Shown here: positions 1-64,000 of the stretch, piece by piece | How the letters are laid out: every line of letters begins with the position of its first letter | How positions within the stretch are numbered: the stretch's first letter is position 1 | Assembly (NCBI GenBank): GCA_965215505.1 | Contig: OZ244065.1 | Span: 1,152,001 to 1,216,000, forward strand | Direction of reading: 5' to 3' | DNA length: 64,000 nt | Origin: Capsulimonadaceae bacterium | GTDB lineage: Bacteria; Armatimonadota; Armatimonadia; Armatimonadales; Capsulimonadaceae | Notes under the pieces: model-generated | Told to the model about the DNA's origin: nothing | What the model saw: the letters and a program-made list of their open reading frames with translations, nothing else | Databases searched by the model: none | Made by a program: the position numbers and the translations under genes

Positions 1-386
1 AACACGGTCAGGAGGCGGCCCGCCCGCTCCGAGGCCACGATCATCTGGTCGCAGTCGGCGAGTGTCAGGCACATGGCCTTGTCGGTGACGACATGTTTGC
101 CCGCCGCCAGGGCGCGTATCGCGAGGTCGGCATGGGTGTGGCTGGGCGTGGCGATGACGACGGCGTCCACGTCCGGGTCGTTGAAAGCCGCCTCATAGCT
201 TGGGAAGGCCCGGCAGTCCTGCCGGGCGCGGACCGCGCCGACTTTGGCCGGGTCGCTGGTCGCCACGCCGTAGAGTTCCAGGCCGCCGGCCAGTTTGATG
301 AGGCGGCAGTGGCAGTCGCGCCCCCACCAGCCGTAGCCGATGACGGCGATGCGGGGCCGAGTTTGGTCCGTTGTTGAGTCTGTCAT
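1..386 (-). CDS. Gfo/Idh/MocA family oxidoreductase (3' part runs off window)
   Basis: Manual translation from ATG 386: MTDSTTDQTRPRIAVIGYGWWG...DVDAVVIATPSHTHADLAIRALAAGKHVVTDK; Rossmann and GKHV motifs. Confidence 0.85.
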   Translation of the reverse strand, partial: MTDSTTDQTRPRIAVIGYGWWGRDCHCRLIKLAGGLELYGVATSDPAKVGAVRARQDCRAFPSYEAAFNDPDVDAVVIATPSHTHADLAIRALAAGKHVVTDKAMCLTLADCDQMIVASERAGRLLTV

Positions 387-495
387 GAGCCTGTCGCCGG
401 GCCTGGGGAGCCGGACCCTTTCCTTCGTCGGAGCGAGGAAGACGTTCCATGCAGCAGGCGGGGATTCCTCCATTCGGCAGGCCATGGCAGGCTGT

Positions 496-1365
496 TCAGG
501 GAGTCGCCCTCGGCACGTCGGGCAGCGCCTGGTACTGGCCGAAGTAGGGCTGGTCCTGGCTCGGCTGGATCGTCGCCGCATAATGCTCCCACTTGACGTG
601 CCCGTCCGCGAACGTGTAGTTCGCCCCCTGCGTGTGCCGCTCGCTGGCGACCGCGAACATGCTGTCCGAGGTGACGTAGGGCGCGTTGTCGGGCGTGTTC
701 CCTTCCACCGCCCCCGCCTTCCCCGCCGAGTCGTAGATTTCGCCGAGCCACGGGTGGATGTGGACGTCGCAGAACTTGCCGTTGCGCTCGGCGATGTAGA
801 TGGTGCTGGCGGGGACGTTCACCTGCGAGTCGGCCATCCCGAACAGGAAGTAGGCATTGACGAGGTAGGAGGTGACGCCCGGCAGCGGCGCGGTGGACGT
901 GCAGGCCGTCCCCAGACCGGCCCCGTGCGGGTCGGCGTCGTCGGGGCAGACGAACAGCTTCTCGGTCAGGCTGGCCGTGTTGTCGGCGCTACCCCGGCTG
1001 ACGTAGGGCATGATCTTCTCGAAGGGCGAGCCGAAGTCTATACCTTCGTAGGAGCCATCGAAGTCCCCCGGCGGGTTGGTGGTGCTGGTTCCCACGGCCG
1101 GGTCGGAGCATGCGGGGTGTTCCTGCGGGTAGCGCTCGTCGTTGTCCTGGAGGTACTGGATCAGGGCGATCCCGATCTGGCGCATGTTGGAGCCGCAGGA
1201 GGCGCGTCGGGCGTTCTCGCGGACCTTCTGGAAGACGGGGAAGAGGATCGCCGCGAGAATCGCGATGATGGCGATGACGACGAGCAGCTCGATCAGGGTG
1301 AAGCCGACGGCCGGGCGGCGGGCGGCGCGCACGGGCGCGCGCCCACGGGTATGTTGGCGTGTCAT
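496..1365 (-). CDS. Prepilin-type N-terminal methylation / DUF1559 / H-X9-DG domain protein
   Basis: [41 protein letters not shown]-terminal [22 protein letters not shown] upstream of ATG 1365. Confidence 0.9.
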
Positions 1366-1423
1366 TGCGGTCTCCTTAGTTGTGAGTGGGTGTCGTGCGC
1401 CGTGGCAGGGCGCTGTCAGCCGG

Positions 1424-1900
1424 TCACAGGAGACAGGGCGGAGGCGTGGGGGGGATGTCCAGGCGGGAAGGGGCGGACTGGCCCGCCGCTCGGAGGAAGA
1501 GCGTTCCACCAAGGGGAATAGGGGCGAAGGCAGCCTCGTTGGGGACAGTTACGGGCCAGGAGGTGACGGCGGCAAGGATGGCGGGAATGCCCCGGTCGCA
1601 GCGGGCACGCAGGACGGCGCCCTGTCCCGGCGTCATGCCCTTCGCGCCGCAGCAGCACCGCATCACTCCGCCGCCCTTCATGTTCCGGCACATGGCGCAC
1701 TGCATGACGGGGGCAGGGGAACAGGTGTGGGCGGCCTGATTCGCGGGCATTATTCGGGGCGCGTTTACGGCGCACAGGGCGGCCCCTGACGCTCCCAGCA
1801 ATGTGTAGAAGCCCCAGAGCAGTGCGAGGGCAGCCGCCAGCCGCTGACGCCGTTCTCGGCGCGTGACGGGGTATTTGCGAATGCTGACTCCTAGAAACAT
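1424..1900 (-). CDS. Cys-rich, Pro-tailed small exported protein (DUF2946/CutF-like)
   Basis: Hydrophobic N-terminal segment, CAMC and CCC motifs, C-terminal PPTPPP; start uncertain. Confidence 0.55.
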
Positions 1901-2022
1901 TGCCGGGATTATTCCACGAAACGCGCCGGATGTAAACGGGCAGAAAACGTCCCCAAATTTAATCGGGGGAGAACGGCCCTCTTCATGGAACAATTCGACC
2001 GAATACGGGAGATACATCGCCG

Positions 2023-2667
2023 ATGTGGGAAAAAGGAATAAGAGTGAGTTACACTGCACTGCTGCGTTCGGCAACGCTCGGCACCCTCGCGCTCTGCCTT
2101 CTTGGGGGCACATGCCTGGGGCAGCCGAACGGCCCGACGGCGGCCAAACATTTGGAGGCGCTCCCAGCCACGGGCCTCGACGGCAAGGCGCTGGACCTGA
2201 CGGCGCGGAGGGGGTGGAAGGTCATCTACTTCTGGAGCGTGGACTGCCCGTGTGTCCGCGACTGTGAGCAGTTCAGCCTGATCCCGCTGGCGCGCAAGTA
2301 TGCCCGGCGCGTCACCTTTTATGCCGTGGCCGCCAACCGGCTCGACCTGGCCGCAGCCAGGGCCGACCACCCCAACTTTTTGGGCAACGTCGAGACGCAC
2401 GGGCTGCCCTACGCGGTCGTCCTCGACCCGAAAGGGGCCGTCGCCGCCTCCCTCGGGGCGGTAGTGACCCCGCAGACGTTCCTGATCGACCCGGCGGGCC
2501 GCGTCCTCTTCAGCGGGTCCCCGGACGACTCGTGGATGGTCAAGAACCGGACCGGGCGGCCCGGCGTGACGCAGACCTACCTCGCCGATGCCTTGGACGA
2601 GGCCCTGAGCGGCCGGGCCGTGTCCCGCCCCCACGTCAAGAGCCTCGGGTGCGGCATTTCCCGCTGA
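2023..2667 (+). CDS. Exported redoxin (AhpC/TSA thioredoxin-fold) protein
   Basis: FWSVDCPC, TPQTFLID.GRV...G.PDD, C-terminal GCGI; start may be GTG 2044. Confidence 0.8.
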   Translation: MWEKGIRVSYTALLRSATLGTLALCLLGGTCLGQPNGPTAAKHLEALPATGLDGKALDLTARRGWKVIYFWSVDCPCVRDCEQFSLIPLARKYARRVTFYAVAANRLDLAAARADHPNFLGNVETHGLPYAVVLDPKGAVAASLGAVVTPQTFLIDPAGRVLFSGSPDDSWMVKNRTGRPGVTQTYLADALDEALSGRAVSRPHVKSLGCGISR

Positions 2668-2689
2668 TGCGGCCCGCCCTGGCCCAGGG

Positions 2690-4075
2690 CTATTTACCCC
2701 CCACCCCACCGCGCTGACGGGCGAACGCCTGTAAGGCCGCCTGGAGATAAGCGTCATCGGTGGGTGTGCCCGCCAGGGCGATGTCAGGGTCAACCCCGTG
2801 ACCTTCCAGATGGACGCCGTTCAGCGTCAGGTCCTCGACGGCGAGTTCCAGCAGGAAGTCCGGCCCGACCGGGAAGGATTTGCCGATCGGGAAGGTTTCC
2901 AGGCCCAGCACCGCCCCCGCCGTCCTCTGCCCGACCAGAGTGGCGCGCTTCGACTCCTGGAACGTCCACGCCAGCCATTCCTTGGCGGAGCGGGTGCCGT
3001 GGTCCACCAGTACGACCAGCGGCTTGCCGTAGCCCTCGTGTCGCTCGGCCGAGCGGGATGTCTGACGGAAATGCGCCGAAACCTGGAAGTCGGGCCGGAA
3101 GAACGGGTCGGCAAAGCCGGTCGGGGAGCCGCCATAGCCCTGCCGCAAGTCCAGCACCAGCCCGTCGGTGTCGTGCAGCCGCCCCGTGACCAGCCCCTCC
3201 AGGACAGCCTGGAACCGCGCATCCCCCATGCACCAGAGGTGGACGTAGCCGACCCGACGCCCGTCCGGCAGCGGGATGACGCGGGCGCTCTTCTCGGTCG
3301 CCGCCAGCATCAGGTCCAGGGGCGTCTGCGCGGTGGGCGTGACGGTGACGGCGGCGGTGACGCCCAGGCGGCGGTAGCCCAGTCGGGCCGGGGTCGGGCC
3401 GAACTGGGTCATCCCGTGATAGGGCCGGCCGTCTACGGAAACCAGCACGTCGCCCGCCCGCAGGCCCGCCCCCGCCGCAGGCGACCCGTCGAGGACGGCG
3501 GCGACCCGCGCGGGGTCGTCCGGGGCAGGCAGGCAGCCGATCATGTAAGGCCGCCGCACGATGTTCTGCGCCCCTCCACCTGCTGGAAATAGGTAAAGAT
3601 ATCGGGGCGTGCCGGGCTGCCTCCCCACCACCCGCCCTGGGGGGAAGTCTCGGAGGTTGTTGGGCTGACCGCCCACCACTTCAGGCAGCAGGTAGAACTC
3701 GAAGTCGTCCGGGCCGTAGAGGCGCGTGTGCGAGGCATGCAGGCGGGCCAGCAGGCCATTCATCAGGGCGAGGAACTGGGCGTCATTCGTGACCGACTTC
3801 ACGCGCGGGGCGTATTCGGCCTGGACGCGCGGCCAGTCGAGGCCGTTGAAGCCTGCATCGTAGAAGTGACCCCCGACCGCCTTGCACAAGGCGGCGAAAT
3901 CCTGTTCGTAGGTCATAGGGGCCGCCGGGCCGTTCGTCGCCGGGGCCGCCGCAGCGAGGGGAACGAACGCGGGTGGCGATTGCGCGCGGCAGACGCGCCC
4001 GGCCAGCGGCATGACAAGCCACAACAAAATCGGCCACAGCATGTGGGCACGGCTTCGGCACATAGGTGTCATCAT
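2690..4075 (-). CDS. S41 family (tail-specific) peptidase with PDZ domain
   Basis: HFYD..FNGLDW, GSPAAGAGLRAGD PDZ, LVLDLRQGYGG, TRSAKE, GQRTAGAV, EGHGVDPD; start estimated. Confidence 0.85.
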   Translation of the reverse strand: MMTPMCRSRAHMLWPILLWLVMPLAGRVCRAQSPPAFVPLAAAAPATNGPAAPMTYEQDFAALCKAVGGHFYDAGFNGLDWPRVQAEYAPRVKSVTNDAQFLALMNGLLARLHASHTRLYGPDDFEFYLLPEVVGGQPNNLRDFPPGRVVGRQPGTPRYLYLFPAGGGAQNIVRRPYMIGCLPAPDDPARVAAVLDGSPAAGAGLRAGDVLVSVDGRPYHGMTQFGPTPARLGYRRLGVTAAVTVTPTAQTPLDLMLAATEKSARVIPLPDGRRVGYVHLWCMGDARFQAVLEGLVTGRLHDTDGLVLDLRQGYGGSPTGFADPFFRPDFQVSAHFRQTSRSAERHEGYGKPLVVLVDHGTRSAKEWLAWTFQESKRATLVGQRTAGAVLGLETFPIGKSFPVGPDFLLELAVEDLTLNGVHLEGHGVDPDIALAGTPTDDAYLQAALQAFARQRGGVGGK

Positions 4076-4229
4076 GGGAGTGCGAGGGGTCCAGTCTTCG
4101 CCGGGGAATCCACTCGGCTCCCCCGTTATTTCTCTTGTTATACGGCAGGCGCGAGCGCAGAAGTTCGCGGACGTTCGAGCGCAGCGCCGACACCTGAAAA
4201 GCAATGGTTGCATGGTAAAATAGGGGAAT

Positions 4230-5357
4230 ATGATCAATGTTTTCCAGCCGGCATTGCAGCAGGAGGAGCTGGAGGCCGTTCAGGAAGTCTTCGCCTCCAA
4301 CTGGATCGGGAAAGGCCCCAAGACGAATCAGTTCGAGCGGGAGTTCGCGGGCCACCTCGTCGTTGACCCGCGCCTAGTCCGCAGCATCACCTGCTGCACG
4401 GAGGGGCTGTTCCAGGCCATCGCCCTGCTCGGCCTGAAAGCGGGGGATGAGGTCATCCTCCCGGCCATCAGCTTCGTCGGGGCCGCGAACGCCGTCGCCT
4501 CCCAGGGGGCGCGGCCGGTCTTCTGCGACGTTGACTTGCGGACGCTCAACCCCACCGGGGCGGACATCGCCGAGAAGATCACGGCGCGGACGAAGGCCCT
4601 GATCGTCTCCCACTACGGCGGCGTTCCGTGCCGGATGGATGAGATCGTTCCTCTCGCCGCCGCGCACCGGATCGCGGTCATCGAGGACTGCGCCTGCGCG
4701 GTGGCCTCGCGCTTCGAGGGGAAGGCCTGCGGCACCCTGGGCGAGATCGGCGTCTGGTCCTTCGACTCCATGAAGATCCTGTCCACCGGGGACGGCGGGA
4801 TGCTCTGCTGCAAGACGGTCGAGATGGCCCAGTGCGCGGAGCGGGAGATCAACCTGGGCCTGCTGACGCGCAGCGGTTTCAGCAACCAGGACAGCGAGAA
4901 GTGGTGGGAGTTCGAGGTCGCTTCGGCGGGCCGGCGGGCGGGGATGAACGATCTGACGTCGGCCATCGGGCTGGCGCAGCTCCGGAAGCTGGCCGGGTTT
5001 GTCGCGCGCCGCCGGGCCATCTCGGACTGTTATACGAGCGTTCTCGGTGGGCTGTCCTGGCTGCGAACTCCGCCCCCGGTTCCGGTGAATAGCGAGTCTT
5101 CCTACTACTTCTACTATGTCCAGGTGCCGCCGGCCCTGCGCGACCGTCTGGCCGTGTTCCTGCGAAATGAGGGCATCTACACGACGTTCCGCTACTACCC
5201 GCTGCACCGGGTCTCATTTTACGGCGCGAAGGACTCCCTGCCGGACACGGAGAAGGCCGCCGCTTCCACGCTCTGCATCCCGCTCCACCCCTCCCTCTCC
5301 GACGACGACGTGGCGAAAGTGATCGAGGCGGTCGTCCGCTTCGGGAAGGCGCACTGA
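4230..5357 (+). CDS. DegT/DnrJ/EryC1/StrS family sugar aminotransferase
   Basis: IEDCACA, WSFDSMKILSTGDGGM (PLP lysine), LCIPLHP. Confidence 0.92.
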   Translation: MINVFQPALQQEELEAVQEVFASNWIGKGPKTNQFEREFAGHLVVDPRLVRSITCCTEGLFQAIALLGLKAGDEVILPAISFVGAANAVASQGARPVFCDVDLRTLNPTGADIAEKITARTKALIVSHYGGVPCRMDEIVPLAAAHRIAVIEDCACAVASRFEGKACGTLGEIGVWSFDSMKILSTGDGGMLCCKTVEMAQCAEREINLGLLTRSGFSNQDSEKWWEFEVASAGRRAGMNDLTSAIGLAQLRKLAGFVARRRAISDCYTSVLGGLSWLRTPPPVPVNSESSYYFYYVQVPPALRDRLAVFLRNEGIYTTFRYYPLHRVSFYGAKDSLPDTEKAAASTLCIPLHPSLSDDDVAKVIEAVVRFGKAH

Positions 5358-5364
5358 GGCCCCG

Positions 5365-6882
5365 ATGCCGGCCCTTCCTGTACGGCTTCCTATGGGGCCG
5401 CGAAGACTCCTCCTGCTCAAGAACGCTGGGGCCAACCTCGTGCGCGGCGGGGCCTCCCTCGTGTCCGGCGTCCTACTGCCCCTGTTCCTGGTACGCGCCC
5501 TTTCCCCGGACCGGTACAGCGCGTGGGCACTCGTGATGCAGTTCTCGGCCTACGCGCTGTTCCTGGACTTCGGGGTCCAGACGGTGCTGGCGCGTTTCGT
5601 CGCCCAGGCGACGGCGCGCGGCGAGGCGGCGCGGCGCGGCGAGGCCGTGAGCGCCGCCTTTGCACTCCTCACGGGGTCGGCCCTGCTGGCCTACCTGCTC
5701 ATCGCGCTGCTGGCCTGGCAGCTCCCTCGGCTCCTGCATGCCCTCCCGCCCGGCACGGTCGCGGAGGCGCGGCTGGCACTGCTGATCGTCGGCGGGGCGA
5801 CCGCGCTGTCGCTGCCGGCGTCCGTGGTGCAGGGCCTTTTCGTGGGCCTCCAGCGCAACGAGGTGAGCGCCGCCATCATTGCCGGCAGCCGTCTGTGCGG
5901 GGCGGGGGCTGTCCTGACGGCCACCCACTTCGGCGGCGGGCTGGTGGCCCTGGCGGCGGGGCTTGCGGGCGTGGGCGTGGTTTCCTGCGGCGCGCAGTTC
6001 TGGGTCTGGCGGGGGCTTGCGGGGGAAATACGGTTCGCGCCACGCCTGCCCTCCGGGGCGGTCGTGTGCGCGATGCTCCGGGACTGTTCCGGGCTGTGCG
6101 TCTGGTCGGCGGGCGAGCTGCTGGTTGGTGGCCTGGACCTGGTGTTCGTCGCCTTCGTTGACTTCCCCGCCGTCGCGTCCTACAGCGTCGCGGTCGCACT
6201 AGTCCTGGCGCTCCAGGGTCTGAACAACGCCCTGTTCGCCGTCCTGATCCCCGAGGCCGCCATCCTGGGGGCGCGCGGCGAGGCCGGGCGGCTCGGGGGG
6301 ATGCTGGTTTCGGCGACGCGGTACGGGGTGGTCAGCCTGATGCTGACCGGGCTGCCGCTCATCCTGGGGGCCGTGCCGATCCTGTCGCACTGGCTGGGCG
6401 CGTCCGCCGGGCCGCACGCGGCGTCGGTCCTGCGGCTCCTGGTGGCCGCCAACATCCTCCGGCTGACCGCGACGCCCTACGCCGCGCTGCTGATCGGCAC
6501 GGGGCAGCAGCGCCTGGTGTGGCGGACGCCGCTGCTCGAAGGGGGCATCAATGTGGCGGCGAGTCTGGCGTTCGGTCTGGTCTGGGGGGCCGCCGGGATC
6601 GCCCTGGGGACGCTGCTCGGCGCGGCCGTCGGCCTGGTCAGCCACTTCTTCTACGACCTGCCGCGGACGCGGGCCATCGCCGCCCCGCGCCGGCGTCTCC
6701 TTCGGGACGGCGTACTGCGCCCGCTGGCGTGGACGCTGCCGCTCACCCTGCTGCTGCCGTCCAAGACGCTGCCGGGGTGGGTGGGCCTCGGCCTGCTGGC
6801 GCTGCTCTGCGCCGGCTTCCTGGTGGCGGGCGTGGTGGCGGAAAGGGGAAAGAAATGCCTGGGACCGGGCCTGTCGGGGTAG
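5365..6882 (+). CDS. Polysaccharide flippase (Wzx/MATE-like)
   Basis: Many hydrophobic helices, LDFGVQT.LARFVA; lies between aminotransferase and glycosyltransferase. Confidence 0.8.
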   Translation: MPALPVRLPMGPRRLLLLKNAGANLVRGGASLVSGVLLPLFLVRALSPDRYSAWALVMQFSAYALFLDFGVQTVLARFVAQATARGEAARRGEAVSAAFALLTGSALLAYLLIALLAWQLPRLLHALPPGTVAEARLALLIVGGATALSLPASVVQGLFVGLQRNEVSAAIIAGSRLCGAGAVLTATHFGGGLVALAAGLAGVGVVSCGAQFWVWRGLAGEIRFAPRLPSGAVVCAMLRDCSGLCVWSAGELLVGGLDLVFVAFVDFPAVASYSVAVALVLALQGLNNALFAVLIPEAAILGARGEAGRLGGMLVSATRYGVVSLMLTGLPLILGAVPILSHWLGASAGPHAASVLRLLVAANILRLTATPYAALLIGTGQQRLVWRTPLLEGGINVAASLAFGLVWGAAGIALGTLLGAAVGLVSHFFYDLPRTRAIAAPRRRLLRDGVLRPLAWTLPLTLLLPSKTLPGWVGLGLLALLCAGFLVAGVVAERGKKCLGPGLSG

Positions 6883-7859
6883 TGACCGTGACCTACAACA
6901 GCGGCAAGGTCCTCGACGACTTTTTCGACTCGCTGCTGGCACAGACGCATCGGGACTTCCTGCTGTTCGTCGTGGATAACGCCTCGGAAGACGATACGCT
7001 CCGTAAGATCAGGGAGCGGGACGACCCGCGCATCGTCCTGATCGCGAACGAGAAGAACACGGGCGGGACGGGAGGCGACAACCAGGGCATCCGGGCCGCC
7101 CTCGATGCCGGCTGCGGGAGCGTCCTGCTGCTCAACAACGACACGGCCTTCGGGCCGGGCCTGATCGAGAGTCTTGTGTCCGGCCTGGACGCCCACGACT
7201 GCCAGATGATCGCGCCGAAAATGCTCTTCCACGACCGCCCGAACCGGATCTGGTGCGCGGGAGGGCGGTTCAGCCCGTGGCAGACCTATGCGGGGGTCCA
7301 CCGGGGCGAAGGGCGCGTGGACCGGGGCCAGTACGACACGGCGATGCGGGTGGCCTACTGCCCGACCTGCTGCATGCTGATCCGCCGCGTCGTCTTCGAG
7401 AGCATCGGCGTCATGGACGAGAAATACTTCCTCTACTGGGACGACACCGACCTCTGCCTGCGCGCCGCGCGGGCGGGTTTCAGGCTCGTCTACCTGCCCG
7501 AAGCGACCTTGTGGCACAAGGTCAGCAGCCTCACGGGCGGCTATCAGTCGCTGGCGGCGCTCCGGTACGTCGTCCGCAACCGGGTCTACTTCATCCGCAA
7601 GAACGTCCCGCCGGTCTGGCGGCCGTACTGCTTCTGGTTCTGCTTCGTGCGCGCCGTCCTGGGCCTCTTGATGGGCCGGGACAGCCTCCAGGTGTTTCGA
7701 TTGAGGCAGGAGTGGTTCCGGGAGGGTTGGGCGATGCCGCTGCCGCCTCGCCTCAGTGCCGACCGAGGCCCACGATCACCTTCTTCGCCACCGTGTTCAC
7801 GCCCGGCGGGCCGATCCGGGGCATCAGCCCCAAGGTTTCCGCCGTCGCCGCCGTCTTGA
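6855..7859 (+). CDS. GT2 family glycosyltransferase
   Basis: VVTVTYNS, VVDNASEDDT, LLLNNDT, YFLYWDDTDLC, WHKVS; ATG 6855 overlaps flippase end. Confidence 0.9.
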   Translation: MPGTGPVGVVTVTYNSGKVLDDFFDSLLAQTHRDFLLFVVDNASEDDTLRKIRERDDPRIVLIANEKNTGGTGGDNQGIRAALDAGCGSVLLLNNDTAFGPGLIESLVSGLDAHDCQMIAPKMLFHDRPNRIWCAGGRFSPWQTYAGVHRGEGRVDRGQYDTAMRVAYCPTCCMLIRRVVFESIGVMDEKYFLYWDDTDLCLRAARAGFRLVYLPEATLWHKVSSLTGGYQSLAALRYVVRNRVYFIRKNVPPVWRPYCFWFCFVRAVLGLLMGRDSLQVFRLRQEWFREGWAMPLPPRLSADRGPRSPSSPPCSRPAGRSGASAPRFPPSPPS

Positions 7860-8034
7860 GGACCGTCTTGCCGCCGTTGACCAGCCCCTTCGTCACGGGA
7901 TAAGTGGCCGCCGCGACGCCTTTCCCCAGGTTGATCTTGGGGAGCCGGAGCCGTAGGTGTGGGCCTGCCGTCGCCTGGGCGGCGAGGAAGACGGTCGCAG
8001 CGGCGGCGAGGCATGTGGAGAAGGTTCGTGTCAT
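7753..8034 (-). CDS. Small secreted basic protein (hypothetical)
   Basis: Signal-peptide-like N-terminus ending ATA, GGGAG upstream; overlaps GT2 3' end. Confidence 0.5.
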   Translation of the reverse strand: MTRTFSTCLAAAATVFLAAQATAGPHLRLRLPKINLGKGVAAATYPVTKGLVNGGKTVLKTAATAETLGLMPRIGPPGVNTVAKKVIVGLGRH

Positions 8035-8235
8035 GGGGCTGACTCCCTGTGATGCAGAAAAGTTGAAAATGTTATCGGCGGAAACGGGCGGACGCACGAG
8101 CGCGGGCCGACAAACACACTATATCATAGCCGGGCGCGAATGGCAAATGCCCGGCAGGCGCGAGACACGCCGCGCATCGGGACACTGGGGCACCTGGTAT
8201 AATGGCATCCAGACCAAGAGAGAGGGGTAACCACG

Positions 8236-9408
8236 ATGAACATCGTTCCATGCATGGTGGCGCTGGCCGCCCTCCTGTCAGTGGCGGCCAGCAACCTGGA
8301 GGGCGTGACGCGCTCCGCACCCCGCGCAGGCGCATTCCAGGCAGTCCCCTCACCGCGCTACAAAATCACTACACTCGGCACACTCCTCCAGGATGACCAG
8401 ACACCGGGGAACAACCCCACAGCCTATGATGGGATCTCGGAGGCGTACTCCATCAATAACCACGGTCAGGTCGTTGGTGACTCCACGGCCCGCTCTGCCG
8501 GCCACCACGCCTTTCTCTGGCAGGACGGCAGGATAACCGACATCGGCCTGTCTCACCCAAACCGGGGGAGTGTCGCCAGGGCGATCAATGACAAAGGTCA
8601 GGTCGCCGGAAGCCTCGACGTCGAAGGCGGACGCCACGCCTTCCTCTGGGAGCGCGGCAGGATGCGGGACCTGGGCACTTTGGGCGGCTCGGTGAGTTCC
8701 GCCCTGGCGCTCAACAACAAGGGGGAAGTCGTCGGCTACTCCGATCTTGCGCCTAGGATGGTCAGCGGTGCCGTGGGGAACGGTCCATTGGACAAGCCGT
8801 GGCGGCTCGCGATGCTCTGGACCGAGCGGAGAGGCATGACCGCGCTGGGCGTCTTCCCGAATACCTTCAGCAGCACCGCTACCGGCATCAACGACAACGG
8901 CGTGGTCGTCGGCACGATGGTGACCGTCCACCCCCAGGCCCAGCCCGCCGTCGCCTGGGAGGACGGGAAGCCGCGCATCATCGGCTACGACTACGACCCC
9001 GGCGGCAATGACAACCAGGCCGGCGGCATCAACAGCCGGGGCCAGATTGCCCTCCAGCAGATGCCTCATTCCAGCCGCACACCTCCTTATGACCAGTACA
9101 CCCCCTCCTCCGTCAACGATGCAGGTCAGGTAGTGGGCAGTTTCTGGCGCTCCAGTGACTCGCGCGGCTTTCCCGTCAACCTTCCTCCCGAGGACTGGGG
9201 ACCTGAGAAAACGGACCACGCCTTCGTCTGGCAGCACGGCAGGGTGTATGACCTGAACACCTGCCTGAGCAATGGGGCGGGGTGGCTGCTCACAGACGCG
9301 CGGGGCATCAACGCCAAGGGCCAGATCGTGGGGACCGGCTTCCTGGCGCAGGACCCGAAGGAACCCGCCGTCAACCGCAGGATGGCCTACCTGCTGACGC
9401 CCCTGTGA
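8236..9408 (+). CDS. Secreted HAF-repeat beta-propeller protein
   Basis: Repeats HAFLW..G...DLGTLGG..S.A.A.N..GQVVG; signal peptide. Confidence 0.88.
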   Translation: MNIVPCMVALAALLSVAASNLEGVTRSAPRAGAFQAVPSPRYKITTLGTLLQDDQTPGNNPTAYDGISEAYSINNHGQVVGDSTARSAGHHAFLWQDGRITDIGLSHPNRGSVARAINDKGQVAGSLDVEGGRHAFLWERGRMRDLGTLGGSVSSALALNNKGEVVGYSDLAPRMVSGAVGNGPLDKPWRLAMLWTERRGMTALGVFPNTFSSTATGINDNGVVVGTMVTVHPQAQPAVAWEDGKPRIIGYDYDPGGNDNQAGGINSRGQIALQQMPHSSRTPPYDQYTPSSVNDAGQVVGSFWRSSDSRGFPVNLPPEDWGPEKTDHAFVWQHGRVYDLNTCLSNGAGWLLTDARGINAKGQIVGTGFLAQDPKEPAVNRRMAYLLTPL

Positions 9409-9418
9409 CGAGGACAGC

Positions 9419-10282
9419 ATGACACACGAGGCAAAGCACAGTGCCCCGCAGGACGTGGGGTGGGATGAGCGCGCGGTCGCGCCGCTCATCAAGACGCTGG
9501 AGGCCCGCGACCCGGACATGCGCCGCTCGGCGGCCCTGGCCCTGGGTCACATCCGGGACGGGCGCGTCGTCGGGCCGCTCGTGGCCGCCCTGCGCGACCC
9601 GGACCCGGAGGTCCGCCGGTGGGCGGTGCTGGGGCTGGGCCGCATCGGGGACCTTTCGGCCTTGCCCGCCATGATCGCCTGCCTCCGCGAGACGGGCGAG
9701 TCGGAGCGGGCGGCGGCGCAGCAGGCTTTGGCGATGATCGGGGCACCGGCCATTCCCGCCCTGGCCCAGACGCTCCGGCATTATAACCCTGACACCGGAT
9801 GCGCGGCGGCGAGCGTCCTGGGCCGGATCGCGGACCCGGAGGCCGTCGGGCCGCTTCTGGGCGCGCTCCAGGCTCCGGAGGTGCGGATGCGGATGGCGGC
9901 GGCGCGGGCATTGGCGGACTCGGCGGCGGTCAACCCCACCCCGCAGGTGCGGGCGGCGCTCGCCCCGCTGCGCCGCCTGGCCTGGCAGGAACACGCGGCC
10001 TTCTACCGTGGGATCATCGCGCGGATCGAAGGGGCGACCGCGCCGACAGCATTCCTGCCGATCCCGGCGGGGCGGCCCGATCCGCCGACCGCCCTCCTCC
10101 CCATCCCGACCGGCCCGCCGACGCCGGACCCGCACGGGCTGCCCATCCCCGCCGCGTCTGGAGCGGATGGCCAGACGGACTCCGAGACTTTCCCCGAGGC
10201 CCTGGGCTGGCGGCGGCGTCTGTCCCGGCTCCTCGCGCGCGCCTTCCCGCCCCGGCGGCCTGGCGGCGGGGGGCGGCGATGA
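9419..10282 (+). CDS. HEAT (PBS lyase-type) repeat protein with Pro-rich tail
   Basis: Repeats L..D.D..VR..A..ALG.IGD; three LPIP motifs near C-terminus. Confidence 0.8.
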   Translation: MTHEAKHSAPQDVGWDERAVAPLIKTLEARDPDMRRSAALALGHIRDGRVVGPLVAALRDPDPEVRRWAVLGLGRIGDLSALPAMIACLRETGESERAAAQQALAMIGAPAIPALAQTLRHYNPDTGCAAASVLGRIADPEAVGPLLGALQAPEVRMRMAAARALADSAAVNPTPQVRAALAPLRRLAWQEHAAFYRGIIARIEGATAPTAFLPIPAGRPDPPTALLPIPTGPPTPDPHGLPIPAASGADGQTDSETFPEALGWRRRLSRLLARAFPPRRPGGGGRR

Positions 10283-11865
10283 CGGCACACCTGGCGGTTG
10301 ATTTCGGCACCACCAACACGGTCGTCGCCGTGGCGGAGGGCGGCGGCGTCCGCGTGCTGCACCTGCCGGGGCTGACGCGGGAGCAGCCGAACGACCAGTC
10401 GCCGCTCGTCCCCTCCGCCGTCCACGTCTCCGAGGCCGTGCGCCGCCGATGGTTCTTCCTTCAGCGGGAGCGACGTGTGTGCGTGGGCCAGGCCGCGCTG
10501 AACCAGGACTACGCGGGGCATGCCGCCCAGGCCCGCCAGTTCGCGCAGGGCTTCAAGCCGCTGCTCGCGGCCCAGCCCCACCACCCGCTCCTGCGGGGCG
10601 CGGCGGCGGACCTTTCGGCGCGGGAGGTGTCTTTCCTGTTCCTCCAGGGGCTGCTGTCATCGGTACGGGCGCAGCACCGGCTCCGGGCGTTCGACCTGAC
10701 CATGCCGGTCCCGGTCGGCTCTTACGAGGCTTACCGGGCCGAGCTGCGCGCGCTGGCCCGGCGGCTGGGCGTCCGCCGCTTCCGCACCGTGGATGAGCCG
10801 GTGGCGGCGGCCATCGGCTACGGGGTGAGCATCGGGCGCGAGGGGACGCTGCTGGTGGTGGACTTCGGCGGGGGGACGCTGGACCTCGCCGCCGTCCGCC
10901 TGGGACCGTCGGCGGCGGACGGGGGCGGCGTGCCCGTACTCGCCAAGCACATGGAGGCATTGGGTGGGGACGACGTGGACGGCTGGCTGCTGGAACACCT
11001 GCTGGGCGCAGGCTTTTGGGGCGACGCGCCCGGCCCGCCCGAGTGGCAGTACGACGCTCGCTGGGAGGTCATGCGGGTCAAGGAGCAGGTGAGCCGTGAG
11101 GGCGAGGCGGAGTTCCGGTGGCGCGGTGTCCGGCGCGGCCTGGGGCTTGCCGAGTTCACCGACCTCCTGGCCCGGCGCGGGCTGTACGACCGGCTGCGGG
11201 CCGCCCTGGGGGAAGTCCGGCGGCAGCTCGCGGAGGGCGGACACCCGATGCCGGACGAGGTCCTGCTGGTGGGCGGCTCGACCCTGCTGCCGGGCGTGGC
11301 CGCCGCCGTGGACGGGGCGTTCCCCGAGTCGGTCGTGCGCCATGACCCCGCCACCGTCTTCACGGCGGTCGCGGTGGGGGCGGCGCACTTCGCGAGCGGC
11401 GTTCCCGTGGATGACTTCACCTATCACGACTACGGGCTGGCCGTGCTGGCCGTGCAGAACGCGCAGACCCGGACCGTCGAGTATGAGCTGCTTGTCCCGC
11501 GCCGCACGCGCTACCCGACGGCCCCGGACCTCGCGGTGCGCTACTACGCGGATTACCCCGGCATGACCGACATCGGGTTCCATGTGAGCGAGGTAGGGCG
11601 GCTGGGCCAGTCTTCGGTGCTGTGGGAGGTGCGCCCGAACGGGGCGAGCTACTGGCGGCCCGAGTGCGAGGCAGGCCGCGCCTGCCTGGTGGCCCTCAAC
11701 CCCGCCGACGCGCCGCTGCCCCTGCGCCCTGCCGGGAAAGGCACGTCGCCGCGCCTGCGGGTGACTTACGGGGTCAATGCCGACCGCTGGCTGTGCGTGA
11801 CGGTGGAAGACCTGGTCCGCCGGGAGACGCTGCGGCGGGCCGAGCCGGTCGTCCGGCTCCGGTGA
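10279..11865 (+). CDS. Atypical Hsp70-family protein
   Basis: AVDFGTTNT, DEPVAAAIGY, VVDFGGGTLD, LGGDDVD, VLLVGGSTLLP; ATGA overlap with HEAT gene. Confidence 0.88.
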   Translation: MTAHLAVDFGTTNTVVAVAEGGGVRVLHLPGLTREQPNDQSPLVPSAVHVSEAVRRRWFFLQRERRVCVGQAALNQDYAGHAAQARQFAQGFKPLLAAQPHHPLLRGAAADLSAREVSFLFLQGLLSSVRAQHRLRAFDLTMPVPVGSYEAYRAELRALARRLGVRRFRTVDEPVAAAIGYGVSIGREGTLLVVDFGGGTLDLAAVRLGPSAADGGGVPVLAKHMEALGGDDVDGWLLEHLLGAGFWGDAPGPPEWQYDARWEVMRVKEQVSREGEAEFRWRGVRRGLGLAEFTDLLARRGLYDRLRAALGEVRRQLAEGGHPMPDEVLLVGGSTLLPGVAAAVDGAFPESVVRHDPATVFTAVAVGAAHFASGVPVDDFTYHDYGLAVLAVQNAQTRTVEYELLVPRRTRYPTAPDLAVRYYADYPGMTDIGFHVSEVGRLGQSSVLWEVRPNGASYWRPECEAGRACLVALNPADAPLPLRPAGKGTSPRLRVTYGVNADRWLCVTVEDLVRRETLRRAEPVVRLR

Positions 11866-11992
11866 GCGGGGGCTGGAACACGCCGGGCCTTTCTGTGACG
11901 CATTTCACGCACCCTTTGTGACCTCCGCCTCATACGCCCCGCGCGTTCGCTTCTATAATGGAGCATCAGACCGAACCGAGGGGGATTCAATC

Positions 11993-12211
11993 ATGCAGCA
12001 GGCTATCCAGCAGACGTACCGGCATCTCGTCCAGCAGCACATCGTCCGGCAGCAGCTCACCCAGCAGGAGGCCCCCCGGACGGCGGGGCGGGACGCGGAC
12101 GCCGAGAAACGGGCGCACGCGCGGGGCATGGCGTGGGAGATGGGCGGCGTCCTGGCCCTGTTCGCCGCCGCCACGGCGGCGGGCATTCTGGCACAGGCCC
12201 ACCTGGGCTGA
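11993..12211 (+). CDS. Small Gln-rich protein with C-terminal TM helix
   Basis: TATAAT at ~11954, GGGGGA SD, followed by terminator hairpin. Confidence 0.55.
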   Translation: MQQAIQQTYRHLVQQHIVRQQLTQQEAPRTAGRDADAEKRAHARGMAWEMGGVLALFAAATAAGILAQAHLG

Positions 12212-12238
12212 GGCCGTAGTCAGAGACGAGTCACTTTA

Positions 12239-12274
12239 AAGGCCGCCCCCGGTATGATCCGGGGGCGGCCTTTT
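12239..12274. terminator. Intrinsic terminator, likely bidirectional
   Basis: AAGGCCGCCCCCGG-TATGAT-CCGGGGGCGGCCTTTT between convergent genes. Confidence 0.8.
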
Positions 12275-12293
12275 CCGTCTGCCGCCGGCCCCG

Positions 12294-13409
12294 TCAGCGG
12301 ACGACACGCAGGATGACCAGGAGGGAGCCGGCGCTGATCGCCAGCCAGAGCAGGATGCCCTGGGCCATCGGCTTCCAGCCGACCGCTTTCAAAGTCGCGC
12401 GCGAGAGGCCCGCCCCGATCAGGAACAGCGTCAGGGTGAGGCCCACGGTCGCGGCATGGGAGAGGGCCGGTGACGCGCCCGCCACGCCGGGGATGAAGCT
12501 GCGGGCGACCGAGGCCAGCAGGAACAGGCCGATGAACCAGGGGATTTGCAGCTTGCCCTGCGCGTTCGGCGGCGTCTGCCGGGGATCGAAGCCGACGGTG
12601 GTGTCCGCCAGGCCGCCCGCCCGCGCCGGGGCCGTCTCCGGACTCCGGTGCCGAAAGGCGAGCGTGGCGGCGAGGGCGACCGGCACGATCCACAGGGCGC
12701 GGGACAGTTTCACCGCCGTCGCCGTTTGCAGGGCGGGCAGGCCGTAGCGGGAGGCCGCGCCGACAACCGAGGAGATGTCGTGGATCGCGACCCCGCACCA
12801 GGTCCCGAACTGCGTCTGGGACAGCCCCAGGGCGTGGCCGAGGATCGGGAAAACGTAGAGTGCGACGGCGTTGAGCAGGAAGACCGTGCCCATCGCCACG
12901 GTCATCTCCCCTTCCGCCGCCCCGATGACCGAGCCGACGGCGGCGATGGCCGACCCGCCGCAGATGGCCGTCCCGGCGGAGATCAGGGCGGAAGTCTTGG
13001 CGTTGATTCTCAGCCACTTCCCGGCGGCGTATCCGAGGGCGAGGGTGCCGGCGATGCTCCCGGCGGCGAGCATCATGCCGCTCTCGCCGGCCCGGAGGAC
13101 GACGGCGAGGTCCATACCGAAACCGAGGAAGACGACGCAGCCCTGGAGGAGCAGTCTGGCGGCGTGCTTGCCGATATGGTGATAGGGGTTCTCATGGGTC
13201 AAGGCCAGGAACATGCCCAGGGCCAGCGCGAACGGCGGGGAGGCCCAGGGTGTGAGGCAGAAGGCGGCGGCGATGAGGAACAGGGCCTGCCGCGCCGTGA
13301 GCGGCAGCATAGGCCATCTCTCCTGCTCCTTCCTTGCGGGGGCGGGTGTCTCCTCTTGTGTCCGGACTTGTGTGACCATCGGTTTCCTCATTTCGTTCTC
13401 TGCACACAC
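12294..13409 (-). CDS. YeiH family putative sulfate exporter
   Basis: LISAGTAICGGSAIAA, FGTWCGVAIHDISSVVGA, ATAVKLSRALW, IPWFI; start may be 13391 or 13379. Confidence 0.88.
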   Translation of the reverse strand: MCAENEMRKPMVTQVRTQEETPAPARKEQERWPMLPLTARQALFLIAAAFCLTPWASPPFALALGMFLALTHENPYHHIGKHAARLLLQGCVVFLGFGMDLAVVLRAGESGMMLAAGSIAGTLALGYAAGKWLRINAKTSALISAGTAICGGSAIAAVGSVIGAAEGEMTVAMGTVFLLNAVALYVFPILGHALGLSQTQFGTWCGVAIHDISSVVGAASRYGLPALQTATAVKLSRALWIVPVALAATLAFRHRSPETAPARAGGLADTTVGFDPRQTPPNAQGKLQIPWFIGLFLLASVARSFIPGVAGASPALSHAATVGLTLTLFLIGAGLSRATLKAVGWKPMAQGILLWLAISAGSLLVILRVVR

Positions 13410-13576
13410 TTTACCGCCGGGCGTGACATATTACAAATACATCTATGTTTCACTCTCCATAACCCCATAGCATATTGATTTCACTGGCGTGATGGCCCTC
13501 TTCGGGAGGAGGTCAGGCCGCCCGTGTCGTATACTAGTGTAGTCAGACCGAAATGGGCTAGGAAGAGCGAGGCACG

Positions 13577-14923
13577 ATGGGACGACAAGATGTGACAGAG
13601 GATGCCGGCGTCCGGGAGCGCCTGGCGCTGCTGGACACCCTCTTCGCATCCGCGCAACTAGGGTTCGGCTTTGTGGACCGCCGGTTCCGCTTCACCCGCG
13701 TCAACGCGCGCCTGGCCGCTATTAATGGCCTGCCTGCCGAGGCGCACCTGGGCCGGTCCGTGGAGGAGGTCCTGGGGTCCGCGCTCTGGGAGAGCCGCCT
13801 TCCACTGTTCGAGCAGGCTCTGGCGGGGACGGAAGTGGTTGACGCCGCGCTGGCGGGGCGCACCGCAGACCCTGGGGGCGGCGAGCGGCGGGTGCTGTCC
13901 TCCTACTACCCCGTCTTCCATGAGGCCGGCGTCATGGGGGTGGCGGTCGTGGTCCGGGACGTGACCGAGCAGGAGCGGGCGGAGGAGGCGCTGCGGGCGG
14001 GCCGCGAGCAGTACCGCCTGATCTTCGAGGCCAACCCGCAGCCGATGTGGGTCTACGACCTGGAGACGCTGGCGTTCCTGGCCGTCAACGCCGCCGCCGA
14101 GCGCGTCTACGGCTACTCGCAGGCGGAGTTCCTGGCGATGACTCTGGCCGACATCCGGCCCGCCGAGGACGCGCCCGCTCTGGCCGCTTCGGTCGGGGCA
14201 CCGCGCGTCGGCACCCACACGGACGGCCCGTGGCGGCATCTCCGCAAAGATGGGTCGGGGCTGTGGGTGGAGGTCGCGGCCAGCGCGCTAAACTTCCAGG
14301 GGCGGTCGGCCCGCCTGATCACAGCCCTGGACGTGACGGAGCGCGTGGAGATCGAGGGCGAGCGGCGGCAGGTGGCCGAGCGGCGGCAGGCTTTCATGCG
14401 GGACGTGCTTTCGAGCGTCACCGGGGGCAAGCTGCTGCTGTCCGACCCGGCGACGCCGCTGCCCGCGCCGCTCGCGCCCGTCGGAGGGCCGATCCCGCTG
14501 ACGCGGGAGGGGGGCTTGTGGGAGCTGCGCCGCCGGGCGGAGGGGGCCGCACGGGAGGCGGGGTATTCCGACATGCGCCAGTTCGACCTGATCACGGCGG
14601 CGAGCGAGGCGGGCATGAACGCCATCGTCCACGCCGGCGGCGGCACGGCGCGCGTGTTCACCGGGGACGCGGGCGCTGACGAGGCGGGGACGATCCAGGT
14701 ATGGGTGGAGGACCGGGGGGCGGGCATCGCGGTGGAGAACCTGCCGCGCGCGGCCCTGGCGCGCGGCTTCACGACGGCGGGCAGTCTGGGCCACGGGCTG
14801 AAGATGATGCTCGAAACGGCGGACCATCTCTATTTGCGGACCGGGCCGGAGGGGACGACGGCGCTGATCGAGCAGGGGCGGGAGCCGCCGCAGCCCGCGT
14901 GGCTCTCGGAGGCCCTGCGATGA
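13577..14923 (+). CDS. PAS-PAS-HATPase (RsbT/RsbW-like Ser/Thr kinase)
   Basis: Two PAS domains; ASEAGMNAIVHAGGG, EDRGAGI, GFTTAGSLGHGL; no HisKA box. Confidence 0.82.
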   Translation: MGRQDVTEDAGVRERLALLDTLFASAQLGFGFVDRRFRFTRVNARLAAINGLPAEAHLGRSVEEVLGSALWESRLPLFEQALAGTEVVDAALAGRTADPGGGERRVLSSYYPVFHEAGVMGVAVVVRDVTEQERAEEALRAGREQYRLIFEANPQPMWVYDLETLAFLAVNAAAERVYGYSQAEFLAMTLADIRPAEDAPALAASVGAPRVGTHTDGPWRHLRKDGSGLWVEVAASALNFQGRSARLITALDVTERVEIEGERRQVAERRQAFMRDVLSSVTGGKLLLSDPATPLPAPLAPVGGPIPLTREGGLWELRRRAEGAAREAGYSDMRQFDLITAASEAGMNAIVHAGGGTARVFTGDAGADEAGTIQVWVEDRGAGIAVENLPRAALARGFTTAGSLGHGLKMMLETADHLYLRTGPEGTTALIEQGREPPQPAWLSEALR

Positions 14924-16848
14924 GAAGCCCTGCGATGAACGGCTCCAGCGCACTGGCGCGCGCGGGGACGTACCTGATGGTGTTCGCCAGCGTCGCCGCC
15001 TCCACGCTCGTGCGCGCAGACCTGACTCCGCTCCTGGGGACGCGCGCGGCCTTCATCATCTACTTCCCGGCCCTCGTCTTCAGCGCCTGGATCGGCGGGT
15101 GGGGCGGCGGGCTGACCGCCCTGACTCTGTCCTCACTGGCGGCGATCTTTTTCTTCGTCTCCCCGCACCACACCCTCGCCCTGGCCTCACGGACCGACCA
15201 GGTGACTCTGCTGGTCTTCATCATCGTCGGCCTGAGCGTTTCGGCCATCAGCAGCTCCCAGCGCCGGGCGCAGGAGCGGGCCGAGGCGGCGGCGGCGGAC
15301 GCCCAGCGCAGCGAGCGCGCCCTGCGCGAGAGTGAGGCGCGCAAGGCCGCCGTGATCGAGGTCGCCCTGGACTGCATCATCGCCATTGACGAGAAGGGCG
15401 GGATCGTCGAGTTCAACCCGGCCGCCCAGAGGACCTTCGGCTACACGGCGGAGGAGGCCCTTGGCCGGCACATCGCCGAGACGGTCATCCCGCCCGCGTT
15501 CCGCGATCAGCACCGCGCGGGGTTCGCCGAATACCTCGTCACGGGCGGCGGCCCCGTCCTCGGCCAGCGGCTGGAGCTGATCGGGATGCGGAAAGGGGGC
15601 GAGGAGTTCCCCGTCGAGCTTTCCATCGTGCCGACGGAGCGGGACGGTCGGCGCGGCGCAATCGCCTACCTGCGGGACATCGGCGAGCGCCAGGCGCTGG
15701 AGGCCGAGCAGGGCCGCCTGGCGGACACCAACCGGCTGCTGCTGGACTCGACGGGCGAAGGCATCTACGGCATCGACACCGGGGGCGTGTTCACCTTCGT
15801 CAACCGGGCGGCGGCGCGGATGCTGGGGTTCGCGCCCGAAGACATCCTCGGCCGCAGCGGGCACGCGCTGATCCACCACTCACGGCCGGACGGCACCCGC
15901 TACCCGGAGGGCGAGTGCCCGATTTTCCGCGCCATCCGCAGCGGCGAGAGCGCCCGCGTCGAGGACGAGGTGTTCTGGCGCGCGGACGGCACCCCCCTCC
16001 CGGTCGCCTACAGCGCCGCGCCGATCGTCGAGCAGGGGACGGTCCGGGGGGCGGTGGTGACGTTCCGCGACATCGGCGAGCGCCGGGCGCTGGAACTGGA
16101 GCGGGAGCGGCTGACCGAGCGCGAACACCGCATCGCGGAGCAGCTCCAGGAGGCGCTCCAGCCCGCCATCCCGGCCTCGGTCCCCGGCCTGGACCTGGCG
16201 GACTACTACCACCCGGCCCTGGAAGAAGCGGGTGTCGGCGGGGACTTCTGCGACGTGTTCGCCGCCGACAAGGGCGTGACGTTCCTCATCGTCGGCGACC
16301 TGTCCGGCAAGGGGCTGGCGGCGGCCTCGCAGGTCGCCACCGTCCGGAACATGCTGCGCTTCGCGCTTTACAACGGGCGCACCCTGGCAGGCCCTTTAAC
16401 GACGCTGGGGCGCACCCTGGTGGAGAACGACCTGCTGACGGGCTTCGCGACGCTGTTCGTCGGGCGCTATGACGCCCACACGAGCCGCCTGAGCTATGTC
16501 AACTGCGGCCAGGACGCCGGGCTGGTCCTCCGGGCGGGGACGGGGGAGGTGGAGGAGCTGGCCTCGACCGGACCGATCCTGGGCGGCTTCGAGGGGGCGG
16601 ACTACACCGAGGGGTCGGTGACACTGGGGCGGGGGGACGTGCTGGCGCTGTTCACGGACGGGCTGACCGAGGCCGGGCCGACCCGGTCGTCGCTCCTCGG
16701 CGGGGAAGGCGTGGCCCGGCTCCTCCGGGCGCAGGCGGGCCGGCGAGACGCGCGGGGGATTGCGGACCGGCTCATCGCGGGCGTGGACGACTACGCCCAG
16801 AGCGGCATCCGCGACGACCAGTGCCTCTTGATTGGCGTCGTGACTTGA
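14920..16848 (+). CDS. DUF4118-PAS-PAS-SpoIIE (PP2C) phosphatase
   Basis: N-terminal TMs, two PAS, VGGDFCD, GDLSGKG, LFTDGLTEA, DDQCLL; ATGA overlap with kinase. Confidence 0.88.
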   Translation: MRSPAMNGSSALARAGTYLMVFASVAASTLVRADLTPLLGTRAAFIIYFPALVFSAWIGGWGGGLTALTLSSLAAIFFFVSPHHTLALASRTDQVTLLVFIIVGLSVSAISSSQRRAQERAEAAAADAQRSERALRESEARKAAVIEVALDCIIAIDEKGGIVEFNPAAQRTFGYTAEEALGRHIAETVIPPAFRDQHRAGFAEYLVTGGGPVLGQRLELIGMRKGGEEFPVELSIVPTERDGRRGAIAYLRDIGERQALEAEQGRLADTNRLLLDSTGEGIYGIDTGGVFTFVNRAAARMLGFAPEDILGRSGHALIHHSRPDGTRYPEGECPIFRAIRSGESARVEDEVFWRADGTPLPVAYSAAPIVEQGTVRGAVVTFRDIGERRALELERERLTEREHRIAEQLQEALQPAIPASVPGLDLADYYHPALEEAGVGGDFCDVFAADKGVTFLIVGDLSGKGLAAASQVATVRNMLRFALYNGRTLAGPLTTLGRTLVENDLLTGFATLFVGRYDAHTSRLSYVNCGQDAGLVLRAGTGEVEELASTGPILGGFEGADYTEGSVTLGRGDVLALFTDGLTEAGPTRSSLLGGEGVARLLRAQAGRRDARGIADRLIAGVDDYAQSGIRDDQCLLIGVVT

Positions 16849-16872
16849 CCCATCGGCGTCGTGACCTGACCT
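16831..16872 (+). repeat. Tandem 21-bp duplication of the phosphatase 3' end
   Basis: ATTGGCGTCGTGACTTGACCC / ATCGGCGTCGTGACCTGACCT. Confidence 0.8.
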
Positions 16873-17839
16873 ACTTCCCCAGCGCCTTCTGCGTGTACCC
16901 GACGATGGTCTTGGCGGGCGCGAGGCGCGGCTGATCGTCCGCATGGTCGTTGGTGTACCGGATCAGCCCTGCCGGGTCGAGCGCGAAGGCGCGCGGGCAG
17001 GAGTTCAGCTTGTAGACGCCCTCGGTCAGCTTGGAATCCGGATCCGGCAGCAAGGTCGTCTGTTTCAGGTCCAGGCCGTTCCGGGCGGCGAATGCTTTGG
17101 CTTCGGCCCCCGTCCCGGCGAAGACGATGACGGTGCGGGCAGTGGCCGTGCGCTGCGCCCGGCCCCAGGCGCGGGCGACATCGGCGCACCAGGGGCAGCC
17201 GCAGAAGAAGAACAGGGCAGCGGGACGGCCCCGCGTCGCGGCGAGCGAAAAGGATTTGCCCTGAGCGTCGGCCAGCGTGAACGCCGGGGCGGGCCGCCCG
17301 GCCTGCGGCGCGGAGGAGGTCACGGCGGCGGGCGGTGCCTCTACGGGCTTCACGACGGGTGCCGGGGCGGGAGCAGTCCCCGTGTCCGGGTCGTCCTGCA
17401 TCGTGCCGGTGATCTCCAGCAGCACACTGGCGTCGGAGGCCCCGTGGGTGAAGACCCAGACCGACTTCTCCATCGGGCCGGGCGCGAGCCGGTGCGGGAC
17501 GATGCTGACCCGGACGGGGATGATGCCGCCCGGCCCGACCGTCAGCGGCAGGTCCTTGTCGCCGTCCAGGAAGGCCGTCGTGCAGCCGCACGAGGACTGG
17601 AGGCGGTCCACGGTGACGGGGGCCGTGCCGGCGTTCCGCAGGGTGAAGGTGTGTTCCAGCGGCGACTCGTCCGACATCCGGCGCGTCCCGAAGTCGTAGC
17701 GGGCCGTCGCGGCGTCGGCCTGCATCGTCCCCTGCCCCGTCACGATGGTCAGGACGGGGGGCGGGGCGGCGAGGGCGACGCGGGCGGGCGTCGCCAGCAG
17801 GAGGCCCAGCAGGAGGGCGGAAAAGCAGCGGAGTTTCAT
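16871..17839 (-). CDS. Exported DUF1573 (Ig-like) plus redoxin domain protein
   Basis: Signal peptide, HTFTLRN.G...QSSCGCT, APAFTLAD.QGK, FFCGCPWC. Confidence 0.8.
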   Translation of the reverse strand: MKLRCFSALLLGLLLATPARVALAAPPPVLTIVTGQGTMQADAATARYDFGTRRMSDESPLEHTFTLRNAGTAPVTVDRLQSSCGCTTAFLDGDKDLPLTVGPGGIIPVRVSIVPHRLAPGPMEKSVWVFTHGASDASVLLEITGTMQDDPDTGTAPAPAPVVKPVEAPPAAVTSSAPQAGRPAPAFTLADAQGKSFSLAATRGRPAALFFFCGCPWCADVARAWGRAQRTATARTVIVFAGTGAEAKAFAARNGLDLKQTTLLPDPDSKLTEGVYKLNSCPRAFALDPAGLIRYTNDHADDQPRLAPAKTIVGYTQKALGK

Positions 17840-17876
17840 ACTGCTATTATACACCATCGGCGGCGCGCGGAGCGTG

Positions 17877-17906
17877 TTGACAAAGGGGCGCGGCGGCGGT
17901 TATAAT
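17877..17906 (+). promoter_or_regulatory. Sigma70 consensus promoter of tRNA-Gln
   Basis: TTGACA-N18-TATAAT ending 7 nt before the tRNA. Confidence 0.85.
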
Positions 17907-17913
17907 AGAGCAT

Positions 17914-17987
17914 TCCGGGGTCGATCAATGGCAGGTCGACTCACTTTGGCTGAGTTAATCGGGGTTCGAGTCCCTGCCCCGGAACCA
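17914..17987 (+). tRNA. tRNA-Gln (anticodon TTG)
   Basis: Cloverleaf: TCCGGGG/CCCCGGA acceptor, GATC/GGTC D stem, ACTCA-CTTTGGC-TGAGT, CGGGG-TTCGAGT-CCCTG, encoded CCA. Confidence 0.95.
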
Positions 17988-18023
17988 CTTCCTCACTACT
18001 GTACCACTCATGGAAGGGCCACA

Positions 18024-18581
18024 ATGGACCAAGAACGGACCGCGCTCGGCAAGAGCATCCTCGACCTCCTACAGCAAGGCAAAAGCTACAATGCGATTGT
18101 CGCGGAAGTCGGCTGCTCCAAGTCCAACGTCAACTATTACGCCAAGAAGCTCGGAACCGCGAAGAAGCTGCGATTCTATGACTGGAAGGCTGTTCAAGCC
18201 TACCATGACCAGAGTAACAACATGACGCAGTGCAAGCGCCACTTCGGCTTCTGCTCTGACGCCTGGGACAAGGCCGTGGAACGAGGCGCACTCATCCCAA
18301 ACCCATGGAAGATCCCTTTGGAAGACCTGCTAGTCAATGGCAGGAACACAGGGCGGCGTCACCTGAAAAACCGTCTGTTCAACGCCGGGGAGATGGAGCA
18401 GTGCTGCCACGAGTGCGGCTTGGTGTATTGGCGCGGGAAGAAACTCCCGCTGGAGCTACACCACATCAATGGCATTCCTAATGACAACCGGCGCGAGAAT
18501 CTAATCATCCTCTGTCCCAACTGCCACAGCCTCACGCCGAACTACTGCGGAAAGAACAAGAAGCGACGAAAAACCCCGTAA
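18024..18581 (+). CDS. HNH endonuclease with N-terminal HTH
   Basis: GKSYNAIVAEVGCSKSNVNYY HTH; CHECG...LELHHING...DNRRENL.ILCPNCHS. Confidence 0.88.
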   Translation: MDQERTALGKSILDLLQQGKSYNAIVAEVGCSKSNVNYYAKKLGTAKKLRFYDWKAVQAYHDQSNNMTQCKRHFGFCSDAWDKAVERGALIPNPWKIPLEDLLVNGRNTGRRHLKNRLFNAGEMEQCCHECGLVYWRGKKLPLELHHINGIPNDNRRENLIILCPNCHSLTPNYCGKNKKRRKTP

Positions 18582-18623
18582 CCGGCGGGGGCGCGTTTTT
18601 GTGCAGGGGGGTATAATGCACCC

Positions 18624-18869
18624 ATGGACCCAGAGTATTTTCGTGCGGACGACGTGATCTCCCTGACCCCCGGCGAGTGGCAGGAGCTAGTGACCTCGAT
18701 CCAGAGTCTGGTGCAGGCAAACAATGCGCTCCTGCAAACGGTCTCCGAGCTGATGGCCCAGCGCAACGCGGCCATCTCGCATCAGGCTCTCCCCGCCCTG
18801 GACGATCTCCCCAAGTCCGACCCTTACGACCTCCGCGTCCTCAACCGGCTTTTCAGCGACAAGTCTTAA
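18624..18869 (+). CDS. Hypothetical protein (coiled-coil-like)
   Basis: TATAAT 6 nt before ATG; fills the intergenic gap. Confidence 0.55.
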   Translation: MDPEYFRADDVISLTPGEWQELVTSIQSLVQANNALLQTVSELMAQRNAAISHQALPALDDLPKSDPYDLRVLNRLFSDKS

Positions 18870-18928
18870 TCCCCCACCCTGTCACCTTCGATTCATCGCC
18901 TTCCATTCCACCCGCCGGAGCAGTACCC

Positions 18929-19702
18929 GTGAACGAAACCCAGAAATGGCCCGACCGCCTGTGGATCGTCCGCCACGGCGAGAGCGCGGGCAATGTCGCC
19001 CGCGACGCCGCCGAGGCCGCCGGCCGCCCCGTCATTGACATCGCCACGCGCGACGCCGACGTGCCCCTGTCCGCGCTGGGCGAGAGGCAGGCGCGTGTTC
19101 TGGGCGAGTGGCTGGGCCGCCTGCCGCCGGGCGAGGTGCCGACGGTGGTGCGGGCCTCCCCCTATGTCCGCGCCCGGCAGACGGCGTCCATCGCTTTGGA
19201 GGCGGCGGGCCTGTTCCGGGACGAGGAGACGCTGACCGTGGACGAGCGCCTGCGGGAGCGGGAGTTTGGCATCCTGGACCGGCTGACCCACGCGGGCATC
19301 GTCGAGAAGTACCCGGAGCAGGCCGAACTGCGCCGCCTGCTGGGCAAGTTCTACCACCGCCCGCCCGGAGGCGAGAGCTGGTGCGACGTCATCCTGCGCC
19401 TGCGGTCACTGGTGGACACCTTGACCCGCGACTATCGGGGCGAACGGGTCCTACTGGTCTGTCATTCGGTCGTCATCCTGTGCTTCCGCTACTTGCTGGA
19501 GCGGATGACGGAGGAGCAGATACTGGAAGTAGACCGGCTGAACGAGGTCGCCAACTGCTCGGTGACGTCCTACGCCTTCGACCTGGAGCGCGGGCGGCAC
19601 GGCAAGCTGGTCCTGCGCGAGTTCAACTTCTCCGCCCCGCTGGAAGACGCGGGCGAGGAGGTCACGACCGAACCCGACGCCCGCCCCGCGAAAACAACCT
19701 AG
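18929..19702 (+). CDS. Histidine phosphatase (phosphoglycerate mutase family)
   Basis: IVRHGES, SPYVRARQT, LREREFG, PPGGES, LVCH; GTG start after GGAG. Confidence 0.9.
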   Translation: MNETQKWPDRLWIVRHGESAGNVARDAAEAAGRPVIDIATRDADVPLSALGERQARVLGEWLGRLPPGEVPTVVRASPYVRARQTASIALEAAGLFRDEETLTVDERLREREFGILDRLTHAGIVEKYPEQAELRRLLGKFYHRPPGGESWCDVILRLRSLVDTLTRDYRGERVLLVCHSVVILCFRYLLERMTEEQILEVDRLNEVANCSVTSYAFDLERGRHGKLVLREFNFSAPLEDAGEEVTTEPDARPAKTT

Positions 19703-19714
19703 GAAAGCAAGATT

Positions 19715-20614
19715 ATGAAGCACCCCGCCGCGACCGCCGTCACGCCCGCCCTGCTTCGGGACTGGGCACTGCCCCAGCACGATGAAGGCGACGACAAGGA
19801 AGGCCGGGGGCGCATCTTCGTCGTCGGCGGCTCGGCGCAGATCCCCGGCGCGATCCTGCTGGCGGCCCTGGCCTCGCTTCGCGCGGGCGCGGGTCAGCTC
19901 AAGATCGCGACGGCTCAGTCCATCGCCGCTCACGTCGCCGTCGCCGTCCCCGAGTCCTGGGTGCTTCCCCTGCCCGAAACAAGGTCGGGCGGCTTTGACC
20001 CGGCCTGCGCGGACGAGATCGCCGAGAACGCGAACAACGCCAACGCCGTCCTGTTCGGGCCGGGCATGATGGACCCGGAGGCGACCAGCCGCCTACTCCA
20101 CGCCGCCCTGCCGCAGATCCGGAAGCCGACGCTGGTGCTGGACGCTGCGCCGCTGGCCTGCCTGGGGGACGCGCCGGACCTGCTGCACTCGCTGGGAGGC
20201 AACGTCATCGTCACGCCCCACGCGGGCGAGATGGCGGCGATGCTAGGGCGGGACAAGGGGGAGATCAAGGCGGACCCGCAGGGAGCCGCCCTGGAGGCCG
20301 CCGCCAGCCTCCAGGCGGTGGTCGCCATGAAGGGCAGCCAGACCTTTATCGCCGCCCCGGACGGCCAGGTCTATCTTAACCGCTACGGCAACGTCGGCCT
20401 GGCGACTTCGGGGTCGGGGGACACTCTAGCGGGGATCATCGCCGGGTTGGCCGCGCGCGGCGCGCACCCGATGCAGGCGACGGTCTGGGGCGTCTATCTC
20501 CATGCGCGGGCTGGGGACGTGCTGGCGAAGCGCGTCGGCCCGCTGGGATTTTTAGCCCGTGAGCTTCTAGCCGAAATCCCCGCGCTGATGTGCGGGCTGG
20601 GCAAGGACTCGTAA
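19715..20614 (+). CDS. nnrD: ADP/ATP-dependent NAD(P)H-hydrate dehydratase
   Basis: K..RG...VVGGS...PGA, GPGM, VLDA, TPHAGEM, LATSGSGDTLAG. Confidence 0.88.
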   Translation: MKHPAATAVTPALLRDWALPQHDEGDDKEGRGRIFVVGGSAQIPGAILLAALASLRAGAGQLKIATAQSIAAHVAVAVPESWVLPLPETRSGGFDPACADEIAENANNANAVLFGPGMMDPEATSRLLHAALPQIRKPTLVLDAAPLACLGDAPDLLHSLGGNVIVTPHAGEMAAMLGRDKGEIKADPQGAALEAAASLQAVVAMKGSQTFIAAPDGQVYLNRYGNVGLATSGSGDTLAGIIAGLAARGAHPMQATVWGVYLHARAGDVLAKRVGPLGFLARELLAEIPALMCGLGKDS

Positions 20615-20619
20615 GGGCG

Positions 20620-20667
20620 CGGACGGACCGTAGGGGCGCGATGAATTGCGGCCCTATGGTCCGTCCG
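20620..20667. repeat. GTAG-type REP-like long hairpin between convergent genes
   Basis: CGGACGGACCGTAGGG...CCCTATGGTCCGTCCG arms, core GTAGGGGCGCGATGAATTGCGGCCCTA. Confidence 0.6.
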
Positions 20668-21115
20668 GCCCCTCAACGATGGCCTTCAGGTTCCGGTTGC
20701 GCCTGACTAGGAAGCGCAGCATGTAGCGCTTCAGGAACAGCGTATCGGCCAGGACGCCGAGCGGGCCGAGCGGCGAGGTCCACGTCAGGGCGTCCCGCAT
20801 CAGCGTCCCGTCCTCTATGGCCGTGAACGTGTGGACGTGGCACAGGCTCTGGAACGCACCCGAGAGGGACTCGTCGGCGAACAGGACGGGCCGGTCGAGT
20901 TCCGTGATGCGGGATGAGAGCCGCTGCCGGACGCCCAAGTGGGTCGCCTCAAAAGTCAGCACGTCCCCCAGTTCCGCCATTCCCCCCGTTTTCTCCCCAA
21001 CCAGCTTCTCGCGCGTGTGCGACAGCGTCCGCATATGAATGTCCAGGTCACGGCACAGATCGAAGCAGCGCTCGATGGGCGCGTGGATTTCAGTCACTAG
21101 GGTCAAAGTCGGCAA
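20654..21115 (-). CDS. SRPBCC family protein
   Basis: TEIHAPIERCFDL.RDLD.H, ATHLGVRQRL.SRIT, GAF...HVHTF. Confidence 0.85.
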   Translation of the reverse strand: MPTLTLVTEIHAPIERCFDLCRDLDIHMRTLSHTREKLVGEKTGGMAELGDVLTFEATHLGVRQRLSSRITELDRPVLFADESLSGAFQSLCHVHTFTAIEDGTLMRDALTWTSPLGPLGVLADTLFLKRYMLRFLVRRNRNLKAIVEGPDGP

Positions 21116-21237
21116 GATCGGTGGTCTCCTTTGGTTCAGTAGTGCGTTATGAACGCCTCATGCGCGCTGAGACAAAGCCTTCAACCCCAGCGCCGCCTCG
21201 CGCGTTCCATACCTTTGCAGGGATATCACATGAAATG

Positions 21238-21266
21238 TTGACGCGCGGCTGAAACTATGCTACAGT
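21238..21266 (+). promoter_or_regulatory. Putative sigma70 promoter of the large secreted protein gene
   Basis: TTGACG-N17-TACAGT with extended TG. Confidence 0.55.
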
Positions 21267-21469
21267 GTATCTGGCCGGGCGATCTGCTGCAAATTTCGGC
21301 CGCCTGATGTCCGCACATTGACCAGCGTTTCGGTCAGGGAATGGCTGTTTCATGCCGCCATTCTGCCCTTTTAATTCTTGTTGACGGCATTCCGCCCAGA
21401 GTATCGGGCGCGTCCGCCCGGTGGCCTTTGCCCGGCAGAGCCGCCTCAGATAGTCCAAATGGAGACAGA

Positions 21470-24286
21470 ATGAGATCACTTCCGCCCATGTCCGCCCTGG
21501 CTCTTGGTGCCGCCGCCGTCGCTCTGCTTGGAGGGGGTGCCGCCGCCCAGACGCCCCTGGTTCCGCAAGCCGCCGTCCACCAACATCGGCTTGCCGTTCC
21601 CGTCGCCCCGCCCCCCGCTGCGCCCATCCTCTCGGGTGTCAGCGCCATGTCCGCTCCGATTCCGGGCAGCGCCGCCACGAGCGGCCTGCTGGTGCCGCGC
21701 ACCGGCCTCAGCGTGTCGCCCGCCGGCGATTTCTCGTCCGCGCTGATGCCGCCCGTCGTCAGCCCTCTCTCTGCGCTCAGGGGCGTGTTCAGCGCGAGCG
21801 CCTCGACCGGATGGACGTTCGCCGGGCCGGACGGCATCCTGAACGACACCGGCGCGGTTGACGCGGTCGGGGAAACCGCCTCGGGCCGCGTCGCGGCCAT
21901 CGCCGCTGACCCGACCGACGCCACGGACAACACTTTTTATGTGGGCGCGGCCGGGGGCGGCGTCTGGAAGACCACGAACGGCGGCGCGAGCTACATCCCG
22001 CTGACCGACTTCCTGGGCGACACGGCCACCGGCAGCATCGCGGTCGCCCCGAGCGACCACAGCACCCTCTACGTCGGCACCGGCGAGGCCAACTTCTCCG
22101 GCGACTCCAAGTACGGGATCGGCCTGCTGAAGTCCACGGACGGCGGGGCGACCTGGTCGGTCATCCCCGGCCCCGGCGGCGTATTCAACCGCCGCAGCAT
22201 CTCCAAGGTGGTCGTTGACCCGACCAGCGCTTCCACGGTCTATCTGACCATCACCTACAGTGCGAACGGCTTCACCGGCAGCTCGGGCGTCTGGAAGAGC
22301 GTTGACGGCGGCCAGACATGGGCGAACACCACGGCGCTTGTCGGCCTCGACCAGACGAACCCGTACACGGACCTGGTGATTGACCCCATCCACCCGCAGA
22401 CGCTCTACACGGCGGTCGGCTATATCTTTGGGGCCGGTACGAACGGCGTCTACAAGACCACCAACGGGGGCACGACATGGACGCTCCTGAGCGGCCTGCC
22501 CGCGTCGGGATCGAGTACGGGGCGCATCTCGCTCGCCCTGGCGGCTTCGGCACCGCAGACGCTTTACGCCTCGGTCGCCCAGACCATTGGGGCCGGGGCC
22601 GGGCTGTTCGGCCTGTACAAGACGACCGACGGCGGGGCGACCTGGGCGCAGATGACGGCCGCGCCGAACTATCTGGGCGGGCAGGGCTGGTATGATGACG
22701 CGGTCGTGGTCAGCCCCACGGACCCCAACACCGTCTTCGTCGGCGGCGTGGTCAACTACAGCGGGACCTACGGCAGCCTGTTTGCGCTGGCCGGCTCGCA
22801 CGACGGCGGCGTCACCTTCCAGGACTTCTCCATCGGACAGGGCACGCAGGGGCCGCACACGGACTTGCACGCGCTGACCTTCACCGCAGACGGCACCAAA
22901 ATGCTCGACGGCAACGACGGTGGCATCTGGCGGCTGGAGAATCCGTATTCCAACCCCGGCTCGGGCGGCACCGTCAGCCTCACCACGGTGAACTGGACCG
23001 ACCTGAACACCAACCTGGACACGGTCCAGTTCACCGGCATCGCGCTCCACCCGACCGACCCGAAGACCGCCTACGGCGGCTCGCAGGACAACGGCACGGA
23101 GAAAACCACCGGCACCCTGCCGTGGACCGCCGTGCGCGGTGGGGACGGCGGCTTCGTGCGCGTGGACCAGTCCAACCCGCTGACGGTCTACCACGAGTAC
23201 TACGGCATCTCGCTGGAGCGCTCGGATGACGGCGGCGTGACCTGGCGCGGCAGGACGAGCGGCATCAACAAGAGCGACCCGCAGCCCGCCGACGGCGAGG
23301 ACCCGGCGGCCTTCTATGTCCCCTACAAGCTGGACCCGGCCAACCAGTCGCGCGTCATCTATGGCACCGATCATGTCTACGAGTCGGTCAACAAGGGCAA
23401 CAACTTCACCACCATCGGCACGCCGGGCGTGAACGGCTTCAACCCCGGCGATGCGGTCATCAACACCCTGGGCGTCGCTGGCCCCACGGCCTCCTCCCCC
23501 GGCGCGATCTATGTCGCGGCCGGCGGGCACCTTTATGCGACATTCAACGACGGCTCGGCCTGGACCGACGTCAGCATCCCCGGCATCACGCCCTCCTTCA
23601 GCGACATCTACGTCAACCCGCTTGACACCGCCGACGTGATCGCCGCCGTCGGGTCGTTCGGGGGCGGCAAGGTCTACCGCTCCACGAACGGCGGCCAGGC
23701 TTGGGCCAGCATCAGCACGGGCCTGCCGGATGAGCCGTTCAACGCCGTCCTCGCGGACAAAGTCGCCGGCGTTTTGTATGCCGGCGGCGACGACGGCGTC
23801 TACTCCAGCACCAACTTCGGCGGCTCCTGGACCAAACTCAGTACCGGCCTGCCCACCGTGCAGGTCGTGGACCTCGCGCTGACGAACGCGACCGGCATTC
23901 TTGCTGCGGGCACCCACGGGCGCGGCATGTGGACGCTCCCGCTTTCCACCATCCTCGCCAAGCCCAACGTCGCCTTCGGCACCGCCTTCGCCCGCGTCGG
24001 CGGCGTCTTGCAGCTCACGGTCACGCTCCGCAACGCCGGCACGGCCAACACGCCCGTCGGCGTCGGGGCCGCCGACGCCTTCAACCCCGTCATGACCCGC
24101 GTCACCCTCAACGGGGTCGCCGGGGTCCCCGGCACGGGCACCGTCGCCGTCATCCCCGCTTACGGTCAGGCCACCCCGCTCACCTACACCTTCCCCGGTG
24201 CCGCGGCGGGCGCGGGCGTCCTCCAGATCGCCGGCACTTACACCGGCGGCAGTTTCGGCGGCACCATCCGCGTCACCGCGCCCTAG
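21470..24286 (+). CDS. Large secreted BNR/Asp-box (VPS10/GH74-like) beta-propeller protein
   Basis: Signal peptide; repeats GVWKTTNGG..W, KSTDGGATW, SGRV.AIA.DP, HTDLHAL, GNDGG, AGTHGRG.W; GGAG before ATG 21470. Confidence 0.85.
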   Translation: MRSLPPMSALALGAAAVALLGGGAAAQTPLVPQAAVHQHRLAVPVAPPPAAPILSGVSAMSAPIPGSAATSGLLVPRTGLSVSPAGDFSSALMPPVVSPLSALRGVFSASASTGWTFAGPDGILNDTGAVDAVGETASGRVAAIAADPTDATDNTFYVGAAGGGVWKTTNGGASYIPLTDFLGDTATGSIAVAPSDHSTLYVGTGEANFSGDSKYGIGLLKSTDGGATWSVIPGPGGVFNRRSISKVVVDPTSASTVYLTITYSANGFTGSSGVWKSVDGGQTWANTTALVGLDQTNPYTDLVIDPIHPQTLYTAVGYIFGAGTNGVYKTTNGGTTWTLLSGLPASGSSTGRISLALAASAPQTLYASVAQTIGAGAGLFGLYKTTDGGATWAQMTAAPNYLGGQGWYDDAVVVSPTDPNTVFVGGVVNYSGTYGSLFALAGSHDGGVTFQDFSIGQGTQGPHTDLHALTFTADGTKMLDGNDGGIWRLENPYSNPGSGGTVSLTTVNWTDLNTNLDTVQFTGIALHPTDPKTAYGGSQDNGTEKTTGTLPWTAVRGGDGGFVRVDQSNPLTVYHEYYGISLERSDDGGVTWRGRTSGINKSDPQPADGEDPAAFYVPYKLDPANQSRVIYGTDHVYESVNKGNNFTTIGTPGVNGFNPGDAVINTLGVAGPTASSPGAIYVAAGGHLYATFNDGSAWTDVSIPGITPSFSDIYVNPLDTADVIAAVGSFGGGKVYRSTNGGQAWASISTGLPDEPFNAVLADKVAGVLYAGGDDGVYSSTNFGGSWTKLSTGLPTVQVVDLALTNATGILAAGTHGRGMWTLPLSTILAKPNVAFGTAFARVGGVLQLTVTLRNAGTANTPVGVGAADAFNPVMTRVTLNGVAGVPGTGTVAVIPAYGQATPLTYTFPGAAAGAGVLQIAGTYTGGSFGGTIRVTAP

Positions 24287-24315
24287 CCATACGGCAGACG
24301 AAAGAGGACGATCCT

Positions 24316-24882
24316 ATGGAACTAAAACAAACATCCTTCCCCTGCGGCGTGCGGCGCGCGGGCCTGCTGGCCGCCGCCGTGGGCCTGCTGCTGGCCCCGG
24401 CGCTCGCCCGCGCCCAGAGCGTGACGCTCACCTTCCTCAAGCCCGAGCAGTCGGTCTTCCCCAACGGCCCGGTGACCTTCTTCGGCACCATCACGAACAA
24501 CAGCCGCGTCACCGAAACCCTCACCGGCTTCGACTTCGGCGGTCTGGGACAAGACTTCGGCGGGGCGGGCCTGACGGCGGACGCCACGCCCTTCTTCAAC
24601 ATCACCCCGCTCCAACTGACGGCGGGACAGTCCACCGGCTTCGTCAGCCTGTTCACGGTGACCGAAACCCCCGGCACGCTGACCGGGAGTTATGTGAACG
24701 AGTTCGACATCGAGGGTGGGACGGACCCCACAGCCAGCGACCTGCTCGGCGGGGCGCAGTTCACCGTGGACGCCGTGGCCCCGGTGCCCGAAACCTCCAC
24801 GGCGGCCTCGTTCGGGCTGCTGCTGCTGTCGGGTGCGGCGGTTCTGGTCGTCCGGGCGCGTCGAAAATCCTCCCGCGCGTGA
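24316..24882 (+). CDS. PEP-CTERM-like sorted surface protein
   Basis: Signal peptide; C-terminal VPETSTAASFGLLLLSGAAVLVVRARRK. Confidence 0.8.
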   Translation: MELKQTSFPCGVRRAGLLAAAVGLLLAPALARAQSVTLTFLKPEQSVFPNGPVTFFGTITNNSRVTETLTGFDFGGLGQDFGGAGLTADATPFFNITPLQLTAGQSTGFVSLFTVTETPGTLTGSYVNEFDIEGGTDPTASDLLGGAQFTVDAVAPVPETSTAASFGLLLLSGAAVLVVRARRKSSRA

Positions 24883-24907
24883 GGCGGGCGGGAGTAAAAG
24901 AAGGAAT

Positions 24908-24945
24908 GGGGCCGGGCCGGAGTGATCCGGCCCGGCCCCTGTCTT
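24908..24945 (+). terminator. Terminator-like hairpin
   Basis: GGGGCCGGGCCGGA-GTGA-TCCGGCCCGGCCCC between convergent genes. Confidence 0.7.
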
Positions 24946-24968
24946 GTGTCCCATCCTGGATCACCCCG

Positions 24969-25943
24969 TCAGGGGGCGGACACCGCGCCGGTTTCGGCGT
25001 CAATCGTCCACGGGCGATCCGGGGCCACCGACATTGTACCGTCTTTGATCGTGAGCGGCAGCCAGACGTAGCGGGAGTCGGTCAGGTTTTTGGGGTTCCA
25101 CCGGTCGCCGAGGTAGAGGTAGCTGGTCGTTTTGCTGCCGAAGACCAGCAGGATGTAGGCCGTCTGCGAGTCGTAGGTCTTGGTCGCCGGCGGCGCGATG
25201 TCCTTGAAGTCCGACCACGGCCCGGCCATCGAGGGGGCGGTCGCGTACTGGTTCGGGTTCGTGTTCCAGCCCGTCAAACGCGATCCGAGCAGATAGTAGG
25301 TCCCGGCGACCTTGACCACGGCGGGTGCCTCATAGTGCTTGGGGATGAGGGCGACCTCCTTCTCGACGCCGTAGCCCTCCGGCGAGAGCCTCATGAGGGA
25401 GACGCCGCGCTGGCGGTCTTCGAAGACCAGGTAGTTGGTGCCGTCCGTGTCCTGGAACAAGGTCATGTCCCGGCTCTGGTGCCCCGACGGCCCGAAACTG
25501 CCGAGGTAGGTGTAAGGGCCGGTGACAGCCCGGCTCGTCGCCACGCCCACTTTTGCCCCCCCGTAGTTCGCCGAGTCGATGTGCAGGTACATGATGTAGT
25601 TGTGCGTCAGCCGGTTGAAGATCACCTTGGGCCGCTCCACCACGCGGTTCGGCCCCAGGTCGCCGTCGGCCTGGAGGGTCAGGGCGTTGCACTGGAACGT
25701 CCAGTGCGCGAGGTCCGTGGAAGCGTAGCACTTGACGTTTTGGAACGAATACCCCTTCGTCTTGTCCTCGCCGAACCAGTAGAAGGTCTTCCCCACCTGG
25801 ATCATCCCCGCCCCGTGCGCCTGGATGATGTTGCCCGATGTGTCGTGCCAGACCGCGCCCGGCGCGATGGCCTGCGGGGCGGCGTGTGCGGCGGGCGGTA
25901 GGCAGAGGCACAGGGCCAGCGCCCATGCGTTTCTTGTTGACAT
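24969..25943 (-). CDS. GH43 glycoside hydrolase (exo-beta-1,3-galactanase-like, GH43_24)
   Basis: W.DTSGN.IQAHG.G, YWFGE, VERPKVI.N, SRDMTLF.D.DG, EAPA, TGW..N, Y.GDRW. Confidence 0.88.
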   Translation of the reverse strand: MSTRNAWALALCLCLPPAAHAAPQAIAPGAVWHDTSGNIIQAHGAGMIQVGKTFYWFGEDKTKGYSFQNVKCYASTDLAHWTFQCNALTLQADGDLGPNRVVERPKVIFNRLTHNYIMYLHIDSANYGGAKVGVATSRAVTGPYTYLGSFGPSGHQSRDMTLFQDTDGTNYLVFEDRQRGVSLMRLSPEGYGVEKEVALIPKHYEAPAVVKVAGTYYLLGSRLTGWNTNPNQYATAPSMAGPWSDFKDIAPPATKTYDSQTAYILLVFGSKTTSYLYLGDRWNPKNLTDSRYVWLPLTIKDGTMSVAPDRPWTIDAETGAVSAP

Positions 25944-25949
25944 TCACCC

Positions 25950-25978
25950 ATTATAGACGCGGCGGCCAGGCCTGTCAA
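25950..25978 (-). promoter_or_regulatory. Consensus promoter predicting a leaderless GH43 mRNA
   Basis: Minus strand TTGACA-N17-TATAAT-N6-ATG. Confidence 0.8.
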
Positions 25979-26108
25979 CCTCACGCCCGGCGTGCGGCCT
26001 CGCGCACAGGTTTCCGCCGGTGCCCCAGCGGGAATGCTTGACGTGTCGCCCCATCCCCCGGCATCGCCGGGCAATCCTGATCGTGGGGCGGGGAATGGGA
26101 GGAGCAGC

Positions 26109-26639
26109 GTGGCTGATCTGATTACGGGAATGTTTCTGGACCGGGCTGCGGCGGAGCGCGCCGTGGCCGACTTGCAGCAGCTCGGGTATGGGCAGGGCGA
26201 CATCAGCGTCATGATGCACGACCAGACGCGCGCGCGGGACTTCGCGACGGACACCGGCACCAAGGCGGCGGAGGGCGCGGGCGTCGGCGCGGGCATCGGC
26301 GGCACATTGGGCGCGATCATCGCCGCCGTGACCGCGACCGGCAGCGTGGCGGCCGTGGCGGCGACGGGGGGGTTGGCAGCCCCGCTGGTGGCCGGGCCGC
26401 TTGCGGCGGCCCTGGCCGGGGCGGGCGCGGGCGGCCTGGGCGGCGGGCTGATCGGCGGCCTGATTGGGGCTGGCATCCCACAGGACCGGGCGGCGCAGTA
26501 CGAAACCGACCTGAACGCGGGCGGCATCCTGGTGGGGGTCCACGCCAGCGCCGTCAACGCCGCTGAGGTGCAGCGGGTGCTGATGTCCGACGGCGCGGTG
26601 GACGTGCAGGCGGAAGCGGTCGCGAACGGGGCGGTGTAG
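26109..26639 (+). CDS. General stress protein (17M-like, Gly-zipper membrane protein)
   Basis: G.F.DR.AAERAV..L...GY...DISV; GAGVGAGIGG..G; GIP...A..YE..L..GGILV.V; GTG after GGAG. Confidence 0.8.
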   Translation: MADLITGMFLDRAAAERAVADLQQLGYGQGDISVMMHDQTRARDFATDTGTKAAEGAGVGAGIGGTLGAIIAAVTATGSVAAVAATGGLAAPLVAGPLAAALAGAGAGGLGGGLIGGLIGAGIPQDRAAQYETDLNAGGILVGVHASAVNAAEVQRVLMSDGAVDVQAEAVANGAV

Positions 26640-26640
26640 G

Positions 26641-26680
26641 CCCCCCCACCCCAACCCCTCCCGCGAGCGGGAGAGGGGAG
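26641..26680. repeat. CCCCTCCC-N6-GGGAG(A)GGGG palindromic repeat
   Basis: CCCCCCACCCCAACCCCTCCCGCGAGCGGGAGAGGGGAG; related element near 40855-40900. Confidence 0.5.
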
Positions 26681-26768
26681 TTAGACATAAGGGGGTCAGA
26701 CAGAGAGCAGGCGGCTACCCTTTGGGTGACCGCCTGTTCTTGTTTGGGGGGCGTGGTACAATAGGCGC

Positions 26769-27242
26769 ATGGCAGAGAATGACAAAGGGAATGACAACGA
26801 GGCAGAAGCGCCGGTCTGGAACCTGAGCGTCGGGGAATGGGAGACGCTGGTGCGGCGGGCGCGGGCAACGGGCGACGCCCTGGACGACGGGGCCTATGTA
26901 CGGGTGGATACCGAGACGGGCGGGGCGGAACTGGTCTTCTATGCCTCGGCCCTGAACCGGCCGGCGGGCTGGGCGTACCCGTTCCTGGAGACGATCACGG
27001 GCAGCCGCCGGCTGGGGGCTTCGGTGGGCCGGGCGTGGCACGAGGCGGAGACAGGCTCCGTGCAGTTCGAGGTGGCCGTGGTGGCGGCGGCGCAGGAGTT
27101 GGCGGCGGACTATGAGAGCGGGGCATCGGATTTGGACTGGGTGACGTATGAGCAGGCGGTGGCGCGGGCGGTGCGTGGCACGGCAGCGGACGCGGCGTGG
27201 CTGTACCAGGAGTTCGGGCGGCTGGCGACCCTGGAGGGGTAG
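26769..27242 (+). CDS. Hypothetical protein
   Basis: 157-aa ORF with TACAAT 6 nt before ATG. Confidence 0.6.
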   Translation: MAENDKGNDNEAEAPVWNLSVGEWETLVRRARATGDALDDGAYVRVDTETGGAELVFYASALNRPAGWAYPFLETITGSRRLGASVGRAWHEAETGSVQFEVAVVAAAQELAADYESGASDLDWVTYEQAVARAVRGTAADAAWLYQEFGRLATLEG

Positions 27243-27264
27243 AACACGCGGAGGTAGAACACGC

Positions 27265-27352
27265 AGAAGGGCGCACACCCAGGTGCGCCCCTACGGGCGC
27301 AAGGCCGTTGCATCCTGACCGTGTAGGGGCGCACCTGGGTGTGCGCCCTTCT
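27265..27352. repeat. Inverted REP doublet (REPIN/BIME-like)
   Basis: Perfect 30-bp inverted repeat, 27265-27294 and GTAGGGGCGCACCTGGGTGTGCGCCCTTCT 27323-27352. Confidence 0.85.
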
Positions 27353-27366
27353 CTCTCCCGTGCGCC

Positions 27367-27825
27367 CTAATCCACCAGCACCAGCCCCGCGACGCAGTTC
27401 GACTCCAGGGCGTGGACGTAACGGCGCAGGTCGGCGTCGAGTTCGCGCCGGAACTTGCGGCTGAGGCCGAGCGACTCGGCGATGTCGGGCAGGAAGCCCG
27501 GCGGGTCGTAGGCGACGGTGACGGTCAGCGTGACGCCCTTGCCTTTGGGGAGCGCGTCCAGCCGCAAGGACAGGACGTACAGGAACAGCGCGCCGGCGGA
27601 CTGCCAGCAGAGGGTGTTGTCGGCACACATCGTCCGCTCGGCGGCGAATTCCAGGTGGCGGCCTTCCAGGCAGATGACCAGCGCAGCGACGTCCTCGTGG
27701 CCGCCCGGCTCGGCGGCTCGGACGTGCGACAGCAGGCGCGGCAGGGCGCGGACGTCGTTCCACTCGGCCCAGATGTCGCGCCAGGGGACGTTCGCGGTCA
27801 GGGCGACCTCATGCGTGAACTGCAT
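27367..27825 (-). CDS. SRPBCC/polyketide cyclase-like protein
   Basis: W.D...LPR.LSHV, W.S.G, VTV.YDPPG, L..DLRRY. Confidence 0.7.
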   Translation of the reverse strand: MQFTHEVALTANVPWRDIWAEWNDVRALPRLLSHVRAAEPGGHEDVAALVICLEGRHLEFAAERTMCADNTLCWQSAGALFLYVLSLRLDALPKGKGVTLTVTVAYDPPGFLPDIAESLGLSRKFRRELDADLRRYVHALESNCVAGLVLVD

Positions 27826-29159
27826 CAGCCGTGTCCCTTCCCGTCCTGCCCCGTCCCATCCTGCGCCGTGGGGGAGAGCAGGGTCCGGCCGCCGAGGTAA
27901 GGGGCGAGTATGGCGGGCAGGGCAACGCTGCCGTCGGGCTGCTGGTAGGTTTCAAGGAGGGTCGCGACCAGGCGCGGCAGGGCGGTCCCGCTGCCGTTCA
28001 GCAGGTGCGGGAACTCGGGCTTCGCCCCTGGCTCGCGCCGGAAGCGGATACTGCCCCGGCGGGCCTGGAAGTCCTCGCAGTTGGAGCAGGACGACACCTC
28101 CAGCCACAGGTCCGCGCCGGGGGCGTGGATCTCCACGTCGTAGCACTTGGAGGCGGCGAACGAGATGTCCCCCGCCGCCAGCAGCTTGACGCGGTAGGGC
28201 AGGCCCAGGGCCTCCAGGACGTCCGTCGCGTCGGAGAGCAGCGTCTCAAGCTCGGCGTAGGAAGTCTCCGGCAGGGTGTACTTGACCATCTCCACCTTGT
28301 CGAACTGGTGGACGCGCAGCAGCCCGCGCGTGTCCTTGCCCGCCGCGCCGGCCTCGCGCCGCCAGCAGGGGGAGTAGGCCATGTAGTTCAGGGGCAGGTC
28401 GCGCCCATCCAAAATCTCCTCGCGGTGGATGTTGACCAGGGCCGGCTCGGCGGTGGGCAGGGCGAACAGGTCGTCCTCGCCGTCGTGGTACATTTCGGGC
28501 TGGAACTTGGGCAGGTGCGCGCTGGCTTGGACGCTCTCGCGGTTCAGGAAGTACGGCGTCGCCCACTCGGTGTAGCCGTGCCTGTCGCGGTGCAGGTCCA
28601 GCATGAACTGGATCAGGGCGCGCTCCAATCGCGCGCCCCAGCCTTTGTACAGCACGAAGCCGCTGCCGGACAGCTTCGTGCCACGGACGAAATCAATCAG
28701 GTCCAGGTCGGTCGCGAGGTCCCAGTGGGCCTTGGCTTCGAAGTCAAAGCTTCTCGCCTCGCCCCACGTCTTGACGATCAGGAAGTTCTCTTCGGGACCG
28801 GGCGGCGTGTCCTCGGACGGCAGGTTCGGGATGTAGAAGAGCAGGGCGTCGCGCTCGCCTTCCAGCCGCTTGGCCTCGGCGTTCAGGGCGGCGATGCGGT
28901 CCCCGAGGTCGCGCAGGCTGGCCTTGATTGCCTCGGCGTCCTCCTGCTTGCCTTCCTTCATCAGCCGCCCGATGGCCTGGCCGGAGGCCTTGGTCTGTCG
29001 GTTCAGGTCGGCCTGCAAGGCTTCCGCCTCGGACGTGGCCGCGCGCCAGCGGGCGTCGGCGTCCAGGACGGCGTCCACGGCGGCGGTGTCAGCGAGCCGG
29101 GCGGCAAGTCGTTCTTTGACCCGGTCAGGTTCAGCACGGATAAGTTTGATGTCAAGCAT
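27825..29159 (-). CDS. serS: Serine--tRNA ligase
   Basis: MLDIKLIR, LPTAEP, CWRREAGAAGKDTRGLLRVHQFDKVE, EVSSCSNC.DFQARR, LNGSGTA..R. Confidence 0.97.
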   Translation of the reverse strand: MLDIKLIRAEPDRVKERLAARLADTAAVDAVLDADARWRAATSEAEALQADLNRQTKASGQAIGRLMKEGKQEDAEAIKASLRDLGDRIAALNAEAKRLEGERDALLFYIPNLPSEDTPPGPEENFLIVKTWGEARSFDFEAKAHWDLATDLDLIDFVRGTKLSGSGFVLYKGWGARLERALIQFMLDLHRDRHGYTEWATPYFLNRESVQASAHLPKFQPEMYHDGEDDLFALPTAEPALVNIHREEILDGRDLPLNYMAYSPCWRREAGAAGKDTRGLLRVHQFDKVEMVKYTLPETSYAELETLLSDATDVLEALGLPYRVKLLAAGDISFAASKCYDVEIHAPGADLWLEVSSCSNCEDFQARRGSIRFRREPGAKPEFPHLLNGSGTALPRLVATLLETYQQPDGSVALPAILAPYLGGRTLLSPTAQDGTGQDGKGHG

Positions 29160-29236
29160 AAAATTATTTTAGCGCAAAAATGTGGCTTTGACGGCAGGCG
29201 GCAAAAGGGTCATATGTAAGCCAAACAAAATTAACA

Positions 29237-29545
29237 TTAGGCCGCGCTCTGTTCAACCCATTCGCCGGAGGCGGAGCGCACCCAGCGCTTGGTGCCGATA
29301 GCCATCTCAGCACCAGCGTTGTGGTCAATGAACTCTAGCAGAGCAGAGGAGAACCATAGTGCGTCTGGCAGTCCTTCCAGTTGTACAGAAATCGCGTAAT
29401 CATCAACAACCTCACCGATGACTTCACATCCGGTCACGGAGGGGTGCGTTTCGCCATAAACTTGCCCTACTAATCCTGCCAAACCATGTGCAACTGTGAG
29501 AGGCGTTTTTACAACGCGCACATTATCCCCGAAGGAGATTGCCAT
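29237..29545 (-). CDS. Hypothetical protein (lower GC, immunity-like)
   Basis: 102-aa ORF MAISFGDNVRV...G.VYGET.PS.TG.EVIG; lower GC than flanks. Confidence 0.6.
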   Translation of the reverse strand: MAISFGDNVRVVKTPLTVAHGLAGLVGQVYGETHPSVTGCEVIGEVVDDYAISVQLEGLPDALWFSSALLEFIDHNAGAEMAIGTKRWVRSASGEWVEQSAA

Positions 29546-29608
29546 TCTGTCTTCCGGTCTTCGTCTGAAAATAATCTGCGGCTTTAGTCACGATGATGCG
29601 ATAAGAGT

Positions 29609-29863
29609 TCATGCCGGGGCGGTGCCGGAGAAACGCAGGCGACGTTCGGCCATATGTTCTTCAAAAGGCCTTTCTCTCCCTGCCTCCACGTCCTCCATCG
29701 CTTCATGGATCGCAGCAACGCCGGCCGCGTATTCCTGTTCGATCTGCGTTAAAGTTTCCACCAGCAGCCTGCTGGCGATGAGGTCCGGCTCCTGGCCGGT
29801 GCGCTGGGCGGTCCTCCGCAGGGCCGTCTCCGCCTCAGGCGCGAGTGTGATCGTCATGGTCAA
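29609..29863 (-). CDS. Antitoxin-like small protein
   Basis: MTITLAPEAE.ALR..A.R.G; AIHEAMEDVEAGRERPFEE resembles ParD/RHH-type antitoxins. Confidence 0.6.
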   Translation of the reverse strand: MTMTITLAPEAETALRRTAQRTGQEPDLIASRLLVETLTQIEQEYAAGVAAIHEAMEDVEAGRERPFEEHMAERRLRFSGTAPA

Positions 29864-30783
29864 TCCTCCTCAGTCAATCCGTTCACCAGATGCACCAGCA
29901 GGGCGGCCATGCCCTGCAAATCGGCCACGCGGACCCGCTCGCGGGCGGTGTGCGCGCCCTTCTCGGGGGCACCGACGAACACCCAGTCAAAGGGGACGCC
30001 GCTGCGGTCAAGGGATGCGCCGTCGGAGCCGCCGCTGTCGGCGATCTCGCGCTGGAACGGCAGGCCGCTCGCCTCGGCCAGCGCCAGGATGCGGTCGAGG
30101 TAACGCTGGCGCGGCAGGCAGCTATCGCGCAGCGAGACGGCGGGGCCGCGCCCGCACCGGACGTGTTTGGTGTGCCAGGTCAGGTCGGCGACGAGGGCGC
30201 GCGTGATGCCCAGGGTTTCTGCCAGGCGGCGGGCGCAGAGCAAGGCCCCCACCCCGCGCGTCTCCTCGTAGGAGGTGAAGGCGACGGCGACGTCCGGGCA
30301 GCGGCGCAGGACTTGGAGGGCGGCCCAAACGCCCGCCCGGTTGTCGAGGTAGGGCGCGACGATCTCGCCGCCCTTTTGGACGGGCGCGGCGGCGTAGACC
30401 CAGCGCGAGCCGGGCGCGGCGGTCGTCTTGCCCCTGACTTTCCACGCGCCGTCCTTGCCCTGGGCCAGCGAGTTGACGGCGTCACGAGTCCCGGCCGGGC
30501 GAACGGGGTCGCCGGGCTTGCCGTCCGGCCCGCCGATGCGGAGGAGGCGCTTGCCGTGGTCCAGTGTCCAGCCGGTCGTGTCCAGGTGGGCGAACACGGC
30601 GACGGCGGGCCGGTCGCCGCGCCGGGCGAGGAGCGAGTCGCCTAGGCGCTCCAGATGCACGTCGGGCATTTCGCAGGCGATCCAGCGTTCCAGCCAGTCG
30701 GCGGCCTGCCCCTCGTCGCCGGAGGGGCTATCGAGTTTCAGCAGCTCCCAGAGGAGGTCAAGCGGGTAGTCGGGCGGCGTCAC
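29860..30783 (-). CDS. M42/M28 family metallopeptidase
   Basis: SPSGDE, FAHLDT, LDNRAG, EETRG.GA, GGSDG, HT..E. Confidence 0.85.
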   Translation of the reverse strand: MTPPDYPLDLLWELLKLDSPSGDEGQAADWLERWIACEMPDVHLERLGDSLLARRGDRPAVAVFAHLDTTGWTLDHGKRLLRIGGPDGKPGDPVRPAGTRDAVNSLAQGKDGAWKVRGKTTAAPGSRWVYAAAPVQKGGEIVAPYLDNRAGVWAALQVLRRCPDVAVAFTSYEETRGVGALLCARRLAETLGITRALVADLTWHTKHVRCGRGPAVSLRDSCLPRQRYLDRILALAEASGLPFQREIADSGGSDGASLDRSGVPFDWVFVGAPEKGAHTARERVRVADLQGMAALLVHLVNGLTEED

Positions 30784-30893
30784 AGTGGGTTATTGTATCC
30801 CATCGGGGGCGGGGTTGTCAAACAGAACGCGGGCAGCGACCTCCCCCGGCCGGAGCGGGGACGTTTCTCGCCGCCTGTTTCCCCGAGGCCGGC

Positions 30894-31460
30894 TTACTTC
30901 ACGTCGATCAGCTCTACATCAAAGACCAGGGTCGAGTTCGGCGGGATGGCCGGGGTCGGCGATTGTTCGCCGTAGGCGAGGTCGGCTGGGATGACGAGGC
31001 GGCGCTTCCCGCCCACCTTCATGGTAGCGACGCCCTCATCCCAGCCCTTGATGACCCTGCCCGCGCCGACCTGGAAGGGGAAGGGGTCGGTGCCGTGGTC
31101 GTAGGACGAGTCGAACTTGGTGCCGTCGGGCAGCGCGCCCGTGTACTGCACGTCGGCGGTCTGGCCGGGGGCGGGGCTGGGGCCGGTGCCGACCTTGATG
31201 TCGTAGTATTGGAGGCCGGACGGGGTGGACTTCATCGTCACGGTCTTGCCGTCGATCTTGGTGGTGGCCGGTTTCTTGGAGATGTCGGCGGTCGGCGGCG
31301 CGGGGGCGGTGGTGGAGGTGCTTGCTGGGGCCGCAGGGGCGGTGCCGGTGTCGCCGGCGGATGCCGCCGGGGCCGAGCCGTTGTCTTTATTGCCGCATCC
31401 TGGCGCGGCGAGCAGCAGCGCTCCGGCGGCCAGCACGAGCGCCTTCGTCGTGAACTTCAT
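30894..31460 (-). CDS. FKBP-type peptidyl-prolyl isomerase (lipoprotein)
   Basis: Lipobox [53 protein letters not shown]. Confidence 0.95.
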
Positions 31461-31538
31461 GGGTCAGATCCTCCTGAGATCGCCTTCCATTGTACCTGAG
31501 AAGCAGGGAGTTTGCCCGCGCCCGGTGAACAGAGGGGC

Positions 31539-33191
31539 ATGAACCTTGCACGATGGAACGCGGCCATTTTGATCGCCGCCGCTATTATCCCGATCTCGGC
31601 CCAGGCGCAGGGGACGCCGCGCGTCGGGTCCCCGGACACGGCGACGGCCGAGCCGCCGGTTTCGCGGCCACGGACGCAGCCGGTTAAGGTGTCACTGTTC
31701 CGGGACACGGCGTTCACGGACTTCTCCCCGAAGACGTTCCACTGCATCCCGCCGCCCGGCGGGGCGCGGCGCTGGGCGAAGATCGTCCTCGTGGCCGACT
31801 TCCTGGTCACGCCGGGCCGCCAGTTCGACCGGACGGCGCGGATCAGCGTCGGCCACACGAATGTCTACTTCGGCACCACGATGGAGCCTTCGCGCCTCGT
31901 CGGCCCCACCTGGCATGTCGAGCGGGACGTGACTGACGACAGCGCCCTGTTCCGGTCGCCTCAGACGGGCGGCGTGATCATCGGCAACATCGTAAACGGG
32001 ACCTATACGGGAGTTATTCGGGGCAGCGCCTCCCTGCTGTTCTATCCGCCGGACCGTTCTACGCCACCCGCTGAGACGCCGGACCTGGTGCTGCCCCTGC
32101 CGAGCGGCGGGGACGGCACGGCGGACGTGAGCGGGCTGGACGGCGCGCGGACCGAGACGTTCACCTTCCCGACCAATGTCGTGCGGGCTTATCTCGATCT
32201 GGTCACCGAGAGCCAGGGGCGGGACGAGTTCTGGTATCTCGGTGTCCCCGATGCGCTGGCCTCCAAGCTCCAGACTTTCGGCGGGACGGCCTTCCGCGAG
32301 GCCGAGGTGACGGTGGACGGCAGGCCTGCGGGCGTCGCGCCGGTCTACCCGTGGATCTATACCGGCGGCATGGACCCCTCACTGTGGCGTCCGATCCCCG
32401 GCGTGCAGACATTGTCCTTCACCCCGTACCGCGTGAACCTGACGCCCTTCGCGGGCGTCTTCAGCGACGGCAGGCCGCACAAAATCGGCATCCGCGTCTT
32501 CAACGGCGGCAGCTCGTTCTCGGTCGCGGGCGCGCTGTACCTGTACCGTGACCCCGCGCTGAAGGTCGTGCGCGGGGCGGTCACGACCGACACCTTGGGC
32601 GCGGCCCCCACCTCGACTGTCGCGCAGAACATCGTCACGACAGGAGACGAGACCAGCGGCCCGGTCACGGTCTCCTCGACGCGGCGCTTCACCGTCGCCG
32701 GGTATGTGGTGACCTCGCGGGGCCGTGTGGACACGCGCGTCGCCGAGGAGGTCAGTTTCGTCAGCGCCCAGCAGTTTGACCTCTCCCCCACCCGGTCGGT
32801 CCAGAACCTTCGGCAGACAACGGACCTGTCGGCCACGACCACCACGCGCACCGGCTCACAGGTCGTGGTGCGGCGGCGGGCGCTCGCCTACCCGCTCTCG
32901 ATCCTCTCCACCCGAATCACCCAGCCCGACAAGTCGGCCTCCCAAGGGATGACAGTCCGCCAAGCCTACCAGGTGACGGAGCGGGTGACCCGCAACGGCG
33001 TCCCCGTCTTCTCCAGCGCCCTGTCCGACGAAGTCACCCCATCCGACGCAATGAAGTTTGATGCGGCGGGCAAGTTCGCCGGGCGTCAGAGCAAGAGCGC
33101 GCAGACCTACACCTACACTGACTCGCAGGGGCAGAAATACCGGCGGACGGTCAAGGCGGTGAACGGGGTGGTGACGGGCATCAGCCCTTGA
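31539..33191 (+). CDS. Secreted peptide-N4-asparagine amidase A (PNGase A family)
   Basis: TAEPPV.RP, GRQFDR, FGTT.EP, W.VERDVTD, DEFWY, FRE..V.VDG..AG, PWIYTGG..P.LWRPIPG. Confidence 0.85.
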   Translation: MNLARWNAAILIAAAIIPISAQAQGTPRVGSPDTATAEPPVSRPRTQPVKVSLFRDTAFTDFSPKTFHCIPPPGGARRWAKIVLVADFLVTPGRQFDRTARISVGHTNVYFGTTMEPSRLVGPTWHVERDVTDDSALFRSPQTGGVIIGNIVNGTYTGVIRGSASLLFYPPDRSTPPAETPDLVLPLPSGGDGTADVSGLDGARTETFTFPTNVVRAYLDLVTESQGRDEFWYLGVPDALASKLQTFGGTAFREAEVTVDGRPAGVAPVYPWIYTGGMDPSLWRPIPGVQTLSFTPYRVNLTPFAGVFSDGRPHKIGIRVFNGGSSFSVAGALYLYRDPALKVVRGAVTTDTLGAAPTSTVAQNIVTTGDETSGPVTVSSTRRFTVAGYVVTSRGRVDTRVAEEVSFVSAQQFDLSPTRSVQNLRQTTDLSATTTTRTGSQVVVRRRALAYPLSILSTRITQPDKSASQGMTVRQAYQVTERVTRNGVPVFSSALSDEVTPSDAMKFDAAGKFAGRQSKSAQTYTYTDSQGQKYRRTVKAVNGVVTGISP

Positions 33192-33256
33192 AATGCGCCT
33201 CGGTTTATGTTATAATTTGTTGTATTTTACAACTAGCCTGCAACAAATTATAACAT
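33188..33256 (+). promoter_or_regulatory. abiE promoter with inverted-repeat operator
   Basis: TTGAAA-N17-TATAAT; perfect 16-bp IR ATGTTATAATTTGTTG (33207-33222) / CAACAAATTATAACAT (33241-33256). Confidence 0.8.
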
Positions 33257-33869
33257 GCCTCATCCTATCCCCAAAACGAAAGAAGAAGCCGTCAGCGACA
33301 TCATCGCTCAATCGGGGCTGCTGCGTCCCCGTGATCTGCGGGCGCAGGGGATCGCCGCAGAACACCTGCGGCGTCTGGTGCAGCGTGGTAAAGTGGAACG
33401 GGTGGGACGGGGCCTGTACCGGCTGCCAGATGCCGCCCTGACGGAACATCATTCTCTGGTGGAGGTCAACAAGCGCGTGCCGGGGGGGGTGATCTGCCTT
33501 GTCTCCGCACTGGCCTTTCACGGCCTGACCACGCAAATGCCCTATGACGTCTGGCTGATGATCGAGCGCCGCTCCCGCGCGCCCAAGATGGACTGGCCGC
33601 CCCTGCGTTTGTTCCGGGCGTCCGGGGAGTCGTTCACGGCCGGCGTCGAGGAGCATCAGGTTGAGGGCGTGACGGTGCGGGTGACAAGCCCCGCCAAGAC
33701 CGTCGCCGACGGGTTCAAGTATCGGAACAAGATGGGCCTAGAGGTGACCGTCGAGGCGCTGCGGGAATGCCTGCGGGAGAAGCGTTTTTCCCACGACACG
33801 CTGCACCACTTCGCCCACATCTGCGGTGTGGAGAACGTGATGCGGCCTTACCTGGAGGCCCTATCGTGA
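33255..33869 (+). CDS. abiEi: Type IV TA antitoxin AbiEi
   Basis: N-terminal wHTH (ERVGRGLYRL), CL.SAL.FHGLTTQ.P, PAKTVAD.FKYRNK.G, MRPYLE. Confidence 0.88.
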   Translation: MPHPIPKTKEEAVSDIIAQSGLLRPRDLRAQGIAAEHLRRLVQRGKVERVGRGLYRLPDAALTEHHSLVEVNKRVPGGVICLVSALAFHGLTTQMPYDVWLMIERRSRAPKMDWPPLRLFRASGESFTAGVEEHQVEGVTVRVTSPAKTVADGFKYRNKMGLEVTVEALRECLREKRFSHDTLHHFAHICGVENVMRPYLEALS

Positions 33870-34734
33870 CGGGGGAAGAGGCACGGGCGGTTTCGCTCCG
33901 GCAGCGGCTGCTGAACAAGGCACGAACGGAGGGTGAGGAGTTCCAGCGCCTTCTGACCCGCTACGCTCTGGAACGCCTGCTTTATCGCCTGGGCCGGTCC
34001 GACTACAGAGACCGCTTCATACTGAAAGGCGCGCTGTTGTTTTCCGTATGGACGGCACGCCCGCACCGCAGTACCAGAGACCTAGACCTGCTGGGATTTG
34101 GTGAGCATTCCGTCGAGGCGCTTGCGACGGTCTTCGGCGATCTCTGCCGCATCCCAGCGGAGGAAGACGGACTGGACTTCGACGCGGACACCATTGGCGC
34201 GCGGGAGATCCGGGAGCAGAGCGAGTACGGCGGCATCCGCGTGACGCTGACTGCCAGCCTGGCGGGGGCGCGGATACCCTTGCAGGTGGATGTCGGCTTT
34301 GGGGATGCCGTTACGCCGCCTGCGAGAGAAGTAGACTACCCCACATTGCTGGACATGCCCGCACCGCGTGTAAAGGCTTATCCGCCGGAAACCGTCATGG
34401 CCGAGAAGCTGGAGGCGCTGGTCAGGCTGGGCATGGAAACAGCCGCATGAAAGATTTCTACGATTTGTGGGTTCTATCCCGTGAGTTCGTCATGGATCAA
34501 GCAGTCTTGACGGCAGCCGTCCGTGCCACGTTCGCGCGTCGCCGGACGCCTCTCCCGCAGGAACCCCCTGTGGCGCTGACCGCGACGTTCGCCTCCGACC
34601 TCGCGAAACAGGCGCAATGGGCGGCATTCGTCCGGCGCAGTTTAGCGCCGGACGAAGTCGCGCCGACTTTAGCCGATCTCATCCTCCACATCAACCGGTT
34701 CCTAATGCCTCTGCTCGTACAGACTATTTCTTGA
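33866..34734 (+). pseudogene. abiEii: Type IV TA toxin AbiEii, frameshifted (or assembly indel)
   Basis: ERLLYRL, FILKGA, R.TRDLD, QVDVGFGD, E...AEK; the NSRMKDFYD motif is split by a 1-nt deficit at 34437-34439. Confidence 0.8.
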
Positions 34735-34746
34735 GGCATTATGTGT

Positions 34747-37628
<2,882 letters not shown>

Positions 37629-37632
<4 letters not shown>

Positions 37633-39164
37633 GGCTTGCTTTGCTGCTTCCTGACGGGCGCTCCGTCGTAGTAGTAGGCGGCCTCGTCCACGACGGCCGC
37701 ACTGCTCTTGTCGGTCAGGCGCAGGGGGCTGGGGACCTTCTGCAAGACGCCCTTGTCGGCCAGCCATTCGTAGACGCCGCACAGGCTGCCGGTTTGGGCC
37801 TGTTTTTTGAAGTAGCCGTCCATTTCGCTCGTCGTCCGGACGCCGCCCGCGTCGGCGAGGTAGTCCAGGACGGGGCCGAAAAGGGCAGCCAGGCGCTGGT
37901 CCAGATAGCCGCTGATGCAGTCGAGCGCGGCCTGAATGACGCCCGCATCTTTGGTGCCGTGGATCAGGTCGGTGTAAACGGACCCGAAGAAGGCCGGATT
38001 GAGGCGCAGGGCCTCCTGGACCGCTTCGCGGCCCGTGGGCTTGCCGTGCAGGAGCGTCTCGATCTTGGCAAGGCTGTCTACGGAATACATGATCCAGAGG
38101 AAGCTGTATTCGACATCGCGCTTGACGTAGTGCCATTTCTCGGCCTTCGCCAGGGTGCTAAGGACGCCGTTGGCGGCTTTCAGGAGCTGCATGTCGCGGT
38201 CGCGGGTCCCCAGCGTGTCCAGGTTGGCGTAGTGTTCGCGGATGGTCTCGTCGGTCGTATAGAGCAGGGTGCTTCTGGCGAAAGACGAGTGGAAGAACGA
38301 GTTCTGGAGTGCGCCCTGGACGAGGGACTTGAACTTGTTACGGGGCATGACGGTGGCGTGGATGTTGACGCCGTTCTCCACCAGGCAGAAGTCGCGCTCG
38401 GGCTGCTTGTCGGTGCGGCTGATCAGGACGATGTCGATGTCGGACTTGCGCCAGACCTGGTCGTGGGACAGGCTGCCGAACAGCAGGACGGCGATGATGC
38501 TGCGGTCGGTCTTCACCCTGCCCACGAACGATTCCAAAGCTTCGTTGTAGAGCGCGACGGTGCCGGCGAAGCCGTCGTCGTTGGAGGGGCGGCGCTGCCG
38601 GAGCGCGTCTTGTACCATGTGAAGCATCCTTTCCCGCAGCCGCTGCCGGGCCGAATAGAGCCGCTTTTTGACCGTCGTGAGCGGCACCTCCAGGAAGGCG
38701 GCGATGTCGGCCTGCGAGTAGTCCTTGATGTAGAAGAGTGCCGTGACCAGGCGCTCGTGCTCGGGCAAGCCTAGGATAGCATCGCGCACCTCATCCCGAG
38801 TTTCGCACCGGGCGACCGTCTGATACGGGTCGCCGTCCGGGGAGGCCAGGTCGCCGAGCGAGTCGAGCGGCACCGTGTCCAAACTCGCGCCGCGCGTCTG
38901 CCGGTGGCAGTGGGTCAGGACGATGCGCCGCAGCCAGCCGGGGAAGGCTTCAGGCGTCCGCAACTGGTCCAGGTGCCGCCAGGCGGTCAGGAACGCCTCC
39001 TGGGCGGCGTCCTCGGCCTGCCCGAAGTCGCCCAGGACGCCGTAGGCGCAGGCGAACGCGAGGTCCTGGAACCGGCGCACGATCCGGTCGAAGGCCTGAT
39101 GCTTGTCGCCGTCCGCCCCACGCGCGGCGGCGGCCTGTGTGATGAGGCGCGCAAGATCGTCCAT
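37629..39164 (-). CDS. ECF sigma factor fused to Pol-beta-like nucleotidyltransferase domain
   Basis: Region 2 [14 protein letters not shown]....AFPGWL; region 4 [21 protein letters not shown]; then LLFGSL...[10 protein letters not shown]. Confidence 0.85.
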
Positions 39165-39321
39165 TTGTGTTCCGCCTGGTGTCCTGAGAAGAAGAGCCTG
39201 CTGCTGGGCGAAAGGATACCGCATTTGCGGCGCGGAATGAAAATCGTTTCGTGCAGGACTCGCCGCCGCCCGTCGCGAAAGATGGGGGCAACGCTGTCAA
39301 TCGCGACAAGGAGCCTTTGCA

Positions 39322-40824
39322 ATGCCTGCAACGCTGGAAAAAGAGATGGTCGGAACAGAGATGGTCGGGGACGTGGAACTGGAAGAGGGCGCGACGCCCG
39401 ACGTGGTAGAAGAAGAACAGTCGGGGCACATCGCCCACTCTAAGTCGGCGGAGGAGAAGGGCCTGCCGGGGCTGATGCGCCGGCCCATCAAGGTCACGGT
39501 CATGGGCGCGGGGTCCGGGTTCACCCCCACCCTCGTGCGGGACGTGCTGCAAATCCCCGGCGAGCAGGGCGGGACCATCGCGCTCGTGGACATTGACGCT
39601 AGCCGCCTGGACACGATGCACAAGCTGATCCAGAAGGTCACCGAGTTCCAGGGCAAGACGAACTGGAAAGTGGAGTCGTCAGTGGACCGGACCGAGGTGC
39701 TGGCGGGGAGCGACTACATCATCATCTGCGTCGAGGTCAGCGGGACCGGGACCGTGCGCTTTGACAACGACATCCCCCTCAAATACGGCGTCTCCCAGTG
39801 CATCGGGGACACCATCGGACCGGGCGGCCTTTTTAAGTCATTAAGAACCATCCCCGTCTGGCTGGACATCTTGCAGGACGCCGAGCGACTCTGCCCGCAG
39901 GCCATAGTCCTGAACTACACCAACCCCATGTCCATGATGTGCCTGGCGGCGGCCCGGACGTCGTTCCTGCCCGTCGTCGGCCTGTGCCACTCGGTCCAGG
40001 GGACGGGGCACCTGCTGGCGGGGCGCGCGGGTGTCCCCTACGAGGAGATGGTCTGGGAGTGCGCCGGCATCAACCACCTGGCCTGGTTCACCAAATTGGA
40101 GCATAAAGGCGAGAGCCTGTACCCCATCCTGATGGAGAAGGCGCAGAACGACGTCTACGGTACGGGCGAGGGCCGCGAGGACGGGGACATCGTCCGCAAG
40201 GACATGATGCTGCACTTCGGCGCGTTCATCACCGAGTCCTCGGGCCACCTGTCCGAGTACCTGCCCTACTACCGCAAGCGTCAGGACCTCATCGAGAAGT
40301 ACACCCGGAACGGCTACGACGGCACGACCTCGTTCTACGCCGACAACTGGCCGACCTGGCGCAAGAACGCCGACGAGACGCGGCTGAAAATGCTGAACGG
40401 CGAGATCGGCCTGGAGCAGAAGCGGTCCTGGGAGTATGGCTCGTGGATCATCGAGGCGCGCGAGAAGGACGTCCCGCACCGCATCCACGGCAACGTCATG
40501 AACTCGAACGGCGACGGGTCCGGCACTCTGATCTCCAACCTGCCCGCCGACGGCATCGTCGAGGTGGCCTGCATGATTGACGCCAACGGCATCAACCCCA
40601 CCCGCTTCGGGGCTTTGCCGCCGCAGATGGCCGCGTTGTGCGACTGGAACATGCGGATGTACGACCTGGGGGCGACGGCGGCCATCGAGCGCAGCAAGGA
40701 GGCCGCCATCCACGCCCTGATGCTCGACCCTTTGTGCGCCGCCTGCTGCTCCCCCGCCGAGATCAAGGCCATGACATTGGAGATGTTCGAGGCCGAGGCC
40801 GAGTATCTGCCGGGGTATAAGTAG
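39322..40824 (+). CDS. GH4 family alpha-galactosidase/alpha-glucosidase
   Basis: MGAGS.FT, IPLKYG..QCIGDT.GPGG, LNYTNPM, GLCHSVQ, AGINH, TESSGH.SEY. Confidence 0.92.
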   Translation: MPATLEKEMVGTEMVGDVELEEGATPDVVEEEQSGHIAHSKSAEEKGLPGLMRRPIKVTVMGAGSGFTPTLVRDVLQIPGEQGGTIALVDIDASRLDTMHKLIQKVTEFQGKTNWKVESSVDRTEVLAGSDYIIICVEVSGTGTVRFDNDIPLKYGVSQCIGDTIGPGGLFKSLRTIPVWLDILQDAERLCPQAIVLNYTNPMSMMCLAAARTSFLPVVGLCHSVQGTGHLLAGRAGVPYEEMVWECAGINHLAWFTKLEHKGESLYPILMEKAQNDVYGTGEGREDGDIVRKDMMLHFGAFITESSGHLSEYLPYYRKRQDLIEKYTRNGYDGTTSFYADNWPTWRKNADETRLKMLNGEIGLEQKRSWEYGSWIIEAREKDVPHRIHGNVMNSNGDGSGTLISNLPADGIVEVACMIDANGINPTRFGALPPQMAALCDWNMRMYDLGATAAIERSKEAAIHALMLDPLCAACCSPAEIKAMTLEMFEAEAEYLPGYK

Positions 40825-40854
40825 ACCTAACCCCGGCGCGAGCGGGGATCAACC

Positions 40855-40900
40855 GCACCCGACCGCCCCTCCCCTGAAAGGGAAGGGGCGAGAGGGGCGC
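40855..40900. repeat. Palindromic intergenic element
   Basis: GCCCCTCCCCTGAAAGGGAAGGGGC hairpin, related to 26641-26680. Confidence 0.4.
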
Positions 40901-40991
40901 GGGCCGTGCGGGTAGTCGCGCGGACTGCGCCCCTCTCGCTGTCGCGCCAGTGCCCGACGGGACACTGCGCTTGCCACAAACCAGGAAGACT

Positions 40992-42026
40992 ATGATCCCA
41001 GCCACAAAACACAGGACTAGGCACCATTTAGTGGCCCAGGTGTTCGCCTTCTGCTTCCTGTTCGCGTATTGTGGTCATACCTTTGCGGATGGCGTCCATC
41101 AGTATGTGTTCTTCGACACCGAGAGGGGCAGGATCCGCGCTTCAACTTTCCTAAGCACCAAGGCTCTGGAAGGCGCTCAACTCAAGTACACATGGCGGGA
41201 GCTAGAGCCGGAACCGGATGTCTATGACTTCCGCGCCATCCGCGACGACCTGGCGTTCCTGACCTCGAAAAAGAAGAGACTCTTCATCCAGATTCAGGAC
41301 GTCACCTTCGCCCCATCATTCATCTGCATCCCGAGATATCTGCTACATGACGCCCGGTTCCACGGCGGGGCCGAGAAGCAGTATCAGATCACCGGGACTG
41401 ATGAGGCACACGCCACCGTGGAGGGCTGGGTCGCCCGGCGGTGGGACGCGGCGGTACAGGAACGGTTTGGCAGACTGCTTTCTGCGTTAGGGAAAGAGTT
41501 CGACGGCAGGATTGAAGGCATCAATCTGGCGGAGACGGCGGTTGATTTCGGCGACACCGGACGTTTGTTCCCGAAGGACTTTACCCCGGCGGCATATCGG
41601 GACGCTGTCCTGACAAACATGGCTGTTCTGAAGCGCGCTTTCCCAAAGTCAGTGACCATGCAGTACGCCAACTTCATGCCGGGGGAGTGGCTTCCGGGTC
41701 AGGATCGGCATTATCTTCGTAGTATATACCAGAGGGCGAGGGAGCTAAAGGTCGGTGTGGGAGGCCCGGACCTGCTGCCGTACAAGCCGGGGCAGAGGCA
41801 CCACAGCTACCCGCTCATCCGTGCCAGTCATGGGATCATCCCCACCGGCGTTGCGGTGCAGGAGGGTAACTACGGAGACAGGAACCCTAAGACCGGCAAG
41901 GCTATGACAATTGCTGGTCTCCTAGAGTTTGCGAAGGGATACTTGAGGGTGGATTACATTTTCTGGTGTACGGAGGAGCCATTCTACTCAAAGAAATTGC
42001 TGCCGTTCCTGAACAGCGGACGGTAG
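40992..42026 (+). CDS. Secreted hypothetical protein, possible glycoside hydrolase barrel
   Basis: Signal-like N-terminus; GAQLKY.W..LEP..D.YDF, EGINL.ETA, G.GGPD; start uncertain. Confidence 0.6.
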   Translation: MIPATKHRTRHHLVAQVFAFCFLFAYCGHTFADGVHQYVFFDTERGRIRASTFLSTKALEGAQLKYTWRELEPEPDVYDFRAIRDDLAFLTSKKKRLFIQIQDVTFAPSFICIPRYLLHDARFHGGAEKQYQITGTDEAHATVEGWVARRWDAAVQERFGRLLSALGKEFDGRIEGINLAETAVDFGDTGRLFPKDFTPAAYRDAVLTNMAVLKRAFPKSVTMQYANFMPGEWLPGQDRHYLRSIYQRARELKVGVGGPDLLPYKPGQRHHSYPLIRASHGIIPTGVAVQEGNYGDRNPKTGKAMTIAGLLEFAKGYLRVDYIFWCTEEPFYSKKLLPFLNSGR

Positions 42027-42201
42027 TGTTTTCTATCCCACGCTCGCAGTTTCAGCTCGGGGATCGTATTGACCGCGTGTACTATAGCGAAAGCCAAACA
42101 GCAAGCGCGGGAGCTGGCCCTGCGAGAATCCATCCATGCCGCCATGTTCGCCCAGCCGCTCGCGCGGCGCAGGGTGCAGCCTACGGCCTGGCTCGTCGGC
42201 G

Positions 42202-44682
42202 TCAGCGGCACTGGGGAGACGGTTCGGCGACCTCCATCTCTTGGGCCTGCTCGTCGCGCTGTGCTTTGAGGAACGCCGCCACGCACTCGGGGTCCCACTG
42301 TGTCCCCGCCCCTTCCGCGAGGATCGCCAGTGCCTTCGCCTTGCCGGTACTCTTGCGGTAGGGGCGGTCGGTCGTCATCGCGCTGAAGGCGTCGGCGACG
42401 GCCATCAGGCGGGCGATGAGGGGGGTCTCCTCCCCGCGCAGGCCGGACGGGTAGCCGTCCCCGTCCCAGCGTTCGTGGTGGTGGCGGACGGCGTCCAGCG
42501 TCTTCTCGAAGCCCGGCACGGCACCCACGATGGCCGCGCCCATGACGGGGTGCTGCCGGACCGCCTCGAATTCCGTGTCCGACAGGCGGCCCGGTTTGCG
42601 TAGAACATGGTCCGGGACCCCGACTTTGCCCACATCGTGCAGCAGGGCGGCCACCGCCACCGTATGCTGGGCCTCCTCGTCAAACCCGAGTGCCCCGGCG
42701 ATCTGAAGGCAGTAGGTCAGGACATCCTCGGAGTGGCGGCGCGTGTAGCGGTCCTTGGTGTCCACGGCGGTCACCAGGGCGCAGAGCATCGCGAAACCCG
42801 TGGCGGACGACTCCGGCAGCCGCGCCCGCAGCCCGGCGATCAGGTCTTCCGCCTCGCCCGCGCCCGATTTCGTCCGGCGCAGCCGCTCGTCAGCCAGTGC
42901 CACGGTATCGGCGCGGGTGGCGGCCTCGCTCGGGAACACGGCGATCCCGAGCGACGCACTGATGGGGATGGCCGTGTCGCAGCCCGGCGGGCGGTAGCCG
43001 ATGTGCGCCAGCCTTTCCCCCAGCCTCTCCCGCAGCCCCTCCGCCAACGCCGGGGCTTCCGCTTCTCCCGGCAGCAGCAGGGCGAACTCGTCACCGCCGA
43101 AGCGGGCCAGTGTGTCATAAGAGCGGGCACAGGCCGCGAGGGCGGCGGCGACCCGGCGCAGAACGTCGTCCCCGGCGGCGTGGCCATAGGCGTCGTTGAA
43201 GAACTTGAAGTTGTTCAGGTCCAGCATCACCACGGTCAGCGAGCCGCCCTCGCGCTGCGCGCGGTCGGCCTCCTCCTCCAGACGCCGGTGGAAAGCCCGG
43301 TGGTTCCAGAGTCCCGTCAGCGGGTCCCGATCCGCCCGCTCCAGGGCCTCCGCGAGCAGCGCCTCGCGCTGCCCCTCGGCGGCCTTGCGGGCGGTGATGT
43401 CGCGCTGGACGGAGACCCAGTGGGTGTACCAGCCGTCTTCGTTGGCGATCGGGACGATATTGAGGTCCACCCAGAACTCGGTCCCGTCCTTGCGGTAGTT
43501 CAGAATCTCCACATGGCACGGCTTCCACTTTTTGAGGGCCTTGCCGATGAAGGCCTTGACGGCGGGGTCGGACCCAGGCCCCTGGAGCATCCGCGGCGTC
43601 CCGCCGATGGCCTCCTCGGCCCGGTAGCCGGTGTGACGGGTGAAGGCCGGGTTGACGTAGACGATGCGCGGGCCGGGCAGTCCGACCGGCTCGGCCTCGG
43701 TGATGACGACCACGTCGTTTGCGTTCTCCACCGCCGTTTCCAGCAGGCGCAGCCGCTCATCGGCCTTTTTCCGCTCCGTGATGTCGCGGGAGATGCCGAT
43801 GATGCCGATGGCCTCGCCCTGCTCATCTCGGCAGACGTCTTTAGTGCTGAGGTAGGTCCGGGGGATGCCGCCGACGATCTCGGTGTCTTCATAAGTGTAG
43901 GAGGCACCCGACAGCAAAACCCGCCGGTCATTGGCCTGCGTCTGTGCGGCGGCAGGGGCGGGGAAAAGCTGGGCGTCGTCCCGGCCGATGATCTGGGCCA
44001 CGTCCCGGCCGAGGAAGCGCGCCCCGGCGGCGTTAATCATCTGGTAGCGGCCTTGCAGGTCTTTCAGGAAGATGGCGTCCGTCGTCCCCTCCACGACGGC
44101 GCGGAGCAGACTGTCCTTCTCGCGCTGCAAGGCGGCGTGGCGGCGCAGCTCGATCTGTGTCACCACCAGGCGGCCCAGGGCGAGAAGGGTGGCCTGGTGT
44201 TCGGGCGTCAGCCGGCGCGGCTTCCGGTCAATGACGCAGAGTGAACCGAGTGCGTGCCCTTCCGCAGTCACGAGCGGGACCCCGGCGTAGGAGCGGATGT
44301 GAGGTTCGCCCGTCACCAGCGGATTGCTGAAGAAGCGCGGGTCGGCGGCGGCATCGGGAACGAGGAATATCTCCTGCTGCTGGATGGCGTGGGCACAGAA
44401 CGACACCTCCCGAGACGTCTCACAGACGTCCAGGCCGACGCGCGACTTGAACCACTGGCGGTCCTCGTCCACCAGGGTGATCAAAGCGATCGGCGCATCA
44501 CAGGCTTGGGCAGCCAGACGGGTGATGTCGTCATAGGCCTGTTCTGCTGCGGTGTCAAGGAGGTGCAGCGCGCGCAAGGCGTTAAGCCGGTCCGCCTCGC
44601 TGCCTCCTAAGCACGGCGGTGCCCCAGGTTCGGGCTGTGCCTCGGCAGGGATGAGGGTTTTCAGGGTATGATGGGGTGGCAT
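42202..44682 (-). CDS. GAF-PAS-PAS-GGDEF-HD-GYP c-di-GMP enzyme
   Basis: RQWFKS..G GAF, DPLTGL.N, RFGGDEF, HSEDV, LLHDVGK, HHERWDG.GYP. Confidence 0.92.
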   Translation of the reverse strand: MPPHHTLKTLIPAEAQPEPGAPPCLGGSEADRLNALRALHLLDTAAEQAYDDITRLAAQACDAPIALITLVDEDRQWFKSRVGLDVCETSREVSFCAHAIQQQEIFLVPDAAADPRFFSNPLVTGEPHIRSYAGVPLVTAEGHALGSLCVIDRKPRRLTPEHQATLLALGRLVVTQIELRRHAALQREKDSLLRAVVEGTTDAIFLKDLQGRYQMINAAGARFLGRDVAQIIGRDDAQLFPAPAAAQTQANDRRVLLSGASYTYEDTEIVGGIPRTYLSTKDVCRDEQGEAIGIIGISRDITERKKADERLRLLETAVENANDVVVITEAEPVGLPGPRIVYVNPAFTRHTGYRAEEAIGGTPRMLQGPGSDPAVKAFIGKALKKWKPCHVEILNYRKDGTEFWVDLNIVPIANEDGWYTHWVSVQRDITARKAAEGQREALLAEALERADRDPLTGLWNHRAFHRRLEEEADRAQREGGSLTVVMLDLNNFKFFNDAYGHAAGDDVLRRVAAALAACARSYDTLARFGGDEFALLLPGEAEAPALAEGLRERLGERLAHIGYRPPGCDTAIPISASLGIAVFPSEAATRADTVALADERLRRTKSGAGEAEDLIAGLRARLPESSATGFAMLCALVTAVDTKDRYTRRHSEDVLTYCLQIAGALGFDEEAQHTVAVAALLHDVGKVGVPDHVLRKPGRLSDTEFEAVRQHPVMGAAIVGAVPGFEKTLDAVRHHHERWDGDGYPSGLRGEETPLIARLMAVADAFSAMTTDRPYRKSTGKAKALAILAEGAGTQWDPECVAAFLKAQRDEQAQEMEVAEPSPQCR

Positions 44683-44873
44683 GGAGACAGAACGACTTTC
44701 AGGTCTGCATCATAGGTGCAATCTTGGGGTGCTGCCTGAATTATGTGCTTTCCACAGAAGAATCTTAAGGGGGGGTTCATCGGATCACTGTTCTATTCTC
44801 GTTTCCCCGTTCAAGAGGATAGGAAACCACGGCGCGAAAAAGCCCCCTCGAGCCGTGAGGATTTAGAGAAGCC

Positions 44874-45521
44874 TTGACAAACACCTTGAAATCTCCCACC
44901 GCAGACCGGACCGCGTTGATCTCGGACATCCACGGCCACTATGCGGGCCTTCTTGCCGTGTTGGCCGATGCGCGGGCGGTAGGATGCGGGCGCGTCCTCT
45001 GTCTGGGCGATTTGGTGGACGGCGGGGATGGGGATGAGGAGGTCGTGCGCTTGGCGCGCGACCATCATATGCCGACGGTGCGCGGCAACCACGACGAGAC
45101 GAACAGCCTGACTCTGGCGGGGGACGTGCGGGCCTTCCTAGACGCACTGCCGGAGGAGATTCGTGAGGGCGACACTCTCTACACGCACATCTCGCCGCGC
45201 CGGAAGAAGGCGAAGATATTGGACGTGTATGAGGCGTGGAACGTGTTCGGGGAAACGGACGCACGGCTGGTGTTCGTCGGCCATGCCCATATTCCACTGC
45301 TATTCGGGGAATGGAGCGGTCACGCCTGTGAGGCGACGGAATACGCACTGACGGCGAACGCGCCGGTGACGCTGGACCCGGACGACCGGTACATCGTCTG
45401 CGTAGGGGCCGTCGGGTACAGCCGGGATGGGATCGCGAAGCCGCGCTACGCGATCTATGACGCCGAGGCTGGAACGGTGGAAAGCCGGGTGGTGGACGCG
45501 CCGATCCTACCGTTAGGCTGA
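44874..45521 (+). CDS. Metallophosphoesterase
   Basis: ISDIHG, LGDLVD, RGNHD, FVGHAH. Confidence 0.85.
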   Translation: MTNTLKSPTADRTALISDIHGHYAGLLAVLADARAVGCGRVLCLGDLVDGGDGDEEVVRLARDHHMPTVRGNHDETNSLTLAGDVRAFLDALPEEIREGDTLYTHISPRRKKAKILDVYEAWNVFGETDARLVFVGHAHIPLLFGEWSGHACEATEYALTANAPVTLDPDDRYIVCVGAVGYSRDGIAKPRYAIYDAEAGTVESRVVDAPILPLG

Positions 45522-45534
45522 GGGGGACAAGACG

Positions 45535-45568
45535 ACGGCGGCTCCCTTTGGAGCCGCCGCCGTTGTTA
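45535..45568. terminator. Hairpin between convergent genes
   Basis: GGCGGCTCC-CTTT-GGAGCCGCC. Confidence 0.55.
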
Positions 45569-45592
45569 CGCCTGCCGTGTGGCCGGGGCGCG

Positions 45593-45943
45593 TCAGCGCA
45601 TGCTGTTGTTGTGCTTGTCGCGGTAGATGGCCCGGCTGCTGCCGTTCAGCTCGCGCTGAATGTGGCGGCGCTCGGCGTGGGTGAACTTGCCGCCGGAGAG
45701 TTTGTCGCGGTACTCCTGGGTGCGGATGCGCGAGTCGCGGGCTTCCAAGCGGTACTGCTCGCGGCGGGTGAGCTGGCCGCTCTGCACACCCTGGTGGATG
45801 CGCCCCTGCTGATCGTGGAAGCGGGTGTTGATGCCGGCGGGGTGGTGAAAGGGCGGCGGGGGCGGCGTCTGCGCGGCCGCCGGGAGGGCCAGGACACCCA
45901 GCAGCAGGGCCGGGGCGATATACTTCGTGATGTTGATGTTCAT
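45593..45943 (-). CDS. Small secreted helical protein
   Basis: Signal peptide; QQ.RI.QGV.SGQLT..E..RL, AIYRDKHN. Confidence 0.75.
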   Translation of the reverse strand: MNINITKYIAPALLLGVLALPAAAQTPPPPPFHHPAGINTRFHDQQGRIHQGVQSGQLTRREQYRLEARDSRIRTQEYRDKLSGGKFTHAERRHIQRELNGSSRAIYRDKHNNSMR

Positions 45944-46099
45944 CGGGTACTTCACTTTCTTGTTTCTAGAGGCTCTCCGACAAGTGCCTGATTGGAAGAC
46001 GGCGGGACGGTCCTAAATGTTCACTGGCGAAGGCAGGGAACTTTCGACGGGCGGGGGACCTTTTTATTTTACCACCGCGCTTGTGGTAAAATGGAGGCT

Positions 46100-47014
46100 A
46101 TGACCCAGACCGTGTCTTATCATCTCACGCACCTTAGAGAACTCGAAGCCGAATCCATCTTCGTCCTGCGCGAAGTGGCCGCCCAGTTCGAGCGCCCCGC
46201 CCTGCTGTTTTCCGGCGGCAAGGACTCGATCATCCTCAGCCACCTGGCGCGGAAAGCGTTCTGGCCGGGCCGCATTCCCTTCCCACTGCTGCACATCGAC
46301 ACGGGGCATAACTTCCCCGAAGCCATCGAGTACCGGGACCGCTGGGTCGAGTCGCTGGGGGCCAAGCTGATCGTCCGCTACGTCCAGGACTCGATCAACC
46401 AGGGCCGGGCCGTCGAGGAGAAGGGCTATGAGGCCAGCCGGAACCTGCTCCAGACGGTGACGCTGCTGGACGCCCTCGAGGAGCTGAAGCTGGACGCCGC
46501 CCTGGGCGGCGCGCGCCGGGACGAGGAGAAGGCGCGGGCGAAGGAGCGGTTCTTCTCGCACCGGGATGAGTTCGGTCAGTGGGACCCGAAGGGGCAGCGG
46601 CCCGAACTGTGGAACCTGTTCAACGGCCACAAACACAGGGGCGAGCATTTCCGGGTCTTCCCGATCTCCAACTGGACCGAGATGGACGTCTGGCAGTACA
46701 TCTTGCAGGAGAAGATCGCGTTGCCCGGCCTCTATTTCACGCACGAGCGCGAGGTGATCGAGCGCGACGGCGTCCTGCTGGCCAACTCCGAGTTCCTGAA
46801 CAAGCGTCCCACCGAGACGCCAGAGATGCGCCGGGTGCGCTTCCGCACGGTCGGCGACATGACTAACACGGGGGCAGCGCTGTCGCCCGCGAACTCCGTG
46901 GAGGAGATCATCCAGGAGGTCGCCGCCGCCCGGACGACGGAGCGCGGGATGCGTGCCGACGACCGGCGCTCCGAAGCGGCGATGGAGGACCGGAAGAAGG
47001 AAGGGTACTTCTGA
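46100..47014 (+). CDS. cysD: Sulfate adenylyltransferase subunit 2
   Basis: LEAESI, LFSGGKDS, GGARRDEEKARAKER, RPELW, RVFPISNWTE.DVW, MEDRKKEGYF. Confidence 0.96.
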   Translation: MTQTVSYHLTHLRELEAESIFVLREVAAQFERPALLFSGGKDSIILSHLARKAFWPGRIPFPLLHIDTGHNFPEAIEYRDRWVESLGAKLIVRYVQDSINQGRAVEEKGYEASRNLLQTVTLLDALEELKLDAALGGARRDEEKARAKERFFSHRDEFGQWDPKGQRPELWNLFNGHKHRGEHFRVFPISNWTEMDVWQYILQEKIALPGLYFTHEREVIERDGVLLANSEFLNKRPTETPEMRRVRFRTVGDMTNTGAALSPANSVEEIIQEVAAARTTERGMRADDRRSEAAMEDRKKEGYF

Positions 47015-47015
47015 G

Positions 47016-47339
47016 GTGACACATCGTGTTGGGATTGAAGTGTTCGCGCCGTTAAGCGATTGCTTCCTTCACAGTGAAATCATCTGCTTCCGCGAATGCT
47101 GCGGCATTGATGCGATTTCTGACGACCCAGACTTGGCCGCGGCCTGGGGCCGCAAAGTAGGTCACGAAAAAGTCATTCAAGCGCTGGGGCAGGTGAGGAA
47201 GTTGATTACACAGGTCGAAGACCGTTCCCACGATGTCACCTCGCCGTTCCTCAACGCCTGCACCAATGGTGACGCCGGGCGGGGGGAACTGCTCTCGTTC
47301 TTGCAAGCATTTGAAGCCGCTTTGAGGAGCCTCCCATGA
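47016..47339 (+). CDS. Hypothetical protein inserted after cysD
   Basis: GTG 1 nt after cysD stop; overlaps next ORF; lower GC. Confidence 0.5.
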   Translation: MTHRVGIEVFAPLSDCFLHSEIICFRECCGIDAISDDPDLAAAWGRKVGHEKVIQALGQVRKLITQVEDRSHDVTSPFLNACTNGDAGRGELLSFLQAFEAALRSLP

Positions 47340-47572
47340 ATGAAGTGCTGACACGCGCGGAGATGGAAGCGCGCTTTGATGGCGAGTGGGTGCTGATCGC
47401 CGAACCGGAGATGGACGAGAACCGGGACGTGCGGCGGGGGCGCGTCGTGTTCCACGGCAAAGACCGGGAAGCCATGTATGATTATGACGCTTCCCTTCAG
47501 CTCACGACGGCTGCTTACCTTTATTTAGGCCCGATGCCGGAGGCGTCTGTGATCCTGGGCTTCTGGTCGTGA
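47336..47572 (+). CDS. DUF5678-like small protein
   Basis: F.GEWVLI......GRVVFHG.DRE; coupled to aspartyl protease gene. Confidence 0.65.
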   Translation: MNEVLTRAEMEARFDGEWVLIAEPEMDENRDVRRGRVVFHGKDREAMYDYDASLQLTTAAYLYLGPMPEASVILGFWS

Positions 47573-47949
47573 GTGTACCGTTCAACCCTACGGGTACTCT
47601 GATTGTCGTGACCGCGACCGTGTTCGGCCCGCGCGGCAACCGGGCGGTACGTCTCGCTCTGGACACGGCCGCGAGTGAGACGGCGATCAGCCGCCGCGTC
47701 TTGGGGATAATAGGCGTTGACATGACCGCCTCTCCCACCGTGCCGGTGACGATGGGAGGCGGCACGGTATACGTTCCCCTCGTCACTGTGGATCACCTAG
47801 AAGCATTAGGGCAGACACAGTCGGGGGTGACGATCCAGGCCCACACGCTGCCCTCCTCGCTGCCGATAGATGGCCTGCTCGGCTTGGACTTCATCCGAGG
47901 CCAGCGGCTCGTCGTTGACTTCCGCACGGGACAGATCAGCCTCACATGA
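47569..47949 (+). CDS. Retropepsin-like (clan AA) aspartyl protease
   Basis: LALDTAASET.IS, DGLLGLDF. Confidence 0.8.
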   Translation: MSVPFNPTGTLIVVTATVFGPRGNRAVRLALDTAASETAISRRVLGIIGVDMTASPTVPVTMGGGTVYVPLVTVDHLEALGQTQSGVTIQAHTLPSSLPIDGLLGLDFIRGQRLVVDFRTGQISLT

Positions 47950-47968
47950 GAAAGACAGGAAGTAAAGG

Positions 47969-48574
47969 TTGAACACAGAACGGCTCGAACAGCAGATCGC
48001 GTTTCTGCTCGAAATAGACAAACTTAAGAGCGTCCTGCGGCGGACGTACCTGCTGAACGAACCGCGCCATGAGAACTCGGCGGAGCATTCGTGGCACCTG
48101 GCCGTCATGGCGATGCTGCTGGGGGAGCACGCGAACGCCGAAGTCAACTTGCTGCACGTCCTGAAGATGCTCTTGATCCATGACTTGGTAGAGATAGATT
48201 CGGGCGACACCTACATCTACGACGTGGCGGGCAACGAGAGCAAGGCCGCGCGGGAGCAAGAGGCGGCGGGGCGCATCTTCGGCCTGCTGCCGGACGACCA
48301 GCGGGACGAGATGCACCGGCTCTGGGAGGAGTTCGAAGCCCGCACGACGCCCGAAGCGCGTTTCGCGGCAGCTTTAGACCGCCTGATGCCGATGCTGCAC
48401 AACTATCACACGCAGGGCCGGTCGTGGCGCGAGCATGGGGTGACGGACGCACAGGTGGTCAGCCATAATGGACACATGGCGGAAGGCGCGGCGGGGCTGT
48501 GGGAGTACGCCGAGGCGATGATCCAGGAGGCGGTCGGCAAGGGGTATTTGACAGAGGCAGGCAAAGTAGCGTGA
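47969..48574 (+). CDS. HD domain hydrolase (YfbR/HDDC2-like)
   Basis: EIDKLK..LR, ENSAEHSWHLA, LIHDLVEI..GDT, LW.EFE...TPEARFA.ALDR. Confidence 0.88.
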   Translation: MNTERLEQQIAFLLEIDKLKSVLRRTYLLNEPRHENSAEHSWHLAVMAMLLGEHANAEVNLLHVLKMLLIHDLVEIDSGDTYIYDVAGNESKAAREQEAAGRIFGLLPDDQRDEMHRLWEEFEARTTPEARFAAALDRLMPMLHNYHTQGRSWREHGVTDAQVVSHNGHMAEGAAGLWEYAEAMIQEAVGKGYLTEAGKVA

Positions 48575-48581
48575 CGCTGAC

Positions 48582-48995
48582 ATGTCATCATTTAGCCACT
48601 ATGCGCGCAAAACGCGCAACCCACGTTTGGACATATGGATACGGTGGTCCGCCCTGCACTCCTGTGTGCTGCGGTATTGTGTACTGACACATCAACCGTT
48701 CCCCACAGTGCGAGCGAGGCTGATCCTGCCGCTGGAAGTGGGTCAAGGAAGGCCGCCCACTGAACAACAGTTATGGGACGTTACCACCACTCTGGAGTCT
48801 GAGCGGAACAGGTTTCTAGAGCGGCTTCGTGCCTTCCAGCGGAAGCGCATCACAGAAAAAGCACACGGCAGACATTCTCCCAGTGCCAAAGAATTTGAAG
48901 CTCTTTATCTCCCGATAGCAGAGGGAACAAAGGCTGACAAGCTAGCAAGCCTGAATCTCCACCCGTTCCGCCGCAGAGTCTGCGGAAAGCTATGA
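48582..48995 (+). CDS. Hypothetical protein
   Basis: 137-aa lower-GC ORF filling the gap before cysN. Confidence 0.45.
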   Translation: MSSFSHYARKTRNPRLDIWIRWSALHSCVLRYCVLTHQPFPTVRARLILPLEVGQGRPPTEQQLWDVTTTLESERNRFLERLRAFQRKRITEKAHGRHSPSAKEFEALYLPIAEGTKADKLASLNLHPFRRRVCGKL

Positions 48996-49002
48996 ACCCA
49001 AC

Positions 49003-50295
49003 ATGACACACGAAAACGTAGTGAACGACTTTTCAACGACGGGCTATCTGGACATGGACCTGCTGCGCTTCACGACGGCGGGGAGCGTGGATGACGGCAA
49101 GAGTACGCTGATCGGGCGGCTTTTGTATGACAGCAAAGCCATCTTCGACGACCAGTATGAGGCGATCAGGGAGTCCACGGAGCGGCGGGGCGAGGAGGGG
49201 GTTAACCTGGCCCTGCTGACGGACGGGCTGCGGGCGGAGCGGGAGCAGGGCATCACGATTGATGTGGCGTACCGGTACTTCGCGACGCCTCGGCGCAAGT
49301 TCATCATCGCGGACACGCCCGGCCACATCCAGTACACGCGCAACATGGTGACGGGGGCCTCCACGGCGAACCTCGCGATCATCCTGGTGGACGCGCGCAA
49401 GGGGGTCATCGAGCAGACGCGGCGGCACGCCATCATCGCGTCCCTGCTGGGCATCCCGCACATCGTCGTCTGCGTCAACAAGATGGATTTGGTGGAGTAT
49501 AGTCAAGAAGTTTTTGAGGGCATCAAACGCGACTTCGAGCTATTCGCGTCGGGCTTGAAGGTAGCGGACGCGCGGTTCATCCCCATCAGCGCCCTGCACG
49601 GCGATAACGTGGTAGACCCATCGCAGAACATGGACTGGTACGACGGCCCCGCCCTGCTTGCCCTGCTGGAGACGGTGCCCATCGAGAACGACGTCAACCT
49701 GACGGACGCGCGGTTTCCGGTCCAATACGTCATCCGGCCGCAGTCGGCGGAGTTCCCGGACTACCGGGGGTACGCGGGGCGGATCGCGGGCGGCGTCTTC
49801 CGCCCCGGAGACGCCGTGCTGGCCCTGCCGGCCAATGTCCGGTCGCGGGTACAGTCGGTGGACACGTTCGAGGGAGCGCAGGCGGAAGGGTTCGCGCCGA
49901 TGTCGGTGGCGCTGACCTTGGAAGACGAGATAGACATCAGCCGGGGCGACATGATCGTCGCCGCCGATGACCCGCCGCAGGTGGGGCAGGATGTGGACAT
50001 CATGGTCTGCTGGCTGGGCGAGAAGGCTCTGGTCCCGAACGGCAAGTACACGGTCAAGCACACGTCGCGCGAGGTGCGGGCCATCGTCAAGGCCGTCCGG
50101 TACAAGCTGGACATCAGCACGCTGGAAAAGAACGAGGCCGACACGTCCGTCGGCCTGAACGAGATCGCGCGGCTGACCCTGCGGACGACCCAGCCGCTGT
50201 TTTTCGACTCGTACCGCCGCAACCGGGCGACGGGCAGCCTGATCCTGATTGACGAGGCGACGAACGAGACGGTGGGCGCGGGGATGATCGTATGA
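49003..50295 (+). CDS. cysN: Sulfate adenylyltransferase subunit 1
   Basis: LRFTTAGSVDDGKSTLIGRLL, GL.AEREQGITIDVAYRYF, DTPGH.QYTRNM, NKMD, TN.TVGAGM. Confidence 0.96.
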   Translation: MTHENVVNDFSTTGYLDMDLLRFTTAGSVDDGKSTLIGRLLYDSKAIFDDQYEAIRESTERRGEEGVNLALLTDGLRAEREQGITIDVAYRYFATPRRKFIIADTPGHIQYTRNMVTGASTANLAIILVDARKGVIEQTRRHAIIASLLGIPHIVVCVNKMDLVEYSQEVFEGIKRDFELFASGLKVADARFIPISALHGDNVVDPSQNMDWYDGPALLALLETVPIENDVNLTDARFPVQYVIRPQSAEFPDYRGYAGRIAGGVFRPGDAVLALPANVRSRVQSVDTFEGAQAEGFAPMSVALTLEDEIDISRGDMIVAADDPPQVGQDVDIMVCWLGEKALVPNGKYTVKHTSREVRAIVKAVRYKLDISTLEKNEADTSVGLNEIARLTLRTTQPLFFDSYRRNRATGSLILIDEATNETVGAGMIV

Positions 50296-50969
50296 GAGAG
50301 TTGAGTCAGACGGTCATAGGGGCGCGGCGAGTGGCTGAAAGGGCGGGGCGGGTGGTCGGGAGGGCGCGGCAAGCGGCGCCCCTACTCCTTCTCCTGCTGA
50401 ACGGGTGCAGCAGTGACCGGCCTTACTACGCCGGGCCGCCGCAGGGGCAGCCGCACCGGCCCCCGGCACCGGCCGCCAAGCCCGTCATCGCGGACGCGGG
50501 CGGGCCGCCGGACCCGCTGATCGGGGAGACGGGGCAGACGTCGGCGAACCCCCTCATGGGGAACGACCCGCTGCTCGGAAACGACTCCTTGCTTGGGCGC
50601 ACGCATCCCATGAAGCATACACACTGGCTGCGGGGCCGGCTGCACGACGCGCGCGTGACGGTGCTGCTGAACGGGGTCTGGTACGGGACTTTCTCCGGGG
50701 CGATCGACAGGGACATCAACAGAGGTCTGCGCCAGGGGGCCAACACGGTGAAGTTCGTGTACCAGCCCAGATCGGCATCGTCGGCGGGTGCCCTGGAGAT
50801 CGTTGAGAGCGAACACCACCCCCCCATCACCCTAGTCACTTTCCGCAGTCAGACCGCCTCGGAGGCTGCCGGCCGCACCGCAGGCTCGCCCCAGGCCCTG
50901 GGAGGAGGCCGCACCGCGGCCGCCTCGTTGAAGCCGGTGGCGCAGACATTCCCGCTCATCGCGAACTGA
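50292..50969 (+). CDS. Hypothetical lipoprotein
   Basis: Lipobox LLNGC; Pro-rich linker with three NxLxG repeats. Confidence 0.6.
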   Translation: MRELSQTVIGARRVAERAGRVVGRARQAAPLLLLLLNGCSSDRPYYAGPPQGQPHRPPAPAAKPVIADAGGPPDPLIGETGQTSANPLMGNDPLLGNDSLLGRTHPMKHTHWLRGRLHDARVTVLLNGVWYGTFSGAIDRDINRGLRQGANTVKFVYQPRSASSAGALEIVESEHHPPITLVTFRSQTASEAAGRTAGSPQALGGGRTAAASLKPVAQTFPLIAN

Positions 50970-51000
50970 CTTAGACCAAGCACGGGCAGGGGACATACGC

Positions 51001-51813
51001 ATGGAACTAGGACTGACCGGCAAAGTCGCCATCGTCGCGGCCTCCTCCCAGGGCCTGGGGCGGGCCTGCGCCGAGGCCCTGGCCCGCGAGGGCGCGCGGG
51101 TCGTCATCAACGGGCGTCGGCCCGAGGCGCTGGCTCAGGCCGCCCAGGCGATCCGGCAGGTGATGGCCGTCCGGGGCGCGGACGTGCATACGGTCGCCGG
51201 GGACGTGACGGACCCCGAGGCGATCAGCCGCCTGATCAAAGCCACGCTGGCCCGGTTCGGGCAGCTTGACATCCTGGTGACGAACGGCGGCGGTCCCTCC
51301 CCCGGCAAGTTCGCGGACCTGTCGGAGCGGGACTGGCAGGCCGGCTTGGACAGCACGCTCTGGCCGGTCCTGCGGCTGATCCGGGCGGCGGTTCCGCACC
51401 TCACGGCGGCGAAGGAGCGCGGCGGGGGGCGCATCATCAACATCGTCTCCACGAGCGTCAAGCAGCCCATCCCCGGCCTCTTCCTTTCCAGCGCCCTCCG
51501 GCCCGCCGTGATCGGGCTGGCGAAGAGCCTGTCCGTCGAGCTGGCCGCCGACGGCATCCTGGTCAACAACGTCTGCCCCGGCTCCTTCGCCACCGACCGC
51601 ATCCGGCACGTCTACGAGGCCCGCGCCGAGGGCACGGCGTACACCGTCGAGCAGGTGGCCGCGCAGGCCGCCGAGATGATCCCCCTGCGCCGCCTGGGCG
51701 ACCCGCGCGAACTCGGCAGCGTCGTCGCCTTCCTCGCCTCGGACAAGGCCGGCTACCTGACCGGCCAGACACTCTCGGTGGACGGCGGGCTGGTGAACGG
51801 GCTGTTCGGGTGA
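51001..51813 (+). CDS. SDR family oxidoreductase
   Basis: AASSQGLG, DILVTN.GGP, LS.ELAADGI.VN.V.PG, TGQ...VDGG. Confidence 0.92.
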   Translation: MELGLTGKVAIVAASSQGLGRACAEALAREGARVVINGRRPEALAQAAQAIRQVMAVRGADVHTVAGDVTDPEAISRLIKATLARFGQLDILVTNGGGPSPGKFADLSERDWQAGLDSTLWPVLRLIRAAVPHLTAAKERGGGRIINIVSTSVKQPIPGLFLSSALRPAVIGLAKSLSVELAADGILVNNVCPGSFATDRIRHVYEARAEGTAYTVEQVAAQAAEMIPLRRLGDPRELGSVVAFLASDKAGYLTGQTLSVDGGLVNGLFG

Positions 51814-51832
51814 ACACTACTCCTACTGGCCT

Positions 51833-52297
51833 TTAGCCTAAGTGCTTCTCATAGCACAGGCTCACCCCGTCCTCCGCGTACTCCCCGAACGGCTCGCACC
51901 TCGAAAATCCCATGCCTTCGTAGAGTCTAACCGCCTCCGGCTGATGGATGCCTGTTTCTAGGCGCAGGATGCGGAACCCGTTCTGCTGTGACAGCCGCTC
52001 CAGATGCCTGAGCAGGGCCTGCGCTACCCCCCGTCCGCGCCACTGCGGCGGGACGTACATCCGCTTGACCTCGGCGTAATCTGCGCTGACGAACTTGACC
52101 GCCCCGCAGCCGACAGCGATGCCATCAAACCGCGCGACCAGGAAAGTCACCGATCGATTCAGCAGGGCTGCGACGGGAAGCCCATGGCGGTTTTCAGGCG
52201 CATACAGACCAGCGAGATGGGTATCAAGCGCCTCAATGAGCGCCAGTGCTTCCGCGCTGTCTGGCGGTTCCGACTGGATGGATAGCATGGGATTCAC
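51833..52297 (-). CDS. GNAT N-acetyltransferase
   Basis: AEVKRMYV....RGRGVA, LRLETG..QPEA..LY. Confidence 0.88.
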   Translation of the reverse strand: MNPMLSIQSEPPDSAEALALIEALDTHLAGLYAPENRHGLPVAALLNRSVTFLVARFDGIAVGCGAVKFVSADYAEVKRMYVPPQWRGRGVAQALLRHLERLSQQNGFRILRLETGIHQPEAVRLYEGMGFSRCEPFGEYAEDGVSLCYEKHLG

Positions 52298-52453
52298 GTT
52301 TTTCTCCCGACGGTGTCACCTGCGGATAGACTGGTATTCACCAGCCTCGGGCCGGCCTCCTGCCTGCTCCCGGCAGGAAATCCGGAGGCTGACGGCGAAC
52401 GGGGAGGCAAGACAAGTCGTGACCGGGGAAGACCCGGAAAGGAACCCCACACT

Positions 52454-52996
52454 ATGGCATCCCTGGAAGAGCGCGTCGGCGAGGCGTTCGAGATGGGCGA
52501 GCAGTTGACGGTCATCGGCGGCAAGCTGACGCCCGGCGCGGCTGCCCCCGCGTTCGAGCTGGACTGGCTCGACCCGGCAGACTCGGCGATCCACAGCGTC
52601 CGGCTGAGTGACTCGGACGGAAAGGTGCGCCTGCTCAACCTGGTCAACTCGCTTGACACTCCGGTCTGCCACATCGAAACCCACCACTGGGATGGTCTGC
52701 GCTCGGAGATGCCGCCCACTGTGATGGTCTACACCGTCAGCATGGACCTCCCCTTCGCACAGGAGCGATGGGCTAAGGGGGAGGGCGTCGGCCATGCCCT
52801 GCTGTCGTCCCACCGCTCCACGCGGTTCGGGGAGGACTATGGGGCGCTCATCAAGGAGTGGCGACTGCTCCAGCGCGCCGCCATTGTCATCGACCGCGCG
52901 GGGCGCGTCGTCCACGCCGAGTATGTGAAGGACCAGATGACCGAGCCGGACTATGATGCGGCGGTGGCGGCAGCCTTGCGGGCGACTGCCGCCTGA
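52454..52996 (+). CDS. tpx: Thiol peroxidase (Tpx-like)
   Basis: G..APAF, SLDTPVC, VSMDLPFAQ.RW, FG..YG..I....LLQRA, EPDY. Confidence 0.85.
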   Translation: MASLEERVGEAFEMGEQLTVIGGKLTPGAAAPAFELDWLDPADSAIHSVRLSDSDGKVRLLNLVNSLDTPVCHIETHHWDGLRSEMPPTVMVYTVSMDLPFAQERWAKGEGVGHALLSSHRSTRFGEDYGALIKEWRLLQRAAIVIDRAGRVVHAEYVKDQMTEPDYDAAVAAALRATAA

Positions 52997-53664
52997 TTTC
53001 CGTTCCGGGTGTGCCGTGCAGGATAACGGTAGTGGCCGGTGATCGGCCACAGAGTCAGCACGTCCTGCTCGGCGCAGCGGTCCAGGTTGTGGATGACGTA
53101 GGGGACGCCCGACGGGCCGCGCCGGTCGGAGACGATGCCGGTGTGGTCGCCGGGCGTCCGCCAGCAGACGATGTCGCCCGGCTCCCACTCGGCCAGCGTC
53201 GCCGGGGACACGGTGGTCGTCAAGGCCTGCCCGTGCCGCGTGAAGAAACAGGCGAGGTTCGGGACCCGGCGGTGGTCAATGTTCGGGTCAGGCCCGCGCA
53301 GGCCCCACTTGTGCGGGTACTGGTCCCAATGCGCGGCCATGTCCCGATGCACCAGGGATTGCAGGTCATAGCCGCCCGCGCGCAGGCTGCGGACGACGAC
53401 ATCGGTGCAGGCCCCCTCCCCCGCCGGCGGGTCGCCGTTCGGGTAGGACAGGACGCGGTACGAGGCGTCGTAAGCGTCGCCGATCTGCGCCTTTGCCCCG
53501 GCGACGACCTTGGCCTGGAACGGAGTCAGCGGGATGGCGGTCGGCAGCGCAGGAGCGGGCGTTCCGGCGGCGGGAGCGGCTGAGGGTCGCCGCGATGACA
53601 GGCCGCAGCCCAGGAGGGCGGACGCGCTCAGGGCGAGCAAAAGCAGGGCGGCACGGCACATCAT
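52951..53664 (-). CDS. DUF1287 (YijF-like) lipoprotein
   Basis: Y....YPNGD.P...G.CTDVVVR, D.NIDHRRVPNL, PGDIV.W, HTGIVSD, VIHN. Confidence 0.88.
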   Translation of the reverse strand: MMCRAALLLLALSASALLGCGLSSRRPSAAPAAGTPAPALPTAIPLTPFQAKVVAGAKAQIGDAYDASYRVLSYPNGDPPAGEGACTDVVVRSLRAGGYDLQSLVHRDMAAHWDQYPHKWGLRGPDPNIDHRRVPNLACFFTRHGQALTTTVSPATLAEWEPGDIVCWRTPGDHTGIVSDRRGPSGVPYVIHNLDRCAEQDVLTLWPITGHYRYPARHTRNGNQAAVARKAAATAAS

Positions 53665-55187
53665 GGCTGCCGCCGCGCGCGCGCCAGGGCGATGCCGACG
53701 GCGGCAAGGGCGGCACCGGCCATCCCCAGCGCGAGGGCCGTCTGGTTCGGGCGGACCGTGTTGACATACGCGCCCAGCGCGGCCTTTGCCAGCGGCTCCT
53801 GCCCCTTGCGCTCGTACCAGCGCTGGGCGGCGTGCTGGGAGGCCATGGAGAGGGTCGGGTAGATGTGGACCAGGTCGGCGACGGCCCGGACCGAGTGGCC
53901 GTTCTGCATCGCCAGGGTCCACTCCTGCATCAGCTCGCTGCCGCGCGGGCCGAAGATGTGGACGCCGAGGATCTTGCCGGCGAGGCCCGTCGTCAGCACC
54001 TTGACGAAGCCGCGCGTCTCGTTGTCCGTGATCGCCCGGTCGTTCTGCGCGAACGGCTGCTTGTAGACCTCATAGGCCAGGCCTTGCGCCCTGGCTTCCT
54101 CTTCCGTCAACCCTAGATGAACGACCTCCGGGTCGGTAAATGTCGCCCACGGGCTGAGATGGAAGTCGGCGCGGCTCTCGCCGGGGAAGATGATGTTGCG
54201 GACGACCGTTTTGGCCTCATACTCGGCCATGTGCGAGAACTGGTCGTGCCCCAAAAGGTCCCCGCAGGCATAGATGTGGGGCGCGGTCGTCTGCAACTTG
54301 GCGTTCGTTTTGACACTTTTCGCGTCGTACTCCACTCCCGCCGCCTCCAGGTCCAGCCCCGATGTGTTCGGGACGCGGCCCACCGTCGTCAGTATCTCCT
54401 CGCAGACGATCTCATGGCGGTCGTCGTGCTGCTTGACTGTCACGACCTTGCGGCAGTCCTCAGCACGCACGGACTCGACCGAGGCGCTGAACCGGATGTC
54501 AATGCCCTCTTCGCGCAGCACGGCGGCCAGGGCGGAGGCAAGCTCCACGTCGTCACGCGGCAGCAGGCGCTCACGGTTCTGAACGAGGGTGACGCGGCTG
54601 CCCAGGCGGCTGAACGCCTGCGCCATCTCCACGCCGTTCGGCCCGCCGCCAATGATCAGCAGCGACTCGGGGATGGCTTCCAGGTCGAAGATCGTCTGAT
54701 TTGTCTGGCAGCCAACGCCTTCGAGGCCGGGGATGTCCAGCGGCGCGGGGCTGGAGCCGGTCGCCAGGATGAAGTTCGCCGCCGTCAGACTCTTGCCGTC
54801 TAGGCGGAGCGTGTGCGGGTCAGTGAATGAGGCGCTGCCGCGCTTGATCTCGACGCCGTTGTCGGTCAGCAGCTTCGCCGTCGCGTCCGCCCCCTCGACG
54901 GTGCGGATCGTCTCGCGGACGTGCCGCATGACATTGGCCGCGTCCTCGCGCGTGACCGGGACCGACTTTAGGCCCACCTCGCCCGCCGTCCGCAGTGTGT
55001 GCGCGACGCGGGCGGCTTGCAGGAGCGCCTTGCTCGGGACGCAGCCGGTGTTCAGGCACTCTCCGCCCATCTTGCCCTTCTCGATGAGCAGGACGCGCAT
55101 CCCCAGCGCGCCTGCCATGACGCCCGAGACGATGCCCGCCGAGCCGCCGCCGAGGATGATAATGTCGTAGTCGTACTTCGCTGCCAT
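53661..55187 (-). CDS. Pyridine nucleotide-disulfide oxidoreductase (MerA/DLD-like) with C-terminal TM
   Basis: GGGSAG, GGECLNTGCVPSK, IIGGG..GVE, IYACGD, HIYPTLS. Confidence 0.88.
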   Translation of the reverse strand: MAAKYDYDIIILGGGSAGIVSGVMAGALGMRVLLIEKGKMGGECLNTGCVPSKALLQAARVAHTLRTAGEVGLKSVPVTREDAANVMRHVRETIRTVEGADATAKLLTDNGVEIKRGSASFTDPHTLRLDGKSLTAANFILATGSSPAPLDIPGLEGVGCQTNQTIFDLEAIPESLLIIGGGPNGVEMAQAFSRLGSRVTLVQNRERLLPRDDVELASALAAVLREEGIDIRFSASVESVRAEDCRKVVTVKQHDDRHEIVCEEILTTVGRVPNTSGLDLEAAGVEYDAKSVKTNAKLQTTAPHIYACGDLLGHDQFSHMAEYEAKTVVRNIIFPGESRADFHLSPWATFTDPEVVHLGLTEEEARAQGLAYEVYKQPFAQNDRAITDNETRGFVKVLTTGLAGKILGVHIFGPRGSELMQEWTLAMQNGHSVRAVADLVHIYPTLSMASQHAAQRWYERKGQEPLAKAALGAYVNTVRPNQTALALGMAGAALAAVGIALARARRQP

Positions 55188-55230
55188 GGTGTCTTTCTGT
55201 GCGGCTGCCCTAGGGCTGAAGGTCTCAGCA

Positions 55231-55303
55231 GTGGAGGGCGGGACTTGTCCCCGCCCTCCACGTCATCTTTCCGTAGGGGTAGGGCTTGCCCCTACCCTCC
55301 TAC
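55231..55303. repeat. REP-like hairpin pair
   Basis: GTGGAGGGCGGG-N7-CCCGCCCTCCAC and GTAGGGGTAGGGCTTGCCCCTACCCTCCTAC. Confidence 0.55.
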
Positions 55304-55336
55304 CTTGAAACCCCACCGTTCAGGGCGGGGTACGCC

Positions 55337-56161
55337 TCAAACGCCCGCATCGCCCCAGTGCATCCCCGTCGGGATCGGGCCCAGGCCCGCCCGCTCGAAG
55401 TTGCGGTAGGTGGTCGTGCCGGGGCTGCCGCCGCCCAACACCAAGTCACAGCCCAGCGCGGGCGCGTCGGTCAGGCGGCGGCGGATGAGGGCCGTCTGGA
55501 CACCGCGCCGCCGGTACTCGGGCAGGACGCCCGCTGTCCCGAAGTAGCCGACACCGTCCATAATCGGGAACGAGGCCATGCCGACGGGTTTGCCACCGAT
55601 CTCAGCGATGTAGCGCGCGCCCCCCGGCAGGGCGTCCTCGGCCCACTGGATCGGTCGGTACTCCGGGTCTGCCTCATCCCGCCCGGCGAACGCCCGCTGG
55701 AACAGGTCCAGATAGAGTTCTTTCTCCTCCAGGCCAGAGCGCCGAATGGTGACACCCAACGGTACGTCCTCACCAGCGCGTCCGTCAGGAACGATGGCAG
55801 GGACGGTCCCGGTGCCCGACCACCACAACCCCTCCGATGCTAAACTTGAGAAAAGCGCCTCGGTCATCTCTCCGTGAAGCACCGTCAGCGAACATGGCAG
55901 GCCGTCGTCGCGGTAGAAGTCGAGCAGACCGCCTAGGGCGTCCATGTCCGCCACTCCAAATCCGTGCATACGGTTCTTGCCCCTCAGTAACGAGTGGTGA
56001 ACCTTGCAGGCGACGCCGAAGCCGCTGCCAAAGTGACGAACCTCCACGCCGAACGGGTTGCCAGGGAGATGGGGTAGCGCTCCCATGCGGGCGGCATGGA
56101 AACGCGCCTGGAAGCGCTCCGTGCGGGTGATGAGTTGTTGCGTGAGGTGCGGGCCGGGCAT
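55337..56161 (-). CDS. GNAT N-acetyltransferase
   Basis: AGVLPEYRRRGVQTALI..RL..A...GCD, RNFERAG. Confidence 0.85.
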   Translation of the reverse strand: MPGPHLTQQLITRTERFQARFHAARMGALPHLPGNPFGVEVRHFGSGFGVACKVHHSLLRGKNRMHGFGVADMDALGGLLDFYRDDGLPCSLTVLHGEMTEALFSSLASEGLWWSGTGTVPAIVPDGRAGEDVPLGVTIRRSGLEEKELYLDLFQRAFAGRDEADPEYRPIQWAEDALPGGARYIAEIGGKPVGMASFPIMDGVGYFGTAGVLPEYRRRGVQTALIRRRLTDAPALGCDLVLGGGSPGTTTYRNFERAGLGPIPTGMHWGDAGV

Positions 56162-56197
56162 GGAGTCAGTGTACCCGACGTGGGTAGAATACGGCTG
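56090..56197. repeat. 108-bp direct repeat, copy 1 (promoter plus first 24 codons of GNAT gene)
   Basis: About 91/108 identity to 57887-57994 by manual alignment. Confidence 0.9.
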
Positions 56198-56198
56198 T

Positions 56199-56753
56199 TC
56201 AGGGGGCGGGAGCCATGCAGAATTGCCCCCAATGCTGCTCCAACCCTTTCATGGCATCTCTGACGTTGAACTTGTCCCGATGGTACTCGGCCACATATCG
56301 GAGATAGCAGCAGATCGCCTCGCCCTGCTTTGCCGTCAATATGTTCCACTTTTCCCTCTGCCAGTCTTCCAAGTCAGGCCGATCCGAAAGAGTTAAGACA
56401 TGAAGGGTATCGCTCAGAGTGTTTGAGCGACCGTCAGGCGAGTCGCCAAGGCGCCTCAAAGAGTGGATCATCCAGGCCGGCAAATAATACCGCAGCCCCT
56501 GGCCGTTGAGGTAGCCGAAATAGAACCGGTGGTGGTGCATCACCTCGTCGGGGATTTCCCACCAGTGGGTGTCGGTATCCAGCCGGCGCGCGGCGAGCCG
56601 GGCGGCCTCATCACCGTAGTCGTCCAGGACGCTCGTTTCGTGCAGCGAAACCCCGTCGCCCCGGCGCACTTCTTGGAAAGCCGCAGTGATCAGCGAAACA
56701 AGTGCCGCTGTTTCATCATCAGGAATAGCCACTTTCAGCCTCCATCCAGTCAA
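56199..56753 (-). CDS. DUF6714-like hypothetical protein
   Basis: I..AF..V..GDGVSLHE...DDY, W.EIPD, G.RYYLPA.M..SL. Confidence 0.7.
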   Translation of the reverse strand: MTGWRLKVAIPDDETAALVSLITAAFQEVRRGDGVSLHETSVLDDYGDEAARLAARRLDTDTHWWEIPDEVMHHHRFYFGYLNGQGLRYYLPAWMIHSLRRLGDSPDGRSNTLSDTLHVLTLSDRPDLEDWQREKWNILTAKQGEAICCYLRYVAEYHRDKFNVRDAMKGLEQHWGQFCMAPAP

Positions 56754-57958
56754 AGAACGGGCGGCAGTTTGAGAAGATAAGCGTGAGGCTGGCCGTTGTG
56801 TGTGCCCGTGCCCGTGACGTACCCTGTGTCAGAGACGCTGCGGGCGTCGGTCAGCGCCCAGCCCGACGCTGCACCGAGCAGGGAATTGAGGTCCACGATC
56901 TTCCCCCCGGAACAGCAGAATGCAGACTGCGGCTTGTCCGTGTTCCCGAGTTTCTTCCCGTCTTCCTCCAGGTCATTGGGGTTGGTCCCGCCGACCATCA
57001 GCCCGGCGCGGTTGATGGCATACACGACCGTGGCCTGCCCCGCGAGCGTCCCCAGGTCGGTCATCCTGCCGTCCTGCCACACGCAGGCGTGGGGGACGGT
57101 GTCCGGGCTGAAAGAGGCCGCGCCCGCCACCTGGCCCGCGTCATTGATGGCGTTCGCCAGACTGATCGCCGTACCCGCAGCGCCCAACTCGGTGGGTTTA
57201 TGGGATCGCCAGAGAACGGCGCGGTCATCATAATAGGTGCTGAAAATCTCTGAATTGAGGACATGAGAGTCCGTGGAGTGGCTCGGCTCTCTTAACGCGC
57301 CCACCACCTGCCCGCTGCCGTTGATGCCGTCGCTGTCACTGCTCGCCGCGCCGGAATCGTCGAACGAGTTCACCTTGTGGCCCGACCAGAGGCAGGCATG
57401 GGAAGCCCCGAAACCGCCCCGGATGACACTGCCGGCGACCTGACCTACGGCGTTGATCGCCTGGCCCTCGCTGTCGTCCGCCCTGGACGTGCCGAGTTCG
57501 CTCATGTGCCCCTGCTGCCAGAGGAAGGCATGGTGCTTGTCCTTCTCCCTGATGTCGGCGTTGCCGGTGACCTGCCCGGCGTCGTTCAGGGCGCGGGCTT
57601 CGCTCTGCTTGCCGCCGAGTGTCCCGAGGTCGGTCATCTTCCCGTCCGCGTAGAAGAAGGCGTGGACGTCCTTGTCCCCCGGCATCAGCGACGTGCCCGC
57701 CACCTGCCCCTTGTTGTTGACGCCGTAGCCCGTGCTGCCCGAGCCGCCGAGTGTGCCCAGGTCAGTGACGGAGAGGGTGACGGCGGGCGGGTCGGCGGAG
57801 ATGGAAGCATCCGTGAGGCAGGAAAAGAAAACGACACCTAAGAGAGTACGGTGCAAGGAGTAGTTCATAAAGGGGATGACCTTCCAGGCGGCATGGAACC
57901 GCGCCTGGAAACGCTCCACGCGGGCGATGAGTTGGGGCGTGAGGTGTGAGGCAGGCAT
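56750..57958 (-). CDS. HAF-repeat beta-propeller protein, in frame with a duplicated GNAT N-terminus
   Basis: DLGTLGG..S.A..N..GQV.G and HAF repeats; alternative start ATG 57868. Confidence 0.85.
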   Translation of the reverse strand: MPASHLTPQLIARVERFQARFHAAWKVIPFMNYSLHRTLLGVVFFSCLTDASISADPPAVTLSVTDLGTLGGSGSTGYGVNNKGQVAGTSLMPGDKDVHAFFYADGKMTDLGTLGGKQSEARALNDAGQVTGNADIREKDKHHAFLWQQGHMSELGTSRADDSEGQAINAVGQVAGSVIRGGFGASHACLWSGHKVNSFDDSGAASSDSDGINGSGQVVGALREPSHSTDSHVLNSEIFSTYYDDRAVLWRSHKPTELGAAGTAISLANAINDAGQVAGAASFSPDTVPHACVWQDGRMTDLGTLAGQATVVYAINRAGLMVGGTNPNDLEEDGKKLGNTDKPQSAFCCSGGKIVDLNSLLGAASGWALTDARSVSDTGYVTGTGTHNGQPHAYLLKLPPVL

Positions 57959-57994
57959 GGCGTTAGTGTACCCGGACCGGGTAGAATACGGCTG
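57887..57994. repeat. 108-bp direct repeat, copy 2
   Basis: Encodes MPASHLTPQLIARVERFQARFHAA versus MPGPHLTQQLITRTERFQARFHAA; contains palindrome TACCCGG-A-CCGGGTA. Confidence 0.9.
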
Positions 57995-58011
57995 CCCAGG
58001 AGGCAAAAGTC

Positions 58012-58242
58012 ATGTTGAAGTCCGTCGAAGGCATTTACAGTGGTGGCCAGGTCGAGCTGTCGGAGAGGCCGGACGATCTAGAGGAGGCACGAGTCATCGT
58101 GACGCTCCTGCCGAACGTGAAGCCACAGCAGTTGAGCGACTATGGCATAGATGAGGCACAGGCCGCCGACTTACGCGCGCGCCTCCGGACATTTGAGGAG
58201 GACTGGAACCGGCCCGACTTGGAGGGATACGATGCCCTTTAG
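58012..58242 (+). CDS. Antitoxin-like protein (DUF104/AF2212-like)
   Basis: MLKSVEGIY..G.VEL.E.P....ARVIVT.L; C-terminal DW..P....YD; AGGAGG SD. Confidence 0.7.
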   Translation: MLKSVEGIYSGGQVELSERPDDLEEARVIVTLLPNVKPQQLSDYGIDEAQAADLRARLRTFEEDWNRPDLEGYDAL

Positions 58243-58320
58243 GCAGGGCGACATCGCCGTTGTTCTCTTCCCGAACTCCGACCTATGCACAACGAAGAAG
58301 CGGCCGGCGCTCGTATATCA
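58232..58320 (+). pseudogene. Truncated PemK/MazF toxin
   Basis: MPFRQGDIAVVLFPNSDL...KKRPALV, then similarity is lost where the convergent ORF ends. Confidence 0.7.
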
Positions 58321-58593
58321 TTGTAGGTCTGGGTCAGTGTCTCCCCAAAAAAGAGGCCATGCGTCGAAGTCAAGAACTTCCACTCTATTAACGACGAGAG
58401 TGTAGACGACCGCCTCATGCTCACCGGCGGACTTAACCAAAACCTCCCACGTCACGCCATCAACTATCTGGAAATAGGGACAGCCGGGATCACCGCTCGA
58501 TAGCCAAGCCACTGGTTTGCATATATCAGGATGGGCTGACCAATCGTTCAAGTTCACACCTCGTGATAAGCAAGCGCATTGTAACACCGTCAC
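58318..58593 (-). CDS. Hypothetical protein or fragment (low GC)
   Basis: 91-aa ORF; no family recognised. Confidence 0.35.
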   Translation of the reverse strand: MTVLQCACLSRGVNLNDWSAHPDICKPVAWLSSGDPGCPYFQIVDGVTWEVLVKSAGEHEAVVYTLVVNRVEVLDFDAWPLFWGDTDPDLQ

Positions 58594-58607
58594 CGTGACA
58601 GAGTAGG

Positions 58608-58735
58608 GACATCCGCAGCAGGATTTGAACCCGCGACCTCCGGGCCGCAGCAGGCGGAGCCACCGCCTGCTACTTCACATGGTGGCGAGCCACGTTCCTC
58701 CGGTACTCTGGCTGTCTCTGAGCTACACGGATGTC
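58608..58735 (-). ncRNA. tRNA-like RNA with expanded anticodon arm, no encoded CCA
   Basis: GACATCCGTG-TA-GCTCAG...AGAGT-A-CCGG-[insert]-CCGG-AGGTC-GCGGG-TTCAAAT-CCTGC-TGCGGATGTC; TGcTACAAT 6 nt upstream. Confidence 0.7.
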
Positions 58736-58776
58736 GCATGTATTGTAGCATATCCTGCACCTGAGAAAATCCTCTC

Positions 58777-60169
58777 TTACGCTTCCGGCCTGCGTCGAGG
58801 AAACAGCCGCGCGAAGAGGGAGCCACACACGACCGCCAAACAAGCGTAAGCCGACCAGTCGCCGAAGCGGGTGAAGAAGGTGCCTCGCCCGTCGCCCAAT
58901 GCCACGTCGCCGACAAGCACGTCGGGGGTGAACAAGGGCGACTGGCCGACGATGCGGCCCTGGGCGTCCACGATCTGCGAGAGGCCGTTGGAGTCGGCGC
59001 GGACGAACGGGACGGCGTTCTCGACGGCGCGGAAGGGGAGCATGGTCCCGTGGAGGCGGTGCAGGACGCCGCGCGGGGTGGGAGGGTCGTAGTTGGGGAG
59101 CGCGATCAGCCGCGCCCCCTGCCCCGCCTCTTGCCGGGTCGTGTTGGTGTAGCAGCTGTCGAAGCAGATTTCCAAGCCGATCTTCCCCTGCGGCGTCTCA
59201 ACGACTGTGGCCGCATGGCCGGGCTGGTTCGTCTCGCGCTCGGACAGGTAGAGGTGGATCTTGTGGTGGGCGGGGGCGAGAACGTCGCCATCAGGGGCGA
59301 GGTAGGCGGCGCAGTTGAACGGCTTGGGGCGGGTGTCGTCCGAGTAGCCGACGACGAGGGCGGTTCGGAGCTGGCGGGCGAGCAGGCGGGTCTCGTCTTT
59401 GGGGCTGGGGGGGGGTGAACTCGCCGCCGAGGGACTCTTCCGACCAGACAACGAGTTTTGCCCCGCGCGCCGCAGCCTGCCGGGTCAGGGCGACGCGGTC
59501 CGCCTCCGCGCCCGCCGGGGCCAGGTCGCCGGTTTCCTCGGGCGTGAGGTCCTGGATGGCCGCCACGCGCAGGCGCGGTGCGGTCGGGGGATGGGACAGA
59601 CGCAAGGTGCCGTAGCCGAGTGACAGCAGGACGAGGGCCACGCCGACGCCGAGCGGTGCGGCTTTGCGGCGTAGTGCGATCTCCATCAGGGCGGCGTTCG
59701 CCCACCAGAGCAGGAACGAGACGCCCCAGATGCCGGTGATGCCGGCGATCTGGAGGAGCGGCAGGTTTTGGTACTGACACAGGCCGATGTTGAGCGGCAG
59801 GGGCAGGAACGAGGTCAGCCACTCGCCCGCGATGCCGGCACAGGCCAGGAACAGGACGCGCCGCAGCGGGTGCCCGGCGGCGGGCACTTTCGCGGCGGCG
59901 ATGGCGACGAAGCCGAGCAGGAAGGCCAGCCAGAGGAACGGGATGTAAGCCCAGAACAGCCTGGCAGTGTCGTGATACCAGCCGGCCTGCGCCGCCCCGC
60001 AAACCCCGCCCGCAATCAGGCCCAGACCGACGGCCTCTAAAGGACGCCGCCCCTGGGCGGCGATCAGGAGGGGCGCGAAGGCGAGCCAGCCCAGCCACTC
60101 CTGGTCGAAGGGCGGCAGGCTGAAGGCGAACAGCAGGCCCGTCAGACCCGCCAGCAGGAGTGGTTTCAT
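58777..60169 (-). pseudogene. lnt: Apolipoprotein N-acyltransferase-like gene, frameshifted at a C9 run (or assembly indel)
   Basis: N-terminal TMs, G.WGVSF, WSEES in one frame; HKIHL, EICFDS, RAVEN...VRA...G.S..VD..G in the other. Confidence 0.75.
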
Positions 60170-60672
60170 GGGGTCGCCGCCTCGGTGCGGCGTGTTTCGA
60201 TGCGTTCCAGTTCGTCAACGTCCCGGCGGCAGAGCCACAAGGGGACGATGCCGACGACGCCGAACGAACAGTCTATCAAGCGCCAGAAGTAGGGGATGCC
60301 GCGTAGGGGGCCGAAGACCAAAGCCCACGGCACGACGCAGACGCAGGCGATCATGCCGAAGGTCAGCACCCAGCGGTTGCGGACCGGGTCGCGCAGGGGG
60401 CCAAGGAAGGCGACGGCGATCATCAGGTGCCCGAAAGCCAGCCAGTCCGTGCCGTAGGCGAGGAAGGGGTAGCGGGCGTCCGTCTCGTGCAGGCCGTCCC
60501 GGACGCGCCCGATCCAGTGCGTCAGGCCGTTGTCGCCGGTCCCGATCAGCCGCGCCAGGGTGTCCAGCTCCCAGGCAAGAGGAATGGCCGTCACGCCGCT
60601 CAGGACGAGGCCGAGCAGGAACAAACTGAGCCACCATCGGATGCGCCGCCGCAGAAGGTCGGCGCGGGTCAT
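60166..60672 (-). CDS. Hypothetical membrane protein
   Basis: GLVLSG.TA.PL..EL, YPFLAYGTDWLAF.HL.IA..F.GPLRDPVRN.W, RLIDCSFG. Confidence 0.75.
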   Translation of the reverse strand: MTRADLLRRRIRWWLSLFLLGLVLSGVTAIPLAWELDTLARLIGTGDNGLTHWIGRVRDGLHETDARYPFLAYGTDWLAFGHLMIAVAFLGPLRDPVRNRWVLTFGMIACVCVVPWALVFGPLRGIPYFWRLIDCSFGVVGIVPLWLCRRDVDELERIETRRTEAATP

Positions 60673-61655
60673 GGTCGGCACCACCATTCTTGATAAGTCT
60701 CCCATTCCGACGGCTGGGTCGTATAGTCGGCGAACGGGGCGATCCCGGCGATGACGGAGGGGTCGGCCTGAGTGTCGGCAAGGCCCTCTCGGACGCCGAG
60801 GAGCGCCATGCGGATGTTCTCGGCGGGGGCGTGGTGCGACAGGCCTCCGGCCCCATAGGTCGGCAGGCCGAACAGGACCCGGCAGCGCGGGCTGCTGCGC
60901 TCGACGGCCCGCGTGACATGGACGGCCTGCTGATGGACCAGCCAGACGTAGCCGCGCGGCAGGTAGATTCCCGAATCGTAGCACATGACCACTTCCTGGT
61001 CGCAGAGGCGCGCGACGGCACCGAAATCGGCTTCCCGCCAGCCATGCCGGCCGATCGGGATGGGAAGCCACAGAGGGACCGCGACGGACAGCAGTTTGCC
61101 GGGCGGCAGGGCGGCGCGCGTCTCGCGCAGGAGACGGAGCAGATCGGCGTCGCCGCTCGGGCAGATCTCGCAATCCCACTGGACGCCGTCGAACCCGCAG
61201 ACGGTCACGAGCCAGACCGCCTCCCATACCATCACCCTCCGCACCTCGGGCCGGGACAGGTCCACGCCGCCCCTGTCCGCCGCGTTCCCGGCGTAGACCC
61301 AGGCGATGAGTTTGACCGTCGGCGCTTTCCGGTGGAGCGGCGCGACCAGCCGCGCGGCGACATCGGGGCAGTGATGGCGCAGCGCCCCGTTCTGTGTCAC
61401 GTCGCGGACGTGGAAATAGGCGTAGCGGATTTGTTCGGTCTTCAGGCGCTCGGCGAGGCCCGGCACGTCCGTTTCCTGACCGAAGTACCAAGTATATCGC
61501 AGCCACAGCCCGTTCTCGCCCCGGTTGAACGTGGGACCGACGGGGTGTGCCAAGTGAGGATAGCAGACGTAATCCAGAAGAAGCAGGCCCAGCAGGACAC
61601 CGGCGACCGCGATGCAGCGCCGCCGCAGTCGCCGCTTGTGGGCGGGAGACTTCAT
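60669..61655 (-). CDS. GH18-like TIM-barrel protein with N-terminal anchor
   Basis: GFDGVQWDCE, LSVA, D..VVMCYD, GLPTY. Confidence 0.65.
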   Translation of the reverse strand: MKSPAHKRRLRRRCIAVAGVLLGLLLLDYVCYPHLAHPVGPTFNRGENGLWLRYTWYFGQETDVPGLAERLKTEQIRYAYFHVRDVTQNGALRHHCPDVAARLVAPLHRKAPTVKLIAWVYAGNAADRGGVDLSRPEVRRVMVWEAVWLVTVCGFDGVQWDCEICPSGDADLLRLLRETRAALPPGKLLSVAVPLWLPIPIGRHGWREADFGAVARLCDQEVVMCYDSGIYLPRGYVWLVHQQAVHVTRAVERSSPRCRVLFGLPTYGAGGLSHHAPAENIRMALLGVREGLADTQADPSVIAGIAPFADYTTQPSEWETYQEWWCRP

Positions 61656-62188
61656 CGCCCGTCATCCCCGCCCAGCGTCTTCTCCAGCAGCAGAAGCTCT
61701 CGGGGGATGCCGAACCAGTTTATCCACTCGATGACGCCGCGCTCCTCATAGCCCGCCCGGCGGTACAGGGCGATGGGCGGGGCGAAGGCGCGGATGGCAT
61801 CCAGGCGGATGGCCCGGCAGTCCTGCTCCCGCGCCAGGCGCTCCACTTCGGCCAGGCACCAGCGGCCAAGGCCTTGCCCCTGGCGACCAGGCAGGACGGC
61901 CAAGCGGGAGAGGTAGGCGGCACGGGCGGCCGGCTCGGCCCACAGGGATGCCGACTGTTCGGGCCAGCCGGACAGGCCGAAGGTGAACGTCGCCACGGGC
62001 TGGCCGCCGTCCAGCACGGCGTAGACGTCTTTCTCGGCGGCGTGACGCCGCATCAGCTCGATGGGCGGGGGCGGCACCCAGAACGTCAGGCCGAAGCGCG
62101 CGCCGATGTCCTCGCCGCAAAGCCGGACGATCTCTTGGAGCGGCTCGATCTCGTCGGGTGTGGCTTTGTGGAGTGTCAGTGGTGGCAT
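61652..62188 (-). CDS. GNAT N-acetyltransferase
   Basis: YLSRLAVLP..QGQGLG, IRLD, LY.RAGY. Confidence 0.85.
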   Translation of the reverse strand: MPPLTLHKATPDEIEPLQEIVRLCGEDIGARFGLTFWVPPPPIELMRRHAAEKDVYAVLDGGQPVATFTFGLSGWPEQSASLWAEPAARAAYLSRLAVLPGRQGQGLGRWCLAEVERLAREQDCRAIRLDAIRAFAPPIALYRRAGYEERGVIEWINWFGIPRELLLLEKTLGGDDGR

Positions 62189-62191
62189 TGT

Positions 62192-62458
62192 CTAATCCGC
62201 CCGATACCAGACGCGGACGAACTGGACCCAACTGCCGGTGGTGGGCGTGCAGGGCAAGTTGCCATTGCCGCTCTGCACGCCCTTCCAATCAGGATCGGGC
62301 GCGACGACGGTTTCCACGTTGATGACTGCCACCTCCTGCTCCCGTATCCACTCGTTCGCCGCCGCGACCACCTGTGTCACGGTTTCAAGCAGGGGCGGCT
62401 TGATGAAGCCCTGCTTCCGTATCTGCTGCGGCACGAAGTCTTTGAACGCGATCATCAC
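62192..62458 (-). CDS. Hypothetical protein
   Basis: FKDFVP, AANEWI, VINVETV, QFVRVWY; in operon. Confidence 0.7.
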   Translation of the reverse strand: MMIAFKDFVPQQIRKQGFIKPPLLETVTQVVAAANEWIREQEVAVINVETVVAPDPDWKGVQSGNGNLPCTPTTGSWVQFVRVWYRAD

Positions 62459-62464
62459 TTGCCT

Positions 62465-64000
62465 TCACCCTTCCCGCGAGCCTGCCTCAGACACACGCTC
62501 GGCCAGGAGATTGCCGCTGGGCTGGTAGAGGGCAAGTCCCGTCACCCGCCCCGCGTCCTCCTTCTGGAACTCGATCCGGTGGCCGCTCAGGCCTTCCACT
62601 TCAAACGTCGTCCCGCGAACGGGGCGGAGCGCGTAAGGCGACTGGCCGGGGAAGAGGGCCTGGAGCGTGCCGTCTTCCAGCAGGCGGATGAGGAGCGGAC
62701 GCCCGCCGAGCGTGTAGTCGCCGGCGAACGCCTCCAGGAAGGCCGGGTCGCGCAGGGCGGGGTCAGCGGCGCGGGCGAAGACGATGTCGGCGACCTGCGG
62801 CTCGAAGGCGATTTGCAGGCTGGCGATCTCGCCGCTCCAGTCCGTCTCGAACCGCACCTTGCGCCGCTCCAGGTTGTTCAGCTTGTCGGGAGGCGTCTCG
62901 AAGACGTCATAGTGGAAGTGATGCAGGGGCGACGTGAAGCCGTGGAAACCGATCCCCAGGCCCTCGCCGTCCGGCTTGATCTCGACAGCGCCGTAGGCAG
63001 GGTGTTTGTAGAGGCCGGGGTAATCGGAGAGCGCGTGCGACGGGCGCGTGTCCGGCTTGCGCGGCGTCAGCCCCCGGTCTTTGGCGGTATCCTCGGCGGC
63101 CTTGCCCTGGGCGACCAGTTCCTGGAGGCGCGCGCTCCACGCGACAGGCTCAAGGCCGAGGAGCCGGTCGTAGACTTGGTACATCAGCACGGACGGCAGG
63201 GACGACCCGGAGATGTTGCACAGGGCGACGACGCCCAGCCCGTCCTGCGGCAGAAACGAGAGCAGGGTCGAGAAGCCGGGCAATGCCCCGCCGTGCTGGA
63301 CCAGCTTGTGGCCCCGGTAGGAAGTGACGACGAAGCCCATGCCGTATTGGGAGTGGCCGAGTTCGGGGAAGGGCGAAACATCGGGGATGACCATCTGCGG
63401 CGTCTGCATCTGCGCGACATCCTGCTCCGACAGCACCACTTTGCCCCGGAATCGCCCGCCGTCCAGGTGCATCTGCACATAGCGGATCAGGTCGGCGACG
63501 CAGGAGTTGGCGCTGCCCGCCGGTCCCAGTGCGGCGTCCTCGTAGTAGGGGACCTCATTCACCTGCTCCGCGTCGTCCTTCTTGTAGGGCCGGGCGGCGT
63601 CGGCCTCTTTCCGCAAATCGGGGATGGAGGTACTGGTGCGGCTCATGCCCAGCGGCTTGAACAGGGTGCGCCGCACGGCCTCCTCCCAGGTGGTCCCGGT
63701 CAGCTCGCCCGCCAGATGGCCCGCCGTCATGTACATCAGGTTCTGATACTGGTAGGCGCTGCGGAAGTCCTTGCTCGGCTCCAGATGGCGCAGGCGCAGG
63801 TACAGTTCCCGGCGGGAGAGGGTGGCCCCATACCACGCGAAGTCATGGCGCGGCAGGCCGGAGCGGTGGGTGACCAGGTCGCGCGCCGTCATGCGGTCGG
63901 TGGCGACCGGGTCCCAGAGCCGGAAGTCGGGCAGGTATTCGCGGACGGGCCTGTCCCAGTCCAGCCTGCCCTGCCGGACCAGGGCGGCCAGGGTGGCGAC
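62465..64000 (-). CDS. Serine hydrolase (class C beta-lactamase-like) with DUF3471 (5' end outside window)
   Basis: LDWD.PVR.YLP.F, DL.THRSGLPRHD, YQYQNLMY, HGGALPGF, Y.G.Y.HPAYG. Confidence 0.9.
   Translation of the reverse strand, partial: VATLAALVRQGRLDWDRPVREYLPDFRLWDPVATDRMTARDLVTHRSGLPRHDFAWYGATLSRRELYLRLRHLEPSKDFRSAYQYQNLMYMTAGHLAGELTGTTWEEAVRRTLFKPLGMSRTSTSIPDLRKEADAARPYKKDDAEQVNEVPYYEDAALGPAGSANSCVADLIRYVQMHLDGGRFRGKVVLSEQDVAQMQTPQMVIPDVSPFPELGHSQYGMGFVVTSYRGHKLVQHGGALPGFSTLLSFLPQDGLGVVALCNISGSSLPSVLMYQVYDRLLGLEPVAWSARLQELVAQGKAAEDTAKDRGLTPRKPDTRPSHALSDYPGLYKHPAYGAVEIKPDGEGLGIGFHGFTSPLHHFHYDVFETPPDKLNNLERRKVRFETDWSGEIASLQIAFEPQVADIVFARAADPALRDPAFLEAFAGDYTLGGRPLLIRLLEDGTLQALFPGQSPYALRPVRGTTFEVEGLSGHRIEFQKEDAGRVTGLALYQPSGNLLAERVSEAGSREG

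What the first reader, a model, noticed from the sequence alone, without database searches (positions are those of the whole stretch)
58608..58750. Promoter-bearing tRNA-mimic RNA with the anticodon loop replaced by a branched insert
Seen (minus strand): TGcTACAAT, 6 nt, then GACATCCGTG, which pairs with the 3' TGCGGATGTC as a 10-bp acceptor-like stem with two G-U pairs. It continues with TA-GCTCAG..AGAGT-A (D arm), a CCGG/CCGG anticodon-like stem, an AGGTC variable loop and GCGGG-TTCAAAT-CCTGC (T arm). In place of a 7-nt loop there is a ~57-nt insert with GTGG-CTCG-CCAC and a perfect 9-bp AGCAGGCGG/CCGCCTGCT hairpin. The D loop lacks GG and no CCA is encoded. The -10 spacing matches other promoters in this window, putting +1 on the first stem base. 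Inference: a non-decoding tRNA-shaped ncRNA, such as a decoy for anticodon nucleases, an RNA antitoxin or a scaffold. It fits neither tmRNA, tRNA-Sec nor the permuted YrlA topology.
Basis: partly seen in the sequence, partly recalled or inferred. Interest (0 to 1): 0.8.

Follow-up and report, generated by a model that had tools for sequence, protein, structure and literature searches.

The report
Anticodon-less tRNA-shaped RNA gene family
This is a real, conserved gene for a small RNA that keeps the frame of a tRNA but carries two hairpins where the codon-reading loop should be, so it most likely cannot decode; its job is unknown.

Summary
On the minus strand, 58735-58608, lies a 128-nt tRNA-shaped RNA gene behind an extended -10 box (TGCTACAAT, 58750-58742). 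ARAGORN and Rfam do not call it. A covariance model found seven full-length copies in five Armatimonadota genomes. These are two copies in this genome, one Armatimonas MAG, two Capsulimonas MAGs (three copies) and one Abditibacterium MAG. An eighth copy sits in a sequencing-run contig. All stems covary: 97.6% of cells are paired and 17 pairs change on both sides. G.U outnumbers A.C 29 to 5, which fixes the RNA strand. The anticodon loop is replaced by a three-way junction with two hairpins. Their loops carry invariant, complementary GCCA and UGGC. The base before the acceptor pairs with the discriminator in 7 of 7 copies. No protein neighbour recurs, and no toxin, defence or Ro60 link was found. 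No RNA-seq run was listed. Best reading: a non-decoding, tRNA-framed carrier RNA. It shares the general design of phage T4 rnaC/rnaD and the engineered tRNA scaffold, but its insert is undescribed. Its function is open.

The parts
58742..58750 (-). extended -10 promoter box TGCTACAAT
   Evidence: The same box (TGGTATAAT, GGGTATAAT, TGGTACAAT) ends 9 nt before acceptor base 1 in both G065 copies, in G064 and in the run-X9 copy. Real tRNA genes of this genome carry TATAAT-type boxes 7-11 nt before their 5' ends.
58733..58735 (-). 3-nt leader GAC that pairs with G73-U74-C75 (58610-58608) and extends the terminal stem to 10 bp; likely transcription start
   Evidence: pair -1:73 is CG in 5 copies and UA in 2 (7 of 7 paired). 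Pair -3:75 is GC in 5, CG in 1 and unpaired in 1. Pair -2:74 is GU in 3, AU in 1 and unpaired in 3.
58726..58732 (-). acceptor stem, 5' strand (AUCCGUG)
   Evidence: helix 1: 5 of 7 pairs change on both sides among the copies.
58705..58723 (-). D arm (GCUC, 11-nt loop without GG, GAGU)
   Evidence: the stem is nearly invariant. U8, A14, G15 and A21 are kept in 7 of 7 copies. GG occurs in the D loop only in the second copy of this genome.
58699..58703 (-). anticodon-like stem, 5' strand (CCGGA), pairs with 58644-58640
   Evidence: helix 3: 3 of 5 pairs change on both sides. The innermost pair is A.C here and G-C or A-U in other copies.
58677..58695 (-). hairpin 1: 5-bp stem and 9-nt loop GCUCGCCAC holding the invariant GCCA (58686-58683)
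   Evidence: helix 4: 100% paired, with 3 pairs changed on both sides. GCCA is invariant in 7 of 7 copies.
58647..58673 (-). hairpin 2: 11-bp stem and loop UGGCU holding the invariant UGGC (58662-58659), complementary to GCCA of hairpin 1
   Evidence: helix 6: 6 of 11 pairs change on both sides. UGGC is invariant in 7 of 7 copies. The flanking position gains a pair in 2 copies (U-A in G039, C-G in G065B).
58640..58644 (-). anticodon-like stem, 3' strand (CCCGG), preceded by the invariant GG (58646-58645)
58635..58639 (-). 5-nt variable loop AGGUC
   Evidence: Invariant in 7 of 7 copies. C48 can form the Levitt pair with G15.
58618..58634 (-). T arm GCGGG-UUCAAAU-CCUGC
   Evidence: helix 7: 100% paired. 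GGUUCAA is invariant.
58608..58617 (-). acceptor stem 3' strand (UGCGGAU), discriminator G (58610) and UC that pair with the leader

Best explanation
This is a free-standing gene for a stable, non-decoding, tRNA-framed RNA. Shown: the fold, its conservation and the transcribed strand. Inferred: transcription starts about 7 nt after the extended -10 box, at the G of a 3-nt leader (G-R-C). That leader pairs with the discriminator and the next two bases, so the RNA ends in a closed 8-10-bp stem and not a free acceptor end, which argues against charging. The D arm, variable loop and T arm keep most nucleotides that give a tRNA its L-shape (U8, A14, G15:C48, T-loop). As with tRNAs and with the engineered tRNA scaffold, this frame would give correct end-processing and nuclease resistance. 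The working part is what replaces the anticodon loop: a three-way junction with a short and a long hairpin. Their loops carry invariant GCCA and UGGC, which either pair with each other to make a rigid knob or form the binding face for a partner. The partner is unknown. The family is rare, patchy and not tied to any neighbouring gene. Each of the two copies in this genome is closer to copies in other genera than to its sister copy. This suggests an accessory RNA that acts in trans and is occasionally transferred.
For: Detectors: ARAGORN and Rfam do not call it as tRNA, tmRNA or any family.

Census: there are seven full-length copies at 99-138 bits in 5 genomes, against 54 bits or less for ordinary tRNAs. 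An eighth copy has unrelated flanks that break exactly at the ends of the RNA.

Structure: 97.6% of 287 cells are paired and 17 of 41 pairs change on both sides. 0 of 500 shuffles reach this, and slid controls give 31-48%. RNAalifold on an independent MAFFT alignment returns the same fold.

Strand: there are 29 G.U cells against 5 A.C cells on this strand.

Terminal stem: pair -1:73 is formed in 7 of 7 copies and covaries.

Promoter: the TGnTAYAAT box sits at fixed spacing in 5 of 8 copies, with the same layout as this genome's tRNA genes.

Not needed for decoding: no 7-nt loop with U33 can be drawn consistently, and the genome already has tRNAs for all 20 amino acids plus SeC.

Acquired: the site is empty in the closest relative G012.

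Precedent: the tRNA-scaffold principle is documented (PMC3753655, passages).
Against: No transcript evidence exists, because no RNA run was listed. The family is small: 8 copies in about 5 independent lineages, and G064 and G065A are 99.2% identical. The GCCA/UGGC contact rests on invariance plus one flanking position, so it shows no true covariation. The two hairpins differ by 6 bp in length, which makes an intramolecular kiss sterically uncertain (my inference). Copy 2 has no recognisable -10 box. Copy G065B carries an A.A and an A.C mismatch and scores 99 bits, so some copies may be decaying. G18-G19 are missing in 6 of 7 copies, so the elbow may not form as in a tRNA. Every copy with sequence beyond it (6 of 7; the Abditibacterium contig ends 12 nt after its copy) has an open reading frame on the same strand about 30-170 nt after it, so a cis role is not excluded.
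Confidence: 0.55

Rival explanations
1. It is a cis-acting leader or 'punctuation' module. The promoter plus tRNA-like fold drives and then releases the downstream message: RNase P and 3' processing cut the tRNA shape out and leave a defined mRNA 5' end. The RNA itself would be a by-product.
For: Each of the 6 copies with sequence beyond it is followed on the same strand by an open reading frame about 30-170 nt downstream, mostly without a terminator. The Abditibacterium contig ends 12 nt after its copy, so nothing is known there. In G039 the copy sits between an aminotransferase gene and an ornithine carbamoyltransferase gene of the same orientation. In G065 two copies bracket two GNAT genes. 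At this genome's Ro60 locus, tRNA-like units alternate with Y-RNA-like hairpins, an arrangement that suits such processing.
Against: The downstream genes are unrelated to one another. In the window a second -10-like box (TGTTACAAT, 58586-58578) lies after the RNA, so the next gene may not need it. G039 has a terminator-like hairpin with a T run right after its copy. Simple punctuation would not require invariant GCCA and UGGC loops or covarying hairpins.
Confidence: 0.17
2. It is a small selfish or mobile DNA module, or a preferred recombination site, whose spread and not an RNA function explains its patchy occurrence.
For: It occurs in 4 of 71 genomes of the order, in none but this genome among 151 sampled from the phylum, and in 1 of 31 genomes of the Abditibacterium class. 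It is absent from the syntenic site in G012. The two copies in this genome are each closer to copies in other genera (79.7% and 77-78%) than to each other (74%). The G065 duplication includes the promoter. The ends form an inverted repeat.
Against: There are only 1-2 copies per genome, and no target-site duplication or transposase was recognised. The excess of G.U over A.C (29 to 5) and the invariant tRNA core show selection on the RNA of one strand, which DNA-level mobility does not need.
Confidence: 0.12
3. It is a true tRNA gene interrupted by a short intron that is removed to give a decoding tRNA.
For: ARAGORN run with introns allowed can force a tRNA model on 6 of 7 copies. GCGG before the 3' strand of the anticodon-like stem is conserved.
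Against: The forced models disagree. They give Arg-GCG with a 49-nt intron at three different insertion points, Pro-AGG with 42 nt, Arg-CCG with 39 nt, and nothing for one copy at default stringency. They also need a 4-bp stem or a different stem. No U33 sits at a fixed place. The supposed anticodon bases lie inside a covarying helix. The genome already holds all isoacceptors, including two Arg-GCG. Known bacterial tRNA introns are group I introns of about 200 nt or more (recalled, not checked here).
Confidence: 0.04
4. It is a decaying tRNA pseudogene or an integration scar with no function.
For: It has no anticodon loop and no G18-G19. One copy (G065B) is visibly degraded.
Against: Compensatory changes occur in four helices across two classes of the phylum, the loop motifs are invariant and the promoter is conserved. 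Neutral decay would not preserve these.
Confidence: 0.03

Closest known systems
Phage T4 small stable RNAs rnaC (species 1, 139 nt) and rnaD (species 2, 119 nt)
   Same: They are stable RNAs of about 120-140 nt made alongside tRNAs. rnaC ends in a canonical T arm and a terminal stem and carries large hairpins in between. Their roles are still unknown (PMC3014915, passage).
   Different: They are phage genes inside a tRNA cluster without their own promoter box. They share no sequence similarity with this RNA (of 135 bases, BLAST matched only 27 in the T-arm region, to one phage record). In my folds they lack the clear D arm, the 5-nt variable loop and the three-way junction seen here. The Armatimonadota family is chromosomal and solitary.
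Engineered tRNA scaffold (Ponchon and Dardel; PMC3753655)
   Same: The design is the same: acceptor stem, T and D arms are kept, and the anticodon stem-loop is turned into an insertion site closed by a stem. The chimera is therefore processed and protected like a tRNA (passages).
   Different: It is man-made and its insert is chosen by the user. Here the insert is natural and conserved, and the acceptor end is closed by a paired leader.
YrlA / bacterial Y RNAs (PMC4201824)
   Same: They are non-coding RNAs with a tRNA-like domain that tRNA enzymes recognise (abstract and section 6).
   Different: YrlA is permuted (T arm, closed acceptor-like stem-loop, D arm). It has a GNCGAAN0-1G motif near its 5' end and lies beside the Ro60 gene. 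This RNA has the normal tRNA order, lacks the motif, lies 473 kb from the Ro60 gene, and occurs in Capsulimonas genomes where no TROVE gene was found.
tmRNA tRNA-like domain
   Same: The topology is the same: acceptor and T arm are formed by the two ends, with a large insert where the anticodon arm would be.
   Different: There is no G3:U70 (3:70 is C-G in 4 copies and U-G in 3), no tag reading frame and no pseudoknot ring, and there is a full D stem. ARAGORN and Rfam do not call it, and the genome has its own tmRNA.
SRP Alu domain and purine-riboswitch type three-way junctions (structural analogy only, recalled)
   Same: A closing helix bears two neighbouring hairpins whose loops pair with each other through G-C pairs.
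   Different: There was no match to any Rfam SRP or riboswitch model. The junction strands are only 2-3 nt and vary in part. The analogy was not tested by any tool.

Membership tests
canonical decoding tRNA (Rfam RF00005) | 7-bp acceptor, D arm, 5-nt variable loop, T arm, conserved core bases (U8, A14, G15:C48, GTTCRA) | tested here: met
   Alignment of 7 copies: these bases are invariant. G18-G19 are present in only 1 of 7 copies.
canonical decoding tRNA (Rfam RF00005) | 5-bp anticodon stem closing a 7-nt loop with U33 and an anticodon | tested here: not met
   54-56 nt lie between the stem strands and fold into two covarying hairpins.
canonical decoding tRNA (Rfam RF00005) | called by ARAGORN or reaches the Rfam gathering score | tested here: not met
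   no call, and no tRNA-model hit even at E up to 10.
intron-bearing tRNA | one intron position and one anticodon shared by homologues | tested here: not met
   ARAGORN -i gives three different anticodons and five insertion points, and no model for one copy.
tmRNA | G3:U70, tag reading frame, detection by ARAGORN or Rfam | tested here: not met
   The genome's tmRNA lies elsewhere.
tRNA-Sec | UCA anticodon, long variable arm, 6-bp D stem, 8-bp acceptor | tested here: not met
   Only the 8-bp terminal stem resembles it. The other features are absent. The genome has its own tRNA-SeC.
YrlA / Y RNA | permuted tRNA-like domain (T, closed acceptor stem-loop, D) | tested here: not met
   The order here is acceptor, D, insert, T, acceptor. 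The definition comes from PMC4201824 section 6.
YrlA / Y RNA | encoded next to the Ro60 (TROVE) gene and co-occurring with it | tested here: not met
   The Ro60 gene lies at genome position 1,683,663-1,684,553, and the copies lie at 1.21 Mb and 4.78 Mb. TROVE occurs in 3 of 5 carrier genomes against 37 of 71 in the order.
T4 rnaC/rnaD-type stable RNAs | sequence or model similarity; position in a phage tRNA cluster | tested here: not met
   BLAST against 50,697 phage records matched only 27 of 135 bases (T-arm region) in one record. The contexts are chromosomal.
tRNA-scaffold design (works like, not a family) | acceptor, D and T arms kept; anticodon loop replaced by a stem-closed insert | tested here: met
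   The definition comes from PMC3753655.
tRNA-scaffold design (works like, not a family) | processed by RNase P, given CCA, stable in the cell | not testable with these tools
   No RNA run was listed.
MITE-like mobile element | terminal inverted repeats with target-site duplication, many copies | tested here: inconclusive
   There are 2 copies in 6.18 Mb. The syntenic site is empty in G012, but no clear duplication was found.

The most novel reading that the evidence does not exclude
The two hairpins are a built-in mimic of an anticodon loop bound to its complement. The hairpin-2 loop reads U-GGC-N, like the loop of tRNA-Ala(GGC). The hairpin-1 loop reads YU-Y-GCC-A, like that of tRNA-Gly(GCC). 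Held on a tRNA frame whose acceptor end is sealed by its own leader, the RNA would be an uncleavable, unchargeable decoy. It could also be a sensor for factors that inspect anticodon loops or codon-anticodon helices, such as anticodon nucleases, modification enzymes or the decoding centre. It would be carried as a transferable one-gene module with its own promoter.
Probability: 0.1. Interest if true: 0.8.

Novelty: new variant of a known kind. Interest (0 to 1): 0.55.

Why it matters
tRNA-shaped RNAs that cannot decode have been known since the T4 species 1 and 2 RNAs, yet none of that type has an assigned role. This family offers a clean case for study. It is chromosomal and has its own promoter. 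Its fold is defined by covariation, it has two invariant loop motifs to mutate, and only two copies need deleting in a genome assembled as one contig. It also shows that nature uses the tRNA-scaffold trick that engineers devised for expressing foreign RNAs. Finding the partner of the GCCA/UGGC module would give this whole class of RNAs its first function.

Tried and rejected
Expression: no RNA holder was listed for the stretch. The four runs laid were DNA contigs only, so expression, RNA ends, CCA addition and splicing could not be tested.

Collection scans with the pattern GCCA..UGGC..GG..AGGTC..GGGTTCRA:
- Species genomes gave 21 loci. I scored 20 of them with the model (L059 was left out because it repeats L045's contig), together with the 2 viral loci. 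Only 4 contigs were true.
- Viral contigs gave 2 loci, both ordinary tRNAs.
- JGI metagenomes gave 29 loci and none was true. The best was 50.2 bits at 75 nt, and there were two weak long hits of 21-22 bits.
- The pattern is strict, so diverged members would be missed.

Of the 80 listed, the model found many 100-129-nt tRNA bodies with other inserts at 27-49 bits, and none had this insert. Many of these look like tRNA-Ile(UAU)-type genes with an insert beside the anticodon, some in giant-virus contigs.

Other negative results:
- The 'class' search repeated the same 71 genomes as 'order'.
- No shared neighbour protein was found.
- Pfam, PHROGs, NCBIfam and PADLOC on the neighbours showed nothing recurrent. 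The one PADLOC hit was a weak P-loop match.
- The two ORFs flanking copy 2 were not found in the other carrier genomes.
- No parent tRNA was identified.
- Literature searches for 'tRNA-like' with 'Armatimonadetes' (1 paper, irrelevant) and for tRNA-like, anticodon, kissing, bacterial and noncoding RNA together (10 papers, none on such an RNA) gave nothing. I therefore found no description in print within that library. Subscription journals are not covered.
- The 92-nt 'tRNA-Gly(CCC)' that ARAGORN reports in the window is a false call and is unrelated.

Full report
**What is there.** Read on the minus strand, the window shows the following in order:
- TGCTACAAT at 58750-58742, then six bases.
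- GAC-AUCCGUG (58735-58726), then UA.
- A D arm, GCUC-AGAGACAGCCA-GAGU, then A.
- CCGGA, then 54 nt, then CCCGG.
- AGGUC, then the T arm GCGGG-UUCAAAU-CCUGC.
- UGCGGAU-G-UC (58617-58608).

ARAGORN finds no tRNA or tmRNA here. Rfam 15 gives no family at gathering score over the window and nothing meaningful at E up to 10 over 58300-59000. The fold energy of the single sequence is not special (z = -1.87), so the case rests on comparison with other copies.

**Homologues.**
- A DNA search of 41 related genomes found a second copy in the same genome, at position 4,778,535-4,778,657, and one in G039.
- A covariance model built from these three was run over all 71 genomes of the order. Full-length matches of 99-138 bits over about 120 nt occurred in 4 of 71 genomes, six copies in all: G000 twice, G039, G064, and G065 twice.
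- Every other listed match was an ordinary 71-75-nt tRNA at 54.2 bits or less.
- A sample of 151 genomes of the phylum gave only the window's own genome (stricter filters, 23 candidates scored per genome).
- An exact-pattern scan of one genome per prokaryote species gave 21 loci. The model confirmed only the Armatimonas MAG, two Capsulimonas MAGs and one Abditibacterium MAG. Within the class of that last genome it is 1 of 31.
- Viral contigs and JGI metagenomes gave no member with this pattern.
- DNA contigs of sequencing run X9 hold an eighth copy. A 793-nt contig matches only 58610-58733, with 17 differences, and has unrelated flanks on both sides.

**Structure.**
- On the seven-copy alignment, 97.6% of 287 cells form standard pairs and 17 of 41 pairs change on both sides. 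0 of 500 shuffles reach these values, and sliding the partners by 1-3 columns gives 31-48% paired.
- Compensatory changes are found in the acceptor stem (5 of 7 pairs), the anticodon-like stem (3 of 5), hairpin 1 (3 of 5) and hairpin 2 (6 of 11).
- The D and T stems hardly vary, as in tRNAs.
- RNAalifold on an independent MAFFT alignment predicts the same fold.
- G064 and G065A are 99.2% identical, so there are about five independent lineages.
- There are 29 G.U cells against 5 A.C cells, so selection acts on the RNA of the window's minus strand.
- Variants seen in run X9 fit the fold: A34 to G makes a G-C pair with C89, and U54 to C turns a G.U pair into G-C.

**The insert.** Between the strands of the anticodon-like stem lies a three-way junction:
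- 1-3 nt of junction (3 nt in 6 copies, 1 nt in G039).
- Hairpin 1, with a 5-bp stem and a 9-nt loop.
- A second junction strand reading GAA or GGA.
- Hairpin 2, with a 10-11-bp stem and a loop of 5 nt (7 nt in G039).
- An invariant GG.

The loop of hairpin 1 always contains GCCA and that of hairpin 2 always contains UGGC. These are complementary. The position beside them is C.U in four copies, C.C in one, U-A in G039 and C-G in G065B. A loop-loop contact is therefore a reasonable inference. It is not proven, because invariant pairs carry no covariation signal and the unequal stem lengths may hinder it.

**The ends.** With six flanking bases added, the base before the acceptor pairs with the discriminator in 7 of 7 copies (C-G five times, U-A twice). 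The third base out pairs in 6 of 7, and the middle one in 4 of 7.

**The promoter.** A TGnTAYAAT box ends nine bases before acceptor base 1 in the window copy, G064, G065A and the X9 copy; G065B has the same box at the same spacing but GG in place of TG. The Abditibacterium and G039 copies have weaker A/T hexamers at similar spacing, and copy 2 has none that I can recognise. This genome's real tRNA genes show TATAAT-type boxes 7-11 nt before their mature ends. The nine-base motif is not enriched genome-wide (305 found against about 377 expected), so its recurrence at one spacing is meaningful.

**What it is not.**
- tmRNA: there is no G3:U70 and no tag, and the genome has its own tmRNA.
- tRNA-Sec: there is no UCA anticodon, no long variable arm and no 6-bp D stem, and the genome has its own.
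- YrlA: that RNA is permuted and carries GNCGAAN0-1G (PMC4201824, section 6). This RNA has normal tRNA order and no such motif.
- Ro60 partner: the Ro60 gene of this genome is 473 kb away from the window copy. TROVE is present in 37 of 71 genomes of the order, in none of 3 Capsulimonas genomes, and in 3 of the 5 carriers.
- Intron-bearing tRNA: ARAGORN with introns allowed gives inconsistent anticodons and insertion points, and the genome already has tRNAs for all 20 amino acids plus SeC.

**Context.** The neighbours differ at every locus:
- Window copy: lnt upstream; downstream a 91-aa ORF, a HAF-repeat protein, a DUF6714 protein and a GNAT.
- G039: an aminotransferase and an ornithine carbamoyltransferase.
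- G065: two GNAT genes between the two copies.
- G064: a HAD hydrolase.
- Abditibacterium: a GGDEF-EAL protein.

An all-against-all comparison of ORFs around the copies found nothing shared except translations of the RNA itself. PHROGs and PADLOC gave nothing recurrent.

In G012, whose Lnt is 89% identical, the gene order is kept. However, the spacer after lnt is about 230 nt there against about 460 nt here, and it holds no copy. Each of the two copies in this genome is closer to copies in other genera than to its sister copy. Together with the patchy census, this points to an accessory RNA that is occasionally gained.

**Interpretation.** I read it as a non-decoding RNA that uses a tRNA frame for processing and stability and presents the two-hairpin module as its working part. 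This is the principle of the engineered tRNA scaffold (PMC3753655, passages).

The nearest natural relatives in design are the T4 rnaC and rnaD RNAs. I fetched and folded them, and their roles are still unknown (PMC3014915, passage). They share no sequence similarity with this RNA.

Earlier notes of this scan describe several other anticodon-less tRNA-shaped RNAs, mostly in phages. These gave me the T4 and scaffold comparisons. They concern other DNA and are not independent support.

The function, the partner and even the existence of the transcript remain untested.

Noticed in passing
L110 (G000:C1:1682163-1686053), about 2940-3560, minus strand; also L112, L114, L115, L119: Upstream of this genome's Ro60 (TROVE) gene, Y-RNA-like hairpins alternate with two long tRNA-like RNAs in normal, non-permuted order. 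One hairpin carries GCCGAAG, the bacterial Y-RNA motif. The two tRNA-like RNAs are about 125 and 112 nt and have G3:U70; one has an encoded ACCA. Their inserts of about 40-50 nt at the anticodon position share a conserved motif. Rfam's tRNA model spans them end to end (38.8 and 44.5 bits) but ARAGORN calls nothing. Similar 108-122-nt tRNA hits lie beside TROVE in four relatives. They are unrelated in sequence to the family reported here and deserve their own follow-up.
   Followed up: partly
window 58777-60218, minus strand: The lnt gene appears split into two overlapping frames (58777-59451 with the CN_hydrolase domain; 59106-60218). The matching open frame is 235 aa here, against 464-512 aa in 16 of the 19 relatives with a match; the other three (286, 376 and 473 aa) lie at contig ends. 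This is a frameshift or an assembly error near 59400-59450.
   Followed up: partly
window 24009-24100: ARAGORN's 92-nt 'tRNA-Gly(CCC)' has a poor cloverleaf in 74% GC sequence and is a false call. A 92-nt 'tRNA-Arg(CCG)' at genome position 3525896-3525987 is equally doubtful.
   Followed up: yes
L009 1620-1720 (G000:C1:4778668-4778767): Four tandem 25-nt repeats, each a small hairpin, end about 11 nt before the second copy of the RNA. The unit occurs nowhere else in the genome.
   Followed up: partly
window 58578-58586, minus strand: A second extended -10-like box (TGTTACAAT) lies 22 nt after the RNA, probably serving the next gene. The sequence around it resembles that around the RNA's own box.
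   Followed up: no
G000:C1:1991483-1991559 and 2219562-2221409: ARAGORN reports a tRNA of undetermined anticodon, which looks like a tRNA-Glu with a short anticodon loop and sits behind a promoter-like box. It also reports a tight array of six tRNA genes (Arg, Asn, Met, Gly, Phe, Lys) that may mark an island.
   Followed up: no
viral contigs L124-L203: Many viral contigs carry 100-129-nt tRNA bodies with inserts. Some inserts lie beside a UAU anticodon (several in giant-virus contigs), some in the D loop (L135, L139), and some replace the anticodon loop (L144, L176).
   Followed up: partly
L111 (G033) and L031/L117 (G040): In two other genomes of the order the TROVE gene lies next to arrays of 7-8 ordinary tRNA genes.
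   Followed up: no
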